In this document: piece by piece, positions 1 to 64,000 of the stretch | How positions within the stretch are numbered: position 1 is the stretch's first letter | How the letters are laid out: each line of letters opens with the position of its first letter | Source of the DNA: Shigella phage ChubbyThor | Sequence record: OL615013 | Strand: one strand, 5' to 3' | DNA: 64,000 nt | Made by a program: the position numbers and the translations under genes | Notes under the pieces: generated by a model | What the model saw: the letters and a program-made list of their open reading frames with translations, nothing else | Database searches by the model: none | Told to the model about the DNA's origin: nothing

Positions 1-356
1 TCTTGGTCGGTCAACAACTTGATGGCGACATTGGCATAGCACTTGCGATTCTTACAACCTTCGCGATCACCAACTGTCTTCACCTTGTTCTGAAAGGCTC
101 CCATGTTGGCCGCCTTGAGACCGTAGCGCATTGACACTACATCTTCACCAGCACGGCTCTCTCGCCAAGATATGGCAGCCAGGGTGTAACCAAGATCTTG
201 TGTCTTGCCTATGTGATAGGCAGTTGCCAGCGTATTAAGTTGTTGCTCGGAGAAATCATAAACACATTGACTTGTATTTTGGGAAGCGTGCACATTCCCG
301 CTGGCAATGGTAAAGGTCACGGACAAGGCCATGGCCTTCAACGTTGTCATCGTCAT
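1..356 (-). CDS. partial CDS (N-terminal 118 codons; 3' end lies beyond the left window edge): secreted protein with signal peptide, weak lytic-transglycosylase-like motif
   Basis: ATG at 354-356 on minus strand preceded by AAGGAA SD; frame open to position 1; N-terminus MTMTTLKAMALSVTFTIASGNVHA is signal-peptide-like; AISWRES motif resembles SLT catalytic E-S; not in ORF track because truncated. Confidence 0.45.
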   Translation of the reverse strand, partial: MTMTTLKAMALSVTFTIASGNVHASQNTSQCVYDFSEQQLNTLATAYHIGKTQDLGYTLAAISWRESRAGEDVVSMRYGLKAANMGAFQNKVKTVGDREGCKNRKCYANVAIKLLTDQ

Positions 357-436
357 GATGGCGTTCCTTATGTGGATTGTCGACTTGCAGCTCGCTTGAG
401 CCTCCTGACAGGGGTTAAAAGATAAAGGGCACGTGG

Positions 437-443
437 TATTTAG
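437..443 (-). promoter_or_regulatory. CTAAATA late-promoter-like motif, inside a 9-bp hairpin, upstream of left-edge gene
   Basis: plus-strand tatttag at 437-443 within AAAGGGCAC...GTGCCCTTT (424-451). Confidence 0.35.
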
Positions 444-455
444 TGCCCTTTGGCC

Positions 456-734
456 TCATTCATAGATGAGGTGGTAGGATTCTTCGATGCACTCCAGCCA
501 GCCGTAGACGAACTGTAGAGGGTCATCCCAGTCACACGCCTTGCCGATCGTGAACTGACCGTCTAGACAATCCCCGCGCTCGTAGAAGTTCACGGTGCCA
601 TCAATCGTGATAACGTTTCCAGTCTGCATCACTGTTTTGACACCAACCGCAACCTTGTGGTGTTTATGTTTCGCATTCCAGGTATCAGCAGCAATCTGGC
701 CTGCCGAAAACAGTTCAACGTTGTCTTCTTTCAT
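456..734 (-). CDS. hypothetical protein (92 aa)
   Basis: ORF track; compact spacing with neighbours. Confidence 0.4.
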   Translation of the reverse strand: MKEDNVELFSAGQIAADTWNAKHKHHKVAVGVKTVMQTGNVITIDGTVNFYERGDCLDGQFTIGKACDWDDPLQFVYGWLECIEESYHLIYE

Positions 735-1044
735 ACGTTTGTCTCAGGTGTTCAGTAAAGGATTTACCCAGCTTGCGGAATAGTTTAATACGACCAATGA
801 CTTTGACGTAAACATCTCCGTGGCAGGGGCGTGGCTTACACCAGCACCCCAATACCTTCCCGTCAAGCTCAAGGAGTTCATCCTCGGTGATATCCCCTTC
901 AATCAGGCGCACATACAGGTCTTCTTCAAACAGTTCGATGCAGACGCCTCGTCCATGGTCTTTGACCTCGAACGGGTTCCCCCATTTACCAGGCCGACCA
1001 ATGTAGACGTCATATGGCTCCTTCTTGAAGTGGACGACTTTCAT
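715..1044 (-). CDS. DUF4326-like phage protein
   Basis: Start moved to internal ATG (MKVVHFKKEPYDVYIGRPGKWGNPF...GCWCKPRPCHGD), pattern recalled as DUF4326; ATGA overlap with upstream small ORF. Confidence 0.5.
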   Translation of the reverse strand: MKVVHFKKEPYDVYIGRPGKWGNPFEVKDHGRGVCIELFEEDLYVRLIEGDITEDELLELDGKVLGCWCKPRPCHGDVYVKVIGRIKLFRKLGKSFTEHLRQTYERRQR

Positions 1045-1214
1045 TTGAAGATCTCTACAGCGAACCCAATCGCGAAGTAGAGGGCGGCCACGCCGATAAG
1101 AGAGCAGCACACCATCTCCCTGACTTTGGACTCCCTGCTCATCTCGTATACCCCCAGTAACGCGTCAAAGAACATGAAGACACTAATGGCCAACAACAGA
1201 TGATCCCAGTTCAT
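1041..1214 (-). CDS. small hydrophobic membrane protein (57 aa, two predicted TM segments)
   Basis: Not in ORF track (short); ATG at 1212-1214 overlaps stop of 1211..1525 ORF (ATGA) and its own TGA overlaps ATG of DUF4326 gene; translation MNWDHLLLAISVFMFFDALLGVYEMSRESKVREMVCCSLIGVAALYFAIGFAVEIFK. Confidence 0.45.
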   Translation of the reverse strand: MNWDHLLLAISVFMFFDALLGVYEMSRESKVREMVCCSLIGVAALYFAIGFAVEIFK

Positions 1215-1525
1215 GACATATCCTCATGGTTAGACAGACTGATCAAGAAGGACAGATTCCGGTCATGTATGAGGTCAATGGCCTTGCGGCTGCCCACGGC
1301 ATCACATGTCCAACAACTGTAATTCCCCGCGATCTTCAATGCTAATCTGACGACATGGCGTCTCATATTGTACTGAGCCAACTGATATCGGGCACGTGTC
1401 TTCTTGCGCCAGCACTGATTCTCAGCAATGTATTTGTAGAGAATCATCAACCGGACGGCTTTGTACAGGCGCTTTTCAGCGCCCTTGGATTTCTTTGAAA
1501 CACGGATCAGACTACCCATGATCAA
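1211..1525 (-). CDS. hypothetical basic protein (104 aa)
   Basis: ORF track; start overlaps end of gp46 ORF. Confidence 0.4.
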   Translation of the reverse strand: MIMGSLIRVSKKSKGAEKRLYKAVRLMILYKYIAENQCWRKKTRARYQLAQYNMRRHVVRLALKIAGNYSCWTCDAVGSRKAIDLIHDRNLSFLISLSNHEDMS

Positions 1526-3858
1526 TCCTTCTTGATAACTTCGGTCAGGCCGTTGCGCAGGCCATAGCGGATGTTGTGAGGGAAGTACTCTTGGAACTCC
1601 TGCTCACGCTGACTGATGACAAACAGGTTGTTCCCGCCGAACTTATGCTTCAGCATCTCAACCGATTCCTGCACCCCGCGCTCGCTCATGTTCTCAAGGA
1701 TTTCGTCCAGGACAAACAGGTTACATTGCACCGATGCCTTGAGGTTAGCCACGTCACGCAGAGCTAATGTCACAGCCAGGTTCAGGCGGCTGCGCTGGCC
1801 AGTAGACAGGGAGAAGATGCTCTGTCCCTTGCGGCCTGCTGCGCTCATGGTGATCTCAAAGGTATCGTCAACAACGATGTCCAGGAACATGTTGAGGGCT
1901 TCAAGATACTCGTTGATCTTGCTATTGAGGAATGGCAAGTACAGGGCGATGATACGCGCCTTGGTCTGGTCATCCTTCAGGAAGAATAACAGGTGCTGTA
2001 GATCCTGGAGTTCCTCATCTGCATCTTCACGTAGTTCATACAGAGCCTCCAGTTCACCTTCCAACGCAGCGATAGAGTTCTCCAGGTCGGCGGTAGGCGT
2101 CGGCTGTACAGCCAATTTACGCTCCAGATCGGCAATGGACGCCACGAGAGGAGCACGACGGGCTTTCAGCTCGGCGATCTTATCATCGACGGCTTTAATC
2201 CCGCTGACGGCATTCTCTCGCGTCTGTTGCAGCGACGCAGTGATATCTTCAAAACGAACGTTCAGCGCCTTGCGGATGTCAAGAATCTTCTGTTGGCATT
2301 CACGGTTCAGCGAATTACACTCAATCGTGGCCGCTTCATGGAAGCCCTGAATGTCACGGTGCAGCTGCTTGATGTTGTCAACGATTTCGTCGGCCTGCTT
2401 GCGCATTGCATCCAGTTCGGCATCCAACACAGCAATGTCAGCAACCAGCTTGTCGTCCTGAGCCTTGTGACCATCAATCAGGGTTGTGACATCGGCAGTG
2501 ACCTTATCCAGCTGATCCAACTTCGCCTGCAGTTCCTGTATCTGAGGGCTGTACTCGCTCTCAATGCGCGCTTTGGTATCGTCGGACACCAGCTGGGTGC
2601 ATGTTGGGCAAGTCCCCATATCGTGGAAGCGCTTGATGGCCGCTTGATGACCATCCATTTCTGTTTGGAAACGGATACGGAAGTTCTCACCCTGTTGGCG
2701 GCGCTGGATAGCAGCGTTCAGGGTGTCCAGGTTGGCGTTGCGTTCGGTGAGCAGGGTGTTCTTGCTTTCGGCCACTGTAAAGGCACGGTCACGCAAGACC
2801 TGAAGATCATGCTCCGCAGTAGACACTTCGATGCGCTCATAATCATCGGCCTTTTCCTGAGCGGCATCCTTCACCGCCTGGATCTTGGCTTCAAAGTCTT
2901 TCTTGACAGCCTCGATCTCCACCATGGATTCGTCATGAAGGCGGCTTTCCACCGTCTTCATTTCCTGAGTGGCTTCGAATTCCACGGCAGTGAGACGGGT
3001 TCGTTCTTCATTCTGGGCAGCGATGTCTGCATCCAGGGAATTCAGGGCTTCCTGTTGCTGTACAAGGATATCGGCCGACTGCTGTTGGATAAGGGCATTG
3101 GATTGCTCTATCTGCTGCAGCTGCGTCTTCTTGTTGGTGTGGTCAACAACCTTCAACGCACATTCATTCGCGATCGTGTCCAGCTTTTCGTTCGCTTTCT
3201 TGATGGATGCCTTGACATCTTCGTTCATCAGGCTGAAGAAGCCCAAGTCCCAGATAGTCTCCACCATGGCGCGGCGGTCGGCTGTGTACATCTCCGTGAA
3301 CGGAATGAACTTCTCTTTGCCCAGCACCAGAGAGTTCTCAAACATCTTCTGGTCCACGCCGATGAGGTTCACGATGTACTTGTTCATGTCGGCTTTGGCT
3401 GCTTCGTTATCGATCTGCAACCACTTGCCGTCCACCATCTGGTAGACTTCAACAAAGTCAGGTTTAATGCCACGGCGAACCTTCCATTCGCTACCACGGC
3501 AGGCAAACTCCACCTCACCCACACATTCCTTGCGGCTCTGTGAGTTTACCAGGCCTGCCTTCTTCTCCTTCTTGCTGTACGTGTCGTTGTACAGTACGAA
3601 GAATAGCAACCACACCAGCATCGTGGATTTACCCGCGCCGTTATCGTCAGACGTGACGAGGGTAGCCGGGTTGCGCTGGTAATCAATCTCCATGAACTGA
3701 TTACCGATGGAGCGGAAGTTCTTTGCGCGGCCTTTGCGGAAGGTCAGTTTGTGCGTAATGTTGTCACGCACTTCAAATGGGACTTCGACCTCAACCGGAG
3801 TGTCGGCTTCCTTCAAAAGATTGCCAAATTTGGCCAGGATATCTGTGCTCTGAGTCAT
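1522..3858 (-). CDS. 46: recombination endonuclease subunit, SbcC/Rad50-like ATPase (T4 gp46-like)
   Basis: Walker A GAGKSTML near N-terminus, long coiled-coil middle with CPTC zinc-hook-like motif, C-terminal ABC signature region; adjacent to Mre11-like gene as in T4 46-47. Confidence 0.85.
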   Translation of the reverse strand: MTQSTDILAKFGNLLKEADTPVEVEVPFEVRDNITHKLTFRKGRAKNFRSIGNQFMEIDYQRNPATLVTSDDNGAGKSTMLVWLLFFVLYNDTYSKKEKKAGLVNSQSRKECVGEVEFACRGSEWKVRRGIKPDFVEVYQMVDGKWLQIDNEAAKADMNKYIVNLIGVDQKMFENSLVLGKEKFIPFTEMYTADRRAMVETIWDLGFFSLMNEDVKASIKKANEKLDTIANECALKVVDHTNKKTQLQQIEQSNALIQQQSADILVQQQEALNSLDADIAAQNEERTRLTAVEFEATQEMKTVESRLHDESMVEIEAVKKDFEAKIQAVKDAAQEKADDYERIEVSTAEHDLQVLRDRAFTVAESKNTLLTERNANLDTLNAAIQRRQQGENFRIRFQTEMDGHQAAIKRFHDMGTCPTCTQLVSDDTKARIESEYSPQIQELQAKLDQLDKVTADVTTLIDGHKAQDDKLVADIAVLDAELDAMRKQADEIVDNIKQLHRDIQGFHEAATIECNSLNRECQQKILDIRKALNVRFEDITASLQQTRENAVSGIKAVDDKIAELKARRAPLVASIADLERKLAVQPTPTADLENSIAALEGELEALYELREDADEELQDLQHLLFFLKDDQTKARIIALYLPFLNSKINEYLEALNMFLDIVVDDTFEITMSAAGRKGQSIFSLSTGQRSRLNLAVTLALRDVANLKASVQCNLFVLDEILENMSERGVQESVEMLKHKFGGNNLFVISQREQEFQEYFPHNIRYGLRNGLTEVIKKD

Positions 3859-3859
3859 G

Positions 3860-4975
3860 TTATGCGTCCAGTTTGTTCAGGCGTTGTTGGGCAGCATTGT
3901 AGAAGTGCTCTGCCAGTTTACAGACGTTGTCAGGGCGCTGGATGTTGTTCCCGGCGCGGATATCCTTCTTCAGGACTTCCACTGCATCGGTTGCCACCAT
4001 CTCTTCGGTGACCTCAACCTTCTCAGCCGCCACGGTGATAGTCCGGTCGATGAAGTTGTAGTCAATGCACTTGCAGCGCTTCATGGCATCACAGAACTTT
4101 TCATAATGCTTAGCATTGTCGCGGTTCTGTACGATAACCTTAACGATCTGTCCTTCAATACCCAAGCCTGTGTTCAGCCATTCCGGGTCGATCCAGTTAC
4201 CCTCATCGTCTGAGGACAACTTGGTGTAGTCATACTCCACATAGCGGAACAACGTCTGGTGCTCGCTGTTGGGGATGAATACCTCGCCGCCGCGCATATC
4301 GTCTACATAGAAACCACGGTTGGTGCCGTCTTTGTAGTCTTCCCAGTTCAGGTGATACGGAGTCCCAATATATTGAATGTTACCTTCCATCGAACGGGTA
4401 TGGAAATGTCCCGTGTCGACCCTGGTAAACTTGGAAAGCAGAGCAACGTCGATCTGACCGTGATCACAAGTAGAAGACTGGTACATTTTGAACCCTGCCA
4501 GCTCCAGATGCGCAAAACAGTACTCGGCGTCTGTATCTTGTATCGCTTTAATAGACGCATCATAGTTCTCCTTGTTGATCCAAGGCAGCAGCAGAGTCTT
4601 GACACCCTCGATCATCACTTCGGTCGGTTCGCTGTAGTAGCAGTACACATCTGGGTCGAGTTCGTTCAGGTAGGATGGCCAGTTGATGCGGTTGGACTCT
4701 TCCAGGGTGATGTCGTGGTTGCCAACAATGCCATTCCACTTGATGTCAGCCGCTTTCAGCGCTGGAGTTAATTCATCCTTCAGCCAGTCTTTGTCGCGCC
4801 CGTACATGAATTTTCGGACGTCAAACGTGTCACCCAATTGCCAGACCTCATGGATGTCCGAGTCGACAAGCTCGGGGATGAAATAGTTGATGAGGTAGTT
4901 CTTGATGAAGTCGCGAACGTAACGGGAACCATTACGGCTCCCGATATGCAGATCGCCTATTTTAGCAATCGCCAT
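3860..4975 (-). CDS. 47: recombination endonuclease subunit, SbcD/Mre11-like nuclease (T4 gp47-like)
   Basis: Calcineurin-like phosphoesterase motifs GDLHIG, GDTFD, GNHD; directly downstream of gp46-like gene. Confidence 0.85.
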   Translation of the reverse strand: MAIAKIGDLHIGSRNGSRYVRDFIKNYLINYFIPELVDSDIHEVWQLGDTFDVRKFMYGRDKDWLKDELTPALKAADIKWNGIVGNHDITLEESNRINWPSYLNELDPDVYCYYSEPTEVMIEGVKTLLLPWINKENYDASIKAIQDTDAEYCFAHLELAGFKMYQSSTCDHGQIDVALLSKFTRVDTGHFHTRSMEGNIQYIGTPYHLNWEDYKDGTNRGFYVDDMRGGEVFIPNSEHQTLFRYVEYDYTKLSSDDEGNWIDPEWLNTGLGIEGQIVKVIVQNRDNAKHYEKFCDAMKRCKCIDYNFIDRTITVAAEKVEVTEEMVATDAVEVLKKDIRAGNNIQRPDNVCKLAEHFYNAAQQRLNKLDA

Positions 4976-5703
4976 TATTCTGTTTCTCCTTCGGTTTCGT
5001 CCAAATCGAATTGGGTTTTGCCAAAGTCCTGATCTGAATTGTCTTCGGCCTGCGCTGTTACCGTATTCTTAGCCTGCGCCATGTATTGAAGTATGCCTTT
5101 CGCAATCTTTTTATTCGATTCTGCGAGACGAGCCGCCTCCACCTTCTCTCGCTCCTTCTGCCTTTGAGCGTCCTTTTTGTTCTCAAAGTTACCGATACGT
5201 TCACGGAAGTCCATGCCAATCCCTGTCGCGTCAACAAAGATCTCTTGTTGGAAGTCGGGATCGTCTGCCAGGCCTGCGAACCCACCCGCCTCTTCAAATG
5301 AGCGCAATTTGATGTACGTGTGTTCTTCTTCGATGTTCAGTTTACGAGCAAATGAGCGATCCGCACACATGGTCACCCAAGAGAAGAAGTTGATCTTCCC
5401 TTTCTTTCCAATGTGGTCGACGTCAAAGGTGTGGAGGTAACGCAGGATGTTGACGATTGCTTCAGAGACCATGTCTTCACGGAAGGGATAGTCGCGATAG
5501 TTGTAGCGGGTGCTCATCTTGGTGATGATGCGCTGGACCTGTAGAGCAACATAGTTGGGGATCTTTGGAAGCCTGGTGCCTTCAGCCAGAGCCTTCTTAC
5601 GAGCAGGGATCCAATCACGAAGGATACTGATGACACGCTCGTTATCTTCGTCCGTGAAATATTTGACGACATTCTCGCCACGATCAACATAATTCATACC
5701 CAT
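4975..5703 (-). CDS. 55: late-transcription sigma factor (T4 gp55-like) with C-terminal extension
   Basis: Recalled similarity to T4 gp55 (ILRDWI, YNYRDYPFREDMVSEAIVNILRYLHTFD, FFSWVTMCADRSFARKLNIEEE); T4-like 47-55 synteny. Confidence 0.75.
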   Translation of the reverse strand: MGMNYVDRGENVVKYFTDEDNERVISILRDWIPARKKALAEGTRLPKIPNYVALQVQRIITKMSTRYNYRDYPFREDMVSEAIVNILRYLHTFDVDHIGKKGKINFFSWVTMCADRSFARKLNIEEEHTYIKLRSFEEAGGFAGLADDPDFQQEIFVDATGIGMDFRERIGNFENKKDAQRQKEREKVEAARLAESNKKIAKGILQYMAQAKNTVTAQAEDNSDQDFGKTQFDLDETEGETE

Positions 5704-5714
5704 TGTGGGAACCC

Positions 5715-6242
5715 TCAGATACCGATAAATTCATCAAAAGATCCAACAACCTTCTTCACTGAGATCTTGTCATTCTCAATCAGGAAGTTGCTGTCGTTTT
5801 TGGCTGCTGTGGCCCAGTCATCGGCAAGTTCGTTACCTTCGTGCCCCGCATGACCCTTAACCCATTTTAGTTCAACTTCACAAATTGAACAAACGAGATC
5901 ATAGATTCTGAACAGATCTTTGATGAGTTCAACGTTCTTGTCTGGGAAGCCCTGATACTCCCACTTCGCTCGCCATTCGGTGACGCTCTTGATGGTGTAT
6001 TGACTGTCAGACCAAATTGTTGCCTTTGGTATTCTGCGCTCACCCTTTCCTGAGAATGCCCACAGCAGCTTCAATGCGTTGGTCACACCCAACAACTCGG
6101 CGATGTTGTTGGTGGACGGGGGAGGTAGGTGACCGAAGAACACCTTCCATTGCATACCCGATATTGGCCTGATGACAAATGCCCATCCTGCGGCCTGGTT
6201 GGTCTTCGGGTTAGAACCCCCGTCAGAATAAATTTCTATCAT
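5715..6242 (-). CDS. ribonuclease HI (RnhA-type)
   Basis: SDGGS near N-terminus and GHAGHEGNELAD motif; start moved from track position to ATG at 6240-6242 (MIEIYSDGG...). Confidence 0.75.
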   Translation of the reverse strand: MIEIYSDGGSNPKTNQAAGWAFVIRPISGMQWKVFFGHLPPPSTNNIAELLGVTNALKLLWAFSGKGERRIPKATIWSDSQYTIKSVTEWRAKWEYQGFPDKNVELIKDLFRIYDLVCSICEVELKWVKGHAGHEGNELADDWATAAKNDSNFLIENDKISVKKVVGSFDEFIGI

Positions 6243-6244
6243 GA

Positions 6245-6252
6245 TATAAATA
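6245..6252 (+). promoter_or_regulatory. exact T4-type late-promoter octamer TATAAATA, about 36 nt upstream of the plus-strand gene at 6288
   Basis: tataaata read directly at 6245-6252 in the divergent intergenic region. Confidence 0.3.
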
Positions 6253-6287
6253 TCCCAAACTGGTTTTATAGAAAGAGGAATGAAACT

Positions 6288-7055
6288 ATGGCACCCCGCG
6301 CATATCGTTTCAGTCTCACCGCCCCGCAGATTGAGCAATTGCTCCTTTCTATCAATGATGCTATCAAGTCAGAAGATATCATCTATGATTATGCTGCAGG
6401 TGGGACTGTTGGGCAAGTCGCAGCAGCGTCTGCCGTCAAGAACATGTGGTTGAAGCTCAACGAGATGGTAACAGGCCAAGGCCTCAAAGATGCCATCAAC
6501 GCTGCAGAAGACAGCAACGTGTTCACCGACTATTATAAGTCTTTACTGGATCGCGAAGGCTGGAAATTTATTGGGTCTCCGGCAGATGAACTTGAGCGAG
6601 GCGACATCGACACCGCGAACTTCACGGGTGGTGAGGTCATTCTACTTCAGAAGAACGCTTCAGGCAACCCCGAATTCCAATACTGGAAGCGTACCCCGGT
6701 TGCTGGGGGTGATCCGACCTTCGCCTGGGCTTCGGTCTATGAAGGGAACTCCAACGACTCCAGCATCGAAATCCCGGTGATTGGCACCAGCGTCCTCAAA
6801 GACATTCCCAAGGCTCTCTTCCATATGGTGGAGTTCCGGGTTCATGTCTATGATGAAACGCTGGGGCACTGGCAAGATACAGATGGCAAGGTGGGGTATC
6901 GTGGCGAGGATCTGTTCTACAGCACGTATAACCATGTGCAGACCAAACCGCTCGCCACCATTGACTTCAGTCAAGACACAGATAGCATGACAGTCTCTGT
7001 GACTTCCCTGGAGCCGAATGTCAAATGCCATCTGTCGTTTATCGCTGGTTACTAA
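6288..7055 (+). CDS. hypothetical protein (255 aa), plus-strand gene
   Basis: ATG at 6288 with AGAGGA SD 8 nt upstream; divergent from RNase H gene; track ORF 6129..7055 trimmed to this ATG. Confidence 0.55.
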   Translation: MAPRAYRFSLTAPQIEQLLLSINDAIKSEDIIYDYAAGGTVGQVAAASAVKNMWLKLNEMVTGQGLKDAINAAEDSNVFTDYYKSLLDREGWKFIGSPADELERGDIDTANFTGGEVILLQKNASGNPEFQYWKRTPVAGGDPTFAWASVYEGNSNDSSIEIPVIGTSVLKDIPKALFHMVEFRVHVYDETLGHWQDTDGKVGYRGEDLFYSTYNHVQTKPLATIDFSQDTDSMTVSVTSLEPNVKCHLSFIAGY

Positions 7056-8770
7056 ACCTCAAACACGGCATCAGTAAACCAAGCGGGGAAGAACTCTGGG
7101 TTGCGCATCATCAGTGATTCAAAAGAAGAATCAAGGATGTATGTCGCAGCCCAGTCATTCACGCCCCTGACCGAACGCCCGCACATCTGAACGATACGCA
7201 GTACCGCCATCCTGAAGTACGCCGATGGGTCTACACTGTTGACGTGAGCCACCAGAGGATCACCAAGGTAATCGTATGGAACCTTGATCAAGATCTGAAA
7301 TCGGCTGTAATCGCCTTTGAAGTCATACCCCTCTTCCATAGCCGGACTGGCGATGACACAAGGCGTCTTCGTCCGGAACGCGTGTTCCATGATGTCCATC
7401 AGAGCCTTACGAGTACGAGGAACGTGAATCATATTCCGGTACTTGCTAAACTTCTGTAGAGCCAGGGCGCGGTCATAGCTGACGGTGTGGATGATACCAG
7501 ACTGACCGGGGTGGAATGCGATGATCTCGTCCACGTATTCAGCCAGCTTCTTCATCTCATAGTCACCCATGTTGGACGACATCTTCATGACGGGCATGTA
7601 GTTGACTTTGCGGTTCTCAATCGGGATAGGGTTGCCGATCTGAATCTTGTGGTACTCACCATCACGGATACCCAGTGACCGAGCGTACGAGTCAATCCCA
7701 CAAATGGTCGCCGACATGTGAACATGATAGTCACCCTTGCGGAACAGGCCGAACTGAGACACATCAGAGGCAATGACAGGCTTGAACTGGATCATGCCCT
7801 TGTCCTTCTCCTGCACGATGAAGGTGCTGGCGTTGGTCTGCCCCATGATACCACAGTAGTCACTGAGGTTGTGAAGGGTGTCAATGATGTCAGACAACTT
7901 CATCACCTGGGCTTCAGTCAGGCGCTCGTCCTCTACCAGTTCCTCAAGGGTTTCTAAGAGGGCTTCAACCTTGTCATGCAGGTCGTCAAAGATCGCATGC
8001 ATCTCACCTGTCAGTGAGTACAGCTTACCCAACTCGTAATTCTCTGTGCGTCTGACGATATCCGTGATGATCTCCACGATAGGCACCCCCTCGGGGATTG
8101 TCAGCAACCCCCTTACAGCATTTATGCTGTATTCCATGATCGTGTGCTCTAGGAGCGTAGAGGGCATTTTATGGCACTCGTCAAGGATCAGCATATCGGC
8201 GCGGTTTTCCGGCTTCATACAGATCGTCGTGCACATCTCCACCATCATGGCGGCGTTGGTGCAGCGCAGAGAAGAGATGTCCGTCCAAAGACGACGAGCC
8301 TGAACATATGGGCAACGATTTTTATTACAGTGGCCATCTCGGCATGCCATACGGCACTGGATAGCGTTGTAATACAGGTCAGGACTGATATGACAACGAT
8401 AGTTCTTCTTGCCCTTCAGGATGTCTATCGCCACGGCTTTCTCCGCCGCATACTGATCTTGTAACCCTTTGGTCGGCGTCGTGATAGACGTGCGGAACTG
8501 ACCATACGGATTGCGCTCAAGAACCAGATGGCGAAGCACGTTATGGATGGTAGTGCCAATGAGGGATTTGCCCACACCAGTCGGAGCCTCGATGATCACG
8601 TGTTTGAATTTCTTATTCACAAGGGCATCAACGGCTTCAACGATGCACTCCATCTGGCCGGGGTTGGCGGTGTCGTATGGGAAGGACTCAGTGGCAAGAG
8701 ACTTGATGCGGTCTATGCTAACTGGTCCGACGCCATCAAGCGCCTTGGTATATTGGTTGAATGCTGTCAC
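7052..8770 (-). CDS. DinG/XPD-like superfamily-2 DNA helicase with Fe-S cluster
   Basis: Walker A APTGVGKS, DECH box, four-cysteine cluster CRMACRDGHCNKNRCPY between them. Confidence 0.7.
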   Translation of the reverse strand: MTAFNQYTKALDGVGPVSIDRIKSLATESFPYDTANPGQMECIVEAVDALVNKKFKHVIIEAPTGVGKSLIGTTIHNVLRHLVLERNPYGQFRTSITTPTKGLQDQYAAEKAVAIDILKGKKNYRCHISPDLYYNAIQCRMACRDGHCNKNRCPYVQARRLWTDISSLRCTNAAMMVEMCTTICMKPENRADMLILDECHKMPSTLLEHTIMEYSINAVRGLLTIPEGVPIVEIITDIVRRTENYELGKLYSLTGEMHAIFDDLHDKVEALLETLEELVEDERLTEAQVMKLSDIIDTLHNLSDYCGIMGQTNASTFIVQEKDKGMIQFKPVIASDVSQFGLFRKGDYHVHMSATICGIDSYARSLGIRDGEYHKIQIGNPIPIENRKVNYMPVMKMSSNMGDYEMKKLAEYVDEIIAFHPGQSGIIHTVSYDRALALQKFSKYRNMIHVPRTRKALMDIMEHAFRTKTPCVIASPAMEEGYDFKGDYSRFQILIKVPYDYLGDPLVAHVNSVDPSAYFRMAVLRIVQMCGRSVRGVNDWAATYILDSSFESLMMRNPEFFPAWFTDAVFEV

Positions 8771-8824
8771 TTTCTTCCTCCTATGGGATTCGCCTTTAGT
8801 TTAACCGATTCCCAGGAACGAAAA

Positions 8825-8847
8825 AGCCGGAGTACAATGCTCCGGCT
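8825..8847 (-). terminator. intrinsic terminator hairpin downstream of HU-like gene (works on either strand)
   Basis: AGCCGGAG / CTCCGGCT 8-bp stem with 7-nt loop, flanked by A5 upstream and TTCTCTTTT downstream. Confidence 0.6.
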
Positions 8848-8899
8848 TTCTCTTTTGTCACGCCCCCGCGTTGCAGAGGCCGGACCGAACCAGGTTGAA

Positions 8900-9178
8900 T
8901 TACTTGCCGTTGGCAGCGTTCTTCAGACCTTCGCCCACTTTAAATTTCACAACGTTTTTCGCTTCGATCTGAATGGTCTGACCGTTCAGAGGGTTACGAC
9001 CTTCACGAGCTTCCTGGTGCTTCACTTCGAACGCGCCGAAGCCGACCAGCTGTACAGATGCGCCTGCAGCAACTGCAGTTTTAACGCCGTCGATAAAGGA
9101 TGCCACTACTTTCTCCGCTTCGCCTTTGGTGATGTTCTGGGTCGAAGCAATGTGGGCAACAAATTCAGTACGATTCAT
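8900..9178 (-). CDS. HU/IHF-family DNA-binding protein
   Basis: Full-length HU-like sequence MNRTEFVAHIA...GFGAFEV...GRNPLNGQTIQIEAKNVVKFKVG. Confidence 0.85.
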   Translation of the reverse strand: MNRTEFVAHIASTQNITKGEAEKVVASFIDGVKTAVAAGASVQLVGFGAFEVKHQEAREGRNPLNGQTIQIEAKNVVKFKVGEGLKNAANGK

Positions 9179-9268
9179 CTGGATTTCTCCGTTGGGTTAA
9201 TGTTTACTTTCATGTTCACTACAAGAGGACTACAGTTTAACTAACAAATTTTATTGAATAAAGCGGAA

Positions 9269-9553
9269 TTATTGGGTGTTTCCTTTGGAGATGAATGATT
9301 CCATGTCTTCCCGAGAAATAATCGTTTCCACACGATCTTCATCGATCAACATTTCGTTCAGAAGGTCATAGCCCAGGACTTTCACACCACGCACGCCCCA
9401 AGACTTTTCCCTCAGCTCTGACTCAATACTGAGAACTCTCTGAACCGTCAGGCCACCAGAAGAGAATGGGACCGGAAAGAAAGCAGAACACACTTGGGCG
9501 CACCCATTTACACTGTAACGAACCAGCAAGACATCACACCATACGCCAGCCAT
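9269..9553 (-). CDS. hypothetical protein (94 aa)
   Basis: ORF track; tightly packed with downstream gene. Confidence 0.4.
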   Translation of the reverse strand: MAGVWCDVLLVRYSVNGCAQVCSAFFPVPFSSGGLTVQRVLSIESELREKSWGVRGVKVLGYDLLNEMLIDEDRVETIISREDMESFISKGNTQ

Positions 9554-9554
9554 G

Positions 9555-10238
9555 TTACACCTCCACCGCGTGAGACTTCAGGAGTTCATCAATCGCTTTC
9601 TGACCCATGTAGGAGAATGGGGTGCGCTGGTAGAATGCCCACAGAACCAACTGAACTACAGCGCGGGAACGGGTTTCGGCTCGCATCACCAGGTCGCTGA
9701 AATGAGGAGACTCAGCCGTCCATTGGATCTCTTCGCCCAGGTCTTGATTACAGGTCACAGAGATGCGGAACTTGTTGCACAGATTGTCGACTTCTTTGTA
9801 CGCATCGGTAGACACCCGAAGTTGGTCTGCATGCGCCCATGGTGTCGTGACGATTCTTTCTCCCATCACTTTATCAGAGATAAACCAATCAATGGATTCA
9901 ACAAACTTGCCGAAATGGTCGATGCGATAAATGCAGTCTCCCCCTTCCATAGAACGCATGGCATGATAGCGAGCGTCGATTTCGTTGTTGTGCATCGCGT
10001 TGAAGTCGATGAACACGCGACGCGCCAACACAACATCTTCCGGCTCCAGAGGGATGTATTCCCCTTCGTTGCTAGACCTCCGGATGTTCGGATAATGTAG
10101 AATGCCGCTTAAATGCCCAGTGCAATATACATAACGAGGTCCAACACCCCCGACACGAGCATGAGCGACATAGGATGGTTCTGTGAATCGCAAGTGGCCT
10201 TGATCGGCACCGACGATAATAGAATAAAGGTTTTCCAT
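9555..10238 (-). CDS. hypothetical protein (227 aa)
   Basis: ORF track; ATG at 10236-10238 preceded by conserved leader ...GAGAACTATATC. Confidence 0.5.
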   Translation of the reverse strand: MENLYSIIVGADQGHLRFTEPSYVAHARVGGVGPRYVYCTGHLSGILHYPNIRRSSNEGEYIPLEPEDVVLARRVFIDFNAMHNNEIDARYHAMRSMEGGDCIYRIDHFGKFVESIDWFISDKVMGERIVTTPWAHADQLRVSTDAYKEVDNLCNKFRISVTCNQDLGEEIQWTAESPHFSDLVMRAETRSRAVVQLVLWAFYQRTPFSYMGQKAIDELLKSHAVEV

Positions 10239-10295
10239 GATATAGTTCTCTCAAATGAAAGGGCGACCTTATGATAAGCCGCCCTGGATTATTGA

Positions 10296-11204
10296 TTATT
10301 GGAAATCGCCGACATACATGTTCAGCTTGTCATCCCAGTTCAGAACGATGCGGATCGTTCCGGAATCTTCAGGGAATGACAGCTTAGAGCACATGGCGCG
10401 ATTGACATAAGTCCCGCTCTGGTTGACGTTGTAGTCCTTGCCTTGCATAATACCGAAGCGCTTGAAGTCGCGAGTGACCATCATGTTCAACGTGGTCCAC
10501 GGAATGATGTCACGCAAGGCTTTACACAGGATGATCTTGCCATCCGACCTGAACGACACAAACAGCTCGTTGGCGATACGACGGCGAGCAGGCGGCTCGA
10601 GTTCGCGCAGGGAGATAAATTCAGAGGGATCGTCCAATGCACCCAGGGTGATCATGTCTTCGCGAACTTTATTGACAATTTCAGTTACTGCTGACACGAC
10701 TTCAACTGCCGGATTCGTCTTAAATGGCTCAACAGTCGTGGACATCTTGGATACAGACATCCCGTTGCCGTTGCGCTTCTCTGCATATTGCTCGACGGAC
10801 TTGTCGCTCACCGGAGGCAGTTTGGTGGCAGGAGTTATGACCGGGCTTGCATCTGGTTTCGCCTTTGGGGTACTCCGAGCCGCACGCAGCTTTTCCTGGG
10901 CTTCCAGAATGCGCTCTTGACGAGAAAGTGGAGCCTTTGGGGTGATCTTCGTACTGAAATCTGAAACGCCGACCCAATCACCCTGGTCATTACGCTTGGC
11001 GACCAGAGTCAGTTTGTGGATGATGCCCTGAAGTTTGCTCTCACGCAAGTTGTCGGCATACCAGAACTTCGCGCCCATCTCGAACTTCTCGGCGAAGATC
11101 ACGCGAGCGTCTTCGTGTACCAACATAACTTTGGCTGTGTTGGGGGCAAAAGCCTTATTCTTTTCGATAATCGCCGCAGCGATTGATTTGGTCAGGAGCA
11201 TCAC
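10296..11204 (-). CDS. hypothetical protein (302 aa) with Pro/Lys-rich linker
   Basis: ORF track; long ORF, no recognised motif. Confidence 0.5.
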   Translation of the reverse strand: MMLLTKSIAAAIIEKNKAFAPNTAKVMLVHEDARVIFAEKFEMGAKFWYADNLRESKLQGIIHKLTLVAKRNDQGDWVGVSDFSTKITPKAPLSRQERILEAQEKLRAARSTPKAKPDASPVITPATKLPPVSDKSVEQYAEKRNGNGMSVSKMSTTVEPFKTNPAVEVVSAVTEIVNKVREDMITLGALDDPSEFISLRELEPPARRRIANELFVSFRSDGKIILCKALRDIIPWTTLNMMVTRDFKRFGIMQGKDYNVNQSGTYVNRAMCSKLSFPEDSGTIRIVLNWDDKLNMYVGDFQ

Positions 11205-11252
11205 AGTGTATTCCTTCAGTTCACAATGTAGGGCTAAATTTTAACCCGAAAC

Positions 11253-11570
11253 TTATTTTTGAAATCCGACAAAGTCCTGGGCAATCCCCCGACAATACAT
11301 CAAGTCTTTCTTCGTTTGTGGGCTGTTTTCGGCCGCAGACATCATCATTGGTAGGTCCAGCGCATTCTCTATCTGATCAACACTGAACAGATCAAGGCGC
11401 TTCAGCTCTCCCTCGAAGTCAGACAGGAGGATAGATGTATCTTTGTCGTCCGGATGGAATTGCTGGTACGTCTCCATCCAGGCGGCGCAGGTATTCAGTT
11501 TAGACGGTGGTGTGGCGTTTACACACCCGGCCATCAGTAACAGCAGGAGTAGGATTTTACCTTTCATCAC
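11253..11570 (-). CDS. predicted lipoprotein (105 aa)
   Basis: N-terminus MMKGKILLLLLLMAGCVNA: hydrophobic signal with lipobox-like MAGC. Confidence 0.5.
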   Translation of the reverse strand: MMKGKILLLLLLMAGCVNATPPSKLNTCAAWMETYQQFHPDDKDTSILLSDFEGELKRLDLFSVDQIENALDLPMMMSAAENSPQTKKDLMYCRGIAQDFVGFQK

Positions 11571-12253
11571 TCGTTCTCCTTCATCATATTGTCGCAGTCA
11601 ACACGAGTCTGCTGGAGTTCGCGCGACATGCGAGGATCATCAAGGTTCACGCTCAGATTCGTGGCCAAGTCTTTCAGACCGTTCTGAACACGATCCTCAA
11701 AATAATGGTCGTTCTCAACCAGCCAGGCTCTGAGGCCAAGAGCGCGAGTACGCCATTCCTTCTTCAGGACGCGATCAGAGGTCTGCGTAGCGCTGTATTC
11801 GAATACTTTGATGCACTGATTGCCATCGTTGATGAGGTTCAGGTGACGGCGGCCTATCTGCACACCCTTCTGTAATGCCGGAGAAGGGAGAGAACGGCAC
11901 TGTCTGACTGTCATGCGGCCTTGGGTGCCCATTCGACCAGTCATGATAAGATCGCCAGCCTCCATGCCGCCTCGGTTAAATTCGTCGTCATTGAGGTAGC
12001 CCTTGAGGTTATAGGCTCCCTGTTTGTATCGGTTGAACTCAATCCCGGCGTTAACAACAGCAGTGGAGACGTTGCCTGTGTTCCAGAGTTCAGCAAAGTT
12101 CTCTATGGAACCAGACTTGTCGATGGCGACTGCCTGGGAGAACCCAGCACAGTAGGAAAGATCAGACCACAGTTTGTCACCTGTGGAGTTCAGCTTGGCG
12201 GCGGCGGGTAATGCCAGACCAGCCAGCACGACCCCGAGGATTAAACGTTTCAT
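11567..12253 (-). CDS. secreted/periplasmic protein (228 aa)
   Basis: Start moved to ATG at 12251-12253 with AAGGAGA SD; N-terminus MKRLILGVVLAGLALPAAA signal peptide. Confidence 0.55.
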   Translation of the reverse strand: MKRLILGVVLAGLALPAAAKLNSTGDKLWSDLSYCAGFSQAVAIDKSGSIENFAELWNTGNVSTAVVNAGIEFNRYKQGAYNLKGYLNDDEFNRGGMEAGDLIMTGRMGTQGRMTVRQCRSLPSPALQKGVQIGRRHLNLINDGNQCIKVFEYSATQTSDRVLKKEWRTRALGLRAWLVENDHYFEDRVQNGLKDLATNLSVNLDDPRMSRELQQTRVDCDNMMKENE

Positions 12254-12338
12254 GGTGATTCTCCTTATTTCATTGGATGAAATGATAGGCGGCTCACCAT
12301 GTTGAGTAAAGGGTTTCAATAAACTATCGTATTCAGAA

Positions 12339-13169
12339 TCATTGGAATTCAACTCCATACCTTTCAAGCCATTTATCACAAGTTAAAGGATCCCAACCAT
12401 TATCTAACCTTCGAATAATCGGATTCACTTTAGCCCAGATCCCAGAAGAATTGGAACCGAATACTTCTTTAATGGCTTCTCCCTTGGTCTTACCTTTCAA
12501 TATATGGTAATGTATGTGGGCTGCCCAACACCACCAATTATCCCTATCCGGAGTCCATCTTGGCTTCTCCCAAGGCATTTGCTCTCTGGAGGTTCTGGTA
12601 AAAGCCTCAACACGTTTCCTTTCTTGGTCCGATGTCAATTTATTGGTTAGGCTCTTTCCATAACAGTGATGGTGCTCTCCTCTCTTGACACCTGCATTTC
12701 TCTTCGCAAAGAATTGTTTCAGTTCAGGGTCTTCCTTGCGCTTGTCTTCATAGAATTTCAGCAGTGAATCTGAAGTTGCATCTTTGGCTGCCTGAGACTT
12801 CTTTTTACCATACATCGGGTTGTTAGCCCCTCTGTTCTCTTCGGACAATCTCGCGGCGTATTTCTTACGCATTTTGGCGAAGAGATGTGAATTAACTCTG
12901 TGGCCATTCCTTCTCAGGATCATCAGCGCCTTTACCATACACGTATCCGGCAGCGCCAGAGCGAGACACACGTGAGCAATATAGTGGACGCGGTGTGGTA
13001 ATTTGATTAAATTGTTCTTATCTTTCTTGAATTGAGGAAATAGGGCGGCTGGAAGGATGTGGTGAAATTCTCCTTCCCCGTTGTAATCTGAATAGGCTGA
13101 AAGCAATTTCACATATTTGCCTACAAAGTGCGGTTTGCCACCTATTGTTAAAAGATATTCTCTTTTCAT
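12339..13169 (-). CDS. HNH-type homing endonuclease-like protein
   Basis: N-terminal EFHHILP...NNLIKLPHRVHYIAH (HNH pattern); NPMYGKK DNA-binding repeat like those in the GIY-YIG endonuclease at 32793. Confidence 0.6.
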   Translation of the reverse strand: MKREYLLTIGGKPHFVGKYVKLLSAYSDYNGEGEFHHILPAALFPQFKKDKNNLIKLPHRVHYIAHVCLALALPDTCMVKALMILRRNGHRVNSHLFAKMRKKYAARLSEENRGANNPMYGKKKSQAAKDATSDSLLKFYEDKRKEDPELKQFFAKRNAGVKRGEHHHCYGKSLTNKLTSDQERKRVEAFTRTSREQMPWEKPRWTPDRDNWWCWAAHIHYHILKGKTKGEAIKEVFGSNSSGIWAKVNPIIRRLDNGWDPLTCDKWLERYGVEFQ

Positions 13170-13618
13170 TTGTAGTGACTATCACTGACCGTCCGGTACT
13201 TCACACCCTTGAACTGCTTGGCGACCTTGACGAACTCCATCGCTGGCATGCCCACTTTGTAGACCTTGATGCGCTGGCGGTCATCCATGTTCAGGGCGGC
13301 GACATAGCGGTGTGAGCCGTCGACCACATAGTTATCAGAAGACACCCAAACCCGACCCATGGGCTTCTTGTTTCTGATGTTCTTCATGATCTTCCAGACC
13401 TTCATCTTGTTGATTTCGTTCTGGGTGAGACGGAGCGATTTGATAGGAACCTGACCAGCGTCGATGGTGATGCCAAGTTCCTCCAAGTAGTCATGGAACG
13501 CCTGCTGCTTGTCATCGTCGATCTGTGGCATAGAAGAACGAGAAAGCCCGAGGTTTCCAACAGGAATCCTCAGGCCGTTGATAATGTTCAACCAGTCTAT
13601 GAAGGAAGACATGAACAT
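13166..13618 (-). CDS. ParB-like nuclease domain protein
   Basis: VWVSSDNYVVDGSHRYVAA resembles ParB N-terminal motif; track start is GTG, moved to ATG at 13618 with GAGGTG SD. Confidence 0.55.
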   Translation of the reverse strand: MFMSSFIDWLNIINGLRIPVGNLGLSRSSMPQIDDDKQQAFHDYLEELGITIDAGQVPIKSLRLTQNEINKMKVWKIMKNIRNKKPMGRVWVSSDNYVVDGSHRYVAALNMDDRQRIKVYKVGMPAMEFVKVAKQFKGVKYRTVSDSHYK

Positions 13619-13761
13619 GAGATTCACCTCGGGATATGGATTATCCCTTAGTTAGGCGTGAAAAGTCTTACACAGGACGGCTCCGAGATATTCACACAAC
13701 AAAACGATCACGACGCCCAATGAACACCCAATAAGCCAACCCCAAAATTCAATACTCACCA

Positions 13762-14049
13762 TCACACCTCGTCTTCTTCAGGTCCACCATCAATCAGGAT
13801 ACGAGCGGTGTCGAAACCTTCCCCGCCTGTGTTCAACAGCTTGGTCAGATCATCAAGGGTATCGACAGGACCAAGATCAGCCTTGCGCAGAATGAACTCG
13901 AGAAGGCCGTAGAGCGCTGTTTTGTACCGTTCACCGTCGATATCGTTTTTGACTTTCATTAAGTCAATAATCGCGTCTGTCTCCCTGAAACCTGTTTCAA
14001 CTTCACTGCGCACCATAGAGAATAGAGCGAGTTCTTCGTCCCTTTTCAT
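13762..14049 (-). CDS. hypothetical acidic protein (95 aa)
   Basis: ORF track. Confidence 0.4.
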   Translation of the reverse strand: MKRDEELALFSMVRSEVETGFRETDAIIDLMKVKNDIDGERYKTALYGLLEFILRKADLGPVDTLDDLTKLLNTGGEGFDTARILIDGGPEEDEV

Positions 14050-14420
14050 AACGTACCCCCAACAGAGATCATGAACTCTTCTTCAATGGTCGTGACAGGG
14101 CGGCGGTTGCGGGTTTCGATCATGAAGCCCCAGCCGCCGTCGGCGACGTTGCCAAAGGTCTTGACGCCAAAGGTCTTCTTCCCGTTGGAGCAGGCATAGA
14201 AGTCCAAGATGAACGGACTGCCCTGATTGTCGATCCCACGGTTTACACCATCCGCTACACAGCGCTCAATCATCTTCCCGTTCTTATACAGAACGAGGTC
14301 TTGACCATATGCCTTGAAAGCATAAACGCCGTTGGTAGACACTCCGGTGATGACAGGAGGAGCGGAAACAGCAGAGAAGGAAGCGCCCAGCAGGGCAACG
14401 GCGAGGATTAACTTTTTCAT
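14046..14420 (-). CDS. secreted protein (124 aa)
   Basis: Start moved to ATG at 14418-14420; N-terminus MKKLILAVALLGASFSAVSA signal peptide. Confidence 0.55.
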   Translation of the reverse strand: MKKLILAVALLGASFSAVSAPPVITGVSTNGVYAFKAYGQDLVLYKNGKMIERCVADGVNRGIDNQGSPFILDFYACSNGKKTFGVKTFGNVADGGWGFMIETRNRRPVTTIEEEFMISVGGTL

Positions 14421-14444
14421 GATATAGTCTCTTGGTTTCAAATG

Positions 14445-14466
14445 GGCGGGGTAATCATACCCCGCC
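14445..14466 (-). terminator. GC-rich hairpin (repeat copy 1), terminator-like
   Basis: GGCGGGGTA / TACCCCGCC 9-bp stem, loop ATCA; same 20-mer recurs at about 15006. Confidence 0.5.
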
Positions 14467-14472
14467 GTGGGT

Positions 14473-14979
14473 TTATAGGGTAACAAGTGATACGGTAAAA
14501 ACCATCGTCCCGTCTGTTGCCATTTTTCTTGAAACTGGTATGACGCGAGGCTGGCAGAATATCCATTCTTTCTCCATGGACGCCAAGTCCAGCATATCCA
14601 TTTCTGATTCATCGCCTTTGTTCACAAATTTTTCTAGAGAACCATAGACATTAAGCCCCTCCGGGAGTCCGTTTCGATGTTTGTAACAAATGCGGGCAAC
14701 AGCTTTGGTTCCGTACGATTTAGAAAATTGTTTGGCCACATGCTTCAGTTCACTGAAGCTAAGACAAGAATCCCATGTCTGGAACATGTCGCCTCGTTCA
14801 AACAACATCTCTAAACGCGCAACGTCCTCCTTAGGCAGCCCGCGATAAAGTGTGGTCGTCTGTGGCTCGCGTAATTCTTGCACCAGATCACGGACGGCAG
14901 GGGAAACAGTACCGGGGCGCATGATGTGGGACTTATCATGGGCGAGGTAAAATAAATCTTGAATTTGTTGATCGGTCAT
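14473..14979 (-). CDS. hypothetical protein (168 aa)
   Basis: Track start is TTG; moved to ATG at 14977-14979 preceded by ...GCAGGAACTATATC. Confidence 0.5.
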   Translation of the reverse strand: MTDQQIQDLFYLAHDKSHIMRPGTVSPAVRDLVQELREPQTTTLYRGLPKEDVARLEMLFERGDMFQTWDSCLSFSELKHVAKQFSKSYGTKAVARICYKHRNGLPEGLNVYGSLEKFVNKGDESEMDMLDLASMEKEWIFCQPRVIPVSRKMATDGTMVFTVSLVTL

Positions 14980-15005
14980 GATATAGTTCCTGCATTTCAA
15001 ATAGA

Positions 15006-15023
15006 CGGGGTAATCATACCCCG
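15006..15023 (-). terminator. GC-rich hairpin (repeat copy 2), terminator-like
   Basis: CGGGGTA / TACCCCG stem, loop ATCA; near-identical to 14447..14466. Confidence 0.45.
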
Positions 15024-15038
15024 CCCAAAGTTATAGAA

Positions 15039-15278
15039 TTAACTGATGTGCTTCAGAAGAGCGAAGAGGATCGCGGCCTTGGCTTTCACCTTGCCGACGA
15101 CGCCTGTCTCAACATCGACTTCTTCAGCAACCCACTCTTTGCCCTTCTTGCTGATGATAACGTCACGGCGCTGGGCATATACCTCTTTGGTCGCATACAC
15201 ACGACGGAACCCTTTAGCGCGGAGCAAGCCCCAATTGCGATCAATCTCTACTGAAGTTTCGACCATTTTGTTCTTCAT
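15039..15278 (-). CDS. hypothetical basic protein (79 aa)
   Basis: ORF track; ATG at 15276-15278. Confidence 0.4.
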   Translation of the reverse strand: MKNKMVETSVEIDRNWGLLRAKGFRRVYATKEVYAQRRDVIISKKGKEWVAEEVDVETGVVGKVKAKAAILFALLKHIS

Positions 15279-15401
15279 GATATAATCTTACCTTTCAACC
15301 TGGTGAACCCCATCGTTCGCCAGTTATTGAATAATAGGATATTCCTTAGAGGAAGTAAACCCCTAAAAGTAAAAATCCCCAACAAACGTTGGGGACTTCT
15401 G

Positions 15402-15728
15402 TTATTTGCGCAGGGCAACCACGAGTTCAGCGAGTTCGCCCATGGTAGGGTCATCGCCTTTACTACCCAGCCAGCCGTCGTCGATTTCGACCTGAAACTC
15501 TTCTTCGAGGTCCATTACAATTTCGATAGCGTCCAGTTCGTCGCCGCCGAGATCCTTCTTGGTGCGGAGACCAGCCAGCTTGTCCAGGGCATCGTTGATT
15601 ACCACTTCGGCATCGACGATCCCTTTGATGCTACTCTTGTCCTCATCACTGACTTCCAGATTCAGATTGTCAGTGGCGTACTGAGCCAGATGACGCATGA
15701 CTTCAACATATGTTGGTTTACTGCTCAT
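15402..15728 (-). CDS. acyl-carrier-protein-like protein with Ser-to-Glu at the phosphopantetheine site
   Basis: KKDLGGDELDAIEIVMDLEEEFQVEI matches the ACP core LGADSLDTVELVMALEEEFG, with E where the modified Ser normally sits. Confidence 0.55.
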   Translation of the reverse strand: MSSKPTYVEVMRHLAQYATDNLNLEVSDEDKSSIKGIVDAEVVINDALDKLAGLRTKKDLGGDELDAIEIVMDLEEEFQVEIDDGWLGSKGDDPTMGELAELVVALRK

Positions 15729-15747
15729 GCTACTTCTCCCAAAGAAA

Positions 15748-15763
15748 GGCGGGTTGCCCCGCC
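15748..15763 (-). terminator. intrinsic terminator after the vWA gene
   Basis: GGCGGG / CCCGCC stem, loop TTGC; minus-strand RNA continues UUUCUUUGGGAGAAG then ATG of the ACP-like gene. Confidence 0.55.
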
Positions 15764-15770
15764 CGTTGGA

Positions 15771-17972
15771 TTAGATTTTGATCTCTTTCTCTGCCAGTTC
15801 GGCAGTGACCTTGTACTTCACGCCATCCACTTCAACTTCCATGGTTGACTCTTCCAGGTCGAGGTCGGTGAACCAGCCGTGGCCAGCAACGATACCATAC
15901 ACCACTTTAGACAGCGTCTTGTTCAAGGCGCGGACTTCAGTGATGGCCGCCTTGGCAGCAGCGTCGATCCAGTTTTCGATCAGCTGTTTCTGTACGGCTT
16001 CAGGCACGGCAGTGATCGCAGGAGACTTCACGAATGCTTCGTATTCCTTCAGAGCATTGGCGATGAACAAGTCACCCGCATTGAGTTTCTTGTTCTCGGC
16101 AATCTTCTTCTGTACTGCCGCGATGCTAGGCAGAGAAGACGCTCCAGCGATCTTAACGTTCAGCTCACGGCTCATGTAGACATCCGTGGAGTCCTTCAGT
16201 TCGGTCTTCGGTGAGAAGCCGTAATCGCGGATGCCGTAGGAGGACAGGAACTCTGCCGCCTCAGCGCCGTACTGTACTGCCAGGCCTTTGGCGTTACCTT
16301 TGCCAACCAGTTCATCACGGAAGAACTTCAGCACCTTCTGCTTGCCTTTCAGGGCTTCCAGACGGACATTATCCGCAAAGAACTGAGCAGCACTGATGTT
16401 CTTGACCATGGCGCGGTTGACCAGCGGTACGCTTTCCAGGTTCAGGACAAACACTTCCGGACCACCGAACACATGGACGCCCATCTGGCACAGATTGGTT
16501 ACAACTTCAACATCAGCCCTGAACGGCAGAGTCTTCACGTTGATGATGCCGTCTTTGACGATGGTGTAGTTGCGCCACTGGAAAGTATCCAGTTCTTCAG
16601 GCAGACCGAACTTCTTCTGCACGAACTCCGGAATCGCCACAGTGCCGTGCTGGACAGTGCGTACACTGATATTAGGGCGTTCGGAGTTATAGACCAAATC
16701 GCTGATTGGCACAACACCCAGATCGTTGTTAGGTTCGAACGTCGGGTTCCACTCTTCGTGCTCGGCCAGCTTGAGAGCCAGGGCTTTGCGCTCTTCTTTG
16801 GACTCGGCGTTCGCGATCTGTTCTGCCAGCTTGTCTTCGGTATCGTCCAGTTTCTGAGCCGTACCGCGACCGATGCTCTTGTAGGAGAACATAGGATGTT
16901 TGGTAGCAACACACACGCCAGCTTCAGCCAGATACGTCAGCACGTCAACGACGGTCGTCGCATCTTCAGCTGGAACCAGGTCATAATCAATACCGTCAAC
17001 GCCGCGCAGCTGGTCATCAACGATGGCCTGGGTCAGATCAACTTTGATGTTGGAGTAGTCCTGCTTGGTGAAGCAGTTGCTGTACTGTTTGATGAAGCGA
17101 ACGTCACCCGTTTTCTTCAGGGCAGCCCACACCAGGTCTGCGTCCATGATGTGTACGCCGTAGAACGCCAGCACGTATGCCGCCTGGATGTCCGCCAGCG
17201 CATCAAGCTGGTCGATCATGTTAGGATTGACGACCCACAGCTTCGTGACGCTCTCAGGGATGCTCACGTGGCCGATAGGATGGTCTTCATCCGGCTGTAC
17301 CGCCAGCACAGTTGCTACGCCGTTTTCAACGTAGATGGCATGATCATACAGCAACGGAACATCAACAACCACTTTCGGCACCGAGGACTTCAGTACGTTT
17401 TCCAGCTCGGTCTGATATTCGGTCTGGCCTTCGGCGAACACGTGAGTCGCGCCGGAACGTTCAGACATCAGAGCCAGCAGTTCGCGGTTACAGTACCAGC
17501 CGTATTCGATGAATGTGACGTTGTCGAAAGCGGAAGGAAGTTTTTCGGCGGTCTCCAGGATCTCATTGGAGCGCCAGCAGTTGTCATAACCATCGGTCAT
17601 GAACGCCAGGTTGTTGACGTAGCCGGGTTTCTTCAGGTCACGCGCAGTATCCATCGCCAGTTTCAATGGTTCAACAAAACCAGTACAGCCGGATGGTTGT
17701 AGGAAGCGGTCGATCAGTTTGTTCAGCTCGCTCAGGTCAGATGCTGCACTAACCTGACGGCCAGCGAACACAGTACCAAAGTCGCCACGGGATGAGAAAT
17801 ACAGAACACTCACAGTATCTTCCGGTTTCACCAGAGAAGGCAGGTTCTCCTTCAGATGCTTACGGACTTCAGGGAGCGCACGGTACATCGAATAAGAGAT
17901 GTCCACAACGATTACATGGTTGGACGGGGCAGCAGTCGCAACCGCATTCTTAAATTCTAATGATTCAATCAT
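15771..17972 (-). CDS. von Willebrand factor A (vWA) domain protein with about 500-aa uncharacterised C-terminal region
   Basis: Track start is TTG; moved to ATG at 17970-17972 (MIESLEF...); MIDAS-like HVIVVDISYSM in N-terminal domain. Confidence 0.6.
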   Translation of the reverse strand: MIESLEFKNAVATAAPSNHVIVVDISYSMYRALPEVRKHLKENLPSLVKPEDTVSVLYFSSRGDFGTVFAGRQVSAASDLSELNKLIDRFLQPSGCTGFVEPLKLAMDTARDLKKPGYVNNLAFMTDGYDNCWRSNEILETAEKLPSAFDNVTFIEYGWYCNRELLALMSERSGATHVFAEGQTEYQTELENVLKSSVPKVVVDVPLLYDHAIYVENGVATVLAVQPDEDHPIGHVSIPESVTKLWVVNPNMIDQLDALADIQAAYVLAFYGVHIMDADLVWAALKKTGDVRFIKQYSNCFTKQDYSNIKVDLTQAIVDDQLRGVDGIDYDLVPAEDATTVVDVLTYLAEAGVCVATKHPMFSYKSIGRGTAQKLDDTEDKLAEQIANAESKEERKALALKLAEHEEWNPTFEPNNDLGVVPISDLVYNSERPNISVRTVQHGTVAIPEFVQKKFGLPEELDTFQWRNYTIVKDGIINVKTLPFRADVEVVTNLCQMGVHVFGGPEVFVLNLESVPLVNRAMVKNISAAQFFADNVRLEALKGKQKVLKFFRDELVGKGNAKGLAVQYGAEAAEFLSSYGIRDYGFSPKTELKDSTDVYMSRELNVKIAGASSLPSIAAVQKKIAENKKLNAGDLFIANALKEYEAFVKSPAITAVPEAVQKQLIENWIDAAAKAAITEVRALNKTLSKVVYGIVAGHGWFTDLDLEESTMEVEVDGVKYKVTAELAEKEIKI

Positions 17973-18135
17973 CGTTATTGCCTTCTTCAGGGTTGTCTTC
18001 GGCCTCACCTTCCGGCTTGACCAGCATATGTTCAAGGAAATCGCGATTGAGTTCAATCTGACTCATCAGCGTTTCCGATGGGCTAAAGCGGCGGTCGAGG
18101 TTGTCGACGCCCGCACGTTCAAATGGTTTGGCCAT
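17965..18135 (-). CDS. small acidic protein (56 aa)
   Basis: ATG at 18133-18135 next to stop of upstream ORF; 8-nt overlap with vWA start. Confidence 0.35.
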   Translation of the reverse strand: MAKPFERAGVDNLDRRFSPSETLMSQIELNRDFLEHMLVKPEGEAEDNPEEGNNDD

Positions 18136-18136
18136 A

Positions 18137-18496
18137 TCAGCCGCCCTTGACTTCAGTAACGCCAGGGATCGACCGCAGGGCTTGGCGAACATCGGCGACC
18201 TTGTCCTTCTCCACAGTCACCACAATGAACGAGAAGTTCCTTTGTTTACGCCATTTCTTGAAGTGTGAGACAAGCTGTACTTCGTTTTCTTCTGCGCCGC
18301 TTCCCCCTTCTACAGGGACGTAAACGACACCAGATTCAATAACTACATCGGCGTCATCGGGGATATCTGCGTCTACATCTTCGCGATATTCACCATTGAC
18401 TTTGATGCAATGATCGTCGTGCCAAGCGCCGTTCACCCAATATTCATCATCGTGGTAGTACGCATTGAACTCGACACCTTTCATCTTCACAGACAT
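18137..18496 (-). CDS. hypothetical protein (119 aa)
   Basis: ORF track; ATG at 18494-18496. Confidence 0.45.
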   Translation of the reverse strand: MSVKMKGVEFNAYYHDDEYWVNGAWHDDHCIKVNGEYREDVDADIPDDADVVIESGVVYVPVEGGSGAEENEVQLVSHFKKWRKQRNFSFIVVTVEKDKVADVRQALRSIPGVTEVKGG

Positions 18497-18538
18497 CAGG
18501 ATTCCCTCGAAACAGGGGAGTTGCCTCCCCTTCGGTTA

Positions 18539-20203
18539 TCAGATTTGTGATGCCAGTTCTACTACGAGAGGAGCGGCACGGACACGCGCATCTTCCAGAG
18601 TTTGAGTGTTGAAGAACTTGCCGTCACGATACACCAGCTGGTGCTGGTTGTCGGCGTCTTGCACCTGATCAAAGGTGATACCGTCAACCAACACTAGTTT
18701 ACCCTGAGAGTCTTTAATGACTTTAAGGAAACCACGCGCAGACTTTTTAGTCCCGCCTTTGTCGGTCTTCGGCTCTTTGAAGATCTCACGGAATTCGCCG
18801 TTCACCTTACCAGCCGTTGCTTTCACCGCCGTGCCAGTACTGTCACGGGTGTTCATCTGGTAGGTGTAGGAACCGATACCGAACACCACGTTGATGGAAG
18901 CGAAGTTCCGGCCAGCCAGACGACTAAAGATCTGGTCTTCACGTGCCAGGGTGATGGAGTCACCGTAGATCAGACCGATGTGTTCGTCCAACAGGAAGTG
19001 GCCAGTTTCAGTTTGAGTACCGCCAAAGATCTCCCACAGGCGCTGGATAGAGCCGACTGCTTCAGAACGGCTGATGATATTACGGTCGTCTGCCATCAGA
19101 GAGTTGATCGTGCCTTCGCCTGTGATCAGGTGATAGGTGTTCGTCTCTTCGATGTGAATGACTTCAGTGCTGCTAGACACGCCGCTGATGTTCAGCGTGG
19201 CGCGGTCTTTGAACCCCTCAATGCGGTAGCCGCCGACGATATGAACTGGGTCGCCCGAGTCAGGGCGGATCACGACTTTACCGTTACGCGCCATGATAAT
19301 GTCTTTCAGGCGAGGGAGATAGTCGTCGATGACCTGCCAGTAATCCCACGCATCAGACACGATGCTGACGATGCCATCAGGATACACGTCCTGCACCAGG
19401 CGGCGGAAGGTTTCGAATTCGCCATCCTTCGTACCCATACACATCACGGCGTGTTCGGTAGCCGCAACAGAACCAGCAACGACATAGTCTTCGTCGATGT
19501 CTGCGCCATAATACTCTTCTACGAAGTCCAGGGCAGGGTTGGTATCGGTGCCTTTGAAGAACACCAGATGACCGGAACCGGAAGACGCCGCGTCATGCCA
19601 TCCACTCATGCCACGGAAGGAGAAGTCGTGGCCTTGGTAGTCGATGAACCAATGGTCCGGCGACACGCCTGTAGCGAGGGCAGCTTTCACCATCAGTGCC
19701 TTGTAATGCAGGGCGATGGTGGCGTTCGTCATCGGCTTCCAGATCTCAGAGCTGAACACAGTCTCCAGATAGTTGGTCAGCCAGTAGAACTCCGGCAGGG
19801 TGTTGAACATCACATACACCGGAACGCCATATGGGCACATGGTGCCTTCAGGCAGAGCACGGACTTCGATAGGCAGGTAGCCGAGGTCATGCAGGGCTTC
19901 AATATGCTCTGTGCCGACGCGGCCTGGACCCAGGACTTTGTTCATGCGACGGGCATACTTCTTCAACACCTTGGCCTTTGGGCGCTGGAAGAATGCTTCG
20001 TCAAACAGTTCGTGGAACCAGGTCATGAAGCCCTGGATGCCCCAGACCACCACGCCGTTCTTCGGCAGGTGAGAGTTGAACAGTTTGTTGGAGCGCGGAG
20101 TTCCGTTGGAGAACACCAGCTCGCTGCCTTCAGGGAACTGATAGATGTGCCCTGATTTGTAGAAGTCGATTGCATGGATTGGGTCTAAGTGGCGCATGCT
20201 CAT
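18539..20203 (-). CDS. nicotinamide phosphoribosyltransferase family protein (NadV/Namat-like)
   Basis: NAMPT-like motifs DFSFRGMSG, VSDAWD, RPDSGDP, GLIYGDSIT; 4-nt overlap with upstream PRPP-synthetase-like gene. Confidence 0.8.
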   Translation of the reverse strand: MSMRHLDPIHAIDFYKSGHIYQFPEGSELVFSNGTPRSNKLFNSHLPKNGVVVWGIQGFMTWFHELFDEAFFQRPKAKVLKKYARRMNKVLGPGRVGTEHIEALHDLGYLPIEVRALPEGTMCPYGVPVYVMFNTLPEFYWLTNYLETVFSSEIWKPMTNATIALHYKALMVKAALATGVSPDHWFIDYQGHDFSFRGMSGWHDAASSGSGHLVFFKGTDTNPALDFVEEYYGADIDEDYVVAGSVAATEHAVMCMGTKDGEFETFRRLVQDVYPDGIVSIVSDAWDYWQVIDDYLPRLKDIIMARNGKVVIRPDSGDPVHIVGGYRIEGFKDRATLNISGVSSSTEVIHIEETNTYHLITGEGTINSLMADDRNIISRSEAVGSIQRLWEIFGGTQTETGHFLLDEHIGLIYGDSITLAREDQIFSRLAGRNFASINVVFGIGSYTYQMNTRDSTGTAVKATAGKVNGEFREIFKEPKTDKGGTKKSARGFLKVIKDSQGKLVLVDGITFDQVQDADNQHQLVYRDGKFFNTQTLEDARVRAAPLVVELASQI

Positions 20204-21054
20204 TTTACACGTCCTGTATTTTCAGTTTTGAAAGGAAGACCGTCGGCGGTGATATTCTCCCACCAGACAGTGTCGGCATACACAGCATCGTAAATCCCGT
20301 CGAAAACAGAGAGACCTTTGCTGAAGATGCCATGGGTAACGAAGAGCGTCATGTGTTTGGGCTTGTGCTTCTGAAGCTCTTTGCCTAACTCAACGAACGT
20401 GCGCCCACCGTCGCAGATATCATCAACCACAACCAGATAGCGGTCTTTGATCAGTTCAGGGTTTGTAATGCTCACCCCAATGATCTCACCAGTCTTGGTG
20501 TCACGGTTCTTGTGTCCGTAGACAACAGGAACACCATCCAGAGACAGGCTGAGGGCTTCGGTCTTCTTCGCCGCGCCACCGTCAGGGGCTACCAACACAG
20601 CATTGTTCCCACGGATGAACCAGCCCAGATACTGACGCACGATGTAATCTTGCGGGACAACATGGACGTTGTTGATCAGAGAAGTCACAACATGGCTGTG
20701 AGGGTCTTTGATCGCCACGCGGTCAAAGTTCATGCTATTGATGAACTCAGCCGCCCACTTCACAGACAGAGGCTCGCCGAAGTCGCAATGGCGGTCCTGG
20801 CGAGCATACGGGAAGTAAGGGATATACGCATGGAATGTCGTCAGACGATCCACGTTGCCCAGGCCACGCACGGCGTTTACCAGAAGCGCCAGCTCAATGA
20901 AGTCGGCTGATGATTTGATGTGAGCATCAATCACCACGTTCTGGACGTGACCGACAGGGATGCCAGCCTTTTGGATCTTGATATGTTCCTCACCACCTGG
21001 GAAGGTGAAGTGCTTGTAGAACACATCTTGGTCGTTCAATTTCAAACGAAACAT
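20200..21054 (-). CDS. ribose-phosphate pyrophosphokinase family protein (Prs/Adps-like)
   Basis: PRPP-binding motif VVVDDICDGGRTF and VLVAPDGGAAKK; size typical for Prs family. Confidence 0.8.
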   Translation of the reverse strand: MFRLKLNDQDVFYKHFTFPGGEEHIKIQKAGIPVGHVQNVVIDAHIKSSADFIELALLVNAVRGLGNVDRLTTFHAYIPYFPYARQDRHCDFGEPLSVKWAAEFINSMNFDRVAIKDPHSHVVTSLINNVHVVPQDYIVRQYLGWFIRGNNAVLVAPDGGAAKKTEALSLSLDGVPVVYGHKNRDTKTGEIIGVSITNPELIKDRYLVVVDDICDGGRTFVELGKELQKHKPKHMTLFVTHGIFSKGLSVFDGIYDAVYADTVWWENITADGLPFKTENTGRVK

Positions 21055-21164
21055 AATGTAGCCTCATGGTGTATTGTACAGCCGTATTATACTGTGATGC
21101 ACAAATTGAAACACCCAGCAAATATACTGGGCGTCATTGATATTGAAGGAGTTTGATAATTCAG

Positions 21165-21959
21165 TTATTTGTAGGAATCGACGATGGCCTTGAACAGCGC
21201 GTCCTTCTGGTCGGTTGGGATATAATCCGCCGGAGCCAGCAAGAGCCGCCTGATGTCTTCACAGCAGCCTTTCTGCTCTTCGGCGCTCATCTTATCCCAA
21301 GTGGTGGCATTAAAGTAGATCCCACCCTTGTAAGCCGCCGTGCAAGTCTTGGCCAGGCGAACAACGAGTTCTGAATACAGTTCATCAGGCCGCATGTGTG
21401 AACGCAAATATGTTTCCACTCTGGCCTGGACTTTGCTGTTGTGTTGGTCATTGTGAAGTTCGTTGTCGGTATGAATAAATTCAGCACCGAATCCGCGACT
21501 TGGGTCTCGTGGATGATGGAACACGAAAGACTGGCTATGACCTTTCAAGAATTCCATCCCAGCCATATGATTTATCTTCCCCCTTTCGGAGATGTACTGC
21601 AAGATATCTATCTTCGCATCGGCGGTGGCCGCCTCCAACATCTGCTTCTCCACGACGGCGCGGTAGGCTTCCAGTTCCCACAACTGGGAGAAAGTCTTGT
21701 CATAGGCCAGCTTCTTACCCAACTCTTCATCAAAGTTGGCAGGGTCGATGGAAGTAGAGCTATTCTTGCCCCAGACGACAAAGCCGTTGTCCATCTTGAA
21801 ATGGCAGGTGATGACACGATGACCGCCGACTTCACGGTCTTCATAGATGACTTCAGCAATGTGGGACTTCAGGAGGTCTGGAGACAGCTTCAGACCTTCG
21901 CGAACAGATTTACCCTTCAGCTCAACACCTTTGGGTTCATTACGATTGATGGTTGCCAT
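21165..21959 (-). CDS. hypothetical protein (264 aa)
   Basis: Track start is TTG; moved to ATG at 21957-21959 (MATINRNEPKG...). Confidence 0.45.
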   Translation of the reverse strand: MATINRNEPKGVELKGKSVREGLKLSPDLLKSHIAEVIYEDREVGGHRVITCHFKMDNGFVVWGKNSSTSIDPANFDEELGKKLAYDKTFSQLWELEAYRAVVEKQMLEAATADAKIDILQYISERGKINHMAGMEFLKGHSQSFVFHHPRDPSRGFGAEFIHTDNELHNDQHNSKVQARVETYLRSHMRPDELYSELVVRLAKTCTAAYKGGIYFNATTWDKMSAEEQKGCCEDIRRLLLAPADYIPTDQKDALFKAIVDSYK

Positions 21960-22341
21960 TCTGTGTTTCCCGTAATTGGTTGCATACAACAACTACTTTA
22001 CGGCACATGTCGATATCGAACAAGCCGATATGGCAATCACGCTTCTTGATCCCCAGCTTATGCGCCAGCCAACTGTAAGCGTCGCTCCTGCTCCTCTCTC
22101 CGCTTTTCCACAATGGGTCAAACGATCTATGGGCTTTTCGCTTCTCGGCACGGAGAGCGGCATTCGCCATCCTTCCCAGAGGTTGTCTGCCGTCGCCATG
22201 GGCATGGCAACCGACACGAGCGTCACATGGAGTGCATACCCAGAACTTCAGATTGCGGAGGTCAGGGCGATGAGGGTGGAGGACGTCACCACCGACGAAT
22301 TCGGCTGGGTGGCCGCAGTAATCACAGATGACAGGTTTCAT
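21940..22341 (-). CDS. zinc-ribbon phage protein
   Basis: CDYCGHPAEF...FWVCTPCDARVGCH four-Cys/His pattern; start moved to ATG at 22339-22341 just after terminator hairpin. Confidence 0.5.
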   Translation of the reverse strand: MKPVICDYCGHPAEFVGGDVLHPHRPDLRNLKFWVCTPCDARVGCHAHGDGRQPLGRMANAALRAEKRKAHRSFDPLWKSGERSRSDAYSWLAHKLGIKKRDCHIGLFDIDMCRKVVVVCNQLRETQNGNHQS

Positions 22342-22358
22342 ATTCTTTGTCCAAAAGA

Positions 22359-22379
22359 AACCCCGCACATGGCGGGGTT
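22359..22379 (-). terminator. intrinsic terminator
   Basis: AACCCCGC / GCGGGGTT 8-bp stem, loop ACATG; minus-strand RNA continues UCUUUUGG. Confidence 0.65.
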
Positions 22380-22401
22380 GCTCAGGCCGAGGCCAACAGG
22401 G

Positions 22402-22773
22402 TTATTTCAGCAGCGCTTCCAGTTCTTCAACAGATTTGCCTTCCAGCTCCTGCTGTTTCTTACGCTGGATCAGCTCCAGGATAACCTGGTTGTTCGCCTT
22501 ACGCTCTGCCGCGTCTTTGCTGTCGTCACGCTCTTTCAGCTTAACGCCGATGATGTGCTTGACAACGTCGAAGCGCAGCTGCAGTTCGGAGTCAACGTTG
22601 CTTTTGGTGCCGATGAAATCTTCTTCATCGGTTTCCGCTGCCTTCACCTGACGGCTCAGACCTTTGGCCATTTCGTTCAGGGCGGTCAGGCTAAGGTCCC
22701 AGACCTGCTCAACAGACAGCAGACCTTTGTTGGATTCGAAGCGCAGTTTCAGACGGGTTGCTTTATCAAACAT
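22402..22773 (-). CDS. hypothetical protein (123 aa)
   Basis: ORF track; ATG at 22771-22773. Confidence 0.45.
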   Translation of the reverse strand: MFDKATRLKLRFESNKGLLSVEQVWDLSLTALNEMAKGLSRQVKAAETDEEDFIGTKSNVDSELQLRFDVVKHIIGVKLKERDDSKDAAERKANNQVILELIQRKKQQELEGKSVEELEALLK

Positions 22774-22817
22774 TTTACTATCCTCAATGATGAATGGGTT
22801 ACAATTTCAAATCAGGT

Positions 22818-24836
22818 TTAGAACACAACTTTCACAGTGCGGTTGAACGAGCCGCTCACCTTCACGAACACGTGGTTGCGTTGGGTGGTAGAGAAGCCCA
22901 GACCGGACAGCTGCTCAGTGCTTGGCTGTACTTTAATCTTACCACCTAACATTTCAAAAACCTTGCGGTGTTTATCAAGTTCCGGCTTCAGATATTCGTT
23001 GTAGAAGCCACGGGTGCCGACAGGGTTAGCACAACCTTCCAGGATGAAGAACACGTGCTTGTTGCCCGTCTGCTCGCCGTCCCAATGGTTTGGTGAGTTC
23101 AGAACCAGCTGTACCTTCTGGAAGACGGAGGTCTTGATGCCCCAGATTTCCTGAGAGCGAGCGTCGTCTTTCAGGGTAGAACTGATGTCGACCACCTGAC
23201 CAGCGCGTACCTGAACCACAACAGCCAACGTGCGGTCTTTGTTTCCCAGACCAGGATGCGAGAAGCGCTTGGTCTGGCCTTTGTATTCAACTTCGATTTC
23301 GAAGCCCACATCGCAGGTTTCGCGCTTGCTGTAGTTGGTGACATAGAACTCATAGTTCCCGTCACGCAGCTTGCATTCATCGCTGAAGAAGATGTTCTCC
23401 ACCGGACGGCGGTTCGGGTCAATACCGTCCATACCGTTCATGTCGATGTCCAGGGTTGCACCAGTTGCCGAACGACGGTTGTTGAAATACACGTGGTTGT
23501 GAAGAGGATCGTTCAGGCTCAGATCCAGGTCGTCGTTGTTATGCCAAGCCAGCGACACACGGAGGAAGCTGTCGACGTTGCCGCCTGCGGTCTTCACGCG
23601 CTCTTTGATGGAGTCGGCCACTTCACCGTTGTATGACCAGCTGAAGCCGTTGTTCCACTTGAACAGGTTAGGAGCACCTGCCGTAGCCGGAGCGATCAGG
23701 GACATCAGGTTGCCAGTGTGAGAGTTTTCAACCAGCACTTCCAGGGAATGCGCCTTTGGCAACACGTTGGTCAGGAAGTCGTCGATGGTGATCTCTTCAA
23801 CCTTGTCCAGGGACTTGGTCGGAGTCTTCACTTCAGACGCCAGCTGAGCAAACGGGTCCATCTTCTTCTGCGCTGCCAGGTCGGCGAACAGAACGTTGTT
23901 GATGGTCAGATCGTCATACACGGCATAACGGCGACCCAGTGAATCGGTCAGACCCAGCGCTTCGACTTCTTTCTGCGCGTTTTCAATCATGGACTTCGTG
24001 ACCAGCGCGGTTGGGCGCTTGTAGTTCGTCGGAGCGACTTTGGCTTCAAAGGACTTCACGGCGGTTTCCAGATCCCGACCTTCATTGAGGTCTACCAACA
24101 GAGAGCCAATCACGGTATTGCGGATGCCGTGAGGGGTGTGTCCGTTTGCACGGTAGCCAGTACGCCAAGCCCACAGAGCGCGTTTCTCTTCTGCAGTTTG
24201 TTCGTACAGGGTCTTGCTCGTCACGAACGCCTGTACTGCTGCTTTGTGCTCTTCACCACGATACAGAGAATTCTGATCAATCAGTTCCAGAACGATTTCG
24301 GCCGATTCCAGAGACAGTTCACGCAGGCCGCGCTCAAACACTTCAATCGCCTGGCGGATTTCACCCTTCTTAGAAGCGATGACATCAGCCCGCAGAACAT
24401 AGCTGGGCAGCAGGTCGGTGTGGAAGTGGTTGTAGGTGCGGACATTACCGTCTTTCATTTCGTGATTCGACTCAACACCGACTTTCTTGGTATCGTTGAA
24501 GTACACGTCGACGATTGCGTGTTGCTTGACATACGCAGACAGCGCCGCGGCGACAACGTCGTATTCGTTACCCAGCTGAATGTTATCCCAGATAGAGATC
24601 ACGTTCAGGTCGGCGTCGATGGTCACCACACCGCCGATGTTACGGATGAATTGTTTACAGCAGGTGCAGTCGTGCTCGGTGCGCTCACGGTAGAGCGGGT
24701 TGGTGCCAGCAGGGAAAGAAGACAGATACAGATCCCACAGAGCATCTTTATCGATGTTGGTCATGAACAGACCAGTTGCTGACATGGCCAGCACATTATT
24801 GTTTACAGCTACTGCGAAGGGCTTAAATTCTGACAT
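22818..24836 (-). CDS. large hypothetical protein (672 aa)
   Basis: Long ORF with ATG start; no polymerase or other motif recognised. Confidence 0.6.
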   Translation of the reverse strand: MSEFKPFAVAVNNNVLAMSATGLFMTNIDKDALWDLYLSSFPAGTNPLYRERTEHDCTCCKQFIRNIGGVVTIDADLNVISIWDNIQLGNEYDVVAAALSAYVKQHAIVDVYFNDTKKVGVESNHEMKDGNVRTYNHFHTDLLPSYVLRADVIASKKGEIRQAIEVFERGLRELSLESAEIVLELIDQNSLYRGEEHKAAVQAFVTSKTLYEQTAEEKRALWAWRTGYRANGHTPHGIRNTVIGSLLVDLNEGRDLETAVKSFEAKVAPTNYKRPTALVTKSMIENAQKEVEALGLTDSLGRRYAVYDDLTINNVLFADLAAQKKMDPFAQLASEVKTPTKSLDKVEEITIDDFLTNVLPKAHSLEVLVENSHTGNLMSLIAPATAGAPNLFKWNNGFSWSYNGEVADSIKERVKTAGGNVDSFLRVSLAWHNNDDLDLSLNDPLHNHVYFNNRRSATGATLDIDMNGMDGIDPNRRPVENIFFSDECKLRDGNYEFYVTNYSKRETCDVGFEIEVEYKGQTKRFSHPGLGNKDRTLAVVVQVRAGQVVDISSTLKDDARSQEIWGIKTSVFQKVQLVLNSPNHWDGEQTGNKHVFFILEGCANPVGTRGFYNEYLKPELDKHRKVFEMLGGKIKVQPSTEQLSGLGFSTTQRNHVFVKVSGSFNRTVKVVF

Positions 24837-24951
24837 GATGTAGTCTTCCTGTTTCAGTTCAAATGTGCGCCCCGTTTGCCAGGGCGCTTCGTTTAAGTGA
24901 GGTCAATAATACGTTGAAAAAAGTTATTGAAGAATGAAGTAAAGGGAATCT

Positions 24952-26175
24952 TTATTCAGGTTTCTTCAAACGGTCCAGCAAATTGACGGAACCACGTTTG
25001 AGCACGACTTCATCACAGCGCTTTTTGTATTCCCCACCGCCGTCATAGCTGACCTTGCCCCGAGGTTTTTCACCGCGCCCAACCGCCTCAACACAGCGAG
25101 TGTACTTGCTCAGTTCACAGAACATGTTCTCCAGCTGCATGACGTTCATGCATTGGTCTACAGGCTCTTCGGCCGACCAGAATTGCTCGCGAACATACCC
25201 ATATTGGGAGTATACCGCGTCCTGATTATCCCGTAGCCAGAATATGCATTCTTCGTGAGTCATGCCGTCCTTGTTCAGGAACAGCAGATCAATACCTGCG
25301 CGACAGCCCGGTCCGGCGATCGTGAAGTGATTCTCGCTGAACGGATAACCAGGCATGTACGTGAAATCAACCCAGATCTGATAGGCCAGGAATGGACCAA
25401 GCCCTTCAATGTCGTCGTACATGCGCTGGTATACTTCCAGAGGAGTATCAAGACGCAGCAGGTCATGGAAGTAATTTGGGTGCTTGTTGACGAATGCCTT
25501 CAGGGAACGGATAACACGCATCGGCATGTATGGTTCCCATCCCTCGATGGTATATTCACCAGGATTCTCTTCGACCAGCTTCTTGGCGACCTTGTAGTCC
25601 ATCTCGTCCACAATACCCTGGCCAACGCGATACACTTTCACCATCATCCCACCGAAGCGCTGCTCCTTGTGGTTGACAACCAGCTCAGGGAAAGCCAGGC
25701 ATTGCTTCAGGCCGCCTGTGTTGAAGGCATTGGTGAACACCTTGCCGCCGTCGGCCTCGAACTTCTGAAGTCGTTCGCGGGTTGCGTCAAGGTTGATCTT
25801 GGCGAAGTCTTTGATCGTCATCGCGCCGCCGATAGCCTGGATCGGATCCCAGAGGTTGAACATGCGGAACAGAACGCAGTTGAACATCTTGTCTGCCATG
25901 CCCAGAGCATCGTTCTTGACGATGTTATTGATCAGGTTGAGAGACTGCCTGTCGTGCTCTCTCCGGACGTTACAGAACTTGACCTGCCGTAGTATAGGAT
26001 TATTGGTCCAAGGGGCAGGAAGACGCTGGACGTCCTTCTTGACGTGGATCTTATAGCGCTCGCTCATCCATTCGTAAGACAGGCGGGTATGGGTCGGACT
26101 GAGAACCGGTTTGGCCGACTTTATCTTTTCTTCACGGACACCGCAGTACGGGACGTCCAGGGCTTTATCTTTCAT
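24952..26175 (-). CDS. hypothetical protein (407 aa)
   Basis: Long ORF with ATG start; no motif recognised. Confidence 0.6.
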   Translation of the reverse strand: MKDKALDVPYCGVREEKIKSAKPVLSPTHTRLSYEWMSERYKIHVKKDVQRLPAPWTNNPILRQVKFCNVRREHDRQSLNLINNIVKNDALGMADKMFNCVLFRMFNLWDPIQAIGGAMTIKDFAKINLDATRERLQKFEADGGKVFTNAFNTGGLKQCLAFPELVVNHKEQRFGGMMVKVYRVGQGIVDEMDYKVAKKLVEENPGEYTIEGWEPYMPMRVIRSLKAFVNKHPNYFHDLLRLDTPLEVYQRMYDDIEGLGPFLAYQIWVDFTYMPGYPFSENHFTIAGPGCRAGIDLLFLNKDGMTHEECIFWLRDNQDAVYSQYGYVREQFWSAEEPVDQCMNVMQLENMFCELSKYTRCVEAVGRGEKPRGKVSYDGGGEYKKRCDEVVLKRGSVNLLDRLKKPE

Positions 26176-26199
26176 GGTATCCTCTTAGAATACGAAAAA

Positions 26200-26220
26200 C
26201 AGAGGCCATTATAGCCTCTG
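26200..26220 (-). terminator. intrinsic terminator
   Basis: CAGAGGC / GCCTCTG stem, loop CATTATA; minus-strand RNA continues UUUUUCG. Confidence 0.55.
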
Positions 26221-26244
26221 TTGTTTAGTGAATAACTGTATATC

Positions 26245-27126
26245 TTAATCGATACGGGTCAGCTGGGTGATAGATGATTGCACTGGGCTGGCCACATAGA
26301 TACGGACGTTGGCTTTCCATTCACCCCAGATCAACGGCAGAGTTGGGAAGTTGTCTTCATTGAAAACAAACACGGGAATATAACTCTCGACTGTTTCACC
26401 AGAGAACGCCTGGAAGCCCATCTTGGCGTACCCCATAATCTCGTCAACAAAGTCGAACGGAGCGAAGGCAACACCAGCGTGTTCGTTGCATCCGAGTCGA
26501 CCTGGGGTAGCCGTGCCCGTCAGAATGATTTCGGTTATCTGGCGCTTAGGCTCGGTGGTCAACATATCAGAGAAGTCCGGCTCTTTGAATGCTGCCATGT
26601 TCTTCAGGAACTTGCCAGCCGGGTACTCTTTGCCGTCGACGGTGATGGTGTCTACCACTTTGATGCACGCCTGGGGGAATTCCCCTTCGATGCGTAGACT
26701 TTCGCGTGGGAAGCCTTTGTTGTAGTAGTAATCCAGTGCAGGCACAACTTCACCTTCATTACGAATGAACTTGCTCATGTTGGAAGCATAAACGCGCTGT
26801 AGGCACTCATCGCCGTCGAAACCAGCAATGTGAGCCACGCCGTCATTGACGGTGGTGATATCACCCTGGGCGTCCATGATCTTTTTCATGGCATTGATAC
26901 GAGCTTCCGGATCAGCATAAACCGGGTTATCGCTCGGCTTGGGGGTGACAGACAGAGTCAATGCCACGTCATGGTCAAAGAATGCCGCTTCCATCAGTTC
27001 GCGGGTTTCTTCCAGCACCAGTTTCGCCTGATTGCGGATCTTACCAAAGTCGGGCGATGTGACGTCGCCCTTTGCATTACCGAAAGCCAGATTCAGATTC
27101 ACGTTCTTAGAAAATGTAGTTGTCAT
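26245..27126 (-). CDS. hypothetical protein (293 aa)
   Basis: ORF track; N-terminal LVLEETRELMEAAF is faintly MazG-like; unconfirmed. Confidence 0.55.
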   Translation of the reverse strand: MTTTFSKNVNLNLAFGNAKGDVTSPDFGKIRNQAKLVLEETRELMEAAFFDHDVALTLSVTPKPSDNPVYADPEARINAMKKIMDAQGDITTVNDGVAHIAGFDGDECLQRVYASNMSKFIRNEGEVVPALDYYYNKGFPRESLRIEGEFPQACIKVVDTITVDGKEYPAGKFLKNMAAFKEPDFSDMLTTEPKRQITEIILTGTATPGRLGCNEHAGVAFAPFDFVDEIMGYAKMGFQAFSGETVESYIPVFVFNEDNFPTLPLIWGEWKANVRIYVASPVQSSITQLTRID

Positions 27127-27142
27127 GATTTAGCGACTCCAG

Positions 27143-27607
27143 TTATTCGCTTTTGGCCTTTGTAGGCCGGATAATGTATTTTGGAACCAGCTTCCATTCA
27201 GGAACCTGATCGTGTTTAACCACTTTAATGCGTGACATATCGGCGGCTTCGGTGACCTGCTCGGGATGAATGACCTTCACCATGTTCCACTGCTCAAGCA
27301 GCTTGATGATGCGGTTCATCCTCAGGACATCTTCGCGGTTAAACCCGTTGTAATGCCCGTCCAGCATAAACAGATGCTTGAAGTGGACGATATAATACTT
27401 GCCATACTTATGAAGAATATGACAAGTCTGATACAGAGTATTCGGCTCTTGGCGCGTGTTTACCCCAATTCGGCTCAGTGTTTCCTTGATCCCCAGGAAT
27501 ATTCCTGGCCGATCTTGGTTCAATTGAACTTCAACCATACAATCAACGATGCTGGCCTCATCGTTGACGGCTGAAATGTTCAATATGTCTAGCGTATTGC
27601 GCGCCAT
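27143..27607 (-). CDS. regA: translational repressor RegA
   Basis: Recalled similarity to T4 RegA (LYQTCHILHKYGKYYIVHFKHLFMLDG ... EWKLVPKYIIRP); sits after gp62 as in T4. Confidence 0.85.
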   Translation of the reverse strand: MARNTLDILNISAVNDEASIVDCMVEVQLNQDRPGIFLGIKETLSRIGVNTRQEPNTLYQTCHILHKYGKYYIVHFKHLFMLDGHYNGFNREDVLRMNRIIKLLEQWNMVKVIHPEQVTEAADMSRIKVVKHDQVPEWKLVPKYIIRPTKAKSE

Positions 27608-27636
27608 GACTCATTCCCCTTTTACAATAGTTTGAA

Positions 27637-28059
27637 CTACTTAGCCTTGCGCGGTTTCGCTTTGGCGTTCAGCTCAGTACGTCCCATCTTCTCGCGTATC
27701 TCGGCCAGGACTTCCTTCGGCAAGAAACGGACGTACTCGGATGCCTTCTCCATGCTGATGTAGAAGTACTCGGAGAGTAACTTCACGTCAGGATCAATCG
27801 GACCTTTCTTAGACCATTTGTCGTAGCGTTTCCGCGCCGGAATGGTGTGAAAGGCATATGACCATTGCATCCATGGAGTGACAGCATGCAGCTTGTTCAT
27901 CTGCTGTGCAGTCACCAGAGTGTCTTTGCTCTGAGCTAAACCACGCCGCGTCATAAACGGGTCGAATCCTTTCAACACTTCTGGGTCATCAGACTGCAGA
28001 AGGTTTTCTTTGCTGCTGTTCAGAGCAGCCAGGTAATCGAACAATCCAGGGGCGGCCAT
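27637..28059 (-). CDS. 62: clamp loader small subunit (T4 gp62-like)
   Basis: IPARKRYDKWSK resembles T4 gp62 VPRGKRYGKWAK; position between gp44 and regA. Confidence 0.75.
   Translation of the reverse strand: MAAPGLFDYLAALNSSKENLLQSDDPEVLKGFDPFMTRRGLAQSKDTLVTAQQMNKLHAVTPWMQWSYAFHTIPARKRYDKWSKKGPIDPDVKLLSEYFYISMEKASEYVRFLPKEVLAEIREKMGRTELNAKAKPRKAK
27639..27645 (-). promoter_or_regulatory. CTAAGTA variant motif upstream of regA
   Basis: minus-sense GGCTAAGTAGTTCAAAC about 32 nt upstream of ATG 27607, overlapping the gp62 stop. Confidence 0.25.
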
Positions 28060-28063
28060 AGTA

Positions 28064-29053
28064 TCACTTCCACTTGATGTTGAGCATGACGTTTGTCAGG
28101 AAAAACACAGCATGCAGCCAGACATCGCCGACCTGACGGTGTTCAATCTGAGACTGACCACATACGCATACCAGATCAGGGATAGACTCATTCTGAACCA
28201 GCATCGGCTTCTCTTTATCCTGTGGTACACAGAACTGGAAGAAGCGGGAATAGAAGTCTTCGGTGATGTAGTTCTGGTTGTCAGTCACCCACTGCTTCAT
28301 GCCAGCCCAGTCATTGGCTTTCAACATAGCAACCAGCGTACCGAGGTCAGCCGCTTTCAATACAGCCAGAGCGCGTTCGTCGATCTTGCCATAGGTGGTG
28401 ACGTTGTCCTGTAGGGCACCCATGATGCGGCGGTTGTCAGGGAAGTTGCGCTTGACGATGGCGGCCAACACCTGAGGAACGAACTCAACACCTTCGGCGC
28501 GAAGGATTTCAACGCAACGGAGGCAGAACTTGTTCTGAACTTCCAGTGCTTCCTGCTCGTTCCAGATAAAGTCGATCTCACGGCAACGGGAGCGCAGAGG
28601 TTCGTTGACACGCTGCTTGGCGTTGGTGGTCAGAATGAACGAGCAGTTCTTGGAGACCTTCTCTACGATACCCTTCAGAGACTCCTGCGCCGCCATAGAC
28701 AGGCGCTCCACTTCGTCGAGGATAACGACTTTGCGACCACCGAAGACACTCACGCCAGTAGAGTACTGAATCACGCGATCACGGATAACATCAATGCTGT
28801 TGTCCAGGGATGCGTTGATCAACAGAGGTTGCTTACAGCCGATTTCGTTACACACGGCCAGAGCAGAGGTGGTCTTGCCAGTACCAGGTCCAGGGGAGTA
28901 GAACAGCATCGAAGGGATGTTGCCGTTGCCACTTGTGATATAACCGTGGATTTTAGCGCGGACGTCCTGGGGGATGATGATCTCATCCAGGTTGTCTGGA
29001 CGATATTTGTTTTCCCATGCGTACTGGTCGGAAACGATAGTGATATTAGACAT
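28064..29053 (-). CDS. 44: clamp loader large subunit, AAA+ ATPase (T4 gp44-like)
   Basis: Walker A SPGPGTGKTT, Walker B VVILDEVER; start moved to ATG at 29051-29053 (MSNITIV...). Confidence 0.85.
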   Translation of the reverse strand: MSNITIVSDQYAWENKYRPDNLDEIIIPQDVRAKIHGYITSGNGNIPSMLFYSPGPGTGKTTSALAVCNEIGCKQPLLINASLDNSIDVIRDRVIQYSTGVSVFGGRKVVILDEVERLSMAAQESLKGIVEKVSKNCSFILTTNAKQRVNEPLRSRCREIDFIWNEQEALEVQNKFCLRCVEILRAEGVEFVPQVLAAIVKRNFPDNRRIMGALQDNVTTYGKIDERALAVLKAADLGTLVAMLKANDWAGMKQWVTDNQNYITEDFYSRFFQFCVPQDKEKPMLVQNESIPDLVCVCGQSQIEHRQVGDVWLHAVFFLTNVMLNIKWK

Positions 29054-29084
29054 TTCAGCCTCTTGTAGAAGAATCATTTCAAAC

Positions 29085-29103
29085 GGGCGGGAAAGCCCCG
29101 CCC
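29085..29103 (-). terminator. hairpin between gp45 and gp44 (terminator/attenuator-like)
   Basis: GGGCGGG / CCCGCCC stem with 5-nt loop, followed on minus-strand RNA by GUUUGAAAUG and the gp44 SD. Confidence 0.45.
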
Positions 29104-29132
29104 ACACATTATAGCATCAGGCTGGAGATTGA

Positions 29133-29801
29133 TTACTCAATCTGTGCGCCGACGAAGTAATTGATCGTCGCATCGGAGGACTGGAAGTTCACCATCTGCA
29201 GTTCGGCACAGGCGCGCAGAGTGTAGTTGCCTTCGATCATCTTCAGGTTGGCAACGTCCAGCGGCATTACGAAGTCCGGCAACGCGGTTTCACCCAGCTC
29301 AACAGTGTAGTTGTTGGAGTTATCCAGGGTAGTGGTGGTCGCAACCAGACGAGTTTTGCCGCCCTGAGCAACCAGACGCACTGTCTTGTGACCGAGGGTA
29401 GAACAGGCGCGGGTCAGTTCTTTCATCTTCTCTGGAGTGATGATCGCTTCAAAGTCGACAGACGGCAGTTCAATGGTGTCAGCCGGAACGACAGTGAGTT
29501 CTTTAGCAGAACGCCAGAATTGCAGCTGAGAGCTTTCGCCTTTCAACAGGATGTAGTCCTGATGGAATTCGGCTTTACCGCCTTTGAAGGAAGGCAGGCG
29601 CTGGATGGCCAGAAGTTTGGTCAGGTCCAGGATAGGGAACTCAAACGGGAAGTCTTCTTCGATCTGTGCCACGGCGATAACAGTAGACGAATCGTTGATG
29701 CTGCGCAGCATCTTACCCGGTGTCAGAACGATAGATGGGTTGATGGTCTCAAAGTTGGCCAGCAACTGGAGTGTACGTTCGGAGAGAGTGATCTCTTGCA
29801 T
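29133..29801 (-). CDS. 45: sliding clamp, DNA polymerase processivity factor (T4 gp45-like)
   Basis: Size and position upstream of gp44/gp62 as in T4; recalled gp45-like sequence. Confidence 0.75.
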   Translation of the reverse strand: MQEITLSERTLQLLANFETINPSIVLTPGKMLRSINDSSTVIAVAQIEEDFPFEFPILDLTKLLAIQRLPSFKGGKAEFHQDYILLKGESSQLQFWRSAKELTVVPADTIELPSVDFEAIITPEKMKELTRACSTLGHKTVRLVAQGGKTRLVATTTTLDNSNNYTVELGETALPDFVMPLDVANLKMIEGNYTLRACAELQMVNFQSSDATINYFVGAQIE

Positions 29802-29991
29802 TTATGTATCCTCAAAATATAGTGGGGTTCAAGTCATGTTTGACGCAATCTAGTATCGCTGTGTTGTGCTTATAGAACAAGTGGCAAATTGCGCTACGCG
29901 TTATTAATAAATGCCTTCGGCATTTATGGACTTTATTAAAGATAATAACCTTTATTAATCCTATTCGCTTCGCTCATAAAACAAATACTCG

Positions 29992-30021
29992 TTGTTCGTT
30001 AACACTCACAACTCGTATAAT
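29992..30021 (+). promoter_or_regulatory. sigma70-like promoter candidate (TTGTTC-N18-TATAAT)
   Basis: Read directly in AT-rich intergenic region between gp45 and the plus-strand gene. Confidence 0.3.
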
Positions 30022-30078
30022 ACCACGCCATTTGTTCAACAGGAAAGCAATTTTTATTCAACAGCAAAATTAATTTAT

Positions 30079-30107
30079 TTGGTCTAAACATGCACGCGAA
30101 ATAATAT
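30079..30107 (+). promoter_or_regulatory. sigma70-like promoter candidate (TTGGTC-N17-TAATAT), about 35 nt upstream of ATG 30142
   Basis: Read directly in AT-rich intergenic region. Confidence 0.35.
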
Positions 30108-30141
30108 GTATGTCATGTTAACCAACACACGAGAGTAATAT

Positions 30142-30519
30142 ATGAAACAGTTCGTAGGATTATATGCGGTCGGATGCAGTAAGCCAGACGCCATCCTCAC
30201 CGCAGGGCAATTTGTCACAGGCACCCCAGTTTATCTGGCGCAGCTGGCGTCAGACAAGAACTTACCATCGGAGCCGCGATTTGTCCCTCTGGGTTTGATG
30301 ACAGGCCTGAAAGTTGGTCTGTATGTCGGTGTGGTGACGTTTGAAAACGGCGTCGAAGCGAAAGTTCTGCCATTCAAATTGGGCAGCGAACAAATGCTGA
30401 AGGATACGATCAGTGAACACCTGAACACACAATGTCTGGCTTCTCTGGACAAATTGTTCGGCGCAGTATCTGATGAAGGCGAGGCCACCCCCGCCTATGT
30501 GAATCAAGATCAGTCGTGA
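30142..30519 (+). CDS. hypothetical protein (125 aa), plus-strand gene
   Basis: ATG with GAGAG SD; protein-like sequence; converges on uvsW with 10-nt overlap. Confidence 0.5.
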   Translation: MKQFVGLYAVGCSKPDAILTAGQFVTGTPVYLAQLASDKNLPSEPRFVPLGLMTGLKVGLYVGVVTFENGVEAKVLPFKLGSEQMLKDTISEHLNTQCLASLDKLFGAVSDEGEATPAYVNQDQS

Positions 30520-32018
30520 TTACCCAGCGCCACCTTCATGAACTCCACAGGGTGGCGCTCTGTCAGGTAGAACTTGTAACGCTCATGAGAGTGCCTGATA
30601 GCGTGGTTCGTGCTGGCGTTGTACGACACATCATCCACTAAGTCCCATATCCACGCGACGTCCTTGGAGGAGTGCTGACGCATCAGACGACCCAATGTCT
30701 GTATGACGCGGATATATGACTTGCTCGGGTGCGCCAGTACAAGGTGGTGTAGCTTCTTGATTGACACACCCTGTTGCATTGTCCCGTATGAAGCCAACAA
30801 CGTGATATCCTCTCCATCCTCCATCGCTTTCTGTATGCGGCGGCGGTCTTCGATCTTCACTTCCCCGTTGATGACAAACACGTTGGGCTTGACTGCGCTC
30901 AGCATATCGTACACAACCATCATGTGGGCGTCAATACGCTCGAACATGATGGCCACGTTCCCTTTCAGATTCAGTGCCATCTTGGCGATCAGTTCGTTGC
31001 GGGACTGGTGTGTAATAAGGTATTCTATTTCCTTGGTATAATCCCCGTCCAGACCAACAGCATCCGCCGGAGTGTGCTTCAACTGAATCATCTTCACTTT
31101 GATGTCAGTGGCGTACCCGAGATTGATAAGGTCGCGAGCCGTGATGATCTTATGGTACGCCCCGAAGTGAGCCACCACCTGAAGCCCGGCAACTTTGGTG
31201 TTCGACAGCGTACCTGTAACCCCCAGGCGCTGGTCGGCGTAGATGCAGTTGTTGAGGATGTAGGACAGTTTCTCAGACTTGGAGGTATGCACTTCATCCA
31301 CCACGATGTCGCCGAACTGGTGGAACCATTCTTTCGGCTGGTCTTGAATGCCCTGCCATGTACTGATGACGATTGGTTTGCTGATTTCCTTTGTCGCGCC
31401 CTCAAAGATCAACTGAGTGTTGGCAACGGGCTTCCAATCGCTGCCGTGTGCGTACTCTTCAAAGTTGTCGTACAGCTGAGTGACCAGGTGAATCGACGGC
31501 ACCACGATAAGCGTCTTCAGAGGACTTTCGAGAGCTTCTCTGCGCTGCCTGTAGTACCGCGCCATGACATACAGAATAAAGGACTTACCAGCACTCGTAG
31601 CCAGTTCACAGACGCATCTGGTTTGACGCATAGCCTTGGCGATGGTGTCGTACTGATAGTCGCGGGTCTCAGCATCGATGTATTCGTGATTTTCGGTGCG
31701 GATCTTTGGATGGAGACTGTCGATGAAGTCATGGATTTCTTGATCTGGGATGTCCTGAATGTACTTCAGAGCCGGATCCAGTTCAATGGTGTATTTGTTG
31801 TTCTTGCAGAACTTGAACACCTCAAACAGTAGGCCGATATCAATCAGACCGGATGACTTGGTGAACAAGCGAACAACCCCGTCCCATTTAGAGAAGGGGT
31901 TGGGAACGAAGTTCGGGTCTTCGAATTTGAAGTAGTCATTCAGCTCTTCCCTGATAGAAAGATCTGCGATGCAACGCATGCGGACTTCGTTAACCTTAAC
32001 AATCTGAATGTCTGCCAT
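30510..32018 (-). CDS. uvsW: UvsW-like SF2 DNA helicase
   Basis: Walker A LATSAGKS, VVDEVH box, KEWFHQFG, LHHLVLAH, TLGRLMRQHSSK, WDLVDD recalled as T4 UvsW-like; start moved to ATG at 32016-32018 with GGGAGA SD. Confidence 0.85.
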   Translation of the reverse strand: MADIQIVKVNEVRMRCIADLSIREELNDYFKFEDPNFVPNPFSKWDGVVRLFTKSSGLIDIGLLFEVFKFCKNNKYTIELDPALKYIQDIPDQEIHDFIDSLHPKIRTENHEYIDAETRDYQYDTIAKAMRQTRCVCELATSAGKSFILYVMARYYRQRREALESPLKTLIVVPSIHLVTQLYDNFEEYAHGSDWKPVANTQLIFEGATKEISKPIVISTWQGIQDQPKEWFHQFGDIVVDEVHTSKSEKLSYILNNCIYADQRLGVTGTLSNTKVAGLQVVAHFGAYHKIITARDLINLGYATDIKVKMIQLKHTPADAVGLDGDYTKEIEYLITHQSRNELIAKMALNLKGNVAIMFERIDAHMMVVYDMLSAVKPNVFVINGEVKIEDRRRIQKAMEDGEDITLLASYGTMQQGVSIKKLHHLVLAHPSKSYIRVIQTLGRLMRQHSSKDVAWIWDLVDDVSYNASTNHAIRHSHERYKFYLTERHPVEFMKVALGNHD

Positions 32019-32043
32019 ACAAAATCTCCCAAGGAATATGGGG

Positions 32044-32050
32044 TATTTAG
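32044..32050 (-). promoter_or_regulatory. CTAAATA late-promoter-like motif upstream of uvsW
   Basis: minus-sense CGCTAAATACCCCATATT about 26 nt upstream of ATG 32018. Confidence 0.4.
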
Positions 32051-32793
32051 CGATCCGGCCAGACTCCGTTCTGTTCTTTATCCATGCGATGGTACAGACG
32101 AACACGCTCAAACATCTTTGTCAGGATGTCATCGCGGTTGAACTCTATGATGGTTGGCGTCAACGATGACTCGTTGGCAATCACATTGATGAGGCGGGTG
32201 ATCTTGACACCGAACATCTGCTGGAACATAACAGAGTACAAGCACAGCTGGATACTGTAGTCCTCGATCATTCCCCGCGTCTTCATGGTGTTCGATGTCT
32301 TGAAGTCGATGATAGCAGGCTTACCCTCATAAACCCCGATAAGGTCCACTCGACCTGCGAGACCAAGCACCTCGCTATATAACGGGATCTCCTGAGCATA
32401 GATCTTTGTCATCTTGTTCAGATAGGGGAACAGCTGCTTGAACATGAACATGTATTCGCCAGCCGCTTCCAACACTTCTTTCATTGGGCGGTTCTTCAAA
32501 TACAGTTCACATGCAAGGTGCAGCTTCTCCCCTCGGTCAGCGCAACGCATGGTCTCAAGGTCGGCGGCCTCTGCACCCAGCTTCTCCCTCCAAGCCTCAA
32601 GCCATTCATGATCACCAGTACGCCCCAGCATCGTCGTGACAGACGTCAGCTTGACACCAGTTGGTGACACATAATGACGACCGTTCTCCGTCGTCACACA
32701 CTCCAGTTCCTTATGAGGAAGTTCGTACTGCTGGAATGTGTAATGACGATTTTCGAAGTCGTTCAGCTTGCGCAGGGCTTGGAGAGATGCCAT
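32047..32793 (-). CDS. PD-(D/E)xK nuclease (RecB/Cas4-like exonuclease family)
   Basis: GRVDLIGV...IIDFKTS (D...D/E.K) and QLCLYS (QxxxY) motifs. Confidence 0.6.
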   Translation of the reverse strand: MASLQALRKLNDFENRHYTFQQYELPHKELECVTTENGRHYVSPTGVKLTSVTTMLGRTGDHEWLEAWREKLGAEAADLETMRCADRGEKLHLACELYLKNRPMKEVLEAAGEYMFMFKQLFPYLNKMTKIYAQEIPLYSEVLGLAGRVDLIGVYEGKPAIIDFKTSNTMKTRGMIEDYSIQLCLYSVMFQQMFGVKITRLINVIANESSLTPTIIEFNRDDILTKMFERVRLYHRMDKEQNGVWPDR

Positions 32794-33515
32794 TATGTAT
32801 AATCCTTGACAAAGTTATTCCATGCTTCGTCCTCATAAGGATTCCAGCCGGATTTGAATTTGTTAACCATGGCTTGAGACACTCCGATTTTTATACCCAA
32901 TCCTTTATGAATTCTGTAATATCCATGCCCCGCTTTCCAACATTCGAAAGCACTGTCTGCGAATTTCCATTGTTCTCTAGAACCGTATTTTATAGTGGAT
33001 GGGTTATCCCAAGGATGACATCCTTTCATGGGAGATGATTTGCCAAACCAATAGTTCCTTTCACCACCGTTCATTCCTGGGAAACGTTTCCCAAACATTG
33101 GGTGTTCTTTACCCTTTCTTCCTTTCAGGGGACCAGGTTTCCCATAACCGTGATGAAGTTCGCCTCTCTTCCCAAACATGGGGTTCTTTTCGGCGGGGAG
33201 GCTGGTCGTCAACCATATGTCTTTGTCGTTATCTTGAAAATGCCGATTCAAAAGACCTGGTGTTCCCCACAAAGCCTTTATCCTTTCTTGTTCGACTCTG
33301 TATGCTTCTCCCACAGTAGAAAATACTTCTAAATGGTCAACAGAGAAATATTCATCCCCAAACTCTTTTATCATTCTTTGAACGATTTTAGAAGACGTGA
33401 AATATGTGACCCAAAATTCCTTTGGATCACATTTCTTGGCAGTACGAGAACCGATGTATACTTTACCATCTTTGGTGACGACACGGTATACATATGGGAT
33501 TCTATCATGCACCAT
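32793..33515 (-). CDS. GIY-YIG homing endonuclease (Seg-like) with NUMOD-like repeats
   Basis: N-terminal YVYRVVTKDGKVYIGSR; three NPMFGK-type repeats; start moved to ATG at 33515 with GGAGAAAG SD. Confidence 0.75.
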   Translation of the reverse strand: MVHDRIPYVYRVVTKDGKVYIGSRTAKKCDPKEFWVTYFTSSKIVQRMIKEFGDEYFSVDHLEVFSTVGEAYRVEQERIKALWGTPGLLNRHFQDNDKDIWLTTSLPAEKNPMFGKRGELHHGYGKPGPLKGRKGKEHPMFGKRFPGMNGGERNYWFGKSSPMKGCHPWDNPSTIKYGSREQWKFADSAFECWKAGHGYYRIHKGLGIKIGVSQAMVNKFKSGWNPYEDEAWNNFVKDYT

Positions 33516-33957
33516 CGAGGTACTTTCTCCAATCAATCGCATTCTTCACTTCGTATCCCAGCTTGTTCAGGCGATCCAAACAAGTCTCGATGAACTTGAC
33601 TTTTGCTTTTTGTTCTTGTAACAGAACAGACAGTTCTACATAGTCATCGTCGGCTTTGACCCATGTGTCCAGGTCAGACTTCAGGGGGCGAACCTTCAGG
33701 GGGCGCTCTGCGTAGATGTTCGGGGGTAACTCCCCTGCATAGTAGCGGCGCAGATAGAGATCGATCTGGCGGAAGCGCCCGTTGAGGAATTCAAGATAAC
33801 GCCCCTCACGCAGATAATGCCGTTGTACGGCCATCCAAGAGCGCCCGATTTTCAGTGAGATCTGGTCAAGGTTCATGTCTTCTGGGTCCACTGTAATCAG
33901 CGGCTCCAGTTCGTTCATGATGTCCTCGGTTGCCATTGTCTGTAGTTGTTCTTTCAT
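33505..33957 (-). CDS. uvsY: UvsY-like recombination mediator
   Basis: Recalled resemblance to T4 UvsY (LYLRRYYAGE vs ARLDYYSGRG; C-terminal CLDRLNKLGYEVKNAIDWRKY); same 150-aa size class; downstream of uvsW region. Confidence 0.55.
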   Translation of the reverse strand: MKEQLQTMATEDIMNELEPLITVDPEDMNLDQISLKIGRSWMAVQRHYLREGRYLEFLNGRFRQIDLYLRRYYAGELPPNIYAERPLKVRPLKSDLDTWVKADDDYVELSVLLQEQKAKVKFIETCLDRLNKLGYEVKNAIDWRKYLDGA

Positions 33958-33999
33958 AAAATATCCCAGCTTGTCAATGTCATAGAATTATACCGTATT

Positions 34000-34500
34000 T
34001 CATGGATTAGAATCAATCACCTTCCCACCAGATAGTGGGACCAGCTGCTGGAACTTGAACGTCACTGTCGTCACCAGCTGAGGTACAGCCGCATCCACAT
34101 CCACCAGTACGTTGTCCAGAGCAGTCGGACGGGCTTCCTCCAGCACGAGAGTGAGGCCAATCGGTCGGTTGAGGTTATCCAGTAATTCAATGGTAATGTC
34201 CTTGGAGACAGCCAAATCCTTGCCGACGTTGCTGGTGATCCATTGGTGGATCTGTAACCATGATTTCCAGTCCTCGTCTATAACGAAAGTAAATACGACG
34301 GGATCATAGGTTAAACGTTCTGAAGGGATAGAAACCAGTACGTCGCCAGGAGACGGACCATCGATACCTTCAGAGTACACTCCTGGTATACTGAAGTCGT
34401 GGATGTTACGGGTTAGGAGTACAAGGTCTCCGATAGTCAGACGCCACTTATCGGACGCCGCGAAATTAGGGTTTTCGTTCTTGAATTGTACGTCGGACAT
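34000..34500 (-). CDS. hypothetical protein (166 aa)
   Basis: ORF track; ATG start; no motif recognised. Confidence 0.5.
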   Translation of the reverse strand: MSDVQFKNENPNFAASDKWRLTIGDLVLLTRNIHDFSIPGVYSEGIDGPSPGDVLVSIPSERLTYDPVVFTFVIDEDWKSWLQIHQWITSNVGKDLAVSKDITIELLDNLNRPIGLTLVLEEARPTALDNVLVDVDAAVPQLVTTVTFKFQQLVPLSGGKVIDSNP

Positions 34501-34538
34501 AATAGCACCTTTTGCTGTGGAGATATTTTGTGACCCTG

Positions 34539-35180
34539 ATGCGCGGGATCAGTAGATTGTTGTTGGCATGCGCGATGCTCTTACTTACGAGCTGTCGCAT
34601 CTTTGTCACGCCAATAATTTCTGTTTCCGAACTCTGGAACCCAGAAGTACGCACCGTACCTGTGACGTTGTCGGCCAGTGTTCCTACTTGTAACAAGGGT
34701 ATGCTGGACATCATCGTGCAAGAGTTCCAGACCTTCCAGAAGCTCGTACCTTTAGGTTGCTTCGAGGAGAACACGAGCACCCTCAAGCCTTACTGGAAGA
34801 CCACGATTCCCCTCCTGCGGCGTGGCGATGAAGGGAAGATTCCATACCTATCAGCAAGTATTTATTACTCTCAGAACAACAGCATCATCATCACTTTTAA
34901 TCCATCATTCTACGCCAAGCTGAAGCAACACATGGTTGGGCGACTGAGTGAAACATCGGATATAATCGTGACGTTCAAAATCATGAATGACTCAGATAAA
35001 CCAGTACGAATCGCAACTCAGGGTGTGTTTGTCAACAACGATGCTGTTGGGAATGAGATGAACATCTTCGAAGTGAAGCCAGAGGGGACGATCTGGATCA
35101 GGCTGAGCAACGTCGGGGTGAACTCCCTACTGTTGGATGGCATCGAACCAGTGGGAGTTCTTCCGGCTCGGGAGCGCTGA
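34539..35180 (+). CDS. predicted lipoprotein (213 aa), plus-strand gene
   Basis: Track start is TTG; first ATG at 34539 gives MRGISRLLLACAMLLLTSC with lipobox LTSC; converges on 35182..35910. Confidence 0.45.
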   Translation: MRGISRLLLACAMLLLTSCRIFVTPIISVSELWNPEVRTVPVTLSASVPTCNKGMLDIIVQEFQTFQKLVPLGCFEENTSTLKPYWKTTIPLLRRGDEGKIPYLSASIYYSQNNSIIITFNPSFYAKLKQHMVGRLSETSDIIVTFKIMNDSDKPVRIATQGVFVNNDAVGNEMNIFEVKPEGTIWIRLSNVGVNSLLLDGIEPVGVLPARER

Positions 35181-35181
35181 A

Positions 35182-35910
35182 TTACTTCAGCGCGCTCTTC
35201 AGATTATCAGAACCGATGTTGTTGATAACGCCACCAGCGCACAGGTCTTTAGCCCACTCAGACAGTACATTGGCGAACGAGAAGTTCAGACACTTGCTGA
35301 CCATGTCTTGGATGTGGGCTAACTCTGAGGCAATACCATTGGCGATATCCTGACCGATTTGCGCCACCTGAGCAATAGCATCGTTGATATATCCGGTAAC
35401 TTCGGCGGCCAGCGCCTGGATCTTTGCCAGGCCAGCGCTCACACCCTGCGCAACTAACTCAGCCAGTTCGGCCATCTTGGCGGTAACAGTGCTGAGAGCG
35501 CCCTCCATGGCCCCGATCCACTGGTGCCCAAGAGTCTGTATGACGCCGAAGGCATTATTGATCAGATCACAGTTGGTCGGCTCGCGCTCGATTGACTTCA
35601 GGCCAGATTTGTACGACACGGAAGTCCCGATGCGGGAATACGCTTCGTTCACAGTCTGATCACCATAGTTGTTCAGCGTGGTGAGGCTGGTGTCGGCAGA
35701 GGTGAACATCGTGTTCGTTTCATTGAGTTTGGCTGTGGTTAGACCGCCTGCCGTCAGAGCGCCCTGGATTTGCGTATTTCCGGTGTTTGCCAGTGCAGCT
35801 GTAGTCGCCTTGCCGCTGGTGATTAAACCCTGAGACGTGCTGCTGAGGGACGGGAGAGGATTGTTAAATGCGTTGCCCTGCTCAAGGGCGTCATAGATCT
35901 GTGCGTTCAT
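35182..35910 (-). CDS. hypothetical protein (242 aa), Ala/Gly/Thr-rich N-terminal half
   Basis: ATG at 35908-35910 (MNAQIYDAL...), immediately after a perfect hairpin carrying the CTAAATA motif. Confidence 0.55.
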   Translation of the reverse strand: MNAQIYDALEQGNAFNNPLPSLSSTSQGLITSGKATTAALANTGNTQIQGALTAGGLTTAKLNETNTMFTSADTSLTTLNNYGDQTVNEAYSRIGTSVSYKSGLKSIEREPTNCDLINNAFGVIQTLGHQWIGAMEGALSTVTAKMAELAELVAQGVSAGLAKIQALAAEVTGYINDAIAQVAQIGQDIANGIASELAHIQDMVSKCLNFSFANVLSEWAKDLCAGGVINNIGSDNLKSALK

Positions 35911-35913
35911 AGA

Positions 35914-35942
35914 AAATACCCCCATGGATGATGGGGGTATTT
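35914..35942 (-). terminator. perfect 12-bp hairpin directly upstream of a start codon
   Basis: AAATACCCCCAT / ATGGGGGTATTT arms with 5-nt loop; minus-strand RNA continues UCU then AUG. Confidence 0.5.
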
Positions 35943-35944
35943 AG
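35938..35944 (-). promoter_or_regulatory. CTAAATA late-promoter-like motif upstream of 35182..35910
   Basis: minus-sense CCTAAATACCCCC, part of hairpin, about 28 nt upstream of ATG. Confidence 0.4.
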
Positions 35945-35948
35945 GTGA

Positions 35949-36116
35949 TCATGGCAGTTTGTAAACGAAGTTGGACCAGAACTTCCGAGCGAACTTCTTG
36001 GCATAGACCTTCCAGTCGGCGTATTCGCCTTCCTTCAGGTCATTGTAGGTCTCGAACCCTACTGCTCCCAGGAAGTACGCCGTGAAGATATAGCAGAACA
36101 GATTGACGACAAACAT
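35949..36116 (-). CDS. small hydrophobic protein (55 aa)
   Basis: Not in ORF track; ATG at 36114-36116 with GGAG SD about 9 nt upstream; translation MFVVNLFCYIFTAYFLGAVGFETYNDLKEGEYADWKVYAKKFARKFWSNFVYKLP. Confidence 0.4.
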   Translation of the reverse strand: MFVVNLFCYIFTAYFLGAVGFETYNDLKEGEYADWKVYAKKFARKFWSNFVYKLP

Positions 36117-36157
36117 GATGTATCTCCGCTGTGTGAACTCAAATTATTTATGGTATG

Positions 36158-36580
36158 TTACAAAAGGCGCTTGGTCTTCGGCTTGCCCATCAGTGTGATG
36201 TCCACAGGGAGGCCAGCTTTCTTGCAACGGTTGATCATGTCCAGGGTGCCAGTGGACGAGCCGTCCCACATCGCAATCGGATACACTTCCAGCTTGGTCT
36301 GCCTGACGAGATCCAATGCCTTGTCTAACATGTCCTGATTGCGTTTGTTGCCCATCCCTTTCCCATACTTTTCATAATAGCTCGGAGGGATTGGCATAGG
36401 AGTGATATGAACATAATTGATTTCAGCCCAATCACGGCAAATCGTGTCGACACCCGTGGCCTCACCCTCGATCAACGTATAGACTTCATGAGGATCGAGG
36501 AGTTCGTCCAGCTTGGCGAATACCTTATCCCGCTCGGTGATTGAGCGGGAACCTGTAACGAGTACGATATATTTCTTCAT
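36158..36580 (-). CDS. SLOG/DUF2493-like Rossmann-fold protein
   Basis: MKKYIVLVTGSR...GEATGVD...YGKGMGNKRNQDML...AMWDGSSTGTLDMI pattern; track start is GTG, moved to ATG at 36578-36580. Confidence 0.5.
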   Translation of the reverse strand: MKKYIVLVTGSRSITERDKVFAKLDELLDPHEVYTLIEGEATGVDTICRDWAEINYVHITPMPIPPSYYEKYGKGMGNKRNQDMLDKALDLVRQTKLEVYPIAMWDGSSTGTLDMINRCKKAGLPVDITLMGKPKTKRLL

Positions 36581-36585
36581 GGAAC

Positions 36586-36906
36586 TCACAGCGCCCCAAG
36601 ATTGCCGATGACATACAGGGAGCACAGAGGAGTGCCTGACGAACGGGGTTCGATTGTCATCCCGCTCAGGCGGATCAGTTCCAGTAAGCCGTCAGTGGTT
36701 TGATACGCGCGTGTCGAACCGTTCGGGCGATAAAGCTCCAGCTCGGTTCTTCCTTCCTTTAATGCATTACGGATACGAGCGAACACACTGTGGTCGCCGA
36801 ACTTCTGTTTCAGAAGGTCCAGCTTGGTGACCAGTCGACGACGCGATTTGCGCGCACGAGGGTTCTCTTTTACGACCGCTTCTAAAATTGGGATGCTGTT
36901 AGCCAT
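36586..36906 (-). CDS. hypothetical protein (106 aa)
   Basis: ORF track; ATG start. Confidence 0.4.
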   Translation of the reverse strand: MANSIPILEAVVKENPRARKSRRRLVTKLDLLKQKFGDHSVFARIRNALKEGRTELELYRPNGSTRAYQTTDGLLELIRLSGMTIEPRSSGTPLCSLYVIGNLGAL

Positions 36907-36965
36907 GATAAAGTCCTCTATTTGTAGGGGATAGGGTATGCGGTTAACATACCCCGTTCAAAGGT

Positions 36966-37247
36966 TTAGAACAAATGCTCGCCTTCCACATGGTATGCTA
37001 ACACGCCGTCAGAACATTCAAAATACATGTTATCATATTCCCACAGAGCGGTGATTTCTTCACCCTGGCAAACTACCGAAAACTTCGGCTGGCTGGCCTT
37101 AACTGGAAATTTTTCAGGGGAAGAGATTGGGGTGAATTTGGCATTTCTGACGGCCATACCAACAAATTGCTGCAATGTTACTTTGTAACGAGAGTGGGTG
37201 ATAGTACCAGCATTCAGGGCTTCGATCAATTGCGCTTTAGTTGTCAT
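36966..37247 (-). CDS. hypothetical protein (93 aa)
   Basis: ATG preceded by conserved leader AAGGAACTATATC. Confidence 0.45.
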   Translation of the reverse strand: MTTKAQLIEALNAGTITHSRYKVTLQQFVGMAVRNAKFTPISSPEKFPVKASQPKFSVVCQGEEITALWEYDNMYFECSDGVLAYHVEGEHLF

Positions 37248-37350
37248 GATATAGTTCCTTCATTTCAGAGTCAGTGTTGTGCTGCTTATGGAATGAAGTA
37301 TACGGGGTTTATTGAAGAAGTAAACCCCGTTTATTGAATAAATTTAAAAT

Positions 37351-37587
37351 TTATTTGAAGCGATCAGGAAGGGCGTCGTGAACCTCGGCGCTCAGCACCA
37401 GAAACTTACCATCCGTTGTTGGGAAGCAATAGTCTTTATTGATGTGACGCAAGTGTTCAGCTACAGCTGCCACGCAGTCATCTGTCACGTCGGTCTTCTC
37501 ACCAACCCACATGCTGGTTTTGGTGTTCAACCTGCCCTGGAATATAGTACCAGTCAGAGGGCTTGCGCCGATCTTTTTGATAATCAT
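37351..37587 (-). CDS. hypothetical protein (78 aa)
   Basis: ORF track. Confidence 0.4.
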   Translation of the reverse strand: MIIKKIGASPLTGTIFQGRLNTKTSMWVGEKTDVTDDCVAAVAEHLRHINKDYCFPTTDGKFLVLSAEVHDALPDRFK

Positions 37588-37595
37588 GTTTGACC

Positions 37596-38036
37596 TCAGT
37601 TAATACGGAACAGATGTGGATAACCACCAGGATGACCCTGACCCGTAACGAACACGTCGAACTTCGAACCCTTGATCAGGCCAGGCAGATTGCCAGAGTC
37701 CAGCAGTTCGCGGATCTGATCCATCGCCAGCATCCAGTTCTTAGCAGGTTCAGCTTCAGCCTCTCCACGATTGAGGACGAGTTCACCTTCAGAATAATAC
37801 TTCCCGCTGTCTTTCATGTAGTACAGCTTGATATGGATATACTGAGGGGATGGGACCAAACGCCAGCCGTCATCAATCAGATCCTGGCGATCATTATCCA
37901 GGGACTGGTAATCGATCTCACCAGACGCCAGACCATAGCTGCGCATGTAGCGGAACTTCTCAACACGGTCTTTCACGTCAGAGATGAAGAACTCCTTCGT
38001 GGCAGGACTGATGAAAATGTATTTCTCTTTTGACAT
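37596..38036 (-). CDS. hypothetical protein (146 aa)
   Basis: ATG preceded by conserved leader AAGGATCTATATC. Confidence 0.45.
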   Translation of the reverse strand: MSKEKYIFISPATKEFFISDVKDRVEKFRYMRSYGLASGEIDYQSLDNDRQDLIDDGWRLVPSPQYIHIKLYYMKDSGKYYSEGELVLNRGEAEAEPAKNWMLAMDQIRELLDSGNLPGLIKGSKFDVFVTGQGHPGGYPHLFRIN

Positions 38037-38048
38037 GATATAGATCCT

Positions 38049-38276
38049 TCAGTTCAAAATGGGATGTTCGTCGATATCGGACTGCGTTGCAATCTCCCAG
38101 CGGACGATGTTCTCGGTTGTGATGAAATCACGGTTCAGGTGAGAGGCTGGCACATACACCATCGTGTCGACCATGAAGTAACGCTGCTCGTTGTTCCAGG
38201 AGTCAACGTAAGCCTCAATGAGGCATACTTCGATCACTTCGCCTTTCGGCTTCTTCACAGTCTTTTTCAGGTACAT
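38049..38276 (-). CDS. hypothetical protein (75 aa)
   Basis: Track start is TTG; moved to ATG at 38274-38276 with GAGGG SD. Confidence 0.4.
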   Translation of the reverse strand: MYLKKTVKKPKGEVIEVCLIEAYVDSWNNEQRYFMVDTMVYVPASHLNRDFITTENIVRWEIATQSDIDEHPILN

Positions 38277-38339
38277 GACACAGCCCTCGGATAGTAGACG
38301 GGGCAATAATACCTCTCGCCCCGTTATTGAAATGATCTT

Positions 38340-39812
38340 TTAGTTCAAGGTATATTTGATCAGACCACAATTCCAAATCCTGACCAGCCCGGCTTCGGTT
38401 GCTAACTGGCTTTCTGTTTTGCCTTCTATGTCATAACCCATCCTAGCAAATGAATCTTTTCTGAAACCGAACTTGTGCTCACGCATAAATGTACCAGGCT
38501 TGTGATATTTGTAATCCGGCTTCTGTACTTCCTCTTCTATGAACCCGTGGGATAGGTAAATGTTCGACAGCCTGCTTACGACACACCTGTCGCCAAAAGA
38601 ATAGATTGGGACACCAACAAATTTCCTTCTGAAGTGCGATAGAAGTTTACTGAACGCCCCGTGGCAATCATTAGAGGCAAATCTGACTAATTCCAGGCCA
38701 TCTTTCCTTTTGGTAAACAACATCACAGCCTGTATCACACCAGCCTTATCAATTAGCGATAAGTGGTGGGTGGACGACACGGAACCTTGTATATGATGGG
38801 CGTCTAGAAACTCCCTCACACCGTTTATATTACCCCAAACAACTTTATGTTGGCGAGCGTATGAGACAGGCGTTTTAATGCCGAGTTTTGCCTTCAGAAG
38901 AGATTTGACCACATCCTGTTTCTCAGCCCATTCGTCTTCCCAAATATGGATCAACTGGATACCCTGAGATTCACACATTTCAGTCTTTTCTAGATGATAC
39001 CGTTTTTCTTTAAAAACTTCTGAATGCCAGTACAACCCATTGAATTCTATTGCAAGTTTGTGTTCCGGGCAGTAGATATCCAATTGTTTGCCTGACAATA
39101 TACTGTAATCAGAAACCTTGTTCACAACTCCTATTGAGGTGAGGAACTCGGATATTTCTTTTTCATAAGAAGATTTCTTATTCCTGACAGAACCATTGTT
39201 AAACAATGCACGTTTCAATATGATCGAGTTTTTCATGGGATTGTCAACACCATAACGTTCTTGTAATGTTATCAACGCCTTCTTCCTCACACCAGGTAGT
39301 TGTAGTGTAGAGCAGCTCCCATATTTGGATATATTTGAAGCCTCTATAGCTTTCCGACCAACCCCGCCTTTACACATAGAAATCTGATAACATTCTTCGG
39401 AACAATATGTTCTGTAATCTTTGTCATTGATGTAAAAGTTGGTTTCTTTGGAACACACAGGGCACATTTTCACGGTTCTATTGTGTAACCATGCTGTGAC
39501 TTTACAGGCCAGATCTTGTAGGGTGTTATGGGCGTTGGCAAATATCAACAGGTCCAATCTGATGTGCTTCATTAACAAATTAGATTTGCATTTCTGAATA
39601 TCCAATTTGTTGTTCTTAGTGAACATGTGTTTATGGAAAAATTGACGATAAGATTCTTCATCCGAAAGGCACGTCGCATCAGCAACAAATTCCGGTGATA
39701 GATTTTTCAATGTGTTGCTAGAAAACGTTTTACAACCATCTGAACAAAATTTCTTATCTTTCCTGGATGCTTTGAACTGTTCATGACAGACACTACAGAT
39801 TACCTGATACAT
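38340..39812 (-). CDS. putative freestanding endonuclease: N-terminal zinc ribbons plus Vsr/DUF559-like PD-(D/E)xK domain
   Basis: CxxC pairs (CSVCHE...CSDGC, CPVCSKE...CSEEC); LDIYCPEHKLAIEFNGLYWHSE matches Vsr/DUF559 core; AT-rich by eye; inserted beside gp23. Confidence 0.45.
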   Translation of the reverse strand: MYQVICSVCHEQFKASRKDKKFCSDGCKTFSSNTLKNLSPEFVADATCLSDEESYRQFFHKHMFTKNNKLDIQKCKSNLLMKHIRLDLLIFANAHNTLQDLACKVTAWLHNRTVKMCPVCSKETNFYINDKDYRTYCSEECYQISMCKGGVGRKAIEASNISKYGSCSTLQLPGVRKKALITLQERYGVDNPMKNSIILKRALFNNGSVRNKKSSYEKEISEFLTSIGVVNKVSDYSILSGKQLDIYCPEHKLAIEFNGLYWHSEVFKEKRYHLEKTEMCESQGIQLIHIWEDEWAEKQDVVKSLLKAKLGIKTPVSYARQHKVVWGNINGVREFLDAHHIQGSVSSTHHLSLIDKAGVIQAVMLFTKRKDGLELVRFASNDCHGAFSKLLSHFRRKFVGVPIYSFGDRCVVSRLSNIYLSHGFIEEEVQKPDYKYHKPGTFMREHKFGFRKDSFARMGYDIEGKTESQLATEAGLVRIWNCGLIKYTLN

Positions 39813-39867
39813 AATTGTTCTCCTTCGTATGGTATCTAGTATAACCTGTTTGGTATTATGAACAAAT

Positions 39868-39890
39868 AAAACCCCGCCGAAGCGGGGTTT
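39868..39890 (-). terminator. intrinsic terminator downstream of major capsid gene
   Basis: CCCCGC / GCGGGG stem with CGAA tetraloop, A/T extension; minus-strand RNA continues UUUUAUUUGUU. Confidence 0.65.
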
Positions 39891-39918
39891 GTTAGGACGT
39901 AAGCCATTGTTTTAATTA

Positions 39919-41250
39919 TTAAAACAGGCCTTTTATTAACCCTTTACGGAAGTAAGGGTTGCTGTCCTGGGCGATACCATCCGCAGTCACATAGACCTGT
40001 GGATCCTGGTTCTCTGGGATCTGAACGAATGGGTTAGCACAAATCCCGTAGCGGGTCTTGAACGCCATACGTGGGCTGAAGGTGGTTTCACCCTGGGTGC
40101 GGTACATTTCCAGCGGCACATACGGCGCGAAGAAGATACCAGCATCCAGCGCGGTCGCGCCTTTGTATGCCAGGGTGATGTACTCTGCTACTGCATACGG
40201 GTCGATGTAGACACGCATACCGTTAGACAGAACACCAGCGAAGGTCTGGCCAGTTGGGTCGATCGCCAGCTTGGTGTTTTCCTGCAGCGCCGGAGCGTAA
40301 TCCAGCATGCCGGACATTGCCAGAGCGGATGCTACGTTCGGAGAACACAGAACACGGTTGCCTTTACCACGACGGGTGTCAACACCGATGCCGTTCGCTT
40401 CAACTTCCAGCATGAAAGTCATGTACTTCCATTTTTCCAGCGCCCAACGACCGGAGATGTCAGTGGAGATGTCTACAACGCCGTTTGCGCCGAATTTTTT
40501 GAAGCGTACTGCGCTGAAGTTCATGGTACGGATGAACTCACGGTTCATTTCCGCCTGAATTTCAGTTACCATCACGTCGGACAGGATGCTGTCAACGTCT
40601 TCGCCGTGGATCGCCATCATGTCCTGGCGCAGTTCATGGCTGTAGTCAGCGTACAGGCCACGAGACTTCGCAGTCACGGTTGCTTTCTGAACGGTGATAC
40701 CAACACGCGCCCATGGGTTGGTGGTGGTGCCCAGCAGTTCAGCGTCGGTGGTCGGCATGCCTTTACCGATGGTGGTCACGCCAGCGCCGGAACCTTCGAT
40801 CTCGGCCTGAGTAAAGCCAGATGGATCGCCAGCCTGTACAGTACCGTCACCAGAGTAGCCGGAATCAGCTTCCTGCATGAACAGTTCTTTACGGGACTGT
40901 TGGGTGTTGGATGAGTCGCCGACGCCCTGGCGAGCACGCAGAGCAAAGATCTGACCGTCAGGACCAGACAGCGGCTGTACGCCGAAGAAGTCCATCGCGA
41001 TGTTGATCGGAGCCAGACGTTTTGCCATGTCGATCAGGACTGGCTGCCATTTGCCCACAGAGTTGTTCACAGAACCAGGAGCGTCAGATTCGCCCAGGTT
41101 TTTGGCGTTCCACTCAGCCTGGTTTTGCAGCAGGCGGACAGCAACGTTTTCGGCAGACAGCGGCTGAATCTGTTTGGACTCTTCGGAGAGTACTGGCAGC
41201 CACTCTTTGCGCATTTCTTCGGTAACAAGTTTCTTAGCCATGGTGGTCAT
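39919..41250 (-). CDS. 23: major capsid protein (T4 gp23-like)
   Basis: Recalled similarity to T4 gp23 (GVQPLSGPDGQIFALRA, AFKTRYGICANPF, C-terminal YFRKGLIKG); T4 late-gene order. Confidence 0.85.
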   Translation of the reverse strand: MTTMAKKLVTEEMRKEWLPVLSEESKQIQPLSAENVAVRLLQNQAEWNAKNLGESDAPGSVNNSVGKWQPVLIDMAKRLAPINIAMDFFGVQPLSGPDGQIFALRARQGVGDSSNTQQSRKELFMQEADSGYSGDGTVQAGDPSGFTQAEIEGSGAGVTTIGKGMPTTDAELLGTTTNPWARVGITVQKATVTAKSRGLYADYSHELRQDMMAIHGEDVDSILSDVMVTEIQAEMNREFIRTMNFSAVRFKKFGANGVVDISTDISGRWALEKWKYMTFMLEVEANGIGVDTRRGKGNRVLCSPNVASALAMSGMLDYAPALQENTKLAIDPTGQTFAGVLSNGMRVYIDPYAVAEYITLAYKGATALDAGIFFAPYVPLEMYRTQGETTFSPRMAFKTRYGICANPFVQIPENQDPQVYVTADGIAQDSNPYFRKGLIKGLF

Positions 41251-41281
41251 TCCTTACATTGATATTCAGTTAAGTTGAAAT

Positions 41282-41288
41282 TACTTAG
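41282..41288 (-). promoter_or_regulatory. CTAAGTA variant motif upstream of gp23
   Basis: minus-sense ACTACTAAGTAATTTCAAC about 32 nt upstream of ATG 41250. Confidence 0.3.
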
Positions 41289-41300
41289 TAGTTCAAAATC

Positions 41301-41320
41301 AAGCCCCCTTTCGAGGGCTG
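41301..41320 (-). terminator. hairpin between gp22 and gp23
   Basis: AGCCC / GGGCU-type stem; minus-strand RNA continues UGAUUUUGAAC. Confidence 0.4.
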
Positions 41321-41332
41321 TGGCTGCTAAAA

Positions 41333-42190
41333 TTAGCCGTTGATGCCGTACTTCGCACGATATGCTTCACGCTGACGACGAATAGATTCTTTCAGCTCTT
41401 TGTCTGTTTCATCTTCATCGTCTTTGTCGTCATCGCCTTCTTTCTTAGACTTTTTGCCTTCGTCGACTTTGTCTTTGTCGCCTTTGTTGTCGTCGTCACC
41501 GTCTTTGCCGCCGACTTTGTCCTGGAAGTCATCGTCATCGCCTTCTTTCTTCGCGGACTTACCTTCTACCAGGTTGCGGAAGGTGTGTACGCGGGAAGCG
41601 AATTCGCTTTCGGTGGTGAACTGCACCGCTTCCAGCAGATTGACAACCGTTGCTTTCTTGGTGTCGACCATGCCTTCACAGATACGGGCGATCACAGAGT
41701 CGCGCAGAGTCGCATTCGCGGCTTCTTTGATTTGACGGTTTTCGCTTTCAGCAGCCGCAGCGCGTTGTTCTGCTTCTGTCAGGCGGGCAGTCAGCGCAGC
41801 GATCTGGCCGTTTTCGTCAGTCGCAAAGTTGATACCAGCTTCTTTCAGAACGCCAGTCAGGCCAGTCAGCAGGTTTTCAGCTGCTTCACGCTTGATCTGA
41901 GCATCGATTGCAGGAGCGTTGGTGTTAGCCCACTCTTCTACAACAGCGTTCAGGAAGCTGTCAACTTTGGTTGCGATCTCCATCAAGTGAGACTCTTTCA
42001 GCTGAGCAATTTCAGACTGATGAGCTTCAACCAGACGCAGGCGCTCGACGTTGGCAGCGTTTTCGGTTTCTTGAATAGCGGTCAGGCGAGCGGCTTCTAC
42101 TTTAGATTCCAGCAGACCAGACACTTTATCCAGGAAGTCGGTGCTGAGGCCGTTAACGCCCTCAAACAGTTTTTGCAATTCAGGTTTCAT
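41333..42190 (-). CDS. 22: prohead core scaffold protein (T4 gp22-like)
   Basis: Coiled-coil, highly acidic KD/E-rich C-terminus; position between gp21 and gp23. Confidence 0.7.
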   Translation of the reverse strand: MKPELQKLFEGVNGLSTDFLDKVSGLLESKVEAARLTAIQETENAANVERLRLVEAHQSEIAQLKESHLMEIATKVDSFLNAVVEEWANTNAPAIDAQIKREAAENLLTGLTGVLKEAGINFATDENGQIAALTARLTEAEQRAAAAESENRQIKEAANATLRDSVIARICEGMVDTKKATVVNLLEAVQFTTESEFASRVHTFRNLVEGKSAKKEGDDDDFQDKVGGKDGDDDNKGDKDKVDEGKKSKKEGDDDKDDEDETDKELKESIRRQREAYRAKYGING

Positions 42191-42217
42191 GATTATTTCC
42201 TTCTGAACGATTTTCAG

Positions 42218-42224
42218 TATTTAG
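42218..42224 (-). promoter_or_regulatory. CTAAATA late-promoter-like motif upstream of gp22
   Basis: minus-sense CACTAAATACTG about 28 nt upstream of ATG 42190. Confidence 0.4.
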
Positions 42225-42235
42225 TGAGGCTGAAT

Positions 42236-42904
42236 TCAGCCCAGATGTCTCAATGCGATATCGAGGCGGCGCAGGAAGTCGTCTTCGAACTGAATATTGG
42301 TTTTCACCAATGAATCGACCACTTGCCCTTTGATGTCTTTAGGAACCCAAATCCCCGAAGATTCATCAAGCTGCCATTCAACAGATTCGCTCACAGCCTT
42401 TACATAACAAACTTGTCCAGAAGGACGGTCGACTGCATCAACAGCAGTGAGCATAAAGCCAGGTTGAACGTCGTCATAACCGTTCACCGACTTGGTCTCA
42501 CCAAGGCCACGTGTAGACACGGCCAAGTTGAAGTCTGCTTCAGCCAGAGCACGAATGATCTGGCCTTTTGGTGTATTTAGCACACGCGCTCGACCGATTG
42601 CGTTTGTACCCTCCCAACGGAGGCTCTCGGTCTTCAGCGCAGCTTCAGCAATATCTGGGAAAGGGTAGTCGGGATGTTTGAGTTCACCGATTGCGCGACG
42701 ATCCTGAACATACTCTTTGTCATATGCTTCGACAGCTGGTATGCCCACTTTCTGGAGATCGTAGTTGCGTCCATTACGGTTCACCTGATTACACATCACG
42801 AATGGACCTTCGATGTACATGGCTTTGCCGCCAGTAGCCGTGGCCGCCTCACCAATTTGGAGGTCTTTCCCTATCGCCGTGATCTCACGCAACAGTTTCA
42901 TCAT
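42236..42904 (-). CDS. 21: prohead core protease (T4 gp21-like)
   Basis: Size and position between gp68 and gp22; recalled gp21-like sequence. Confidence 0.7.
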   Translation of the reverse strand: MMKLLREITAIGKDLQIGEAATATGGKAMYIEGPFVMCNQVNRNGRNYDLQKVGIPAVEAYDKEYVQDRRAIGELKHPDYPFPDIAEAALKTESLRWEGTNAIGRARVLNTPKGQIIRALAEADFNLAVSTRGLGETKSVNGYDDVQPGFMLTAVDAVDRPSGQVCYVKAVSESVEWQLDESSGIWVPKDIKGQVVDSLVKTNIQFEDDFLRRLDIALRHLG

Positions 42905-42911
42905 TCGCTCC

Positions 42912-43217
42912 TTAACTCAGTCCCATCATTTTGCGGAACTTCATCGCTTTCTTCTTACGACGCTCAATCTTGCGACTGTAGCCCATACCCATGCGTTTCT
43001 TGGCTCGGATTGCCTTGCGGTTGCCCAGTTTGCGGGTACGGCGCTCACTGGCGACCATAACCTCACAACGAGAACCATCCGCAGACAGTTTGAAACCAGG
43101 AGCGCACTGCAGGCGACGGCGGCGTTTACCTTTTGCATTCACCTTGTCAATGACTTTCTGCTCGTCCATGCGGGAAGCCAGGAAATCAGCGAATGTTGCA
43201 ACTTCTTCGATTTCCAT
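42912..43217 (-). CDS. 68: prohead core protein (T4 gp68-like), highly basic
   Basis: Position between gp67 and gp21; Arg/Lys-rich. Confidence 0.55.
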   Translation of the reverse strand: MEIEEVATFADFLASRMDEQKVIDKVNAKGKRRRRLQCAPGFKLSADGSRCEVMVASERRTRKLGNRKAIRAKKRMGMGYSRKIERRKKKAMKFRKMMGLS

Positions 43218-43227
43218 GATGCTCTCC

Positions 43228-43395
43228 TTATTCGTCTTGCGCAGGAGACATGTCTTGACTCAGAGAGTTCATGACATATGCGGTGCCCTGTTGAACGAGT
43301 TCCTGGGCGCGAGCAGACAGTTCAGTTTGACATTCAGCAACAGCAGCATCGGTGTCACCAGCGATGATTGCTTTTACCAGATCGATAGCGGCCAT
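43228..43395 (-). CDS. 67: prohead core protein (T4 gp67-like)
   Basis: Small protein between portal and gp68; track start is GTG, moved to ATG at 43393-43395 with AGAGGA SD. Confidence 0.5.
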   Translation of the reverse strand: MAAIDLVKAIIAGDTDAAVAECQTELSARAQELVQQGTAYVMNSLSQDMSPAQDE

Positions 43396-43432
43396 GTTCA
43401 TATCCTCTAAATGTTTTCTATACTTAGTCGAA

Positions 43433-45124
43433 TTATTCTTCACCACCAGGAGGGTTAGTCGCTGGGATGACGTTAGGTCTGAATTTCAGTGGGCTGACTT
43501 CACCGCCGCCGAAGCCGCCTGATTCATCTGCCTGCACTTCAGGATATTTGCCTTCTTTCTTCTCTTGCGCGATCTTCTCTTGCTGATCTTTGATGTCTTC
43601 GTCAGACATACGCAGCAGATTGCGCTGAGCAAAATCGATAGAGAACAGGGTGCCAATGTACGGTTCGATCTGACCAAGAGCAGACATGCGTTGCGCCAGG
43701 ATTTCGTTTTCCTGCTGCTCACGAATGAAGCTGTCAGATGTAAATTCGAACTTGACAAACGGCTTGATCTTTTCGTTCCAATCAGTCTGGTCAGTGATGT
43801 TCTTCAGGATCAGCTGACGACGAAGAAGTTCAAGGAAGAATCCTGAATAACGACGACGCAGGCCTGAACAGAATTTGTTGAAGCGCAGTTCTTCCTGGGT
43901 GATTTCAGCAAGATTGGAACCACCGATGTTGATGGAACCTTCCTCTTGGAGGCGGCTCTTAGGGATCATCAGAGCCTCGTAGAGCTTCTCGCGGAAGTAT
44001 ACCACATGATCCATTTGACCCAGTTGATCGCCGCCACCTACGTTGGATATCTCCGTTGCGTTCTGCCCTTCGCGGCGCGGCAACCAGTAGTCTTCAGCGA
44101 TACCCATCAGATGGGTATTGCCTGCCACTTTACCAGTGGTGCGATCATACGCCAGACGGTTCTTGAATTTACCCATCATCGCCTGCATATACTCTTCCGC
44201 AGACTTCTTACCCAGAGTACCCACGTCGAGATAGAACGCTCGCTTCTCTGGAGCACGCGTGATGGCGTAGATGACCGTCGCATCCTCAGTTGTAACGAGG
44301 TTGTTCAGGGGACGGATAGCAGGGTTCAGAAAGCCTGGGATGACCCCATTGGCCAACGGATCTTCACCACTGTCGATGTAGACAACGCTTTCTTCGTCAA
44401 ACACCAGTTCCTGCTGCGACGGCTGGAAGTTCTGAGACGTGCCCGATTGCCCAGTAAACTGATTGCGGTTGTAGTTCGGGTTGTAGTAATATTGAAGTTT
44501 GACTTCTCCAATTACCTCGATACCGTCGCGAACTTCTTTCTTCACGATGTATACAGGGCGGATGCAGCGAGAATCCAGCATCACCAGTTTGGCAATACCA
44601 CCTTTCTTGTTCTTTGGATCAACGACAACATGGTAAGCCTGACGACCTTCTACATACCAACGACGGATCTTTTGATATGCGGTGTTGTTGAAGTCCATGA
44701 GTTCAAGAACTTCCTTGAAGGCATCATTGATCTTTTCTTTGATGGAGTCGTCGATGCCTTCAACCTTTTCCAGATTGATTGTGACGGGAGTCTCATCCTC
44801 TTCACAGGTGACGACGTCGTTCACGATAATATCGACAGCCTTACGGATCTCAGGTTGCTGAGCCATAGACTGATATTCTTCGACGACTTGTTTGACGCTG
44901 AGTAGTTCACTCTCAACGCCTACGAAATTGAATGTGTTGGCACCGCCCTGCAAGATGATAGAACCATCCTGAGCATCGTCCAGCGCAACAACAGCCGCTT
45001 TTGAAAGCAACTTCTCTTCTTGGTTCGTTACCAGTTTGTCGGTGTCTACCGGGGCTTCAATCTTCCCGCCAGTACCGAACAGACCGAAGAACCCGTTACC
45101 GAATGCACCATTACCGAATGCCAT
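43433..45124 (-). CDS. 20: portal vertex protein (T4 gp20-like)
   Basis: 563 aa, position between gp19 and gp67 as in T4. Confidence 0.75.
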   Translation of the reverse strand: MAFGNGAFGNGFFGLFGTGGKIEAPVDTDKLVTNQEEKLLSKAAVVALDDAQDGSIILQGGANTFNFVGVESELLSVKQVVEEYQSMAQQPEIRKAVDIIVNDVVTCEEDETPVTINLEKVEGIDDSIKEKINDAFKEVLELMDFNNTAYQKIRRWYVEGRQAYHVVVDPKNKKGGIAKLVMLDSRCIRPVYIVKKEVRDGIEVIGEVKLQYYYNPNYNRNQFTGQSGTSQNFQPSQQELVFDEESVVYIDSGEDPLANGVIPGFLNPAIRPLNNLVTTEDATVIYAITRAPEKRAFYLDVGTLGKKSAEEYMQAMMGKFKNRLAYDRTTGKVAGNTHLMGIAEDYWLPRREGQNATEISNVGGGDQLGQMDHVVYFREKLYEALMIPKSRLQEEGSINIGGSNLAEITQEELRFNKFCSGLRRRYSGFFLELLRRQLILKNITDQTDWNEKIKPFVKFEFTSDSFIREQQENEILAQRMSALGQIEPYIGTLFSIDFAQRNLLRMSDEDIKDQQEKIAQEKKEGKYPEVQADESGGFGGGEVSPLKFRPNVIPATNPPGGEE

Positions 45125-45148
45125 GATTAAGTCCTCAACATTTTCTTG

Positions 45149-45155
45149 TAATTAG
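45149..45155 (-). promoter_or_regulatory. CTAATTA variant motif upstream of gp20
   Basis: minus-sense CACTAATTACAAG about 25 nt upstream of ATG 45124. Confidence 0.3.
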
Positions 45156-45158
45156 TGA

Positions 45159-45177
45159 GGGGGAATAAGATTCCCCC
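45159..45177 (-). terminator. stem-loop between gp19 and gp20
   Basis: GGGGGAAT / ATTCCCCC 8-bp stem, 3-nt loop; no clear U-tract. Confidence 0.4.
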
Positions 45178-45190
45178 AGCACTGAGGACA

Positions 45191-45724
45191 TTACAGAGAC
45201 TTATCAGAAATGGCCTGGAAGTAACGCAGATCGACAGTGAACTGAGTATATGAGTCCATTGCAGACATATCCAGTTCCAGCTGGCCGAGGTTCTGAGGCC
45301 AACCCCCCTGCAGAGTCCAGGTCTTAGTGACGTTGTCGTTCGCATCCAGTAACTCCATGATCACGTCACGGAAATAGTCATCTGGATTCGCCGCCGCACG
45401 GTTGCTGTTGCTTCCGTTAATGTACTGCTGCCAAACTTCAAAGGCGTTGTAAGCAGAGTTGTTCACGACGTTGATGAACGTAATAGGAAGCGCTTCGAAG
45501 CGGCGATCACCAGGGAATGGAAGTTCACGACCACCCCAAGGCACAAGGATCTCACCCAGCTGGCCAGTAGGAGTGTTGGTTGTTACTGCCAACAGAGACA
45601 CGTCGCGAATGGTATCCGCGCCAGCTACGAATGCTGGGAAGTTGACGGTCACACGCCAGCGGTGCTGACGTTGTACGCCGCCCCCACGTGACATGGCCGC
45701 GCGAAATTCATTAACTGTAGCCAT
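45191..45724 (-). CDS. 19: tail tube protein (T4 gp19-like)
   Basis: 177 aa, position between sheath and portal as in T4. Confidence 0.7.
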   Translation of the reverse strand: MATVNEFRAAMSRGGGVQRQHRWRVTVNFPAFVAGADTIRDVSLLAVTTNTPTGQLGEILVPWGGRELPFPGDRRFEALPITFINVVNNSAYNAFEVWQQYINGSNSNRAAANPDDYFRDVIMELLDANDNVTKTWTLQGGWPQNLGQLELDMSAMDSYTQFTVDLRYFQAISDKSL

Positions 45725-45744
45725 TATAGATTCTCCAAAAAGAG

Positions 45745-46452
45745 TTACACAATTCTAATTAGCTGCCAACCCGTCGTGTTCAAACGCTCTGCGGTCGCAG
45801 TTTTCCTATGATACACAGACGGCGGTGGAACTGGAATACCCTTGTCGATGTAATCATACAATGCTGAATATTTAAGTCCCAACCTCTCCACGTATTCACG
45901 ACAATTCCCGTGGATTTCGTGTTCTTCGCCGGATGGAGATACCAATTTGAATCGCTTGGCGTTTCCGTTTTGTTCTCCAACGCGTTTCCCCTTCCAGTAG
46001 CCCGACATACACTTCTTGTATTCGTCTGGCCTGGGCTTTCCTTTCAGACAATGTATGATATCTCCAGATTCCCATCTGGGGTCATCTAACTCTACCGCGC
46101 CCAACCTTTGACCAGAAATCGAATCAATCGCTCCGGCCTTTCCTCTTGTTGTCTGCCCGTCACCGCCCCAAGTCTTGTTGTACCCCCGCTGGGTGGACAT
46201 GTGGGTTCCGTGTTGCTTTATAAGAATGATTTCCAATTCTTTTAGATCTTCCACGGAATAGGTCTGGGCTAACACTTGAACAGAAAAGGACTCTTCTCCG
46301 TACTTTCTTATTGCTTGGTGAATAAAGTAATCAGATCCCTTCTGAGCACTATTGCAGTGCTCCCACCACCTTTGCATAGGGTCTCTCGTCGTTATCCCGA
46401 TATAGGCTTTCTGATTGACGAGATTTGTAATTTTGTAAACACTTCCGATCAT
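45745..46452 (-). CDS. GIY-YIG homing endonuclease inserted between tail sheath and tail tube genes
   Basis: N-terminal SVYKITNLVNQKAYIGITT with downstream RWWEH; C-terminal basic region. Confidence 0.8.
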   Translation of the reverse strand: MIGSVYKITNLVNQKAYIGITTRDPMQRWWEHCNSAQKGSDYFIHQAIRKYGEESFSVQVLAQTYSVEDLKELEIILIKQHGTHMSTQRGYNKTWGGDGQTTRGKAGAIDSISGQRLGAVELDDPRWESGDIIHCLKGKPRPDEYKKCMSGYWKGKRVGEQNGNAKRFKLVSPSGEEHEIHGNCREYVERLGLKYSALYDYIDKGIPVPPPSVYHRKTATAERLNTTGWQLIRIV

Positions 46453-46506
46453 TTCGATGTTCTCTCAGTAAAATCGTTCTATTGTGACCCGCAAGAGACC
46501 ATTGAA

Positions 46507-46526
46507 ATGCCCTCCGAAGAGGGCAT
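46507..46526 (-). terminator. hairpin downstream of tail sheath gene
   Basis: ATGCCCTC / GAGGGCAT 8-bp stem with CGAA tetraloop. Confidence 0.5.
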
Positions 46527-46537
46527 GAGGGGTAAAA

Positions 46538-48433
46538 TCAAGAAGCGGCTACGATGCCACCACCGCTTTCGACTTCGCTGAATTCCATGTCTGGTCGAAC
46601 GGCGGCGAAATCAAGATAAATCCAATTTATACTGTATTCTGGTTTCAGCCAGATACCCGCAACCATCTGGTTCGCAGCGATGATGTCGGCGGTGTTGTTG
46701 TCGGCGTCGCACTTCACCTGACCATCGTAGATCGCACCCATGTTGGCCAGCTGGCGGATATACGGGCGTACAGCGTTGCTGAACAGGCTACGAGTGAATT
46801 CATCGTTGTTCTCACCAAGGTAGTATTTGGCGATTGCTGCGATGTTCTGCTCGGCCATGATGAACAGGCCACGAACGTTGATGCGGTCAAACGCAGACGG
46901 GCGAGTCAGACCAGTCTTGTCGCCGTACAGCACGATGCCTTCGTTGGAGAAGGTGACGATGCTGTTGATCTGGTTGCGATACAGCACAGCACGCTCATCA
47001 GAAGACGCAGACCACGCCATGCGGTTATAGTTGTTGTATTTGCCACGGTTGTGGAACGCAGGGGATTTGTAGATGCCCGCGATCTCAATGCTACGTGCCC
47101 AAACACCCGCCGTACCACCACAAGCAGGGATCCAGCGCATCTTGTCGTTGTACTTGTCGTACACATACGCCCAGTTGTCGTCCATGAAGAAGTAGGAAGA
47201 GTCACGTACCAGACTTTCACGCCAGGCCACAACATCTTCCATCTCACGACCACGGTTGCCGACCACAACGTCACGCAGAGGAGACACGAAGGACACAGTG
47301 TCTTTGCGCTCGGTGGAGAGATCAATCAGCGTCTGTTGCTCAATGAGTTCTTCACAGAATGCAAACACAGGCTTGGCGTCATACGCTTCGGCATTGTTCA
47401 GGGCTTCAATGGCCGCCACACGGTTGCCAGTGTAATCGTCTACACCACCTTCGAGTTCAGTGACGCCAGCAGCCAGGGTAGTGGCGAAGGTGTACACCCA
47501 ATTTGAGGTGTCGTTGATCACGTCTTTGAAGTACGCATTGGAGCCATCGGATTTCTTAGAACCCTGAGTGGCCTGCATCAGTTCATATTTTTCGATAATA
47601 GAACCGGAAGCACCAACAGTGGTGGTCACTGCAGTCGCAGTCAGACCGTTCGCATCAGGCACGATAGCAGTCACAGCCTGAGGACCGATTGCTTTGTGAG
47701 TGACGGTGACGGTGTTGGACTTCACGACAACAGAAGAATACACGTCAGTCAGAGCCGTCAACGCAGTGCCGATTTTGGTCGCCAGGGTGGCCGGGGTGTC
47801 AGTGTCAGTGTACGCCACGTCTTCGCCAGCAACAGAGATTGAGCCTGCACCAGTAGTCGTACCGGATACAGAGATACGATCAACCTGACCAACAGCGCCA
47901 GAAGAATCTGTGATGCGACCGACTTTGTCAACGATGACGATGTGGTATTCGCCAGCCTGTGGAGCATAGGCGAAGTTGTTACGGAATTCCCAAGTCGGGA
48001 ATCCAGCAGCATCACACACGTTGATCGCAACGTCGTTACCCAGGGAGCCAGCATAGCGGCCTGTCCAGGTAATAGACGCAGATGGGGACGCGGTTTCGAA
48101 GTCCAGTTTGTTACGGATAAGGATTGCAGTCTGACCTTTGGTTACAGCGTTACGTGCCGCCGGACCGACCACACGGGTCACCCATGCAACAGAGCTGTAA
48201 GACAGGAAGTCAGCAATCACCAGGAAGTCGGTGGCAGTTGCATCGTTTGGCTTGAAGAATTTCTTCACCAGACCAGTTTCACCACCAGTGACCAACACAG
48301 GGAGTTCTGCTTCACCCCATTGGAATTTACCGACGGTCGCACCCTGAACAACAACGGATGGAGACGTCTGAAGCGTGGCATCACGCTCAGTCCACTGTAC
48401 GGACGGCGCAACGCTGAAGCTTTGAGTTGCCAT
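46538..48433 (-). CDS. 18: tail sheath protein (T4 gp18-like)
   Basis: N-terminal GKFQWGEAE matches T4 gp18 GKFQWGPA; start moved to ATG at 48431-48433 (MATQSFS...). Confidence 0.85.
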   Translation of the reverse strand: MATQSFSVAPSVQWTERDATLQTSPSVVVQGATVGKFQWGEAELPVLVTGGETGLVKKFFKPNDATATDFLVIADFLSYSSVAWVTRVVGPAARNAVTKGQTAILIRNKLDFETASPSASITWTGRYAGSLGNDVAINVCDAAGFPTWEFRNNFAYAPQAGEYHIVIVDKVGRITDSSGAVGQVDRISVSGTTTGAGSISVAGEDVAYTDTDTPATLATKIGTALTALTDVYSSVVVKSNTVTVTHKAIGPQAVTAIVPDANGLTATAVTTTVGASGSIIEKYELMQATQGSKKSDGSNAYFKDVINDTSNWVYTFATTLAAGVTELEGGVDDYTGNRVAAIEALNNAEAYDAKPVFAFCEELIEQQTLIDLSTERKDTVSFVSPLRDVVVGNRGREMEDVVAWRESLVRDSSYFFMDDNWAYVYDKYNDKMRWIPACGGTAGVWARSIEIAGIYKSPAFHNRGKYNNYNRMAWSASSDERAVLYRNQINSIVTFSNEGIVLYGDKTGLTRPSAFDRINVRGLFIMAEQNIAAIAKYYLGENNDEFTRSLFSNAVRPYIRQLANMGAIYDGQVKCDADNNTADIIAANQMVAGIWLKPEYSINWIYLDFAAVRPDMEFSEVESGGGIVAAS

Positions 48434-48475
48434 AATCTTATTCCTTCTCGGTAGAGTTTCGCTCAATTTGAAAGT

Positions 48476-48482
48476 TATTTAG
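48476..48482 (-). promoter_or_regulatory. CTAAATA late-promoter-like motif upstream of gp18
   Basis: minus-sense CACTAAATAACTTTCAAATTGAG about 43 nt upstream of ATG 48433. Confidence 0.4.
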
Positions 48483-48485
48483 TGA

Positions 48486-50705
48486 TCACCGTCTCAGCCA
48501 TTCTTCCATGGACATGCCAGAGCGTTCGTCATACACCTGAACTCCACCAAACCCTGGGATACTCTCTATAGAGTGAGGATCTGGTGTTGAAAGCACACCC
48601 CCGAAAGGTAACATCTGAGATTCTTCCATCGCAGATAATCTTCCTCTCATGTCCACAGAGATACTTGAGTTTGTGAGATCACTAAACCATTCTTGTTTCA
48701 CCGCCCATGCATAGAGCACGAGAGGCATCACACAGTCATCATGACAACCATCATCGGCTTCATACCTTGTCCCAGTCCATACGAATGTACTGAGTTCATC
48801 TATCGTGTCTTGGTCATCAACCACCAGCATCTCACGTTCGATAAGCGCCTTGAGGTTAGCACAACCATTCGAACGCACTTTCTTGTTCGTGTTGATGCCA
48901 GGCTCAGGGCGGCGGCCACCAATTCGTTTGCCAGTACCCTTCGCATCTGTGGTAGTGAAGATGATCTCCGGGTATTCAATTTCCTGATATAGAATTGTGA
49001 TCACCTGGCCACCCACGTCGTTGTTGGTTTCAACCAACATCGGACACGTGCCATACTTCTCGCCCATGTCGGCGATAGTGTATGCATACATCATTGGAGG
49101 TATCGTGTTGTTCCGATACTTGGCTGCAATCTTGTGAGGATAGTCTGTGATATCCAAGATGGTCAGAACAGAGTAATCCCCCTCCACACCTTTGCCTGTA
49201 TCGGCGATACCCATGTAGATGCGCTTCGGATCGTAATCGTGGTAGATCTTGGTGAACTCGTTCGGCTCCTGATAGAGTTTCGAGGTCATCTTGTCTAGAC
49301 ACTTGGCAGGTATCAGTGATCCTACAGAACCACGGAACTTGATACCGAATTCCTGATCGAAACGTGCATCGCCCAGCTTCGCCCTCTGTTTGGATTCCCA
49401 GTTCGGATCCTTGGTGTATGTTGGAACACGATACCATGGAACCTCTGTGAGTTTGAAGTCGTTGTATTGAGGATGCTCTGGGTTCGCCTTGGTGACGATG
49501 TCGTAGAACAACCCGCGCTGACCTTTCGGCGTACTGGTCAGGATACAACGTGATGTCTCTGCAGATGCAATCGCTGGGAATGTGGACTCCCAGAATTCAA
49601 AGTCATTTTCGATGAACGCCACTTCGTCTACATACAGAAGCGATACAGATCGACCACGGATGGAGTCAGAGGATGTCGCATAAGCATAGATCTTCGACCC
49701 GTTTTCGAATTCAATCAACGTGGAGCCGAACTTCTCACAACCCTGTTGGAGGAAGAATGGCAAATCCTGGTATGCCTTGCGGATACGGTCTAGGATTTCA
49801 ATCGCCTGCTTCTCTTTGTTCGCCAGTACCGCGATCTCTTTGTCAGAGTGGAACATCGCATACCAGAGCAGGAACGCTGCTACGACTGTCGTGTTGTGGC
49901 TGAGGAAGCCGTTGGTGTAGTAGCGCTGATCACTAGATTTCACCTGCAGGTCAAACATGTGATGCATCTCACCAGTCTGCCATACCTCAACGACTTCTTC
50001 TAGACCTTCTTCGGTCATTAGCCGTGAACCAGCAACCAGATCTTTAGCAAACACTTCCTTCATGTTCTGATTGAAGAACATGTGATCATCGGCCACGTTG
50101 ATACGACGACCACTGGAAGTGATGACAACGTACTCTTGGTACAGCTTAGTCTTGTGCGCGGCGATGACAGGCACCCAGCCTTTGTCACAGCGAACAAAAT
50201 AACGCTTGCCGAAGCGGCTGTCTACGAACTTATCGTGTTTGCCAAAGGCATTCAGTGGCTCGGCGTGATTTGGTCCCTCGAAGCGGCTGTGAAGCTCCTC
50301 GATGGTGACTTTAAACTCTTCTTGGCTGAACGTATCGTAAACCTCGACGATGCTGTCACCCTTCACACACTTACCAGACTGACGCGCCTGAACCACGGCG
50401 TTGAAGCGGTGATCCTGGAAGTCATGGAACAGCTGCTTCTGATAATCATGCATATCGAAGAGGATGAAGCCCTTATCGATGGTCGTGATCTTGTAGTAGT
50501 TGGCGGCGAAGTAATGAGCGTCCATCGCGCACTCAACGAACTCCGATTCTTGATCGTCGGTCAACATCAACTCTACACGAGGAGCACGCACAGACGGCTT
50601 GCGCATGAACGTCTGGTCCATACGCAATCTGACATCATCAATCTTGAATCCCGTCTTTATCGGGGCATATTCAATATCACGCTTCTGATACGCCATCGTC
50701 TTCAC
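48486..50705 (-). CDS. 17: terminase large subunit (T4 gp17-like) interrupted by a mini-intein
   Basis: ARQSGK then 159-aa insert then TTVVAAFLLWY, versus T4 Walker A SRQLGKTTVVAIFLAHF; C-terminal nuclease region present. Confidence 0.85.
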   Translation of the reverse strand: MKTMAYQKRDIEYAPIKTGFKIDDVRLRMDQTFMRKPSVRAPRVELMLTDDQESEFVECAMDAHYFAANYYKITTIDKGFILFDMHDYQKQLFHDFQDHRFNAVVQARQSGKCVKGDSIVEVYDTFSQEEFKVTIEELHSRFEGPNHAEPLNAFGKHDKFVDSRFGKRYFVRCDKGWVPVIAAHKTKLYQEYVVITSSGRRINVADDHMFFNQNMKEVFAKDLVAGSRLMTEEGLEEVVEVWQTGEMHHMFDLQVKSSDQRYYTNGFLSHNTTVVAAFLLWYAMFHSDKEIAVLANKEKQAIEILDRIRKAYQDLPFFLQQGCEKFGSTLIEFENGSKIYAYATSSDSIRGRSVSLLYVDEVAFIENDFEFWESTFPAIASAETSRCILTSTPKGQRGLFYDIVTKANPEHPQYNDFKLTEVPWYRVPTYTKDPNWESKQRAKLGDARFDQEFGIKFRGSVGSLIPAKCLDKMTSKLYQEPNEFTKIYHDYDPKRIYMGIADTGKGVEGDYSVLTILDITDYPHKIAAKYRNNTIPPMMYAYTIADMGEKYGTCPMLVETNNDVGGQVITILYQEIEYPEIIFTTTDAKGTGKRIGGRRPEPGINTNKKVRSNGCANLKALIEREMLVVDDQDTIDELSTFVWTGTRYEADDGCHDDCVMPLVLYAWAVKQEWFSDLTNSSISVDMRGRLSAMEESQMLPFGGVLSTPDPHSIESIPGFGGVQVYDERSGMSMEEWLRR
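49893..50369 (-). mobile_element. mini-intein (about 159 aa, no homing-endonuclease domain) in the terminase Walker A P-loop
   Basis: Insert starts with Cys (codon 50367-50369) right after ARQSGK, ends MFDLQVKSSDQRYYTNGFLSHN (block F/G-like, terminal His-Asn, codons ending 49893), followed by Thr +1. Confidence 0.75.
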
Positions 50706-51378
50706 CTTCTTCCTTCGGCTCTGCCTGAACTTCGATTACATCTTCTTCGGGATCAGGTCCTTTGGACGCAGCTTTCGCTGCAGTACGTTCTTCAGCACGT
50801 TTACGGGCGTCTTCGATGGTCTTCAGTAGATCACGGGAAGACCTGGCCTGTTTGCCGACGTTGACCGTGGTTGTACCATCAGGGGACGTGGTGACCTCGA
50901 CAGTTGTTTCGTCCCCAGGAGGTGGCTCTTTGTCGCCTGTAACAGCCTTGATGGTCTTCTGGTTCTCCATCAGGTCTTTGTTCAGACCGCGCATGAGTTC
51001 GCCCAACTCTTTGAAGACTGTGAACGCGCGGGGTGCTTCAGTCGTCGTCGCGAGTTTGGCCGCCTGCCCCATCATGAACATCGTGGCTTCCTGCATGGCA
51101 TAAGTCGTGTCACGGATGCGTTTGTAGTCGGTGGTGGCGTCCGTGTCTTCGAAGTCTGGAACCTTAGATTCCTTGGACTTCAGCTCTTCTGGGTCCAGAG
51201 AAGGAGGGAACACCACAGGCTCATACCCTGCAGGCTTTTCACCCAACCATTCGCCTGTATCCGGATCATAATCTTTTCCAGCCACAGGCGAGGTCTTCTC
51301 CATGACTTCTTGAGCGACCTCATCCCGCGCTTGGATAGCACCGAGGGTGGACAATAGGCGTTCTGACATAGCACTCAT
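50677..51378 (-). CDS. 16: terminase small subunit (T4 gp16-like)
   Basis: AMQEATMFMMGQAAKLATTTEAP resembles T4 gp16 core; overlaps gp17 start; track start is TTG, moved to ATG at 51376-51378. Confidence 0.65.
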   Translation of the reverse strand: MSAMSERLLSTLGAIQARDEVAQEVMEKTSPVAGKDYDPDTGEWLGEKPAGYEPVVFPPSLDPEELKSKESKVPDFEDTDATTDYKRIRDTTYAMQEATMFMMGQAAKLATTTEAPRAFTVFKELGELMRGLNKDLMENQKTIKAVTGDKEPPPGDETTVEVTTSPDGTTTVNVGKQARSSRDLLKTIEDARKRAEERTAAKAASKGPDPEEDVIEVQAEPKEEGEDDGVSEA

Positions 51379-51380
51379 AA

Positions 51381-52076
51381 TCAATCTCCAGGATGATGTA
51401 CACCGTCTTTGTCAACACGGAACCACTCTGGTAGTTCCGTCCACGGCGTTTTCAAATCATTAGACATTTCGATAATTATCTCTTTGATCCCGTTAGGATC
51501 CCCGCCACCACCATTGTCCACCCAATAGTCGTACCCATAGATGAAGCCGCTCAGCTGGAACATGAAGGAGCAGTCGACGTGTGGTGAATCAGAAGCATCC
51601 CCTTCCCAGTTATCGGACATCTGGTGGTTAATCAGTTGGATCTTGATCTTCTGGTCTTGCTGTAGTGTATCGTTGTCCTTGATGCCACAGTCTAGAGAGG
51701 GGGTGAATACCGAATAAACCTGCTCTAGCACCTGTAACATCTCAACCAATTTCTTGGTTCGGATATTGTACTCAAAATCGATAATCAGGGGAATTCGCTG
51801 CTTCGCCCCGGCTGTTGGCGTCGATTGTCGATTGTGGTACGTCTTCGTCACCTGTTTGTTGATTTCAAACTGACCAAAAGAGAAGGTCGCAAATGGGAGC
51901 ATGTTGGATGGCACGTTCCTGTTGAGGTCATTGCGTCTCCCGATGGCCATGTGTAATGGGACTTCCATAAGGCCACGCTCTGTGTTCACCTTCAGATCAG
52001 ACATAATGGTGGCAAACAGATTGATGTATTTCATCAATGAATCATGGTAGAAGTAATTTTCAAATGGTCTGGCCAT
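51381..52076 (-). CDS. 15: tail sheath stabiliser/completion protein (T4 gp15-like)
   Basis: N-terminal NYFYHDSLMKYINLFA resembles T4 gp15 start; position as in T4. Confidence 0.65.
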   Translation of the reverse strand: MARPFENYFYHDSLMKYINLFATIMSDLKVNTERGLMEVPLHMAIGRRNDLNRNVPSNMLPFATFSFGQFEINKQVTKTYHNRQSTPTAGAKQRIPLIIDFEYNIRTKKLVEMLQVLEQVYSVFTPSLDCGIKDNDTLQQDQKIKIQLINHQMSDNWEGDASDSPHVDCSFMFQLSGFIYGYDYWVDNGGGGDPNGIKEIIIEMSNDLKTPWTELPEWFRVDKDGVHHPGD

Positions 52077-52078
52077 GA

Positions 52079-52729
52079 TTATTCTCCAAAGTCGATCTTC
52101 ATCTTGTCCACTGCAAGCCCCTTCTCAAGCACATCCGCCAAAGCATTGTCGGTCTGCAGAGAAGAATCCTTGTACACGTCCGGTTCGTTCTCTTCGTCCA
52201 AGATGGACAGACGTTTGTCGATATCGTCGATCTCCGGAACGCCTGTATCGAAGTTTTCGTTGCCGTACTGGAACAACGTGCACGGCAGAGAGAACGTATA
52301 CCATTTGCCAAATTGCATGAAGTCTTCATCGTTGTTCGGGTTGTTGACCTTGAAGATCTTGTTCGCCAGGGGCAGGTAGATCAGGTCACCTTCCTGAGGT
52401 TGTTGTTCAATCCCAACACCGTTGCCTATCACCTCAGCAAAGCGGCGGCGCGAGATAGAGAACGTCACCTCATCCTGTAGATTAATACCCCCGAACTTCT
52501 CCCACATCTGGGTGTTGAAGCCCTGGTAATCCTGCATGTAAACTTCGATGTCGAACGCTTGGTCGAATCGATGGTTTGCATCGTTGGTGACTGGGAATTT
52601 TTCAACGATGGAACGTGGTATATACTTGACGTCTATCCCACGCAACTGAATCATTTCTTGCACCAAATCTTCAATCAGCTTCTGTGTGCCTTGGTGATTG
52701 GTGGCGTTGAAATATTTTGAAGTGGCCAT
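52079..52729 (-). CDS. 14: neck protein (T4 gp14-like)
   Basis: Position between gp13 and gp15; assignment by synteny only. Confidence 0.55.
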   Translation of the reverse strand: MATSKYFNATNHQGTQKLIEDLVQEMIQLRGIDVKYIPRSIVEKFPVTNDANHRFDQAFDIEVYMQDYQGFNTQMWEKFGGINLQDEVTFSISRRRFAEVIGNGVGIEQQPQEGDLIYLPLANKIFKVNNPNNDEDFMQFGKWYTFSLPCTLFQYGNENFDTGVPEIDDIDKRLSILDEENEPDVYKDSSLQTDNALADVLEKGLAVDKMKIDFGE

Positions 52730-52752
52730 ATCGATACCCTCAATTTTGAAGG

Positions 52753-52759
52753 TATTTAG
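52753..52759 (-). promoter_or_regulatory. CTAAATA late-promoter-like motif upstream of gp14
   Basis: minus-sense CGACTAAATACC about 24 nt upstream of ATG 52729. Confidence 0.4.
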
Positions 52760-52788
52760 TCGAAGTTTATTCTTTTGAGGAATAACTC

Positions 52789-53001
52789 ATGCAAGTGGAA
52801 GACATCAAAGAAGTTCGCAGCGGTCGTCGCGTCCGAATCATCTGTGTGGATGCCAAGATTGGAGGCGGTGATTACGACATCGTCGGTCTGGTGAAGGAAG
52901 TGGATGGCACAGACTTCATTGAGTGGTGGAACTCCAAAGACAAGACCGAAGACGGCCTGCTGCGTGGTAGTGGCAACGGAAACCTGGATTTGAAAATCTA
53001 A
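52789..53001 (+). CDS. small hypothetical protein (70 aa), plus-strand gene inside the late block
   Basis: ATG with GAGGAA SD 6 nt upstream, followed by terminator hairpin at about 53005. Confidence 0.5.
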   Translation: MQVEDIKEVRSGRRVRIICVDAKIGGGDYDIVGLVKEVDGTDFIEWWNSKDKTEDGLLRGSGNGNLDLKI

Positions 53002-53004
53002 AAG

Positions 53005-53026
53005 AAGGGCGGGGGAACCCGCCTTT
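53005..53026. terminator. bidirectional terminator between convergent genes
   Basis: GGGCGGG / CCCGCC stem, loop GGAA, U-rich flanks on both strands. Confidence 0.55.
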
Positions 53027-53028
53027 CC

Positions 53029-53781
53029 TTATCCCATATAGAAGTCAATCGGGTATTGCTGGCCAGTACGAAGTTCTTCCTCTAAACGCTCGATCTCCGC
53101 TTCAGCCTCGCTGAACATAGTATCACCATCCAGCTCAATACCGCCAGGGAGACGGATGCCTCTTGCCTTCTTCAGCACCTCTGCCCAACGGCGTTTTACC
53201 AGAGCTGTTGCATACGCCTTCAGCCACATGTCATTCCATGCTTCTTCGTTCCCTTCTACCTCGGGGTCAATGTTCTGATAACACTTGAACGCCAAAGCCT
53301 CGTCCTTTGTCAGGGCGAATTGAGGGTAGAGTTTGCGCTGGAATTTCTTGTACACGAAGGTGCGCTTCACGTTCAGCACACTGGTGATGTCGGACAGGCG
53401 CTGCTGCATTGAGACATAATCGATCAGGCGGATAGACACCAGCGCTGACTTCGGCACCAACATAGCCTGCGCCATTTGCCACTGAGGGGTTGCCCAGTTA
53501 CCGATAGATTCAATTGGTGGTCCTGGAATGACTTCGGTGACGTCGTCGATATCTTTCGGGAATTCGATGTAGCCCTTCGTGATAGTGTCGTCATCAACGA
53601 CATGGACGAAGAACGCATCCTGGCTACCGTCGCGGTGATACTCCCAGAATTTCTGTAGAGCGTCATCGACAGCGTCGGACACCTGTGATGGGTCGAGGTT
53701 GATCTGAATTACGGGTGCCCCCAATTTCTTGAGGATGTAATTCATAAACCCCTTGCGGTCTCTGATAGAATTAACGGCCAT
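53029..53781 (-). CDS. 13: neck protein (T4 gp13-like)
   Basis: N-terminal ILKKLGAPVIQINLDPSQV resembles T4 gp13 ILRRLGAPIINVELTPDQI; track start is GTG, moved to ATG at 53779-53781. Confidence 0.7.
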   Translation of the reverse strand: MAVNSIRDRKGFMNYILKKLGAPVIQINLDPSQVSDAVDDALQKFWEYHRDGSQDAFFVHVVDDDTITKGYIEFPKDIDDVTEVIPGPPIESIGNWATPQWQMAQAMLVPKSALVSIRLIDYVSMQQRLSDITSVLNVKRTFVYKKFQRKLYPQFALTKDEALAFKCYQNIDPEVEGNEEAWNDMWLKAYATALVKRRWAEVLKKARGIRLPGGIELDGDTMFSEAEAEIERLEEELRTGQQYPIDFYMG

Positions 53782-54109
53782 TGACGTTCCCCTTACCACT
53801 CTGGAGATCAGATACCGTAATCCGCAGAGTTCGCACGTCGTCGGACAGACTGCTGCTATTGAGTTTTAATTCAGCAACGTTCTGCTTGACGTAGTTGACG
53901 TCTGTGTTCAATACAGCGATCTTCTCACTCATATCGTTGACTTTGACAAGGATCTGGTCAACCTTGTTAGAATCCCGCTCAACCACATCAAGACGGTTTT
54001 CGAACTTACCCATCATCCAAACAACCGAGCCAACAGAGACTATCGCCGCCGTCAGCACCCCGGTGAGGATCGCTTTCACATCGATCACAGTGTTAGTTTG
54101 AGTTGTCAT
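53771..54109 (-). CDS. small membrane-anchored coiled-coil protein (112 aa)
   Basis: Start moved to ATG at 54107-54109 with CAGGAGG SD; N-terminal TM VLTAAIVSVGSVVWMMG then heptad-like region. Confidence 0.45.
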   Translation of the reverse strand: MTTQTNTVIDVKAILTGVLTAAIVSVGSVVWMMGKFENRLDVVERDSNKVDQILVKVNDMSEKIAVLNTDVNYVKQNVAELKLNSSSLSDDVRTLRITVSDLQSGKGNVNGR

Positions 54110-54341
54110 CTTGGCCTCCTGACGGGAGTTCAATCCCGAGGTGTTCCGCCATGAGTTGTACCGTCGCTGTCAGTTGATCGATTTGCGCTGCCTGCGCTGC
54201 AATAGTTCTGTCCTTTTCTTCCTGATTACGACGGGCGTTCAGAGCCGCTAAACCAGCAGCGCTGTCTGTGCAGATGATAGCCCCAGGGCAAGAGCTACTT
54301 CTCATCATCGATGCATGCCCCTGTACTTTTACACCACGCAT
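54093..54341 (-). CDS. small coiled-coil protein (82 aa)
   Basis: ATG at 54339-54341 with AGAGGA SD; 17-nt overlap with downstream gene. Confidence 0.4.
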   Translation of the reverse strand: MRGVKVQGHASMMRSSSCPGAIICTDSAAGLAALNARRNQEEKDRTIAAQAAQIDQLTATVQLMAEHLGIELPSGGQDDNSN

Positions 54342-54360
54342 GATAATATCCTCTGTTAAT

Positions 54361-54378
54361 GGCGGGGTTGCCCCCGCC
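54361..54378 (-). terminator. GC-rich hairpin after the large structural gene
   Basis: GGCGGGG / CCCCGCC stem, loop TTGC; no strong U-tract. Confidence 0.4.
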
Positions 54379-54391
54379 TTGGTAATACTAC

Positions 54392-57300
54392 TTATGCCAG
54401 AGCAATCAAACGGAAATCTTTGAATGATGGCGGCGCTGTACGGTTGCCTCTCACCAGCAGGCGGATCTTCAGGCCAACGAAAGGATTGGTGCTGTCCACA
54501 GTCTTGTCATATTCGTATTCAAAGAATGTAGAACCATCGTTGACCAGAGGGGATGTTGGAGTCACGGTTTCCCATGCGACATCATCCATCTCCTGACCAG
54601 CGCGGAGCAGTTTCACCTGTACAGTCATTGAAGACTGAGAAGGCAGCATCGCACCGAAGTATTGCTTCAGGGTGGTGCAAGGGTTATCGAAGCCGATATC
54701 CTTGGTCACATAACTGAACACGTCTTCAAACGGATCCACCCCGTAGGTGTTGAAGATGACAGTGAAATCATCTCCATCGATCATCGGAGCCGTGTACACG
54801 TTGCTTTCGTTACGCGTCATTGTCGCCCGCACCTGGAAGTCACCCACTTGGCGATAGATGCCTTCCGTCGGCAGAGACACGTCCGTATCGGATTCGAACT
54901 CAGCCCAATCAGAGAATGAGTTGGAGGTCGCATCGCGGTAACGGTATTCCAGTTTCAATACAGATCCTTCCAGGGCTGAATTGGTGACGCTTGCGTAGAA
55001 CATGTCTACCAAGTAGTTGCCCAGGAAAGAAGCCTCTTCACCACCAATCTGCCCGTCGGAGTCGGCGTTGGAACTCAGAACAAATTTGAACGTCGTGAAC
55101 GTCGCGTCTGTCACAGTGTGTTGGGCGTTCAGTTGCTCAGGAGTGAAACCACAACCACCCGTCAGACCAGACAGGGTAACACTTTCACCCGCAGTCAGGC
55201 CATGCCCCGGCGCGTACACTGTAACAGTTGAAGAACCGTTGACACATTTCACGGTGTTCAGACCCAGAGGGCGGATCTTCGGACCGACTTTAGCATCGAA
55301 GGTCACGATGTTTGAACCAGCGGAGAAGTTACAGCGATACACACGGAACTTCATATCGGCAGTCTGGTTTGGAGTCCAAGTCGTGCCGTTGGAAGACGTG
55401 AAGAACACGCCAGTGTACGGCTGCTTGGCGATGTACTCGTTGGTCAGCAAGTTCTTTTTGCCCATCTCTGCGATGTATGCGTTGTAGTCCTGAGTGTTGG
55501 CCAGGAGCACGATCGCGAACTCAGTCTGCGCCTGCAGATACACAGGATAATCAAACTTGAACATCGTTGGTACAGAAGAGTCTGTGGAGACGGAAACTTC
55601 TGATGGGTTCAAAGTCTTACGAGTGACCACAGTCGTCGCAGGCAGGCCATTACTCATCTCACGGATTTCCAGAGTAATCGGGATATCACGGGACTTGGTG
55701 GAGAAGAAGACTTCAATCCCTTCGATGTACTCACCACCAATATTGGTAGCAACCATGAAGGATTGAGCAATCGGGTCTTTCCACTTCGCAACTTCAACCG
55801 TCTCCGTTTTGTTTTCGGTGGACTTGGTCGCAGTGTAACCCAGGACGCGAGTGTTGACATAGGTCTTTTGAATGCCCTGTTTCTTACCGAAGGATTTGTG
55901 AACCGCTTCAGCATTGGTCAGGGTATCATCAGCAGACTTGCTGTCCACAGGGCTGTCAGTCAGACGGAAGACGTTGTCGCCCGTGTTGAACTTAACAGTC
56001 TCGTTCTGAGGCACTGCGAACACGCCTTTGATATTACCGTTGGCATCAGTGTTCAGCGCGCCACCCAGTACGCCACCACTTGGAGTACAGTACGCGCTCA
56101 CATCACGCCCTGAGAAGAACGGATATACACGAGTGAACGGACGCAGGCCTGTGGCTTCGAAGTTGATGTTCGTTTTGCGCATGTATGGAATAACCTGCGT
56201 TTCAACGATCTGCTCGCCAGTCAGGGTAGTCGTCGTCTTGTCGGTGTACGTGTACGTGGTGACGTCACGGGTAGACACAGTCGTGCGGTAGCGGTAGCCC
56301 CACCATACGCCGCCTGCGCCATGTGGTTCCCACACACGCTCAGACACAGACACAGTACGCCATGTGCCATACACAGAACCTTCTTTGATCGCGCCGCGTG
56401 TGTTGATCGTTTCGTTGATCACACGTGGAGCAACATAGTAGTTCTCGAACCAGTAGTCGGTGGTCGGGTTCAGCTTCAGGAAACCTTCCCAGTTGAATAC
56501 CGCATATGGGTTCACGTTGATGGTCGTGGTCGCATAATCCTGGCGCACAGAGATCTCACGGGTGTAGTTGCATACAACCATGCCATCCTGAACGTTGTTC
56601 CAGCCTACTGGCGTCAGGTCAACCGCATTCTGCTGAACGAACGGGCGTAGGCGACCATTGTCAGTATCGATTGAACCTACCCAGTCAGCAGACAAATCGT
56701 CGATCAGACGGAAGTCTTTGAACGGGTCGGCAGCGATACCGTTTTTGAAGCGCGGGTTGCCAGTGATCGGGTCGAACACCTGCTGAGTCATAGCTGAAGA
56801 TTCCAGCTGTGACAGTGAGGTGTAGTATTCAACATTGGAGATACGGGTCTCCAGTTTACCGATATCACGCATCGTGTAACGACGGTTGTCGATGGTACGA
56901 ATCTGAATATCGTCGATGTTGGCCGTGTAAGGCGGGATCATCAGTTCGTACAGACGCATGCCGTTGTCTGGGATCGCAGGCGAAGCCAGGTTGTTGGAAC
57001 TCACACCACGCGCCACATTGAACACGCCGTTGTCGGCCAGATACACAGCATCAATACGAGGCAGGTAGTACTCCGCATCGAGGACGATAGCAGTGTTCGG
57101 GCGAACCATATCAGTGTCGGAAGCGCCGCTGGTGATCTTAGGACGGAAGTCCAGGCAGTCTGCCAGGCCATACACAGTACCAGAACTGGACGAAACATAG
57201 TTCGGAATGTCTGGGTAATCGATGGAAGAATAGGAATCCGCTGTGAAGAAATCACCAGAGCTGTGAGCGAAATACTGATACACCACCGTGAACGTCCCTG

Positions 57301-59230
57301 AAATGGCTCCAGTGCCCGATAACAGGTTAGAACGATAGTATGCAGCATCACGCTGGCCGCCGTCCAGAGTGAAGTTAGAGGTGACGTCAGCGCCACTTGC
57401 ATTCTTCACGCTGACCAGCTTGTAGCCGTCGTGGTTGTTCAGCTGTACGCTGGCCGCCGAAGTGAACGTCACAGTCTCGGTGACTTCGGTAACAGTCTTG
57501 GTCTTGATCGTCGCTGTGGTGCGGACCATCAGTGCCAACAGGTTGATAGACTGGTTGGCGTACCCCGCACCCAGGGAAATCTGCAGTGCTGAACCGACCG
57601 GAGTACCAGTCAGGGACAGTCCCGAAGAGATATCAAACTGAGCTGCAGTGCCGTCTGCCTTCGCCGCTGAGTACAAAGAGAATTCAGGGCTGAAGCTGTA
57701 ACCCAGAGGAGCAGAGATAGAGCCTGCGCCTGCCGCGTTCAACGTGATCTTGTTTGACCGCAGGACGGTGTAGTTGATGTCGATGGTCCCCGTAGGAGCC
57801 AGCGTCTTCACACCAAATACAGGCAGAGGGAAGATCAGGTCAATTGCTGAACTCTGGCTGAACTGATTAGACTCCAGTTCGCAAGAGAACATTGTTGTAC
57901 CGCTTTCTTCGTATGCAACTTTGGTGACAGTACCCATGTCCCCAGTGACAACGAGGTCGCGCATATACAGACGGAATTCCGCTCCAGAACGTTCTGCTGA
58001 AATCAGGAGGGCAGTGGCCTGGACAGCGCTGGATGCGTTCAGGAACTTGTAACGGATTGTGCGAGAGACAACCGGAACCCCTTTGGAGTTCTTGGACACC
58101 AGATAGTTGCCAGTCGCAACAGCCACAGGGTTGTTGTTCAGGGTATCGGTGTCACGGGCTTTATCAATAGTGACCAGCTCTTCGCCGAGGTTTTCGATAC
58201 GACGGCCACGAACGTAGGAGATCCCTGGCTTCATGACCGCCACGAATTTGCTTGCGTCACCACCTTCGGCAGGAGTATAAACGCCACCGTTGTTGTTCTG
58301 TTTCAGATGTTCACGCAGGTCGATCTGATGAGTGGAGACGTTGTAATCCCCGTTGGTCTCATAAGTGCGCTGCGCCATACTGTCTTCGAGGATGTTGTAG
58401 GTGGACTGGGTCACCATGGACTGAATGCGCCCATCTTTGACTTTCGCCAGCTCTACGAAGTCCGCCACTTCTTCATCATAACCGAAGCGTGACAACACCA
58501 GGTCCACGCGGAAACGGTGCGCGCCAGGGGCTTTGGAGTTTGGCGTTCCCTGAGCATTGGAGAATAGGCTTTCATCTTCTACTTCAGTGACGATGGTCTC
58601 TGTTACTTTGAAGCCCACCCGGTGTGAAGTAGAGTTGGAAGCGTTGTCGACGATCAGAGTTGCTGGCTCAACGTCCAGGAACATACCGCGGACGAAGTAA
58701 ACGCCTTTGGTCATACGAGCAACGATAGAGCCACCCACAGTCGCAGCAATACCATAACCGATACGAATGAAGTTATCGTTCACATCGTAGGTGTTGAAGT
58801 ACAGGTTGTCGCCGACGCCAAAGCCGTCAGATGAACCACTTTCAGTCATCTCGAGGATAGCGTACATCGTATCCGGTTCTGAAACATAGCGCTCCAGGGA
58901 CAGCACACGCGCCTTGGCGTTGTTGTCTTTGCCCAGGACGTACAGTTCTGCAATGTTCTCCAGGTCGGTGAACTCGGTGCCGCCAGCCAGAGTGAATTTC
59001 ATAGACACGGCTGTATTGGTGATTGTCAGGCCACCGGGGATAACCATCGAACCGTCTTTGAACAGATGGTTCCCGAGTTTCTCCAGCTGATCCTGGAAGA
59101 TGGTCTGCATCTGGTTCAGTTCACGGGTCTGAACTTTGATAGGAGCCGGACGAAACAGGATGCGTGAAAAACGCTTCTCTGGATTCCAATCATCCCAGTA
59201 TGGGCGGCGGTTGAGGTTCATTTCTTGCAT
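54392..59230 (-). CDS. very large virion structural protein (about 1612 aa), likely tail/baseplate or fibre component
   Basis: Single long ORF in late block; start moved to ATG at 59228-59230 (MQEMNLNRRPYWDD...); Thr/Ser/Asn/Gly-rich beta-type composition. Confidence 0.6.
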   Translation of the reverse strand: MQEMNLNRRPYWDDWNPEKRFSRILFRPAPIKVQTRELNQMQTIFQDQLEKLGNHLFKDGSMVIPGGLTITNTAVSMKFTLAGGTEFTDLENIAELYVLGKDNNAKARVLSLERYVSEPDTMYAILEMTESGSSDGFGVGDNLYFNTYDVNDNFIRIGYGIAATVGGSIVARMTKGVYFVRGMFLDVEPATLIVDNASNSTSHRVGFKVTETIVTEVEDESLFSNAQGTPNSKAPGAHRFRVDLVLSRFGYDEEVADFVELAKVKDGRIQSMVTQSTYNILEDSMAQRTYETNGDYNVSTHQIDLREHLKQNNNGGVYTPAEGGDASKFVAVMKPGISYVRGRRIENLGEELVTIDKARDTDTLNNNPVAVATGNYLVSKNSKGVPVVSRTIRYKFLNASSAVQATALLISAERSGAEFRLYMRDLVVTGDMGTVTKVAYEESGTTMFSCELESNQFSQSSAIDLIFPLPVFGVKTLAPTGTIDINYTVLRSNKITLNAAGAGSISAPLGYSFSPEFSLYSAAKADGTAAQFDISSGLSLTGTPVGSALQISLGAGYANQSINLLALMVRTTATIKTKTVTEVTETVTFTSAASVQLNNHDGYKLVSVKNASGADVTSNFTLDGGQRDAAYYRSNLLSGTGAISGTFTVVYQYFAHSSGDFFTADSYSSIDYPDIPNYVSSSSGTVYGLADCLDFRPKITSGASDTDMVRPNTAIVLDAEYYLPRIDAVYLADNGVFNVARGVSSNNLASPAIPDNGMRLYELMIPPYTANIDDIQIRTIDNRRYTMRDIGKLETRISNVEYYTSLSQLESSAMTQQVFDPITGNPRFKNGIAADPFKDFRLIDDLSADWVGSIDTDNGRLRPFVQQNAVDLTPVGWNNVQDGMVVCNYTREISVRQDYATTTINVNPYAVFNWEGFLKLNPTTDYWFENYYVAPRVINETINTRGAIKEGSVYGTWRTVSVSERVWEPHGAGGVWWGYRYRTTVSTRDVTTYTYTDKTTTTLTGEQIVETQVIPYMRKTNINFEATGLRPFTRVYPFFSGRDVSAYCTPSGGVLGGALNTDANGNIKGVFAVPQNETVKFNTGDNVFRLTDSPVDSKSADDTLTNAEAVHKSFGKKQGIQKTYVNTRVLGYTATKSTENKTETVEVAKWKDPIAQSFMVATNIGGEYIEGIEVFFSTKSRDIPITLEIREMSNGLPATTVVTRKTLNPSEVSVSTDSSVPTMFKFDYPVYLQAQTEFAIVLLANTQDYNAYIAEMGKKNLLTNEYIAKQPYTGVFFTSSNGTTWTPNQTADMKFRVYRCNFSAGSNIVTFDAKVGPKIRPLGLNTVKCVNGSSTVTVYAPGHGLTAGESVTLSGLTGGCGFTPEQLNAQHTVTDATFTTFKFVLSSNADSDGQIGGEEASFLGNYLVDMFYASVTNSALEGSVLKLEYRYRDATSNSFSDWAEFESDTDVSLPTEGIYRQVGDFQVRATMTRNESNVYTAPMIDGDDFTVIFNTYGVDPFEDVFSYVTKDIGFDNPCTTLKQYFGAMLPSQSSMTVQVKLLRAGQEMDDVAWETVTPTSPLVNDGSTFFEYEYDKTVDSTNPFVGLKIRLLVRGNRTAPPSFKDFRLIALA

Positions 59231-59264
59231 TTTGATGCTCCATCGATAGGTGCCATTATAGAGA

Positions 59265-59271
59265 TATTTAG
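59265..59271 (-). promoter_or_regulatory. CTAAATA late-promoter-like motif upstream of the large structural gene
   Basis: minus-sense TACTAAATATC about 35 nt upstream of ATG 59230. Confidence 0.4.
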
Positions 59272-59300
59272 TATACAGCCAACCGAGGAATAGAAAGAAA

Positions 59301-59322
59301 AAGCCCCTCATCTGAGGGGCTT
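59301..59322 (-). terminator. intrinsic terminator after tailspike-like gene
   Basis: AAGCCCCTCA / TGAGGGGCTT inverted repeat; minus-strand RNA continues UUUCUUUCUAUU. Confidence 0.65.
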
Positions 59323-59328
59323 TGTCTA

Positions 59329-61113
59329 TCAAGCGGAAGCATTCCATTGGCCAGCATTGATCACCCATGTGCTCGTTACTTTTGAATACACCATTTTCAC
59401 GAGATTCATTTTCGTGGTGGCGGTGTTAGCGCCAGTCACATCAACAGGGACACCCGCTATGCTCAATGAAGCAATGTTTGAACCTCTCAGTAAAAACGTC
59501 AGCTCCATACCATCATATGGCGTACCAGTAAATGCGATGTTGGAACCAGAAGAAACGTTTCTTCGATAGCACCCATAACCGCTGTTTATGTCGACAGAGT
59601 CAGTTGTGAGCTGTAATGGCAATTTTCCACGACTTAGTTTACATGCCGTTACAACGCCGAGATCATCAATGCCTCGACTTGCACCCCAACGTGCGATGTT
59701 GACTATGTGGCCAGTCACACCAGCGTCTTGCGCACCACCAATGTCGAAGAAACCTCCAGCCCTTGTACCCCATATCGGCTCATCAATCAAGCTGTTGGTG
59801 GAGCCAGTTACACTATAACCATGTGCGAGGGTTCCTTGGCTTGGAGAAGAGTGTGTACAATCTCGGAATGTAGCATCTTGAGAACCACTGATGCGGACAT
59901 CAGAGATACTATTGTTCTCGTAATACATTCCATATACCTTTGTTCCCTTGGCCTGATCCAAGAAACCATACTTCGTGGTATTCTGGCTGAACCCGTTAAC
60001 AAAACAGACTGCTTCTGTGGGGAATGTTGTGGTGTAATCCCAAGAGGTCCCGCCGTCGGTGGAGTGTCTTACGATAATACCATAATCTGGCATATCCACT
60101 TCTGGTGCACCGGAATAACCGTCAAATCCTGTTATCACAATAGCATTGGCACCGTTCTGTACTATTAACCGACTAGAACCAGCCCCGCCGCCGATAACCT
60201 CGCAACCGTCTATTTTCAAACCGTAGCACAAAGTCCCTATCTCTATCCCGACATTATTAATGGCCGTCCCCATGTCTACCCACATCATATCCAGATGTCC
60301 ATGGTTCCTCCAATATTTGGCTCTGAAAGCGACGCAACCCGTTTTACCATTCAATGATATTCTGATATTGTGTAATTTGCAGTTTCTCACTGCATTGCCA
60401 CCAGAACGGGAAGGGTCAATCGTGAGAACACCGACATTATTTCCACCAGCCAAGAATAATGCACCGGAATGTGCATAAATTTCAGAGTTAGGATAAAACG
60501 CCAACGCCTGGCCAGTTACCGTATAGTTGCCAGGAAGAAACTGGAATGTCCCACCCTGGGATAATTTAGTTTGTATAAGAGACTGAGACATCGAAGGGTC
60601 GATGACAGTTAGACGATAAAACCCAGAGTATAACTCATCTCTCAATGCATCTGGATCCAATTTCACCCAGTTAGAACTTGACAACCCACCAGTATTGGCA
60701 ATGGTGCTCCCAGCATTTACAGATTTGGGTAAAGTACCACCCCAACGGTAAAGGCTTGTACCATCAGAAACGACTTCATTTCTAACACGTATCGTGAACC
60801 CCGAATCGAAGTTTTCGACCAAAGTTACAAATTCCTTCCGAAGCACTGCAAGAACCCCCAGGTCTACAGTGCCCGTATTGTGTACGAGAATGCCGTCTGT
60901 CAGGCTGGTGATGGTAGCGCCAGCGGGCAGGTTGGAAGGCAGTGCATAGGAGCGCTGAGTGACCTTATCGTAGATCACCTTGTAACCAGTCAGGGTGGAT
61001 CCTGGTTTAGCATAGAGAACCTCAGACTTCTTGCACCCAAACTTACGAGCAATGGAGTCTTTGTTTGTCTCCTTAGAGACAGAGCCTTTCGGCTGTGAAA
61101 ATTGCGGATTCAT
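59329..61113 (-). CDS. tailspike-like protein with right-handed beta-helix region (putative depolymerase)
   Basis: Repetitive G/N/V/I-rich segments (NAVRNCKLHNIRISLNGKTGCVAF ... GIEIGTLCYGLKIDGCEVIGGGAG) typical of pectate-lyase-fold tailspikes. Confidence 0.6.
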   Translation of the reverse strand: MNPQFSQPKGSVSKETNKDSIARKFGCKKSEVLYAKPGSTLTGYKVIYDKVTQRSYALPSNLPAGATITSLTDGILVHNTGTVDLGVLAVLRKEFVTLVENFDSGFTIRVRNEVVSDGTSLYRWGGTLPKSVNAGSTIANTGGLSSSNWVKLDPDALRDELYSGFYRLTVIDPSMSQSLIQTKLSQGGTFQFLPGNYTVTGQALAFYPNSEIYAHSGALFLAGGNNVGVLTIDPSRSGGNAVRNCKLHNIRISLNGKTGCVAFRAKYWRNHGHLDMMWVDMGTAINNVGIEIGTLCYGLKIDGCEVIGGGAGSSRLIVQNGANAIVITGFDGYSGAPEVDMPDYGIIVRHSTDGGTSWDYTTTFPTEAVCFVNGFSQNTTKYGFLDQAKGTKVYGMYYENNSISDVRISGSQDATFRDCTHSSPSQGTLAHGYSVTGSTNSLIDEPIWGTRAGGFFDIGGAQDAGVTGHIVNIARWGASRGIDDLGVVTACKLSRGKLPLQLTTDSVDINSGYGCYRRNVSSGSNIAFTGTPYDGMELTFLLRGSNIASLSIAGVPVDVTGANTATTKMNLVKMVYSKVTSTWVINAGQWNASA

Positions 61114-61143
61114 GTGAATCTCCTGTTGTTATTCTCAATGGAA

Positions 61144-61161
61144 AAGCCCCCGAAGGGGCTT
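61144..61161 (-). terminator. terminator hairpin between the two tailspike-like genes
   Basis: AAGCCCC / GGGGCTT stem with CGAA tetraloop. Confidence 0.5.
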
Positions 61162-61164
61162 AGC

Positions 61165-63870
61165 TTAGTTAACGGAATCGAGAGAAGAAATCAATTTCAA
61201 ATTGATCTGTACCTGAGACTCCGCAGTTACAGCAGGAATAGCCAGACCACCAGCATTAAGCCCAAAATTCGCAATAAAGCCAGTAGTTGAAGATCTCACT
61301 ACGTCAAATCCTGTACCGCCTGAGCCGGTGCTTGCAAATTGAGTCTGCTTAGCACCGAAAGCATCACCCGTACCAGCTATTGCTACTTGCCAAATACCAC
61401 GGAATAACGTAGCCGCAATATTAGCTGCCGCAGCGCCAGCAGCACGAGTGATCTTCATGTTGTCGTAGAACCAGACTTCCTGAATTGTAGCAATGTTACG
61501 AGCACCGAAACTAACAACTTGGTTCCCTTCAAAGCTGTAGTTAGTTCGGTTATCAACAACAAAATCACATAACATACAGGTCTGGGTAGACACATTAAGA
61601 TCTAAGGTATTTCCATGTGCAATGAGTGACTTAGGAATACCTTGTACGCGGAAACCCGCAGAACGGTATGTAAGATTCAACGTATTTAATTGCTTGATAC
61701 TGTTAGCCATCAGTTTCACACGTTGACCTCGGTATACCATAGTGTTAGCTGCACCTGCGTTAACAATAATACCTTCGGCATTGTTATTAAGCGTATCGCA
61801 CTTCAGCACTACAGTATTATGGCTAATATCAATATCCTGGAACACAGCATAAGTTGCATCCCCTGCTCCGGTACTGATTGCAACACCATCAAAAGCTCGG
61901 AGTTCGCAATAGTTATTATTGATTTTAACAAAAGGATCTGGGTAAGTAGCCTGGGTTGCTTCACCCCCACCACCAACATCAATGCTCCTTGTATACTTGC
62001 CTCCAATTAACAAACCAGTAGTAAAACTGGCAGGTATGTTACGAGAACGCACATAGTTATTGGAAATGATTAAGTTATAAGGTTCATAGTTCGGTGCCCA
62101 ACCCGACCCACATTTAGCATAAATACCTACAACACCATGTTCTAAACACTGGTTATTGGTAATGATCGCCTGACCGCCACCGTGGAAGTCAATACACTTA
62201 CGGCGACAGTTACGAATCATGTTTTCACTGATGGTTACATTACGAATGCGGCGGTTACGTCCATGCGTGATTCCGTAACCAGGATCGTAACTGGCATTCA
62301 GGGTATCATCACCATTCGGGTGACCAATATCTTCAATGTTATTTCCCAGATAAACTAAGCGATAACCAGACAACACATAAATTCCTGCACTGTAACAGTT
62401 ACGAATGTAACACTTGCTTACCATCACACCATCTGGAACATCAGATTCTGTGGTGTAGTCGGCGCTACCGTAAGCTACGGCTGCATTACGGATACCAATA
62501 CCTACAGCACCATAGTTAAAGCCTGTGATGCGGCAACGATTGATTAAAATGCCACGACAAGCACGCTGAACTTTAATACCACAAGCCCAGCTACCGATGT
62601 AACCATTTAAGAACTCACCCCATTTGTTCTGCCAACCTGCTGCTTGGGATCCATCAGCATTATAATTAGGGAATTGTCCTTGAGTACCGTCATAAGCACC
62701 ACTGGTATAGTTGCTGGTATCAAGCCCATTATTAGGTGCAAGTACCATAGCGCTGTCATACCCGAAACGCTCTTCGCCTTTTTCAGCATAACCAGTAGTA
62801 ACATCGATAGCAGGAAATACACCTGGCCCCTGAATTGCTAACTCTACAGTCACGTTTTCACAAGCAATAAGCGCAAGTGCATCCATACCGTGAGTTTTTA
62901 CAATTAAAGTACCGTTGTAAATTTTGATGTTCTTCTTGCCTACTAAAGCCAAGCAAGGACTAAAGTTGTGAGTACCGTCAGAAAAATCAGGTTCAGATGG
63001 ATATTTAGTAGCCAAGTCTGGATTTTTACTGATCAGGTACGTACCACCATAGAGATTAATATCTCCAGTGGATGCATCAAAATAATTTTGAAGCGCTTTA
63101 GTATCATCAGCCTGACCATCAGCTTTTGCTTTAAAATCTTTAGGGCTTAAGTTCTCATTGCCTTTATCCTGGATAGTACGTGCTACCGTATCCGCACCAG
63201 GGGCTTTGTAGCCAACTAAAGATGAACCTGTAGATTTGGCTAAATCTGCACGAAGGGTGTCATCTACGCTTTCTAAAGCCTCATTAATAGTGTTAAGTTC
63301 TTCCTGTACCGTGTTACCGGAAGTTGTACCAATCAGACTTGCGCCTCCATCGGAAGAGAGCGCCAGGTAATTCTGTTTGATGGACATCTCAGCCACAACC
63401 CAAACACCAGCAGCCGGAGATCCATTCAGGAACGACACCACACCAGTCGTTCTGTTGTAGGTGTAATCAACCCCAGGAACCTGGAACTTCCCGTCAATGT
63501 GCAGAGATTGTACACCATATGTCGTGAAGTCTGGGGTGAATGAGGTCTCGCTGCCAACTGCCTGGAACTTGTAGATGCGAATCCCGTTTTCATAATCTTC
63601 TGGTGACAGGATCTTGTCAAATAGGCAGTAAACGACGTCATCTGCTTCAAGAGATCGACCGAGGTTGACTGTGTTCCCATCGATTTCATAGTTGTCAACA
63701 GGAACCTGGACGCCGCCGTTGATGGTGATGAATCCCGTAACAGGATAGAACGGGAGGGAGATAAACGTCTCTCCACCCGTTGCTGTGTAAGTGTATGGAA
63801 TCTGGTGCGGGGCTGTTACAACCGCTCCAAAGATGCTCTCGACGTTTCTGGTCATTTGAAGATACCCCAT
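61165..63870 (-). CDS. tailspike-like protein with right-handed beta-helix region (putative depolymerase)
   Basis: PbH1-like repeats (IRNCYSAGIYV, ISENMIRNCRRKCIDFHGGGQAIITNNQCLEHGVVGIY, IISNNYVRSRN); 901 aa. Confidence 0.6.
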   Translation of the reverse strand: MGYLQMTRNVESIFGAVVTAPHQIPYTYTATGGETFISLPFYPVTGFITINGGVQVPVDNYEIDGNTVNLGRSLEADDVVYCLFDKILSPEDYENGIRIYKFQAVGSETSFTPDFTTYGVQSLHIDGKFQVPGVDYTYNRTTGVVSFLNGSPAAGVWVVAEMSIKQNYLALSSDGGASLIGTTSGNTVQEELNTINEALESVDDTLRADLAKSTGSSLVGYKAPGADTVARTIQDKGNENLSPKDFKAKADGQADDTKALQNYFDASTGDINLYGGTYLISKNPDLATKYPSEPDFSDGTHNFSPCLALVGKKNIKIYNGTLIVKTHGMDALALIACENVTVELAIQGPGVFPAIDVTTGYAEKGEERFGYDSAMVLAPNNGLDTSNYTSGAYDGTQGQFPNYNADGSQAAGWQNKWGEFLNGYIGSWACGIKVQRACRGILINRCRITGFNYGAVGIGIRNAAVAYGSADYTTESDVPDGVMVSKCYIRNCYSAGIYVLSGYRLVYLGNNIEDIGHPNGDDTLNASYDPGYGITHGRNRRIRNVTISENMIRNCRRKCIDFHGGGQAIITNNQCLEHGVVGIYAKCGSGWAPNYEPYNLIISNNYVRSRNIPASFTTGLLIGGKYTRSIDVGGGGEATQATYPDPFVKINNNYCELRAFDGVAISTGAGDATYAVFQDIDISHNTVVLKCDTLNNNAEGIIVNAGAANTMVYRGQRVKLMANSIKQLNTLNLTYRSAGFRVQGIPKSLIAHGNTLDLNVSTQTCMLCDFVVDNRTNYSFEGNQVVSFGARNIATIQEVWFYDNMKITRAAGAAAANIAATLFRGIWQVAIAGTGDAFGAKQTQFASTGSGGTGFDVVRSSTTGFIANFGLNAGGLAIPAVTAESQVQINLKLISSLDSVN

Positions 63871-63891
63871 AGAGGATTTGCCAATATGGGG

Positions 63892-63898
63892 TATTTAG
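63892..63898 (-). promoter_or_regulatory. CTAAATA late-promoter-like motif upstream of tailspike-like gene
   Basis: minus-sense CACTAAATACCCCATATT about 22 nt upstream of ATG 63870. Confidence 0.4.
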
Positions 63899-63976
63899 TG
63901 ATAATGGATATCAGCCGGAACCGCCACCTTGAGAGAATAGATCTTTCATACCACACCTCAATTTTATTCTAAGAAT

Positions 63977-63996
63977 AAGCCCCCATTTGGGGGCTT
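63977..63996 (-). terminator. terminator hairpin at right window edge
   Basis: AAGCCCCC / GGGGGCTT 8-bp stem, loop ATTT, A/U-rich flank. Confidence 0.5.
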
Positions 63997-64000
63997 AGTT

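What the first reader, a model, noticed from the sequence alone, without database searches (positions are those of the whole stretch)
38340..39812. Zinc-ribbon plus Vsr/DUF559-like nuclease gene adjacent to the major capsid gene
A 490-aa ORF combines N-terminal CxxC zinc ribbons with a central LDIYCPEHKLAIEFNGLYWHSE segment matching the Vsr/DUF559 PD-(D/E)xK core. It looks AT-richer than the flanking genes by eye, and it sits directly downstream of gp23, a common insertion hotspot for freestanding endonucleases. With the HNH and two GIY-YIG genes this makes four endonuclease-like genes in 64 kb.
Basis: partly seen in the sequence, partly recalled or inferred. Interest (0 to 1): 0.45.

Follow-up and report, generated by a model that had tools for sequence, protein, structure and literature searches.

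The report
Hef-like homing endonuclease gene after gp23
This is an intact selfish "homing endonuclease" gene of the already described Hef-like type. It sits just after the major capsid gene of a ViI-like (Ackermannviridae) phage, so it is ordinary, except that the family also carries a little-noticed domain resembling the DNA-modifying enzyme Mom of phage Mu.

Summary
A 490-aa ORF lies at 38340-39812 (-), 106 nt downstream of gp23. It has two CxxC...CxxxC zinc modules and a Vsr/DUF559-like nuclease core. Its GC is 0.403, the lowest in the window (window mean 0.50, -3.7 sd).

The window comes from an Aglimvirinae (Ackermannviridae) phage. The ORF is the orthologue (about 91% nt and aa identity) of LIMEstone1 F-LimVII, published in 2012 as a free-standing "Hef-like" homing endonuclease at this same site. 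The nuclease belongs to the Vsr-like "EDxHD" lineage of I-Bth0305I.

Evidence that it is a mobile gene:
- The closest relatives by flank identity (Ag3, SW16-7; 97-100%) lack a 1535-bp cassette that is exactly the gene plus its 5' UTR. They carry small ORFs or a GIY-YIG gene there instead.
- Other relatives carry different Hef-like genes at the same spot.
- The last ~140 nt of gp23 switch to resembling HEG-bearing genomes, as a co-conversion tract would.
- dN/dS is 0.07-0.12.

Residues 311-490 form a GNAT fold most like Mom, with Mom's essential Arg/Ser/Asp/Tyr conserved across the family. The function of this domain is unknown.

Verdict: already known kind; interest is low to moderate.

The parts
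38340..39812 (-). Complete ORF (490 aa plus TAA stop): a Hef-like free-standing homing endonuclease gene, orthologue of LIMEstone1 F-LimVII
   Evidence: ORF list. PHROG 3339 'homing endonuclease' E=1.5e-158. 90.8% nt identity to F-LimVII at the same site. dN/dS 0.07-0.12 against four orthologues.
39198..39812 (-). N-terminal region (res 1-205), the presumed DNA-targeting part. It has two C-x2-C-x13/16-C-x3-C treble-clef/zinc-ribbon modules (res 6-27 and 117-141), helical linkers, and a DUF7487-like KYG...NPM repeat (res 155-204).
   Evidence: Sequence. Weak Pfam YacG (res 117-148) and DUF7487 (res 155-204) hits. Model shows beta-hairpins followed by helices, pLDDT around 90. This region is the variable part across the family, carrying DUF7487, DUF4379 or DUF723 in different members.
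38883..39197 (-). Vsr/EDxHD-like nuclease domain (res 206-310). Family-invariant residues are E217, D245, E256, G259, H263, H273, K276 and D293; N258 and E292 are nearly invariant.
   Evidence: [quoted passage not shown] Foldseek Vsr 1cw0_A E=1.3e-3. Column counts in the 60-sequence alignment.
38343..38882 (-). C-terminal GNAT-fold, Mom-like domain (res 311-490). Invariant residues are R320, H340, Q342, G343, R377, G385, D408, Y419, R444 and G483; S388 is found in 46 of 60.
39820..39826 (-). Shine-Dalgarno sequence GAAGGAG, 7 nt upstream of the ATG
   Evidence: Read directly from the sequence.
39828..39846 (-). 19-nt 5'-UTR element GGTTATACTAGATACCATA, invariant in 8 orthologues. It could pair with the equally invariant first 17 nt of the CDS and so hide the AUG. 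Its function is unproven.
   Evidence: Alignments. Fold predictions: significant only when the terminator is included (z -2.8); z -0.47 alone; no covariation.
39869..39890 (-). gp23 intrinsic terminator hairpin plus T-run. It is conserved in phages with and without the gene and marks the upstream edge of the cassette.
   Evidence: Terminator scan. Annotated as a terminator in LIMEstone1. Conserved in all 10 genomes aligned.
38333..39867 (.). 1535-bp cassette (gene plus about 55-nt 5' UTR) absent from the closest relatives Ag3 and SW16-7
   Evidence: blastn breakpoints at 38332 and 39868 against Ag3, and 38332 and 39864 against SW16-7. Junction alignments.
39919..40060 (-). 3' end of gp23: a co-conversion-like patch
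   Evidence: Identity to the Hef-less phages Ag3 and SW16-7 is 82-91% here. It is 86-97% to AV101 and 90-96% to LIMEstone1, both of which carry the gene (97% to AV101 over the central part). Beyond about 40060 the window returns to 99-100% identity with Ag3, SW16-7 and LIMEstone1. The differences from these two phages are synonymous apart from one window-specific Ala-to-Glu change.

Best explanation
The ORF is a functional, free-standing homing endonuclease gene of the Hef-like family (PHROG 3339). Its nuclease belongs to the Vsr-like 'EDxHD' branch of the PD-(D/E)xK superfamily. The gene lies in a phage of the subfamily Aglimvirinae (Ackermannviridae).

Shown by the data:
- It is the orthologue of LIMEstone1 F-LimVII at the same locus.
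- It is a compositionally foreign 1.5-kb cassette placed immediately after the gp23 terminator.
- The cassette is present or absent among near-identical genomes and is exchangeable with other endonuclease genes.
- It is under strong purifying selection in all three domains.

Inferred from how characterised relatives work (I-Bth0305I; Hef of phage U5):
- The gene is transcribed mainly by read-through of the gp23 late transcript, because no promoter was found and it has a strong SD.
- The variable N-terminal zinc-ribbon and helical modules recognise a DNA site near the gene's own locus, most likely in or next to the 3' end of gp23.
- The Vsr-like domain (E217, D245, E256, N258, H263, plus invariant H273 and K276) cleaves DNA with Mg2+.
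- In mixed infections the break in a gene-less relative is repaired from the gene-bearing genome. This copies the cassette and the adjacent gp23 markers.

The invariant Mom-like GNAT domain is part of the family's conserved core. Its role is not known. My preferred guess is that it dimerises the enzyme and/or grips double-stranded DNA. Mom is a dimer that acts on dsDNA.
For: Identity and locus:
- PHROG 3339 E=1.5e-158.
- About 91% nt identity to F-LimVII in the same position, with gp23 and its terminator upstream.
- F-LimVII is listed as a free-standing Hef-like homing endonuclease in PMC3296691.

Nuclease:
- 3r3p_A E=0.004, with catalytic positions aligned.
- Taylor et al. 2011 place phage Hef-type enzymes in the EDxHD family.
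- Foldseek to Vsr E=1.3e-3.
- Catalytic positions are invariant in 60 homologues of 30-90% identity.
- Hef of phage U5 is reported to cleave nrdB (PMC2988022).

Mobility signatures:
- GC 0.403 against 0.50, the window minimum, and deviant codon usage.
- Cassette boundaries at 38332 and 39868, with flanks 97-100% identical to the gene-less Ag3 and SW16-7.
- The same site holds a GIY-YIG gene (SW16-7), other Hef-like genes (PC3, fGh-Ecl02) or only small ORFs (Ag3).
- A patch at the gp23 3' end matches gene-bearing genomes.
- The core is found at 1027 places in 416 phage records, up to 12 copies per genome.
- One member sits inside the three-piece RNA polymerase beta' gene of phage AR9, which indicates an intron location.
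- Another sits between gp23 and gp24 of a T4-like Acinetobacter phage.

Intactness: dN/dS 0.07-0.12 for the N-terminal, nuclease and GNAT parts.
Against: - No cleavage or homing has been shown for this protein or for any F-LimVII orthologue. The target site is unknown.
- gp23 3' variants do not sort cleanly by presence or absence of the gene, so the co-conversion tract could be ordinary mosaic recombination.
- The last residue of the EDxHD motif is not conserved. It is E275 here, and the column is E/N/D.
- The sequence-level nuclease hits are at or below curated Pfam and NCBIfam cut-offs.
- No promoter was found.
- The best explanation gives no tested role to the conserved Mom-like domain, and strong conservation of Mom's catalytic residues sits awkwardly with a purely structural role.
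Confidence: 0.82

Rival explanations
1. Bifunctional enzyme. The Mom-like GNAT domain is catalytically active and acylates or aminoacylates a base, as Mom does to adenine N6 using Gly-tRNA. The protein would then both cut and chemically mark DNA, for example protecting its own genome's target or working like a fused restriction-modification unit. This reading is compatible with homing but adds a second activity.
For: - The GNAT fold is closest among viral stand-alone proteins to Mom.
- Pfam Mom hits 13 of 60 homologues, and no other acyltransferase (GNAT-type) family is among the 25 Pfam families listed (27 matched).
- Residues aligned with Mom's essential R111, S124, D149 and Y159 are R377, S388, D408 and Y419. 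Three are invariant and S388 is found in 46 of 60.
- The domain has dN/dS 0.05-0.18.
- Nuclease plus GNAT is the constant core of the family, while the N-termini vary.
Against: - The alignment to Mu Mom is weak (hhalign probability 28%).
- The Pfam Mom model does not hit this protein itself, and Mom is not among the PDB sequence hits of the domain profile.
- No adenine modification is reported for these phages in anything I read.
- Conserved pocket residues could instead bind DNA or a flipped base without catalysis.
- I-Bth0305I works as a homing endonuclease without such a domain.
Confidence: 0.12
2. A domesticated nuclease kept for the phage's benefit rather than as a selfish element. Possible roles are excluding the markers of competing phages, degrading host DNA, or processing recombination and repair intermediates.
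For: - Strong purifying selection.
- Retention across the Limestonevirus genomes listed and several Agtrevirus-like phages.
- From memory of Sandegren et al. 2005, Hef and SegH cut both gene-bearing and gene-less DNA, which those authors discussed as possibly advantageous. That paper is not held in the library.
Against: - Distribution is patchy among phages with 97-100% identical flanks.
- The gene is replaced by unrelated endonuclease genes or by nothing.
- Its composition is foreign.
- Other phages carry many copies at different places.
Confidence: 0.08
3. A Vsr-type very-short-patch repair nickase acting on T:G mismatches.
For: Weak hits to Pfam Vsr (8e-4) and TIGR00632 (1.9e-4), plus structural similarity to 1cw0 and 1vsr.
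Against: - Scores are far below the curated cut-offs: 19.6 against 27 bits, and 21.7 against 97.85 bits.
- The architecture is different (zinc ribbons plus GNAT).
- Vsr residue His64 is Asn here.
- The closest solved sequence relative is a homing endonuclease.
Confidence: 0.02
4. A decaying, inactive relic of a homing endonuclease gene.
For: Homing endonuclease genes commonly degenerate after fixation. The last EDxHD position is not Asp.
Against: The ORF is full length, all 18 family-invariant residues are retained, and dN/dS is 0.07-0.12 in every domain.
Confidence: 0.03

Closest known systems
F-LimVII (ORF137) of Dickeya phage LIMEstone1, and its orthologues in AV101, vB_CECAV_050, pSal-SNUABM-02, RPN242, ZQ1 and YX22
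   Same: Same length (490-491 aa), about 91% identity, and the same position and orientation directly after the gp23 terminator. Same low GC (0.41-0.42). The 5'-UTR element is identical.
   Different: The window's allele is not identical to any sequence on record (best match 92% aa). In the window the cassette abuts the orf181 homologue directly. LIMEstone1 has a different small ORF (ORF136) there, and pSal-SNUABM-02, RPN242 and YX22 keep an extra small ORF.
Hef of T-even-like phage U5 and the 'Hef-like' homing endonucleases of T4-like, Campylobacter, jumbo and other phages (PHROG 3339 / 559)
   Same: Same conserved core (nuclease plus C-terminal domain) over about 286 aa at 28-40% identity. 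Free-standing genes lying next to conserved genes. Annotators label them Hef-like or EDxHD.
   Different: The N-terminal DNA-binding modules differ (DUF7487, DUF723 or DUF4379 arrays against two zinc modules here), so target sites must differ. I could not compare directly with the U5 Hef sequence, and the paper (PMC1275590) is not held.
I-Bth0305I (PDB 3R3P), prototype of the EDxHD / Vsr-like homing endonuclease family
   Same: Homologous catalytic domain. E217, D245, E256, N258 and H263 correspond to E170, D196, E206, N208 and H213, and both share the KLAIE-x-NG-x-YW motif.
   Different: I-Bth0305I is intron-encoded. Its nuclease is C-terminal, preceded by NUMOD/HTH modules, and it has no GNAT domain. 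The position of Asp222 is E275 here and variable in the family, whereas H273 and K276 are invariant.
Mom of phage Mu (PDB 8BV8; Pfam PF25680), a GNAT-fold enzyme that modifies adenine in dsDNA using Gly-tRNA
   Different: Here the domain is fused to a nuclease. Sequence similarity to Mu Mom itself is marginal, and no modifying activity is known. This family has a more canonical glycine-rich beta4-alpha3 loop (G385-G/A-x-S) than Mom.
E. coli Vsr and the DUF559 / MTES_1575 restriction-endonuclease-like domains
   Same: Same nuclease fold and the D...E-x-(N/D/H)-G-x3-H signature.
   Different: Below the family cut-offs for Vsr. No Vsr zinc site or mismatch-intercalating residues could be identified from sequence. 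The domain context is different.

Membership tests
Hef-like free-standing homing endonucleases (PHROG 3339; F-LimVII orthologue group) | Significant full-length sequence match to the family, including the nuclease and C-terminal core | tested here: met
   PHROG 3339 E=1.5e-158 over res 205-489. 90-92% aa identity to F-LimVII-type proteins. 1858 homologues.
Hef-like free-standing homing endonucleases (PHROG 3339; F-LimVII orthologue group) | Same genomic position as the named orthologue (between the gp23 terminator and the downstream small ORFs) | tested here: met
Hef-like free-standing homing endonucleases (PHROG 3339; F-LimVII orthologue group) | Site-specific DNA cleavage close to its own locus, and super-Mendelian inheritance in mixed infection | not testable with these tools
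   Needs enzyme assays and phage crosses. Only reported for Hef of U5, at second hand through PMC2988022.
Homing endonuclease gene (operational genomic criteria) | Presence/absence polymorphism at one locus among otherwise near-identical genomes, with precise cassette boundaries | tested here: met
   Flanks are 97-100% identical to Ag3 and SW16-7, which lack window positions 38333-39867. Alternative occupants are seen at the same site.
Homing endonuclease gene (operational genomic criteria) | Co-conversion of flanking markers with the gene | tested here: inconclusive
   The 3' 140 nt of gp23 resemble gene-bearing genomes (97% to AV101 over the central part) more than the otherwise closest gene-less ones (82-91%). 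However, variants do not segregate strictly with the gene, and the left flank shows no tract.
Homing endonuclease gene (operational genomic criteria) | Deviant base composition and codon usage, but an intact, constrained ORF | tested here: met
   GC 0.403, -3.7 sd. Codon-usage rank 4 of 36, alongside the three other endonuclease genes. dN/dS 0.07-0.12.
EDxHD / Vsr-like homing endonucleases (I-Bth0305I) | Vsr-like nuclease fold | tested here: met
   Foldseek 1cw0_A E=1.3e-3, probability 1.00, and 1vsr E=5e-3. phmmer 3r3p_A E=0.004.
EDxHD / Vsr-like homing endonucleases (I-Bth0305I) | Conserved Glu, Asp and His of the motif (E170, D196 and H213 in I-Bth0305I) | tested here: met
   E217, D245 and H263 are invariant in 60 of 60 homologues and align to those positions.
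EDxHD / Vsr-like homing endonucleases (I-Bth0305I) | Final Asp of the motif (D222 in I-Bth0305I, D97 in Vsr) | tested here: inconclusive
   phmmer aligns E275, a column that is E24/N18/D13. An ungapped register would instead place the invariant H273 there. K276 and D293 are also invariant.
EDxHD / Vsr-like homing endonucleases (I-Bth0305I) | Architecture: N-terminal NUMOD/HTH DNA-binding region followed by a C-terminal nuclease | tested here: not met
   Here the nuclease is central, preceded by zinc ribbons and followed by a GNAT domain. Taylor et al. nevertheless include Hef-type proteins in the family on the basis of the catalytic domain.
Vsr mismatch endonuclease (PF03852 / TIGR00632) | Score above the curated family cut-off | tested here: not met
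   19.6 against 27 bits; 21.7 against 97.85 bits.
DUF559 (PF04480) | Score above the Pfam gathering threshold | tested here: inconclusive
   20.6 bits against a cut-off of 20.6, over res 237-306. 14 of 60 homologues hit it.
Mom family (PF25680), GNAT superfamily | GNAT fold | tested here: met
Mom family (PF25680), GNAT superfamily | Match to the Pfam Mom model | tested here: inconclusive
   Not reported for this protein at E<=1. Reported for 13 of 60 homologues, best 1.4e-8, with at least two above the gathering score. Membership is therefore only transitive.
Mom family (PF25680), GNAT superfamily | Residues essential in Mu Mom (R111, S124, D149, R151, Y159, H58/Y59) | tested here: inconclusive
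   hhalign pairs R377, S388, D408 and Y419 with R111, S124, D149 and Y159. R409 is one position off R151, and H340 lies near H58. The alignment probability is only 28%.
Mom family (PF25680), GNAT superfamily | DNA adenine modification activity | not testable with these tools
   Needs nucleoside mass spectrometry.

The most novel reading that the evidence does not exclude
Hef-like homing endonucleases, found at more than 1000 places in the phage collection searched, are not simple nucleases. Their invariant C-terminal Mom-like GNAT domain keeps Mom's catalytic constellation. It may be an active DNA (adenine) acyl- or aminoacyl-transferase, which would make the family a fused cut-and-modify enzyme. 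Such an enzyme could, for example, mark its own genome's target to escape self-cleavage, or carry anti-restriction activity along with a selfish gene. As far as the held literature shows, no other homing endonuclease family is described as carrying such a domain.
Probability: 0.12. Interest if true: 0.7.

Novelty: already known. Interest (0 to 1): 0.25.

Why it matters
For the window itself this is routine annotation: one of four selfish endonuclease genes in a ViI-like phage, and a marker of recent recombination around the major capsid gene. It shows cleanly that the slot just after the gp23 terminator is a shared landing site for unrelated endonuclease families in Ackermannviridae, and also in at least one T4-like phage. 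That matters for reading mosaicism in capsid-gene phylogenies.

The only point with wider reach is the conserved nuclease plus Mom-like GNAT core of the whole Hef-like family. A few GenBank annotators flagged it as 'nuclease/acetyltransferase'. I found no discussion of it in the searchable literature, and it is cheap to test.

Tried and rejected
- **Paralogues in the window.** tblastn of the protein against all 64 kb found none.
- **Own promoter.** The sigma-70-type scan found no more sites than shuffles give (6 against 4.9), and none between the terminator and the ATG. No TATAAATA-type late box is visible in the 55-nt UTR, and none is annotated there in LIMEstone1.
- **RBS/AUG-sequestering hairpin.** It is predicted in context (z -2.8, but that includes the terminator). 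Alone it is no better than shuffles (z -0.47). Eight orthologues give invariant arms and therefore no covariation. It is kept only as an observation.
- **A diagnostic target-site variant in gp23.** Variants at the gp23 3' end do not sort strictly by presence or absence of the gene, so no target site can be named.
- **Original Hef paper.** PMC1275590 is not in the library. What I say about it is from memory or from the review PMC2988022.
- **Literature linking Hef-like enzymes to a GNAT, acetyltransferase or Mom domain.** Three searches found nothing relevant.
- **Exact-sequence look-up of the protein.** It is not on record.
- **Vsr repair enzyme and pseudogene readings.** Rejected on the cut-offs and on the dN/dS values.
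Full report
**1. What is there**

The ORF listing gives a 490-aa ORF at 38340..39812 on the minus strand, on the same strand as nearly all genes of the window. It starts 106 nt after the stop of a 443-aa gene. That gene is the T4-type major capsid protein gp23 of a ViI-like phage, and it follows the scaffold (gp22), prohead protease (gp21) and portal genes.

Between gp23 and the ORF lies a strong intrinsic terminator: a 9-bp stem at 39890-39869 followed by a T-run. After it come about 55 nt of leader and a GAAGGAG Shine-Dalgarno sequence 7 nt before the ATG.

The protein has two C-x2-C...C-x3-C modules, C6/C9/C23/C27 and C117/C120/C137/C141. The quoted LDIYCPEHKLAIEFNGLYWHSE segment is at residues 244-265.

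**2. Composition**

- GC is 0.403 and GC3 is 0.440, against 0.501 for the window. This is the lowest of 66 ORFs.
- It is 3.7 sd below the mean of all 1473-bp windows, and the global minimum of that scan overlaps the ORF.
- In a synonymous-codon divergence measure, the four most deviant ORFs of 200 aa or more are this gene and the three other endonuclease-like genes: 12339-13169, 32793-33542 and 45745-46452.
- Pfam and PHROGs identify those three as a NUMOD3/HNH-type gene and two GIY-YIG homing endonuclease genes.

**3. Whose gene it is**

Megablast places the region in Ackermannviridae, subfamily Aglimvirinae. The ORF is about 91% identical in nucleotides to ORF137 of Dickeya phage LIMEstone1, annotated 'putative homing endonuclease F-LimVII'. 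That gene has the same length and orientation, with the gp23 terminator immediately upstream.

Adriaenssens et al. 2012 list F-LimVII as a free-standing 'Hef-like' homing endonuclease, one of 14 such genes in that phage (PMC3296691). Orthologues are also found in AV101, vB_CECAV_050, pSal-SNUABM-02, RPN242, ZQ1 and YX22. PHROG 3339 'homing endonuclease' matches at E=1.5e-158. The exact protein is not on record, and the best match is 92% identical.

**4. The nuclease**

Pfam hits are weak but consistent: MTES_1575 at 6e-5, DUF559 at 4e-4 (exactly at its gathering score) and Vsr at 8e-4.

The only significant solved relative by sequence is 3r3p_A, the catalytic domain of the homing endonuclease I-Bth0305I (E=0.004). 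In that alignment D245 and H263 fall on the two residues mutated to alanine in the crystal (D196A, H213A). E217, E256 and N258 fall on matching Glu, Glu and Asn of the chain, which I read as E170, E206 and N208.

Taylor et al. 2011 define the 'EDxHD' family from these residues. They state that it includes 'bacteriophage Hef type homing endonucleases' (PMC3239194).

An AlphaFold2 model built on a 60-sequence alignment has mean pLDDT 92.5. Foldseek matches its central domain to Vsr (1cw0_A E=1.3e-3, probability 1.00; 1vsr).

In the 60 homologues (30-91% identity), E217, D245, E256, G259, H263, H273, K276 and D293 are invariant, and N258 occurs in 50 of 60.

The last Asp of the EDxHD motif is the one uncertain position. 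phmmer puts E275 there, a column that varies as E/N/D. An ungapped register would put the invariant H273 there instead.

**5. Evidence that it is a mobile cassette**

The phages whose flanks are closest to the window, Shigella phage Ag3 and Salmonella phage SW16-7, lack the gene.

- Homology with Ag3 stops at window position 38332 and resumes at 39868. Position 38332 is 8 nt past the stop codon, and 39868 is the end of the terminator T-run. With SW16-7 it stops at 38332 and resumes at 39864.
- The left flank is 99-100% identical to Ag3 up to the junction.
- In place of the 1535-bp cassette, Ag3 has three small ORFs (orf182-184). SW16-7 has two of them plus a 283-aa GIY-YIG gene.
- PC3 has a 621-aa Hef-like gene in the same slot, and fGh-Ecl02 has a 508-aa one that is about 52% identical.
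- Dickeya phage RC-2014 carries an orf183-like gene next to a NUMOD3/GIY-YIG-type gene related to the one in SW16-7. I did not check that this pair lies at the gp23 slot.
- Homologues of orf183 are widespread in Kuttervirus, so small ORFs look like the older state.

On the right side, the last ~140 nt of gp23 (39919-40060) are only 82-91% identical to Ag3 and SW16-7. They are 86-97% identical to the gene-bearing AV101 (97% over the central part) and 90-96% to LIMEstone1. Beyond about 40060 the window returns to 99-100% identity with Ag3, SW16-7 and LIMEstone1 and drops to 92-96% with AV101. The differences from Ag3 and SW16-7 are synonymous, apart from one window-specific Ala-to-Glu change.

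This is what a co-conversion tract looks like when the gene is acquired from a donor. It is not proof, because the variants do not sort strictly by presence of the gene across nine genomes.

**6. Functional state**

Against four orthologues dN/dS is 0.07-0.12. It is similarly low for the N-terminal part (0.09-0.11), the nuclease (0.06-0.09) and the C-terminal domain (0.05-0.18). All 18 family-invariant residues are present. The gene is not a relic.

**7.

Residues 311-490 fold as a GNAT (acyl-CoA N-acyltransferase) domain.

- Among predicted viral structures, stand-alone proteins of about 200 aa that match this domain include 'Mom [Salmonella phage FSL SP-031]' (E=4e-8, TM 0.61).
- A profile of the domain hits GNAT sequences in the PDB (2fia_A at 3e-4; GCN5 at 0.015), but not Mom itself.
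- The Pfam 'Mom protein family' model (PF25680) does not report this protein. It does hit the same domain in 13 of 60 homologues (best 1.4e-8, at least two above the gathering score). No other acyltransferase (GNAT-type) family is among the 25 Pfam families listed (27 matched).
- hhalign against Mu Mom (E=6e-4, probability only 28%) pairs ELVR377 with ELNR111, S388 with S124, SFGD408 with SFAD149 and Y419 with Y159. R111, S124, D149, R151 and Y159 are reported as essential or important for Mom. Mom has recently been shown to transfer glycine from Gly-tRNA to adenine N6 in dsDNA (PMC13219725; see also PMC7261163).
- R377, D408 and Y419 are invariant in 60 of 60, and S388 is found in 46 of 60.

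Across the family the nuclease plus this domain is the constant core. The N-terminal modules vary (DUF7487, DUF4379 treble-clef fingers, DUF723).

Two GenBank records call a family member 'putative nuclease/acetyltransferase protein', so the fusion has been noticed by annotators. Three full-text searches found no paper discussing it.

**8. How widespread the family is, and in what contexts**

tblastn of the 286-aa core finds 1027 places in 416 phage records. These include Vibrio, Campylobacter (10-12 copies per genome), Klebsiella jumbo phages, Acinetobacter T4-like phages, Lak megaphages and Thermus phages.

In Bacillus phage AR9 a member lies inside the three-piece joined gene for the virion RNA polymerase beta' subunit, which indicates an intron location. 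In the T4-like Acinetobacter phage Konradin a member lies between gp23 and gp24. Both contexts fit a homing lifestyle.

**9. Mechanism proposed**

Shown:
- a foreign, intact, constrained endonuclease cassette at a polymorphic slot;
- a nuclease homologous to a biochemically proven homing endonuclease.

Inferred:
- Transcription is by read-through of the gp23 terminator. No promoter was found, and none is annotated in LIMEstone1.
- DNA recognition is by the variable zinc-ribbon and helical N-terminus.
- The Vsr-like site cleaves with Mg2+ at a target near the locus, probably in or beside the gp23 3' end.
- Repair from the gene-bearing genome copies the cassette and the adjacent markers.

A 19-nt leader element (39846-39828) and the first 17 nt of the CDS are invariant in eight orthologues, whereas the spacer around the SD varies. 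The two could pair and hide the AUG, but there is no covariation and no energetic significance. I record this only as a possibility.

The role of the Mom-like domain is open. Dimerisation or dsDNA grip is my default, because Mom is a dimer that acts on dsDNA. An active transferase is the more interesting alternative.

**10. Verdict**

The thing itself is already known: an orthologue was published in 2012, and the family has been tied to the EDxHD lineage since 2011. Interest is low to moderate. It is raised slightly by the unexplained, strongly conserved Mom-like domain in a very widespread endonuclease family.

Noticed in passing
window 12339-13169 (-), 32793-33542 (-), 45745-46452 (-): Three more low-GC ORFs (GC 0.434, 0.417, 0.465). 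They are homing-endonuclease-like: one NUMOD3 / PHROG 655 (HNH-type) and two GIY-YIG (PHROG 314). Together with the target gene they are the four most codon-deviant ORFs of 200 aa or more in the window.
   Followed up: partly
window 59329-61113 (-) and 61165-63870 (-): Two large ORFs (594 and 901 aa) with low GC (0.469 and 0.445; GC3 0.45 and 0.38) at the right end of the window. Their composition suggests horizontally exchanged modules, perhaps tailspikes, but I did not check.
   Followed up: no
window about 40023-40025 (gp23 codon in ...IPENQDP...): The window's gp23 has Glu where all eight compared Ackermannviridae have Ala (IPANQDP). This is a unique non-synonymous change inside the co-conversion-like patch next to the endonuclease gene.
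   Followed up: no
window 41107-41450 (5' end of gp23 / 3' end of gp22): A second mosaic patch. Here the window is 99-100% identical to SW16-7 but only 78-90% identical to Ag3, LIMEstone1 and AV101. This shows that the head-gene block is a patchwork of recombination tracts independent of the endonuclease cassette.
   Followed up: no
window 38298-38324 (-): A hairpin (ACGGGGC, 13-nt loop, GCCCCGT) without a T-run lies just downstream of the endonuclease stop codon. It belongs to the flank, because it is also present in the gene-less Ag3 and SW16-7, and it precedes the orf181 homologue.
   Followed up: partly
window 27143-27607 (-): A 154-aa ORF matches the bacteriophage translational regulator family (RegA-like, PF01818, E=2e-34). 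This is a T4-type translational repressor in a ViI-like phage.
   Followed up: no
L013 (Bacillus phage AR9) 1907-3391; L014 (Acinetobacter phage Konradin) 946-2370: Members of the same nuclease plus GNAT family occur in two other contexts. One lies inside the three-piece joined virion RNA polymerase beta' gene of AR9, next to a second intron ORF annotated 'HNH endonuclease, group I intron VSR'. The other lies between gp23 and gp24 of a T4-like phage and is annotated 'putative nuclease/acetyltransferase protein'.
   Followed up: partly
window 36966-37247 (-): A small 93-aa ORF with low GC (0.443) and no Pfam match. Around it the window differs sharply from AV101 (33-65% identity in 100-nt windows), so this is another variable slot.
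   Followed up: no

Follow-up and report, generated by a model that had tools for sequence, protein, structure and literature searches.

How does an additional gene come to lie between the tail sheath gene (gp18) and the tail tube gene (gp19) of Shigella phage ChubbyThor, and how could it persist there while both neighbors continue to be expressed? We addressed these questions through computational analysis of a 64,000-nucleotide stretch of the phage DNA (sequence record OL615013), hereafter called the window. A sequence-only reading of the window, made with no database searches, had proposed that a complete GIY-YIG homing endonuclease gene is wedged between gp18 and gp19, and that its last codons contain a promoter-like motif for gp19 around which the insertion might have been shaped.

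A GIY-YIG Gene Located between gp18 and gp19

Three genes define the junction:

45745..46452, minus strand: free-standing GIY-YIG homing endonuclease gene (ORF, Pfam PF01541, phrog_314, UGO47134.1)
46538..48433, minus strand: gp18 tail sheath gene, the upstream neighbor (phrog_23 at 2e-112)
45191..45724, minus strand: gp19 tail tube gene, the downstream neighbor (phrog_45 at 1.6e-56)

The proposed ORF at 45745-46452 proved to be exact, and lies on the minus strand, which had not been stated earlier. It comprises 235 codons plus a stop, starts at the first ATG past an in-frame stop, and encodes a protein that begins MIGSVYKITNLVNQKAYIGITTRDPMQRWWEH. This protein matches the Pfam GIY-YIG family (PF01541) over residues 3-83 with an E value of 6.8e-9 and a score of 36.4 bits (cut-off 22.6), and PHROG 314 ('homing endonuclease') with an E value of 4e-42. 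The Pfam match exceeds its curated threshold, and both matches are far beyond chance. The gene has already been annotated, as the exact protein is present in GenBank as UGO47134.1 under the label 'putative GIY-YIG endonuclease [Shigella phage ChubbyThor]'. Our literature search found no paper discussing this gene, and no cleavage or homing experiment on its product or on any close homologue.

The assigned position between sheath and tube is also correct, because the genes follow one another on the same strand in the order terminase gp17, sheath gp18, endonuclease, tube gp19, and portal gp20, with phrog_23 and phrog_45 identifying the immediate neighbors. For gp18, the ATG was chosen as in annotated homologues, giving a gene of 1896 nt. 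The endonuclease gene is intergenic (gp18 stop at 46538, gp19 start at 45724) and lies outside any intron or intein. No paralogue was found elsewhere in the 64-kb window.

An intein is present in the terminase large subunit (TerL) gene (48486-50705, minus strand), where a 159-amino-acid mini-intein (49893-50369, minus strand) splits the TerL Walker A motif with boundaries ARQSGK/CVKGDS and GFLSHN/TTVVAAF. An intein-less TerL homologue of 580 amino acids (contig L014) aligns seamlessly over the gap, and the match of the mini-intein to Pfam Intein_splicing scores 26.4 bits, which is under the cut-off. The intein seems to be fixed in the genus, because the TerL genes of Agtrevirus relatives are equally long.

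Catalytic Residues and Domain Organization

Alignment and structure prediction divide the protein into three regions, the boundaries of the middle one having been set by alignment and sliding identity:

46162..46452, minus strand: N-terminal GIY-YIG catalytic domain, approximately amino acids 1-97
45969..46193, minus strand: variable middle (linker) cassette, approximately amino acids 87-161
45748..45968, minus strand: C-terminal putative DNA-binding region, approximately amino acids 162-235

The GIY-YIG catalytic set consists of the tyrosine of GIY, the tyrosine and glycine of YIG, an arginine, a glutamate, and an asparagine; the catalytic residues of I-TevI are Y6, Y17, G19, R27, E75, and N90. 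In an alignment of 23 homologues, residues Y6, Y17, I18, G19, R28, E74, and N92 of the ChubbyThor protein are invariant, and H32 and H45 are nearly so. By HMMER, its catalytic residues align with Y6, Y17, R27, and E75 of I-TevI. The proposal of an endonuclease, which hinged on these residues being kept under proper alignment, is therefore sustained, and the protein shows those hallmarks of the GIY-YIG superfamily that were tested. Its score against the Pfam SegE_GIY-YIG family (PF19835) is 17.5 bits, under the cut-off of 25, and it does not qualify as a SegE family member.

The catalytic domain is predicted to form a three-stranded antiparallel sheet with flanking helices, as in the I-TevI fold. 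Beyond residue 97, the middle region is modeled with lower confidence (pLDDT 66-86). The C-terminal region is well predicted (pLDDT 84-92), with two short β-strands, then two helices, and lastly a strand spanning residues 230-234 (GWxLxR). Searches with the C-terminal 142 residues returned nothing meaningful in Pfam (E <= 10) or among PDB sequences; the region bears a weak resemblance to the DNA-binding part of I-HmuI. An I-TevI-like layout of nuclease, linker, and DNA-binding module is likely for the endonuclease. The gene is under purifying selection, as judged from dN/dS values of 0.06-0.20 against four orthologues (0.06 against the closest relative).

Presence, Absence, and Discordant Divergence

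The sequences flanking the ChubbyThor gene are approximately 96-99% identical to those of phages P46FS4, Ag3, Gloob, and MK-13, all of which lack the endonuclease gene. They are closest to those of the Agtrevirus phages P46FS4, Gloob, and Ag3 (family Ackermannviridae), at 98-99% identity, and P46FS4 is 99-100% identical over 4 kb of flanks yet has no endonuclease gene. Comparison of the junction with these four relatives reveals in each a gene-free gp18-gp19 spacer of 78 nt, so the endonuclease is optional, as the reading of an insertion had implied. Because all four are isolated, viable phages, the gene is also dispensable. The reading in which it is a conserved core gene was rejected, given that viable isolates without it exist.

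Where the gene is present, its divergence is at odds with that of its neighbors. Relative to SKML-39, a member of the same genus, the dS values are 0.76 (endonuclease), 0.10 (gp18), and 0.07 (gp19), placing the endonuclease approximately 8-fold above the flanks. Relative to pertopsoe, a Kuttervirus from a different subfamily, the corresponding values are 0.48, 1.10, and 1.27, and the endonuclease is approximately 2.5-fold lower. Amino acid identities for gp18, endonuclease, and gp19 follow the same pattern (98.6, 80.5, and 100% with SKML-39; 91.6, 94.5, and 93.2% with pertopsoe). The endonuclease gene is itself mosaic, its first ~260 nt and last ~240 nt being RPN242-like and its middle (45969-46193) pertopsoe-like. 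RPN242 has a middle cassette of its own and SKML-39 and XF4 share a third, both of which are unalignable. The ChubbyThor allele is a new combination, residing in a backbone of the P46FS4/Ag3 type, where the gene is otherwise missing.

One of the two sides of the insert carries a further irregularity:

46541..46583, minus strand: divergent 3′-terminal tract of gp18 (last 46 nt), with 7 substitutions relative to P46FS4

This tract adjoins the insert and exceeds the 0.7% background (binomial P = 2.3e-7). Unlike the gp18 tail, the gp19 side of the insert is identical to P46FS4. The tract resembles a short co-conversion tract, and either a gain in ChubbyThor or a loss in P46FS4/Ag3 would be compatible with it. 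A search for a donor in the phage collection returned no allele more than 95% identical over its full length, and no identical endonuclease or gp18 tail. In its intergenic position, its sporadic presence among close relatives, and its discordance with the flanks, the gene fits the genomic profile of a free-standing homing endonuclease gene of the Seg/Mob type.

Two other short patches were observed in the neighboring genes. In gp19, positions 45602-45650 contain five clustered differences from P46FS4 and SKML-39 and are identical to Ag3; this second small mosaic patch is unrelated to the endonuclease insert. In gp18, Ag3 is only 75% identical to ChubbyThor and P46FS4 over the 60 nt at 46584-46643, with 98-100% identity on either side, making this a further short recombination patch near the junction.

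GIY-YIG Gene Turnover at the Junction

Among relatives, the gp18-gp19 junction is occupied by three differing types of GIY-YIG genes, present singly, in tandem, or as a remnant, and the spacer is a hotspot of homing endonuclease turnover. Arrangements found in other phages include:

L004:923-1717 (SW16-7): opposite-strand 264-amino-acid GIY-YIG gene
L005:954-1412 (Se-G): short 152-amino-acid GIY-YIG gene
L009:2474-3651 (ECML-4): long GIY-YIG gene and a 106-amino-acid remnant in tandem

The long type, represented in ChubbyThor, is found with at least 60% amino acid identity in 45 phage records, and the short type (152 amino acids) with at least 80% identity in approximately 198. The opposite-strand type occurs in SW16-7 and SP-9-14; versions with 64% identity lie beside the short type in Det7, PhaxI, and others. 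The ECML-4 remnant has no Pfam match. In Vibrio phage K469, gp18 and gp19 are separated by a 16-nt gap with no gene, hairpin, or motif.

Orthologues of the ChubbyThor gene are located at the same junction in pertopsoe (YP_009888953.1), SKML-39 (YP_007236109.1), ECML-4 (YP_009101526.1), XF4 ('F-LimII'), and RPN242 (UHS65593.1). They have 74-94.5% amino acid identity to it and share its site, its orientation, and a terminal CTAA[A/T]TAG overlap; the ChubbyThor allele differs from them in joining RPN242-like ends to a pertopsoe-like middle cassette.

A protein 100% identical to the short GIY-YIG protein of Kuttervirus Se-G is encoded at 29536-29991 of OR844942.1 ('Enterococcus phage Efm 3-10', 111 kb). 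This record is also among the DNA matches to the sheath-tube region, and either its host is probably mislabeled or the record is contaminated.

A Putative gp19 Promoter in the Last Codons of the Endonuclease Gene

Three elements of the junction bear on how the endonuclease and gp19 might be expressed:

46507..46526, minus strand: GC-rich hairpin AUGCCCUC-UUCG-GAGGGCAU past gp18 (sequence, fold)
46453..46506, minus strand: endonuclease leader of 54 nt with a GAGAG Shine-Dalgarno-like site (sequence)
45756..45762, minus strand: CTAATTA late-promoter-like motif for gp19 (enrichment of the motif family, allele comparison)

The gp18 stop codon (46538-46540) is followed by the UUCG-loop hairpin at 46507-46526, which is terminator-like with a poor U tract. 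A promoter and terminator pattern scan did not call this hairpin a terminator, because its T run is poor; in KWBSE43-6, an equivalent hairpin is annotated as one. The hairpin is kept in both empty and occupied alleles. Within the endonuclease leader, the promoter pattern scan found no sigma-70-like site, and no CTAADTA motif (CTAA[A/G/T]TA) is present. RNA folding of the leader (46460-46500, minus strand) yields a UCUCUU/GAGAGA stem that could sequester the endonuclease ribosome-binding site. This idea was dropped because the z-score is only -1.0 and the stem, although conserved in four alleles, exhibits no covariation.

The endonuclease ORF ends with ...TGG CAG CTA ATT AGA ATT GTG TAA, and 20 nt separate its stop codon from the gp19 ATG. 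The CTAATTA(G) motif at 45756-45762 corresponds to codons L231-I232-R233, within the last codons of the gene, as the sequence-only reading had placed it. Its distance to the gp19 ATG downstream is 31 nt. The last five codons and the stop coincide with the putative gp19 late promoter (CTAATTAG...).

T4-type late promoters carry a -10-like TATAAATA element approximately 5-10 nt upstream of the late transcript start and involve a gp55-type sigma factor. This T4 consensus occurs once in the window, elsewhere than at the gp18-gp19 locus. For ViI-like phages, a CTAAATAcCcc late motif has reportedly been described. CTAAATA has 10 matches in the window, all on the coding strand, compared with 3.35 expected on both strands; eight of the ten are located approximately 23-50 nt upstream of start codons, and sites precede gp18 (48476-48482), the scaffold gene, and other genes. 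The broader family CTAA[A/G/T]TA has 17 matches (16 on the coding strand) compared with 8.95 expected, a count reached in 0 of 100 shuffles. CTAAGTA at 43421-43427 precedes a small ORF that comes after the portal gene, a variant motif precedes the gene starting at approximately 41235, which is probably the major capsid protein gene, and caCTAATTA stands before gp20, 24 nt from the ATG. Sites in the window include:

437, 32044, 35938, 42218, 48476, 52753, 59265, 63892, minus strand: CTAAATA
27638, 41282, 43421, minus strand: CTAAGTA
45149, 45756, minus strand: CTAATTA

The family as a whole is strand-specific and stands approximately 23-50 nt upstream of most structural genes, often with CA before it and CC after it.

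The bare CTAATTA 7-mer is not enriched in the window (4 matches, 2.9 expected), and 7- and 8-mer statistics gave no significance for either CTAATTA or CTAATTAG. The motif at gp19 gains meaning only when it is treated as a CTAAATA variant and when alleles are compared. In Agtrevirus phage SW16-7, a T4-type late-transcription accessory protein has been annotated (PMC10458263).

A gp19 motif occupies the same place in every enterobacterial Ackermannviridae allele examined, empty ones included, and is conserved there in 10 alleles with differing inserts:

Empty allele (P46FS4, Ag3): gp19 motif present
Long endonuclease allele (ChubbyThor, SKML-39, pertopsoe, ECML-4): CTAATTA
Long endonuclease allele (XF4): canonical CTAAATA
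Short 152-amino-acid GIY-YIG allele (Se-G, KWBSE43-6): motif holds the stop codon of the ORF (TAG or TAA), read in other frames
Short 152-amino-acid GIY-YIG allele (Kevin): canonical CTAAATA
Opposite-strand 264-amino-acid GIY-YIG allele (SW16-7): canonical CTAAATA

Because the motif is kept in empty alleles and in alleles where the insert is read in another frame or on the other strand, protein coding cannot explain its conservation. Its constant distance from gp19 in the empty and other-insert alleles supports the suggestion that the insert was shaped around gp19 expression signals, and the motif is likely to serve as the gp19 late promoter. In a MAFFT alignment, the placement of the gap made the motif part of the insert; this was rejected, as reading by eye shows that the empty allele has the motif as well.

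Age of the Family at the Site and Possible Deletion Scars

Metagenomic contigs carry an endonuclease homologue (47-53% identical) directly past the sheath gene, in surroundings where the two tail genes share only 46-76% identity with gp18 and gp19 of ChubbyThor. Two of the three contigs have this homologue directly before gp19, overlapping or abutting it, and in the third, L014, ten small opposite-strand ORFs lie between the two genes. By this comparison, the endonuclease family is old at the gp18-gp19 site within the Ackermannviridae. Homologues at the same junction (gp18 and gp19 46-51% identical, endonuclease 48% identical) would also fit long vertical residence.

In the ten-ORF block of L014 (L014:4727-7584), an Ackermannviridae-like contig, one ORF has weak Pfam helix-turn-helix matches (HTH_23, HTH_7).

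The metagenomic homologues lack the DNA motif but keep the terminal G-W-x-L-x-R/K of the protein, which indicates that the last codons of the endonuclease are ancestral rather than accidental read-through. It follows that the empty spacer contains the 3′ end of the endonuclease ORF. In Agtrevirus, this spacer consists of the hairpin, 15 nt, and then GGCA-CTAATTAGAATTGTGTAA, and what empty sites keep of the ORF is exactly its final 18-22 nt, stop codon included. Most simply, the empty Agtrevirus spacer may represent a deletion scar that has kept the promoter, and not a naive target. Such scars, we infer, could fit the cycle through which these genes commonly pass, from invasion to decay, loss, and renewed invasion.

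Homing Endonuclease or Resident Gene

We consider it probable, at roughly 0.8, that the ORF is an I-TevI-like free-standing GIY-YIG homing endonuclease, a selfish mobile gene in the Agtrevirus gp18-gp19 spacer. The proposed mechanism, from recognition and cutting of a target to homing, read-through expression, and use of the promoter, would run as follows. In a mixed infection, the monomeric enzyme would bind the endonuclease-less gp18/gp19 junction of a relative through its C-terminal region, and the GIY-YIG domain would make a double-strand break nearby. The phage recombination machinery would then repair this break from the endonuclease-carrying genome, such that the gene and a short flank are copied in. 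With the gp18 hairpin ahead of it and no apparent promoter to itself, the gene is probably transcribed late and only at a low level, by read-through past that hairpin. Meanwhile, gp19 would stay expressed from the putative promoter inside the endonuclease 3′ end, and tail tube expression would be kept because the last codons and stop of the endonuclease coincide with that promoter.

Some of these observations could be accommodated by a long-resident, essentially vertical, domesticated Ackermannviridae gene that has been lost in a few lineages and has a function other than homing, either as a regulator that binds its own 3′ end (the gp19 promoter), as I-TevI does at its own promoter, or in the exclusion of competing phages. 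The same-junction homologues are comparably diverged in gp18 (46-66% identical) and in the endonuclease (47-53%), purifying selection is clear, the conserved GWxLxR strand overlaps the promoter, and the empty sites look like scars in which the last 18-22 nt were kept. However, a gene with such a history is difficult to reconcile with synonymous divergence that departs strongly from that of the flanks, both upward and downward, with mosaic structure, with presence and absence among phages ~99% identical in the flanks, with the occupation of this site by two further GIY-YIG gene types in relatives, and with dispensability in four viable phages. Regulation and homing are, moreover, not mutually exclusive; I-TevI reportedly does both, according to work by Edgell et al. 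in 2004. We therefore regard domestication as unlikely. It is highly improbable that the ORF, intact as it looks, is an inactive and decaying remnant of a former homing endonuclease that is heading for loss. Degenerate copies do exist at this site in relatives, such as the 106-amino-acid remnant of ECML-4, the 90%-identity cluster of the endonuclease protein includes members of 151 and 209 amino acids, and complete losses are known (Ag3 group). The ChubbyThor ORF, however, is full length, its catalytic residues are all invariant, its dN/dS is 0.06 relative to the closest relative and at most 0.20 overall, and its structure is predicted with confidence.

The promoter overlap has its own competing explanation, in which gp19 is transcribed only from the gp18 promoter and CTAATTA is a coincidence kept by the coding of L-I-R. 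The lack of enrichment of the bare 7-mer would be expected in that case, and the metagenomic homologues in L012 (LSR) and L013 (LKH) keep the protein motif without the DNA motif, with gp19 overlapping or abutting the endonuclease gene. Coincidence is nevertheless improbable, as the motif keeps its distance from gp19 whether the allele is empty, has its insert in another frame (TAA or TAG inside the motif), or has it on the other strand, takes the canonical form CTAAATA in XF4, Kevin, and SW16-7, recurs as caCTAATTA 24 nt upstream of the gp20 ATG, and belongs to a CTAADTA family that is enriched and strand-specific. A more far-reaching possibility, which we hold to be doubtful, is that the hairpin, the endonuclease, and the embedded promoter form one self-insulating mobile cassette that brought or forced a new gp19 promoter, with the 'empty' sites being deletion scars. 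In Vibrio relatives, a gap of only 16 nt separates gp18 from gp19, and both signals are missing. If such a cassette exists, the locus would record repeated loss, replacement, and re-invasion by three GIY-YIG lineages, and the DNA-binding domain of the endonuclease might bind the promoter-bearing 3′ end and tune tail tube expression.

The finding is real, correctly interpreted by the sequence-only reading, ordinary, and already annotated, and the promoter overlap and the hotspot are modest extras. Orthologues are already labeled as homing endonucleases in dozens of Ackermannviridae genomes, and in that respect little is added beyond bookkeeping. The gp18-gp19 junction offers a clean natural system for endonuclease turnover, with empty sites, three gene types, tandems, and remnants in crossable phages. 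The overlap between coding sequence and putative late promoter may illustrate how a selfish gene sits harmlessly in a highly expressed structural operon, and the swapping of middle cassettes between alleles may shed light on the evolution of I-TevI-like linkers. Phages of the Ackermannviridae find use in biocontrol and therapy, and homing endonuclease genes explain part of their mosaicism.

Comparison with Known Homing Endonucleases

The archetype of the GIY-YIG family, I-TevI of the T4 td intron (245 amino acids), has its catalytic fold and residues in common with the ChubbyThor endonuclease (235 amino acids), and probably also the layout of N-terminal nuclease, extended middle, and C-terminal module. 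The C-terminal arrangement of the ChubbyThor protein (G-x-x-N..., two short β-strands, then helices) presumably resembles the helix-turn-helix region of I-TevI, although the similarity is only indirect, through I-HmuI. In contrast to I-TevI, which resides in a group I intron, the ChubbyThor gene is free-standing in an intergenic spacer, and no zinc finger or NUMOD motif was found in its product by Pfam.

A closer parallel in terms of expression is mobE of phage Aeh1, which, along with other free-standing endonuclease genes of T4-like phages, is said by Edgell, Gibb and Belfort (writing in 2010) to have expression signals interleaved with those of host genes. As appears to be the case in ChubbyThor, transcription of the neighboring essential gene is preserved and expression of the endonuclease is limited by hairpins or terminators. 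Unlike in Aeh1, the putative gp19 promoter of ChubbyThor would lie literally within the last codons of the endonuclease.

The Seg proteins of T4 (SegA-G) are free-standing GIY-YIG homing endonucleases involved in marker exclusion between T-even phages. Like them, the ChubbyThor endonuclease is encoded between conserved essential genes and is optional among close relatives, and a short divergent tract that may reflect co-conversion adjoins its insertion. It differs in belonging to another phage family, the Ackermannviridae, in occupying another locus, and in scoring under the Pfam SegE cut-off. Homologues of the endonuclease in LIMEstone1 have been annotated as SegB/SegD-like, and many GIY-YIG homing endonuclease genes have already been reported in LIMEstone-type relatives (PMC3296691).

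Follow-up and report, generated by a model that had tools for sequence, protein, structure and literature searches.

A predicted mini-intein in the Walker A P-loop of the terminase large subunit of Shigella phage ChubbyThor

Inteins in the terminase large subunit (TerL) of Kuttervirus phages have been on record since 2013, when the GenBank entries for the Salmonella phages Maynard (KF669654) and Marshall (KF669653) described an 'intein-containing terminase large subunit, intein from Cys110-Asn268', and a TerL intein is also noted in the published genome announcements of Maynard, Mooltan and Magnus. The junction between the Lys and Thr of the ATP-binding P-loop is a 'classic' intein site, and five mycobacteriophage TerL and terminase-like inteins have been shown to splice efficiently in a reporter (PMC5050341). 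Here we describe the corresponding element in a 64,000-nucleotide stretch of Shigella phage ChubbyThor (record OL615013; hereafter the window), which is 98.8% identical at the nucleotide level to Shigella phage Ag3, as is its terL coding sequence. The element is already known, its homologue having been annotated and published for sister phages, and because of that annotation and its position at a classic site the intein is an ordinary one.

The terL gene and its interrupted P-loop

A first-pass annotation, made from the letters of the sequence, had described a 739-residue open reading frame beginning at a GTG and had read its product as a gp17-like protein carrying a 159-residue insert. That frame is present (48486..50705, minus strand), but the ATG at 50696 is the likelier start, because a Shine-Dalgarno-like GAAGGAAGAAGG is well spaced from it, and it matches the terL start annotated in Ag3 and Maynard. 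Numbered from the ATG, the intein runs from Cys110 to Asn268, while in GTG-based numbering the Cys is residue 113 and the Asn residue 271. The features of the locus are as follows.

48486..50696, minus strand: terL precursor (T4 gp17-type large terminase), 736 aa; from the open reading frame list, Pfam, PDB, identity to the Ag3 coding sequence and start-codon context
50705, minus strand: alternative GTG start of terL, giving 739 aa; the choice of the first-pass annotation
50370..50696, minus strand: N-extein coding part, residues 1-109, ending ...ARQSGK (Walker A through the invariant Lys)
49893..50369, minus strand: predicted class-1 mini-intein, 159 aa, 18.5 kDa; from coordinates, Pfam, AlphaFold (AF2) model, Foldseek, profiles and the Maynard homologue
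48486..49892, minus strand: C-extein coding part, with the remainder of the ATPase domain, then the RNaseH-like nuclease domain and the terL stop
50677..51378, minus strand: terS (gp16-type small terminase); Pfam DNA_Packaging at 30.5 bits (cut-off 25) and Ag3 annotation

The gp17-like identity was borne out, as both Terminase_6N (62.9 bits) and Terminase_6C (27.8 bits) exceeded their Pfam cut-offs, and the gp17 structures 3ezk (E = 1e-63) and 3cpe matched the product over residues 32-679, giving the N-terminal Walker A/B ATPase and C-terminal RNaseH-like nuclease architecture of gp17-type TerL. The gene order gp15-terS-terL-sheath in the window supports the same assignment. terS overlaps the start of terL by 20 nt and therefore leaves no endonuclease gene between the two in the window. 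No tRNA genes were found in the 64-kb window.

The alignment to T4 gp17 falls into two pieces, the first covering query residues 32-113 (gp17 up to ...SRQLGK(T)) and the second query residues 271-679 (gp17 from (K)TTVVAIFLAHF onward), and these abut at the adjacent gp17 residues 166/167. The intervening segment is an in-frame insert between the Walker A Lys and Thr, with the junctions ...VVQARQSGK / CVKGDS...YYTNGFLSHN / TTVVAAFLLWY. The Lys codon (AAG, 50370-50372) is followed directly by the Cys1 codon of the insert (TGT, 50367-50369), and the terminal His-Asn codons (CAC AAC, 49893-49898) by that of Thr+1 (ACG, 49890-49892), the Walker A Thr that opens the C-extein. Intein-free alleles with 73-85% extein identity (P0015-P0019) read ARQSGK/TTVVAAFLLWY, with the insertion site at the DNA level being GGTAAG/ACN, and Vibrio phages likewise have an intein-free terL reading ARQSGK/TTVVAAF. 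In one intein-free contig (L007) the gene order gp15-terS-terL-sheath is unchanged. Measured against T4 gp17 and against closely related intein-free alleles, the insertion is thus clean and well outside what chance would give, and the extent given for it in the first-pass annotation (159 residues at 49893..50369) agrees with the coordinates and flanks. The size loss on splicing had been put at about 17 kDa, whereas the computed mass of the intein is 18.5 kDa, with 84.6 kDa for the TerL precursor and 66.1 kDa for the spliced protein.

Splicing residues, profiles and fold

The hallmarks on which the first reading had relied (Cys1, a block F/G-like end, terminal His-Asn and Thr+1) are conserved across the 27 alleles compared. 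C1, H96, D140, H158 and N159 are invariant, including in inteins that are merely 32-43% identical, and alignment column 302, which is the +1 position, holds Thr in 90% or more of the alleles. The conserved blocks lie at these positions.

50082..50093, minus strand: block B, A93-D94-D95-H96; A93, D94 and H96 invariant in 27 alleles
49893..49961, minus strand: blocks F and G, H137-M-F-D140-L-Q-V...Y-Y-T-N-G-F-L-S-H158-N159; from conservation and profile alignment

In the profile alignment, the residue-by-residue correspondence with known inteins takes in the His of block B, the Asp of block F and the His-Asn of block G. His96 falls on the block B His of gp41-1, and the stretch containing blocks F and G, in which M138, D140, Y150, T152, L156, S157, H158 and N159 are invariant across the 27 alleles, aligns to the same blocks in the Cat consensus intein, gp41-1 and VidaL. 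Across the alleles the block F sequence is M-[FY]-D-L-Q-V, in which Asp140 is invariant and no Cys occurs. The intein is accordingly assigned to class 1 by its sequence, which has the position-1 Cys and lacks the class-3 Trp-Cys-Thr triplet with its block F Cys. In block B, the canonical TxxH Thr is replaced by an invariant Ala (ADxH) while His96 is kept. Active inteins with a Thr-less block B exist, and Thr is a less reactive +1 nucleophile than Cys or Ser; either the block B Ala or Thr+1 could slow splicing.

Profile searches matched the insert to inteins at scores below the curated cut-offs. Pfam Intein_splicing (PF14890) gave E = 6.7e-8 and 32.9 bits against a cut-off of 35.8, and the NCBIfam models TIGR01445 (intein_Nterm) and TIGR01443 (intein_Cterm) scored 15.9 against 24.5 and 10.7 against 15.6, respectively. 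Some relatives have a precomputed PF14890 match on record, described as 'faint' wherever a strength is given. These scores are read as the sensitivity limit of generic models, because the fold and the catalytic residues expected of an intein are both present. A profile of the insert matched gp41-1 (6e-11) and VidaL (9e-10) in the PDB, and the AF2 model of the intein (pLDDT 95.7, pTM 0.88) retrieved only inteins or bacterial intein-like (BIL)/HINT domains among its best 50 Foldseek matches to the PDB, including VidaL (E = 3e-11), NpuDnaB, gp41-1 and the Mvu TFIIB mini-intein (TM 0.80). The insert is thus confidently modelled as a HINT fold, in line with the HINT/intein profile check proposed in the first-pass annotation, so that each computational check suggested there gave a positive outcome. 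When the intein by itself was used in a word-indexed protein search, the two proteins returned were a fragment and the mat_peptide labelled 'intein' in Maynard, and homologues were reached with the full-length query.

The description as a mini-intein without a homing endonuclease also stood. At 159 aa, within the roughly 130-200 aa expected of a mini-intein, it has no endonuclease family (LAGLIDADG, HNH or GIY-YIG) between blocks B and F in a Pfam search; the LAGLIDADG domain of one relative (P0081), which serves as a positive control, was detected. In the AF2 model HINT strands make up the whole chain except for two short helices at residues 23-43.

Taken together, the insert is very probably a functional class-1 mini-intein, consisting of a HINT splicing domain without a homing endonuclease. 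The chance that it is instead a non-splicing HINT insertion (a pretoxin HINT, a BIL domain or a decayed intein that stays in place or only cleaves) is very slight. Such a reading draws on the Dickeya phage records that name the protein 'pretoxin HINT domain protein', on a weak Pfam PT-HINT match (E = 0.0012, 19.6 bits against a cut-off of 27.7) and on the unmet intein cut-offs, but the Intein_splicing match is about 10^4-fold stronger than that to PT-HINT and true inteins are the top structural matches. All splicing residues are retained, among them the +1 nucleophile that is missing from many BIL domains. Furthermore, the ATPase whose GK/T is split by the insert is essential, yet the phages are viable and have been isolated widely (about 280 records), and a permanent 18-kDa insert is incompatible with established Walker A function. 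The pretoxin-HINT/BIL class was rejected on the sub-cut-off PT-HINT score, the lack of a toxin module, the conserved catalytic site and the presence of the +1 nucleophile.

Proposed splicing, and the inheritance and exchange of the intein

In the proposed sequence of events, TerL would be made as the 84.6-kDa precursor, presumably inactive with its ATP-binding loop split by the intein. By the canonical reaction, an N-S acyl shift at Lys-Cys1 would be followed by trans-esterification onto the Thr+1 hydroxyl, cyclisation of Asn159 would release the 18.5-kDa intein, and an O-N shift would make the Lys-Thr peptide bond, restoring ARQSGKTTVV and yielding the active packaging ATPase/nuclease of 66 kDa. 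The reaction is most likely autocatalytic and would proceed constitutively; the literature searched contained no experimental report of splicing by a TerL intein from the Ackermannviridae.

The first-pass annotation had further proposed that intein activity gates DNA packaging. This part does not hold up, as splicing is needed once to form the P-loop and the sequence bears no sign of regulation. An intein acting as a switch, delaying packaging until a cue arrives (for instance temperature, redox state, or the availability of DNA or procapsids), would be consistent with the clustering of inteins in P-loops and the regulatory roles discussed for some of them (Kelley 2016, PMC5050341), with the impossibility of an intact Walker A in the precursor and with the maintenance of the intein by purifying selection across several genera. 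However, this selection is explained simply by the fact that the protein is essential and the intein must leave it by splicing, and no switch-like sequence feature is present. The sole other Cys of the intein (C62) is Ser or Thr in most alleles and therefore provides no conserved disulfide trap; no second conserved Cys that could pair with Cys1 as a redox trap occurs among the alleles compared. Similarly, the mycobacteriophage TerL and terminase-like inteins that have been assayed spliced readily with no cue (PMC5050341), and the intein-free alleles P0015-P0019 and Vibrio phages indicate that the intein is dispensable for the packaging programme. Conditional splicing is therefore judged very unlikely, and constitutive splicing remains the preferred reading.

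Purifying selection itself is evident from a dN/dS of 0.045-0.18, with no indels and a length of exactly 159 aa in six sequenced phages from several Ackermannviridae genera, and about 280 phage records carry the P-loop insertion. The allele in the window is of the Ag3/Limestonevirus type, being 100% identical to that of Ag3 and 95.6% identical to that of Dickeya phage phiD3, in both of whose records the element is not annotated as an intein. A recent foreign origin left no sign in the base composition, by which the intein is fully ameliorated (GC 0.499 versus 0.494 in the extein; GC3 0.61 versus 0.58). Across terL, the window and Ag3 differ at 27 positions, none of which falls within the intein (0/27; binomial P = 0.0014). 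A recent intein transfer was rejected as the cause because all 27 fall into two clusters, at nt 978-1230 and nt 1572-1728, a pattern of general mosaicism that is not specific to the intein.

The intein is mostly passed on together with terL, and the divergence of intein and extein is correlated (their identities at r = 0.74 over 78 pairs, with a single exception); it is retained because only its precise removal leaves a working P-loop. Now and then it is lost, or traded as a cassette, through recombination between co-infecting phages. One such exchange, between Kuttervirus-type and Agtrevirus-like terL, is visible in phage PhaxI and an Agtrevirus-like contig, in which terL nt ~285-729 are 91-99% identical while the flanks are at 60-84%; the intein spans terL nt 328-804. 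This swap, far above the flank identity, and the intein-free alleles interspersed among the intein-bearing ones could also reflect 'collaborative homing', in which the intein would still be mobile rather than a passive passenger and would be carried by a free-standing homing endonuclease acting in trans from a nearby gene. The surroundings of the terL module often contain free-standing endonuclease genes: Limestonevirus has a NUMOD3 gene between terS and terL, and both the window and PhaxI/LPEK22 have GIY-YIG genes between those for sheath and tube. Against this, the swapped tract is contiguous with no endonuclease gene, and none adjoins terL in the window, where the nearest is the GIY-YIG gene ~2 kb downstream of the terL stop. 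The correlated identities of intein and extein also count against mobility, and further mosaic patches elsewhere in terL indicate that homologous recombination with breakpoints in conserved stretches suffices for the swap. Mobility through a trans-acting endonuclease is thus considered quite unlikely, and the cassette swap and the nested intein-free alleles point to no mechanism beyond ordinary recombination. Taken more broadly, it is unlikely that the intein continues to pass as a cassette from one Ackermannviridae genus to another, possibly with a trans endonuclease, or that packaging onset is adjusted by how fast the intein splices.

Implications and comparison with known inteins

TerL is a widely used phylogenetic marker, and the Ackermannviridae are popular for biocontrol and therapy. 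The records of Ag3 and of many sister phages either leave the intein unannotated or mislabel it as 'pretoxin HINT domain protein'. This inflates the apparent divergence of terL, since the intein has about twice the evolutionary rate of the extein, and intein swapping can distort terL trees; mature-peptide features, as in Maynard, are advisable in terL annotation. The element is a small mini-intein with Cys1 and Thr+1, its phage infects a mesophilic host, and both allelic variants (in large number) and intein-less partners occur naturally. It offers a convenient system for studying the persistence of endonuclease-free inteins, although it opens no new question and its practical consequences are modest.

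The closest counterpart is the Maynard/Marshall intein, which shares with that of the window its gene, GK/T site, 159-aa length and ATG-start numbering, as well as identical blocks F and G (HHM[FY]DLQVKSSDQRYYTNGFLSHN). The two are 72% identical in amino acids, so that 28% of intein residues differ compared with ~11% of the extein, and they are orthologous or allelic elements. More distant relatives occupy the same TerL site with 27-43% identity and differing lengths. For example, Vibrio-type relatives (P0020-P0027) have inteins of 162-179 aa whose GK/C...HN/T junctions in T4-type TerL could be read directly, while those of Delftia PhiW-14, Salicola SCTP-2, Campylobacter CPt10/CP21 and Agrobacterium Atu_ph07 were placed by tblastn matches under annotated terL, the CPt10 annotation including a PROSITE protein-splicing signature. 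The relative P0081 has at this site an Ala1 intein with a LAGLIDADG endonuclease.

The gp41-1 and VidaL inteins are naturally split, whereas that of the window is contiguous and includes an additional helical stretch around residues 23-43. These two (PDB 6qaz and 6vgv; of phage or metagenomic origin) are likewise compact and HINT-only and are the top profile and structure matches, but they share just 18-21% identity with the window's intein and reside in other host proteins. Mycobacteriophage TerL1-a and other classic P-loop inteins also lie between the Walker A Lys and nucleophilic Thr of the terminase ATPase, and splicing is likewise needed to build the active site (PMC5050341). Their host family is terminase_1, in another phage group, whereas the window encodes a T4-type Terminase_6 protein, and TerL1-b and TerL1-c, the two that were tested for DNA cleavage, contain active endonuclease domains (PMC5050341), in contrast to the endonuclease-free intein described here.

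An intein in the terminase P-loop

The large terminase gene (terL) is interrupted by a 159-residue insert, which in the ORF translation runs from CVKGDS to YYTNGFLSHN between the upstream residues NAVVQARQSGK and the downstream residues TTVVAAFLLWY. Coordinates and flanks agree exactly with those of the first-pass annotation:

48486..50705, minus strand: terL ORF, 739 codons in the ORF list
49893..50369, minus strand: intein insert, residues 113-271 of the translated ORF

The Pfam domains Terminase_6N and Terminase_6C both scored above cut-off, on the parts either side of the insert. The T4 gp17 structures 3ezk and 3cpe were matched (E = 1e-63) in two stretches, the first stopping at SRQLGK and the second resuming at (K)TTVVAIFLAHF, which are neighbouring residues in gp17. 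The stretches therefore abut, and the insert falls exactly where the invariant Lys of Walker A meets its Thr, the clean P-loop insertion that had been claimed. Translation more likely begins three codons inside the ORF, at the ATG at 50696, which is well spaced from a Shine-Dalgarno-like run (GAAGGAAGAAGG) and is the start annotated in relatives; from here the precursor is 736 aa and the intein Cys110-Asn268. A 260-aa antisense ORF (50082..50864, plus strand) crosses the intein and N-extein coding region, and is probably spurious, an open frame on the strand facing a coding gene.

Uninterrupted homologues, expected if the insert is an intein, were found. The sequence predicted for the spliced product, ARQSGK|TTVVAAFLLWY, stands in five metagenomic TerLs (P0015-P0019; 575-581 aa, extein identity 73-85%) and in Vibrio phages, D524 among them, and the insertion-site DNA is GGTAAG|ACN in all of these. 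Gene order on the P0015 contig (gp15-terS-terL-sheath) is that of the window. Across an alignment of 27 alleles, including same-site inteins just 32-43% identical, the intein residues were retained: C1, A93, D94 and H96 (block B), M138 and D140 (block F), and Y150, T152, L156, S157, H158 and N159 (block G) are invariant, and Thr+1, the first C-extein residue, is nearly so. A block B Thr to Ala change is the sole departure from canonical intein motifs.

Pfam Intein_splicing matched (E = 6.7e-8) at 32.9 bits, slightly below its gathering score of 35.8 bits, and NCBIfam intein models matched below threshold. A family profile recovered the solved inteins gp41-1 (6e-11) and VidaL (9e-10). With an intein-only profile, the block B His, block F Asp and block G HN align residue by residue. 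The AlphaFold2 model, built with the alignment (pLDDT 95.7, pTM 0.88), is HINT-like and all-beta but for two short helices (residues 23-43), and its top 50 Foldseek matches in the PDB are solely inteins or BIL/HINT domains, led by VidaL (3e-11) and followed by NpuDnaB, gp41-1, RadA, RecA and the Mvu TFIIB mini-intein (TM 0.80). No endonuclease family was detected in the intein, and 159 aa is too short to fit one, in line with the proposed mini-intein. The insertion is confirmed and its reading as a mini-intein supported, of class 1 because Cys1 is present and the block F Cys and WCT triplet are absent.

Splicing and the proposed control of packaging

Judged from the conserved residues and established intein chemistry, splicing most likely follows the canonical four steps. 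In the 84.6-kDa precursor, its P-loop split by the intein, an N-S acyl shift at Cys1 would be followed by trans-esterification onto Thr+1, cyclisation of Asn159 and an O-N shift, releasing an 18.5-kDa intein and a 66.1-kDa TerL with ARQSGKTT intact (computed masses). Indirect support comes from the ~280 genome records of viable phages that carry the intein, from purifying selection on it in six phages of several genera (dN/dS 0.045-0.18, no indels), and from the efficient splicing of five mycobacteriophage TerL or terminase-like inteins in a reporter (Kelley et al. 2016, PMC5050341).

The first-pass annotation also proposed that intein activity gates DNA packaging. Its placement of an intein in the P-loop stands, but the regulatory idea found no supporting sign: the only extra Cys of the window's intein is not conserved across alleles, and close relatives lack the intein altogether. 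Most simply, the intein is a selfish element that splices constitutively and persists because nothing but precise excision leaves a working P-loop.

Cassette exchange and neighbouring endonucleases

Intein dN is about twice extein dN. Intein and extein identity are correlated (r = 0.74, 78 allele pairs), and the intein is the more diverged in every pair but one. In that exception, the Agtrevirus-like P0003 (extein 96.9% identical to the window's) and P0010 of Escherichia phage PhaxI (Kuttervirus) share 97.5% intein but just 86.5% extein identity. The P0003 contig is of window type (84-100% identity in 90-nt windows) outside terL nt ~285-729 (L010 4285..4729), a tract that matches PhaxI (L011) at 91-99% identity; the intein occupies nt 328-804. 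An intein cassette has thus been swapped cleanly between genera, placing a Kuttervirus-type intein in an Agtrevirus-like contig, with one breakpoint in the flank that codes for the P-loop and the other within the intein's conserved 3' end. A trans-acting endonuclease could have driven it, although this is unsupported; ordinary recombination suffices, because further mosaic patches occur elsewhere in terL. Between PhaxI and LPEK22, identity is 99-100% in terS but only 59-82% inside the intein. Intein-free alleles are scattered among intein-bearing ones in a neighbour-joining extein tree (no bootstraps), an arrangement that implies losses or gains of the intein.

Endonuclease-related genes were observed beside or within terL in other relatives. 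Limestonevirus phages (Dickeya phage phiD3, L004 1309..2187) have a free-standing gene for a 'NUMOD3 motif family protein' between terS and terL, directly upstream of the intein-containing terL and absent from the window and Ag3. In some Vibrio relatives (P0066 of phage VP-1, P0083 of phage K469, P0087 and P0060) the predicted 'TerL' joins the ATPase to a GIY-YIG domain that replaces the nuclease domain, suggesting that a homing-endonuclease gene splits or is fused to terL downstream of the ATPase part; a P-loop intein is present as well in P0060 and P0066. The metagenomic P0081 (925 aa) has at the same GK| site an insert that starts with Ala (ALALDTPV) and includes a LAGLIDADG endonuclease domain, and may be an intein that lacks the N-terminal nucleophile.

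Comparison with Ag3 and known terminase inteins

Shigella phage Ag3 (Ackermannviridae, Agtrevirus) shares 98.8% DNA identity with the terL region, and its ~65.8-125.5 kb is collinear with the whole window except for the tailspike region and a few insertions, among them those that carry:

45745..46452, minus strand: GIY-YIG homing-endonuclease ORF, 235 aa (Pfam GIY-YIG, 36.4 bits)
32793..33542, minus strand: SegE-like GIY-YIG protein, 249 aa, between exonuclease and uvsY-like genes
12339..13169, minus strand: NUMOD3-motif protein, 276 aa, with an HNH-like 'EFHHILP' start

A clean insertion of ~734 bp holds the 235-aa ORF, with the tail-tube gene (gp19) on one side and the tail-sheath gene (gp18) on the other. 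PhaxI and LPEK22 have a different GIY-YIG gene (152 aa) at this spot and the P0003 contig an unrelated 151-aa ORF, so that it looks like an endonuclease-gene hotspot. Megablast found no Ag3 match for 1046..1517, 19525..20390, 38332..39868 and 61141..63349; the second spans the point where the nicotinamide phosphoribosyltransferase gene meets a ribose-phosphate pyrophosphokinase-like ORF (20200..21054), and the last lies within the tailspike region.

The intein is not annotated in the Ag3 record, is mislabelled 'pretoxin HINT domain protein' in several Dickeya phage records, and goes unmentioned in the Ackermannviridae reviews and comparative papers found in our literature search. A TerL intein at the P-loop is nevertheless already known. 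The Maynard, Mooltan and Magnus genome announcements mention it, that of Magnus with an explicit comparison with Ag3; mycobacteriophage inteins are found most often in TerL, and the Lys|Thr junction of the P-loop is a 'classic' insertion site (Kelley et al. 2016, PMC5050341). GenBank KF669654 (Salmonella phage Maynard, 2013) describes an 'intein-containing terminase large subunit; intein from Cys110-Asn268', with mat_peptide features, and this intein is identical to the window's in site, length and numbering, at 72% sequence identity.
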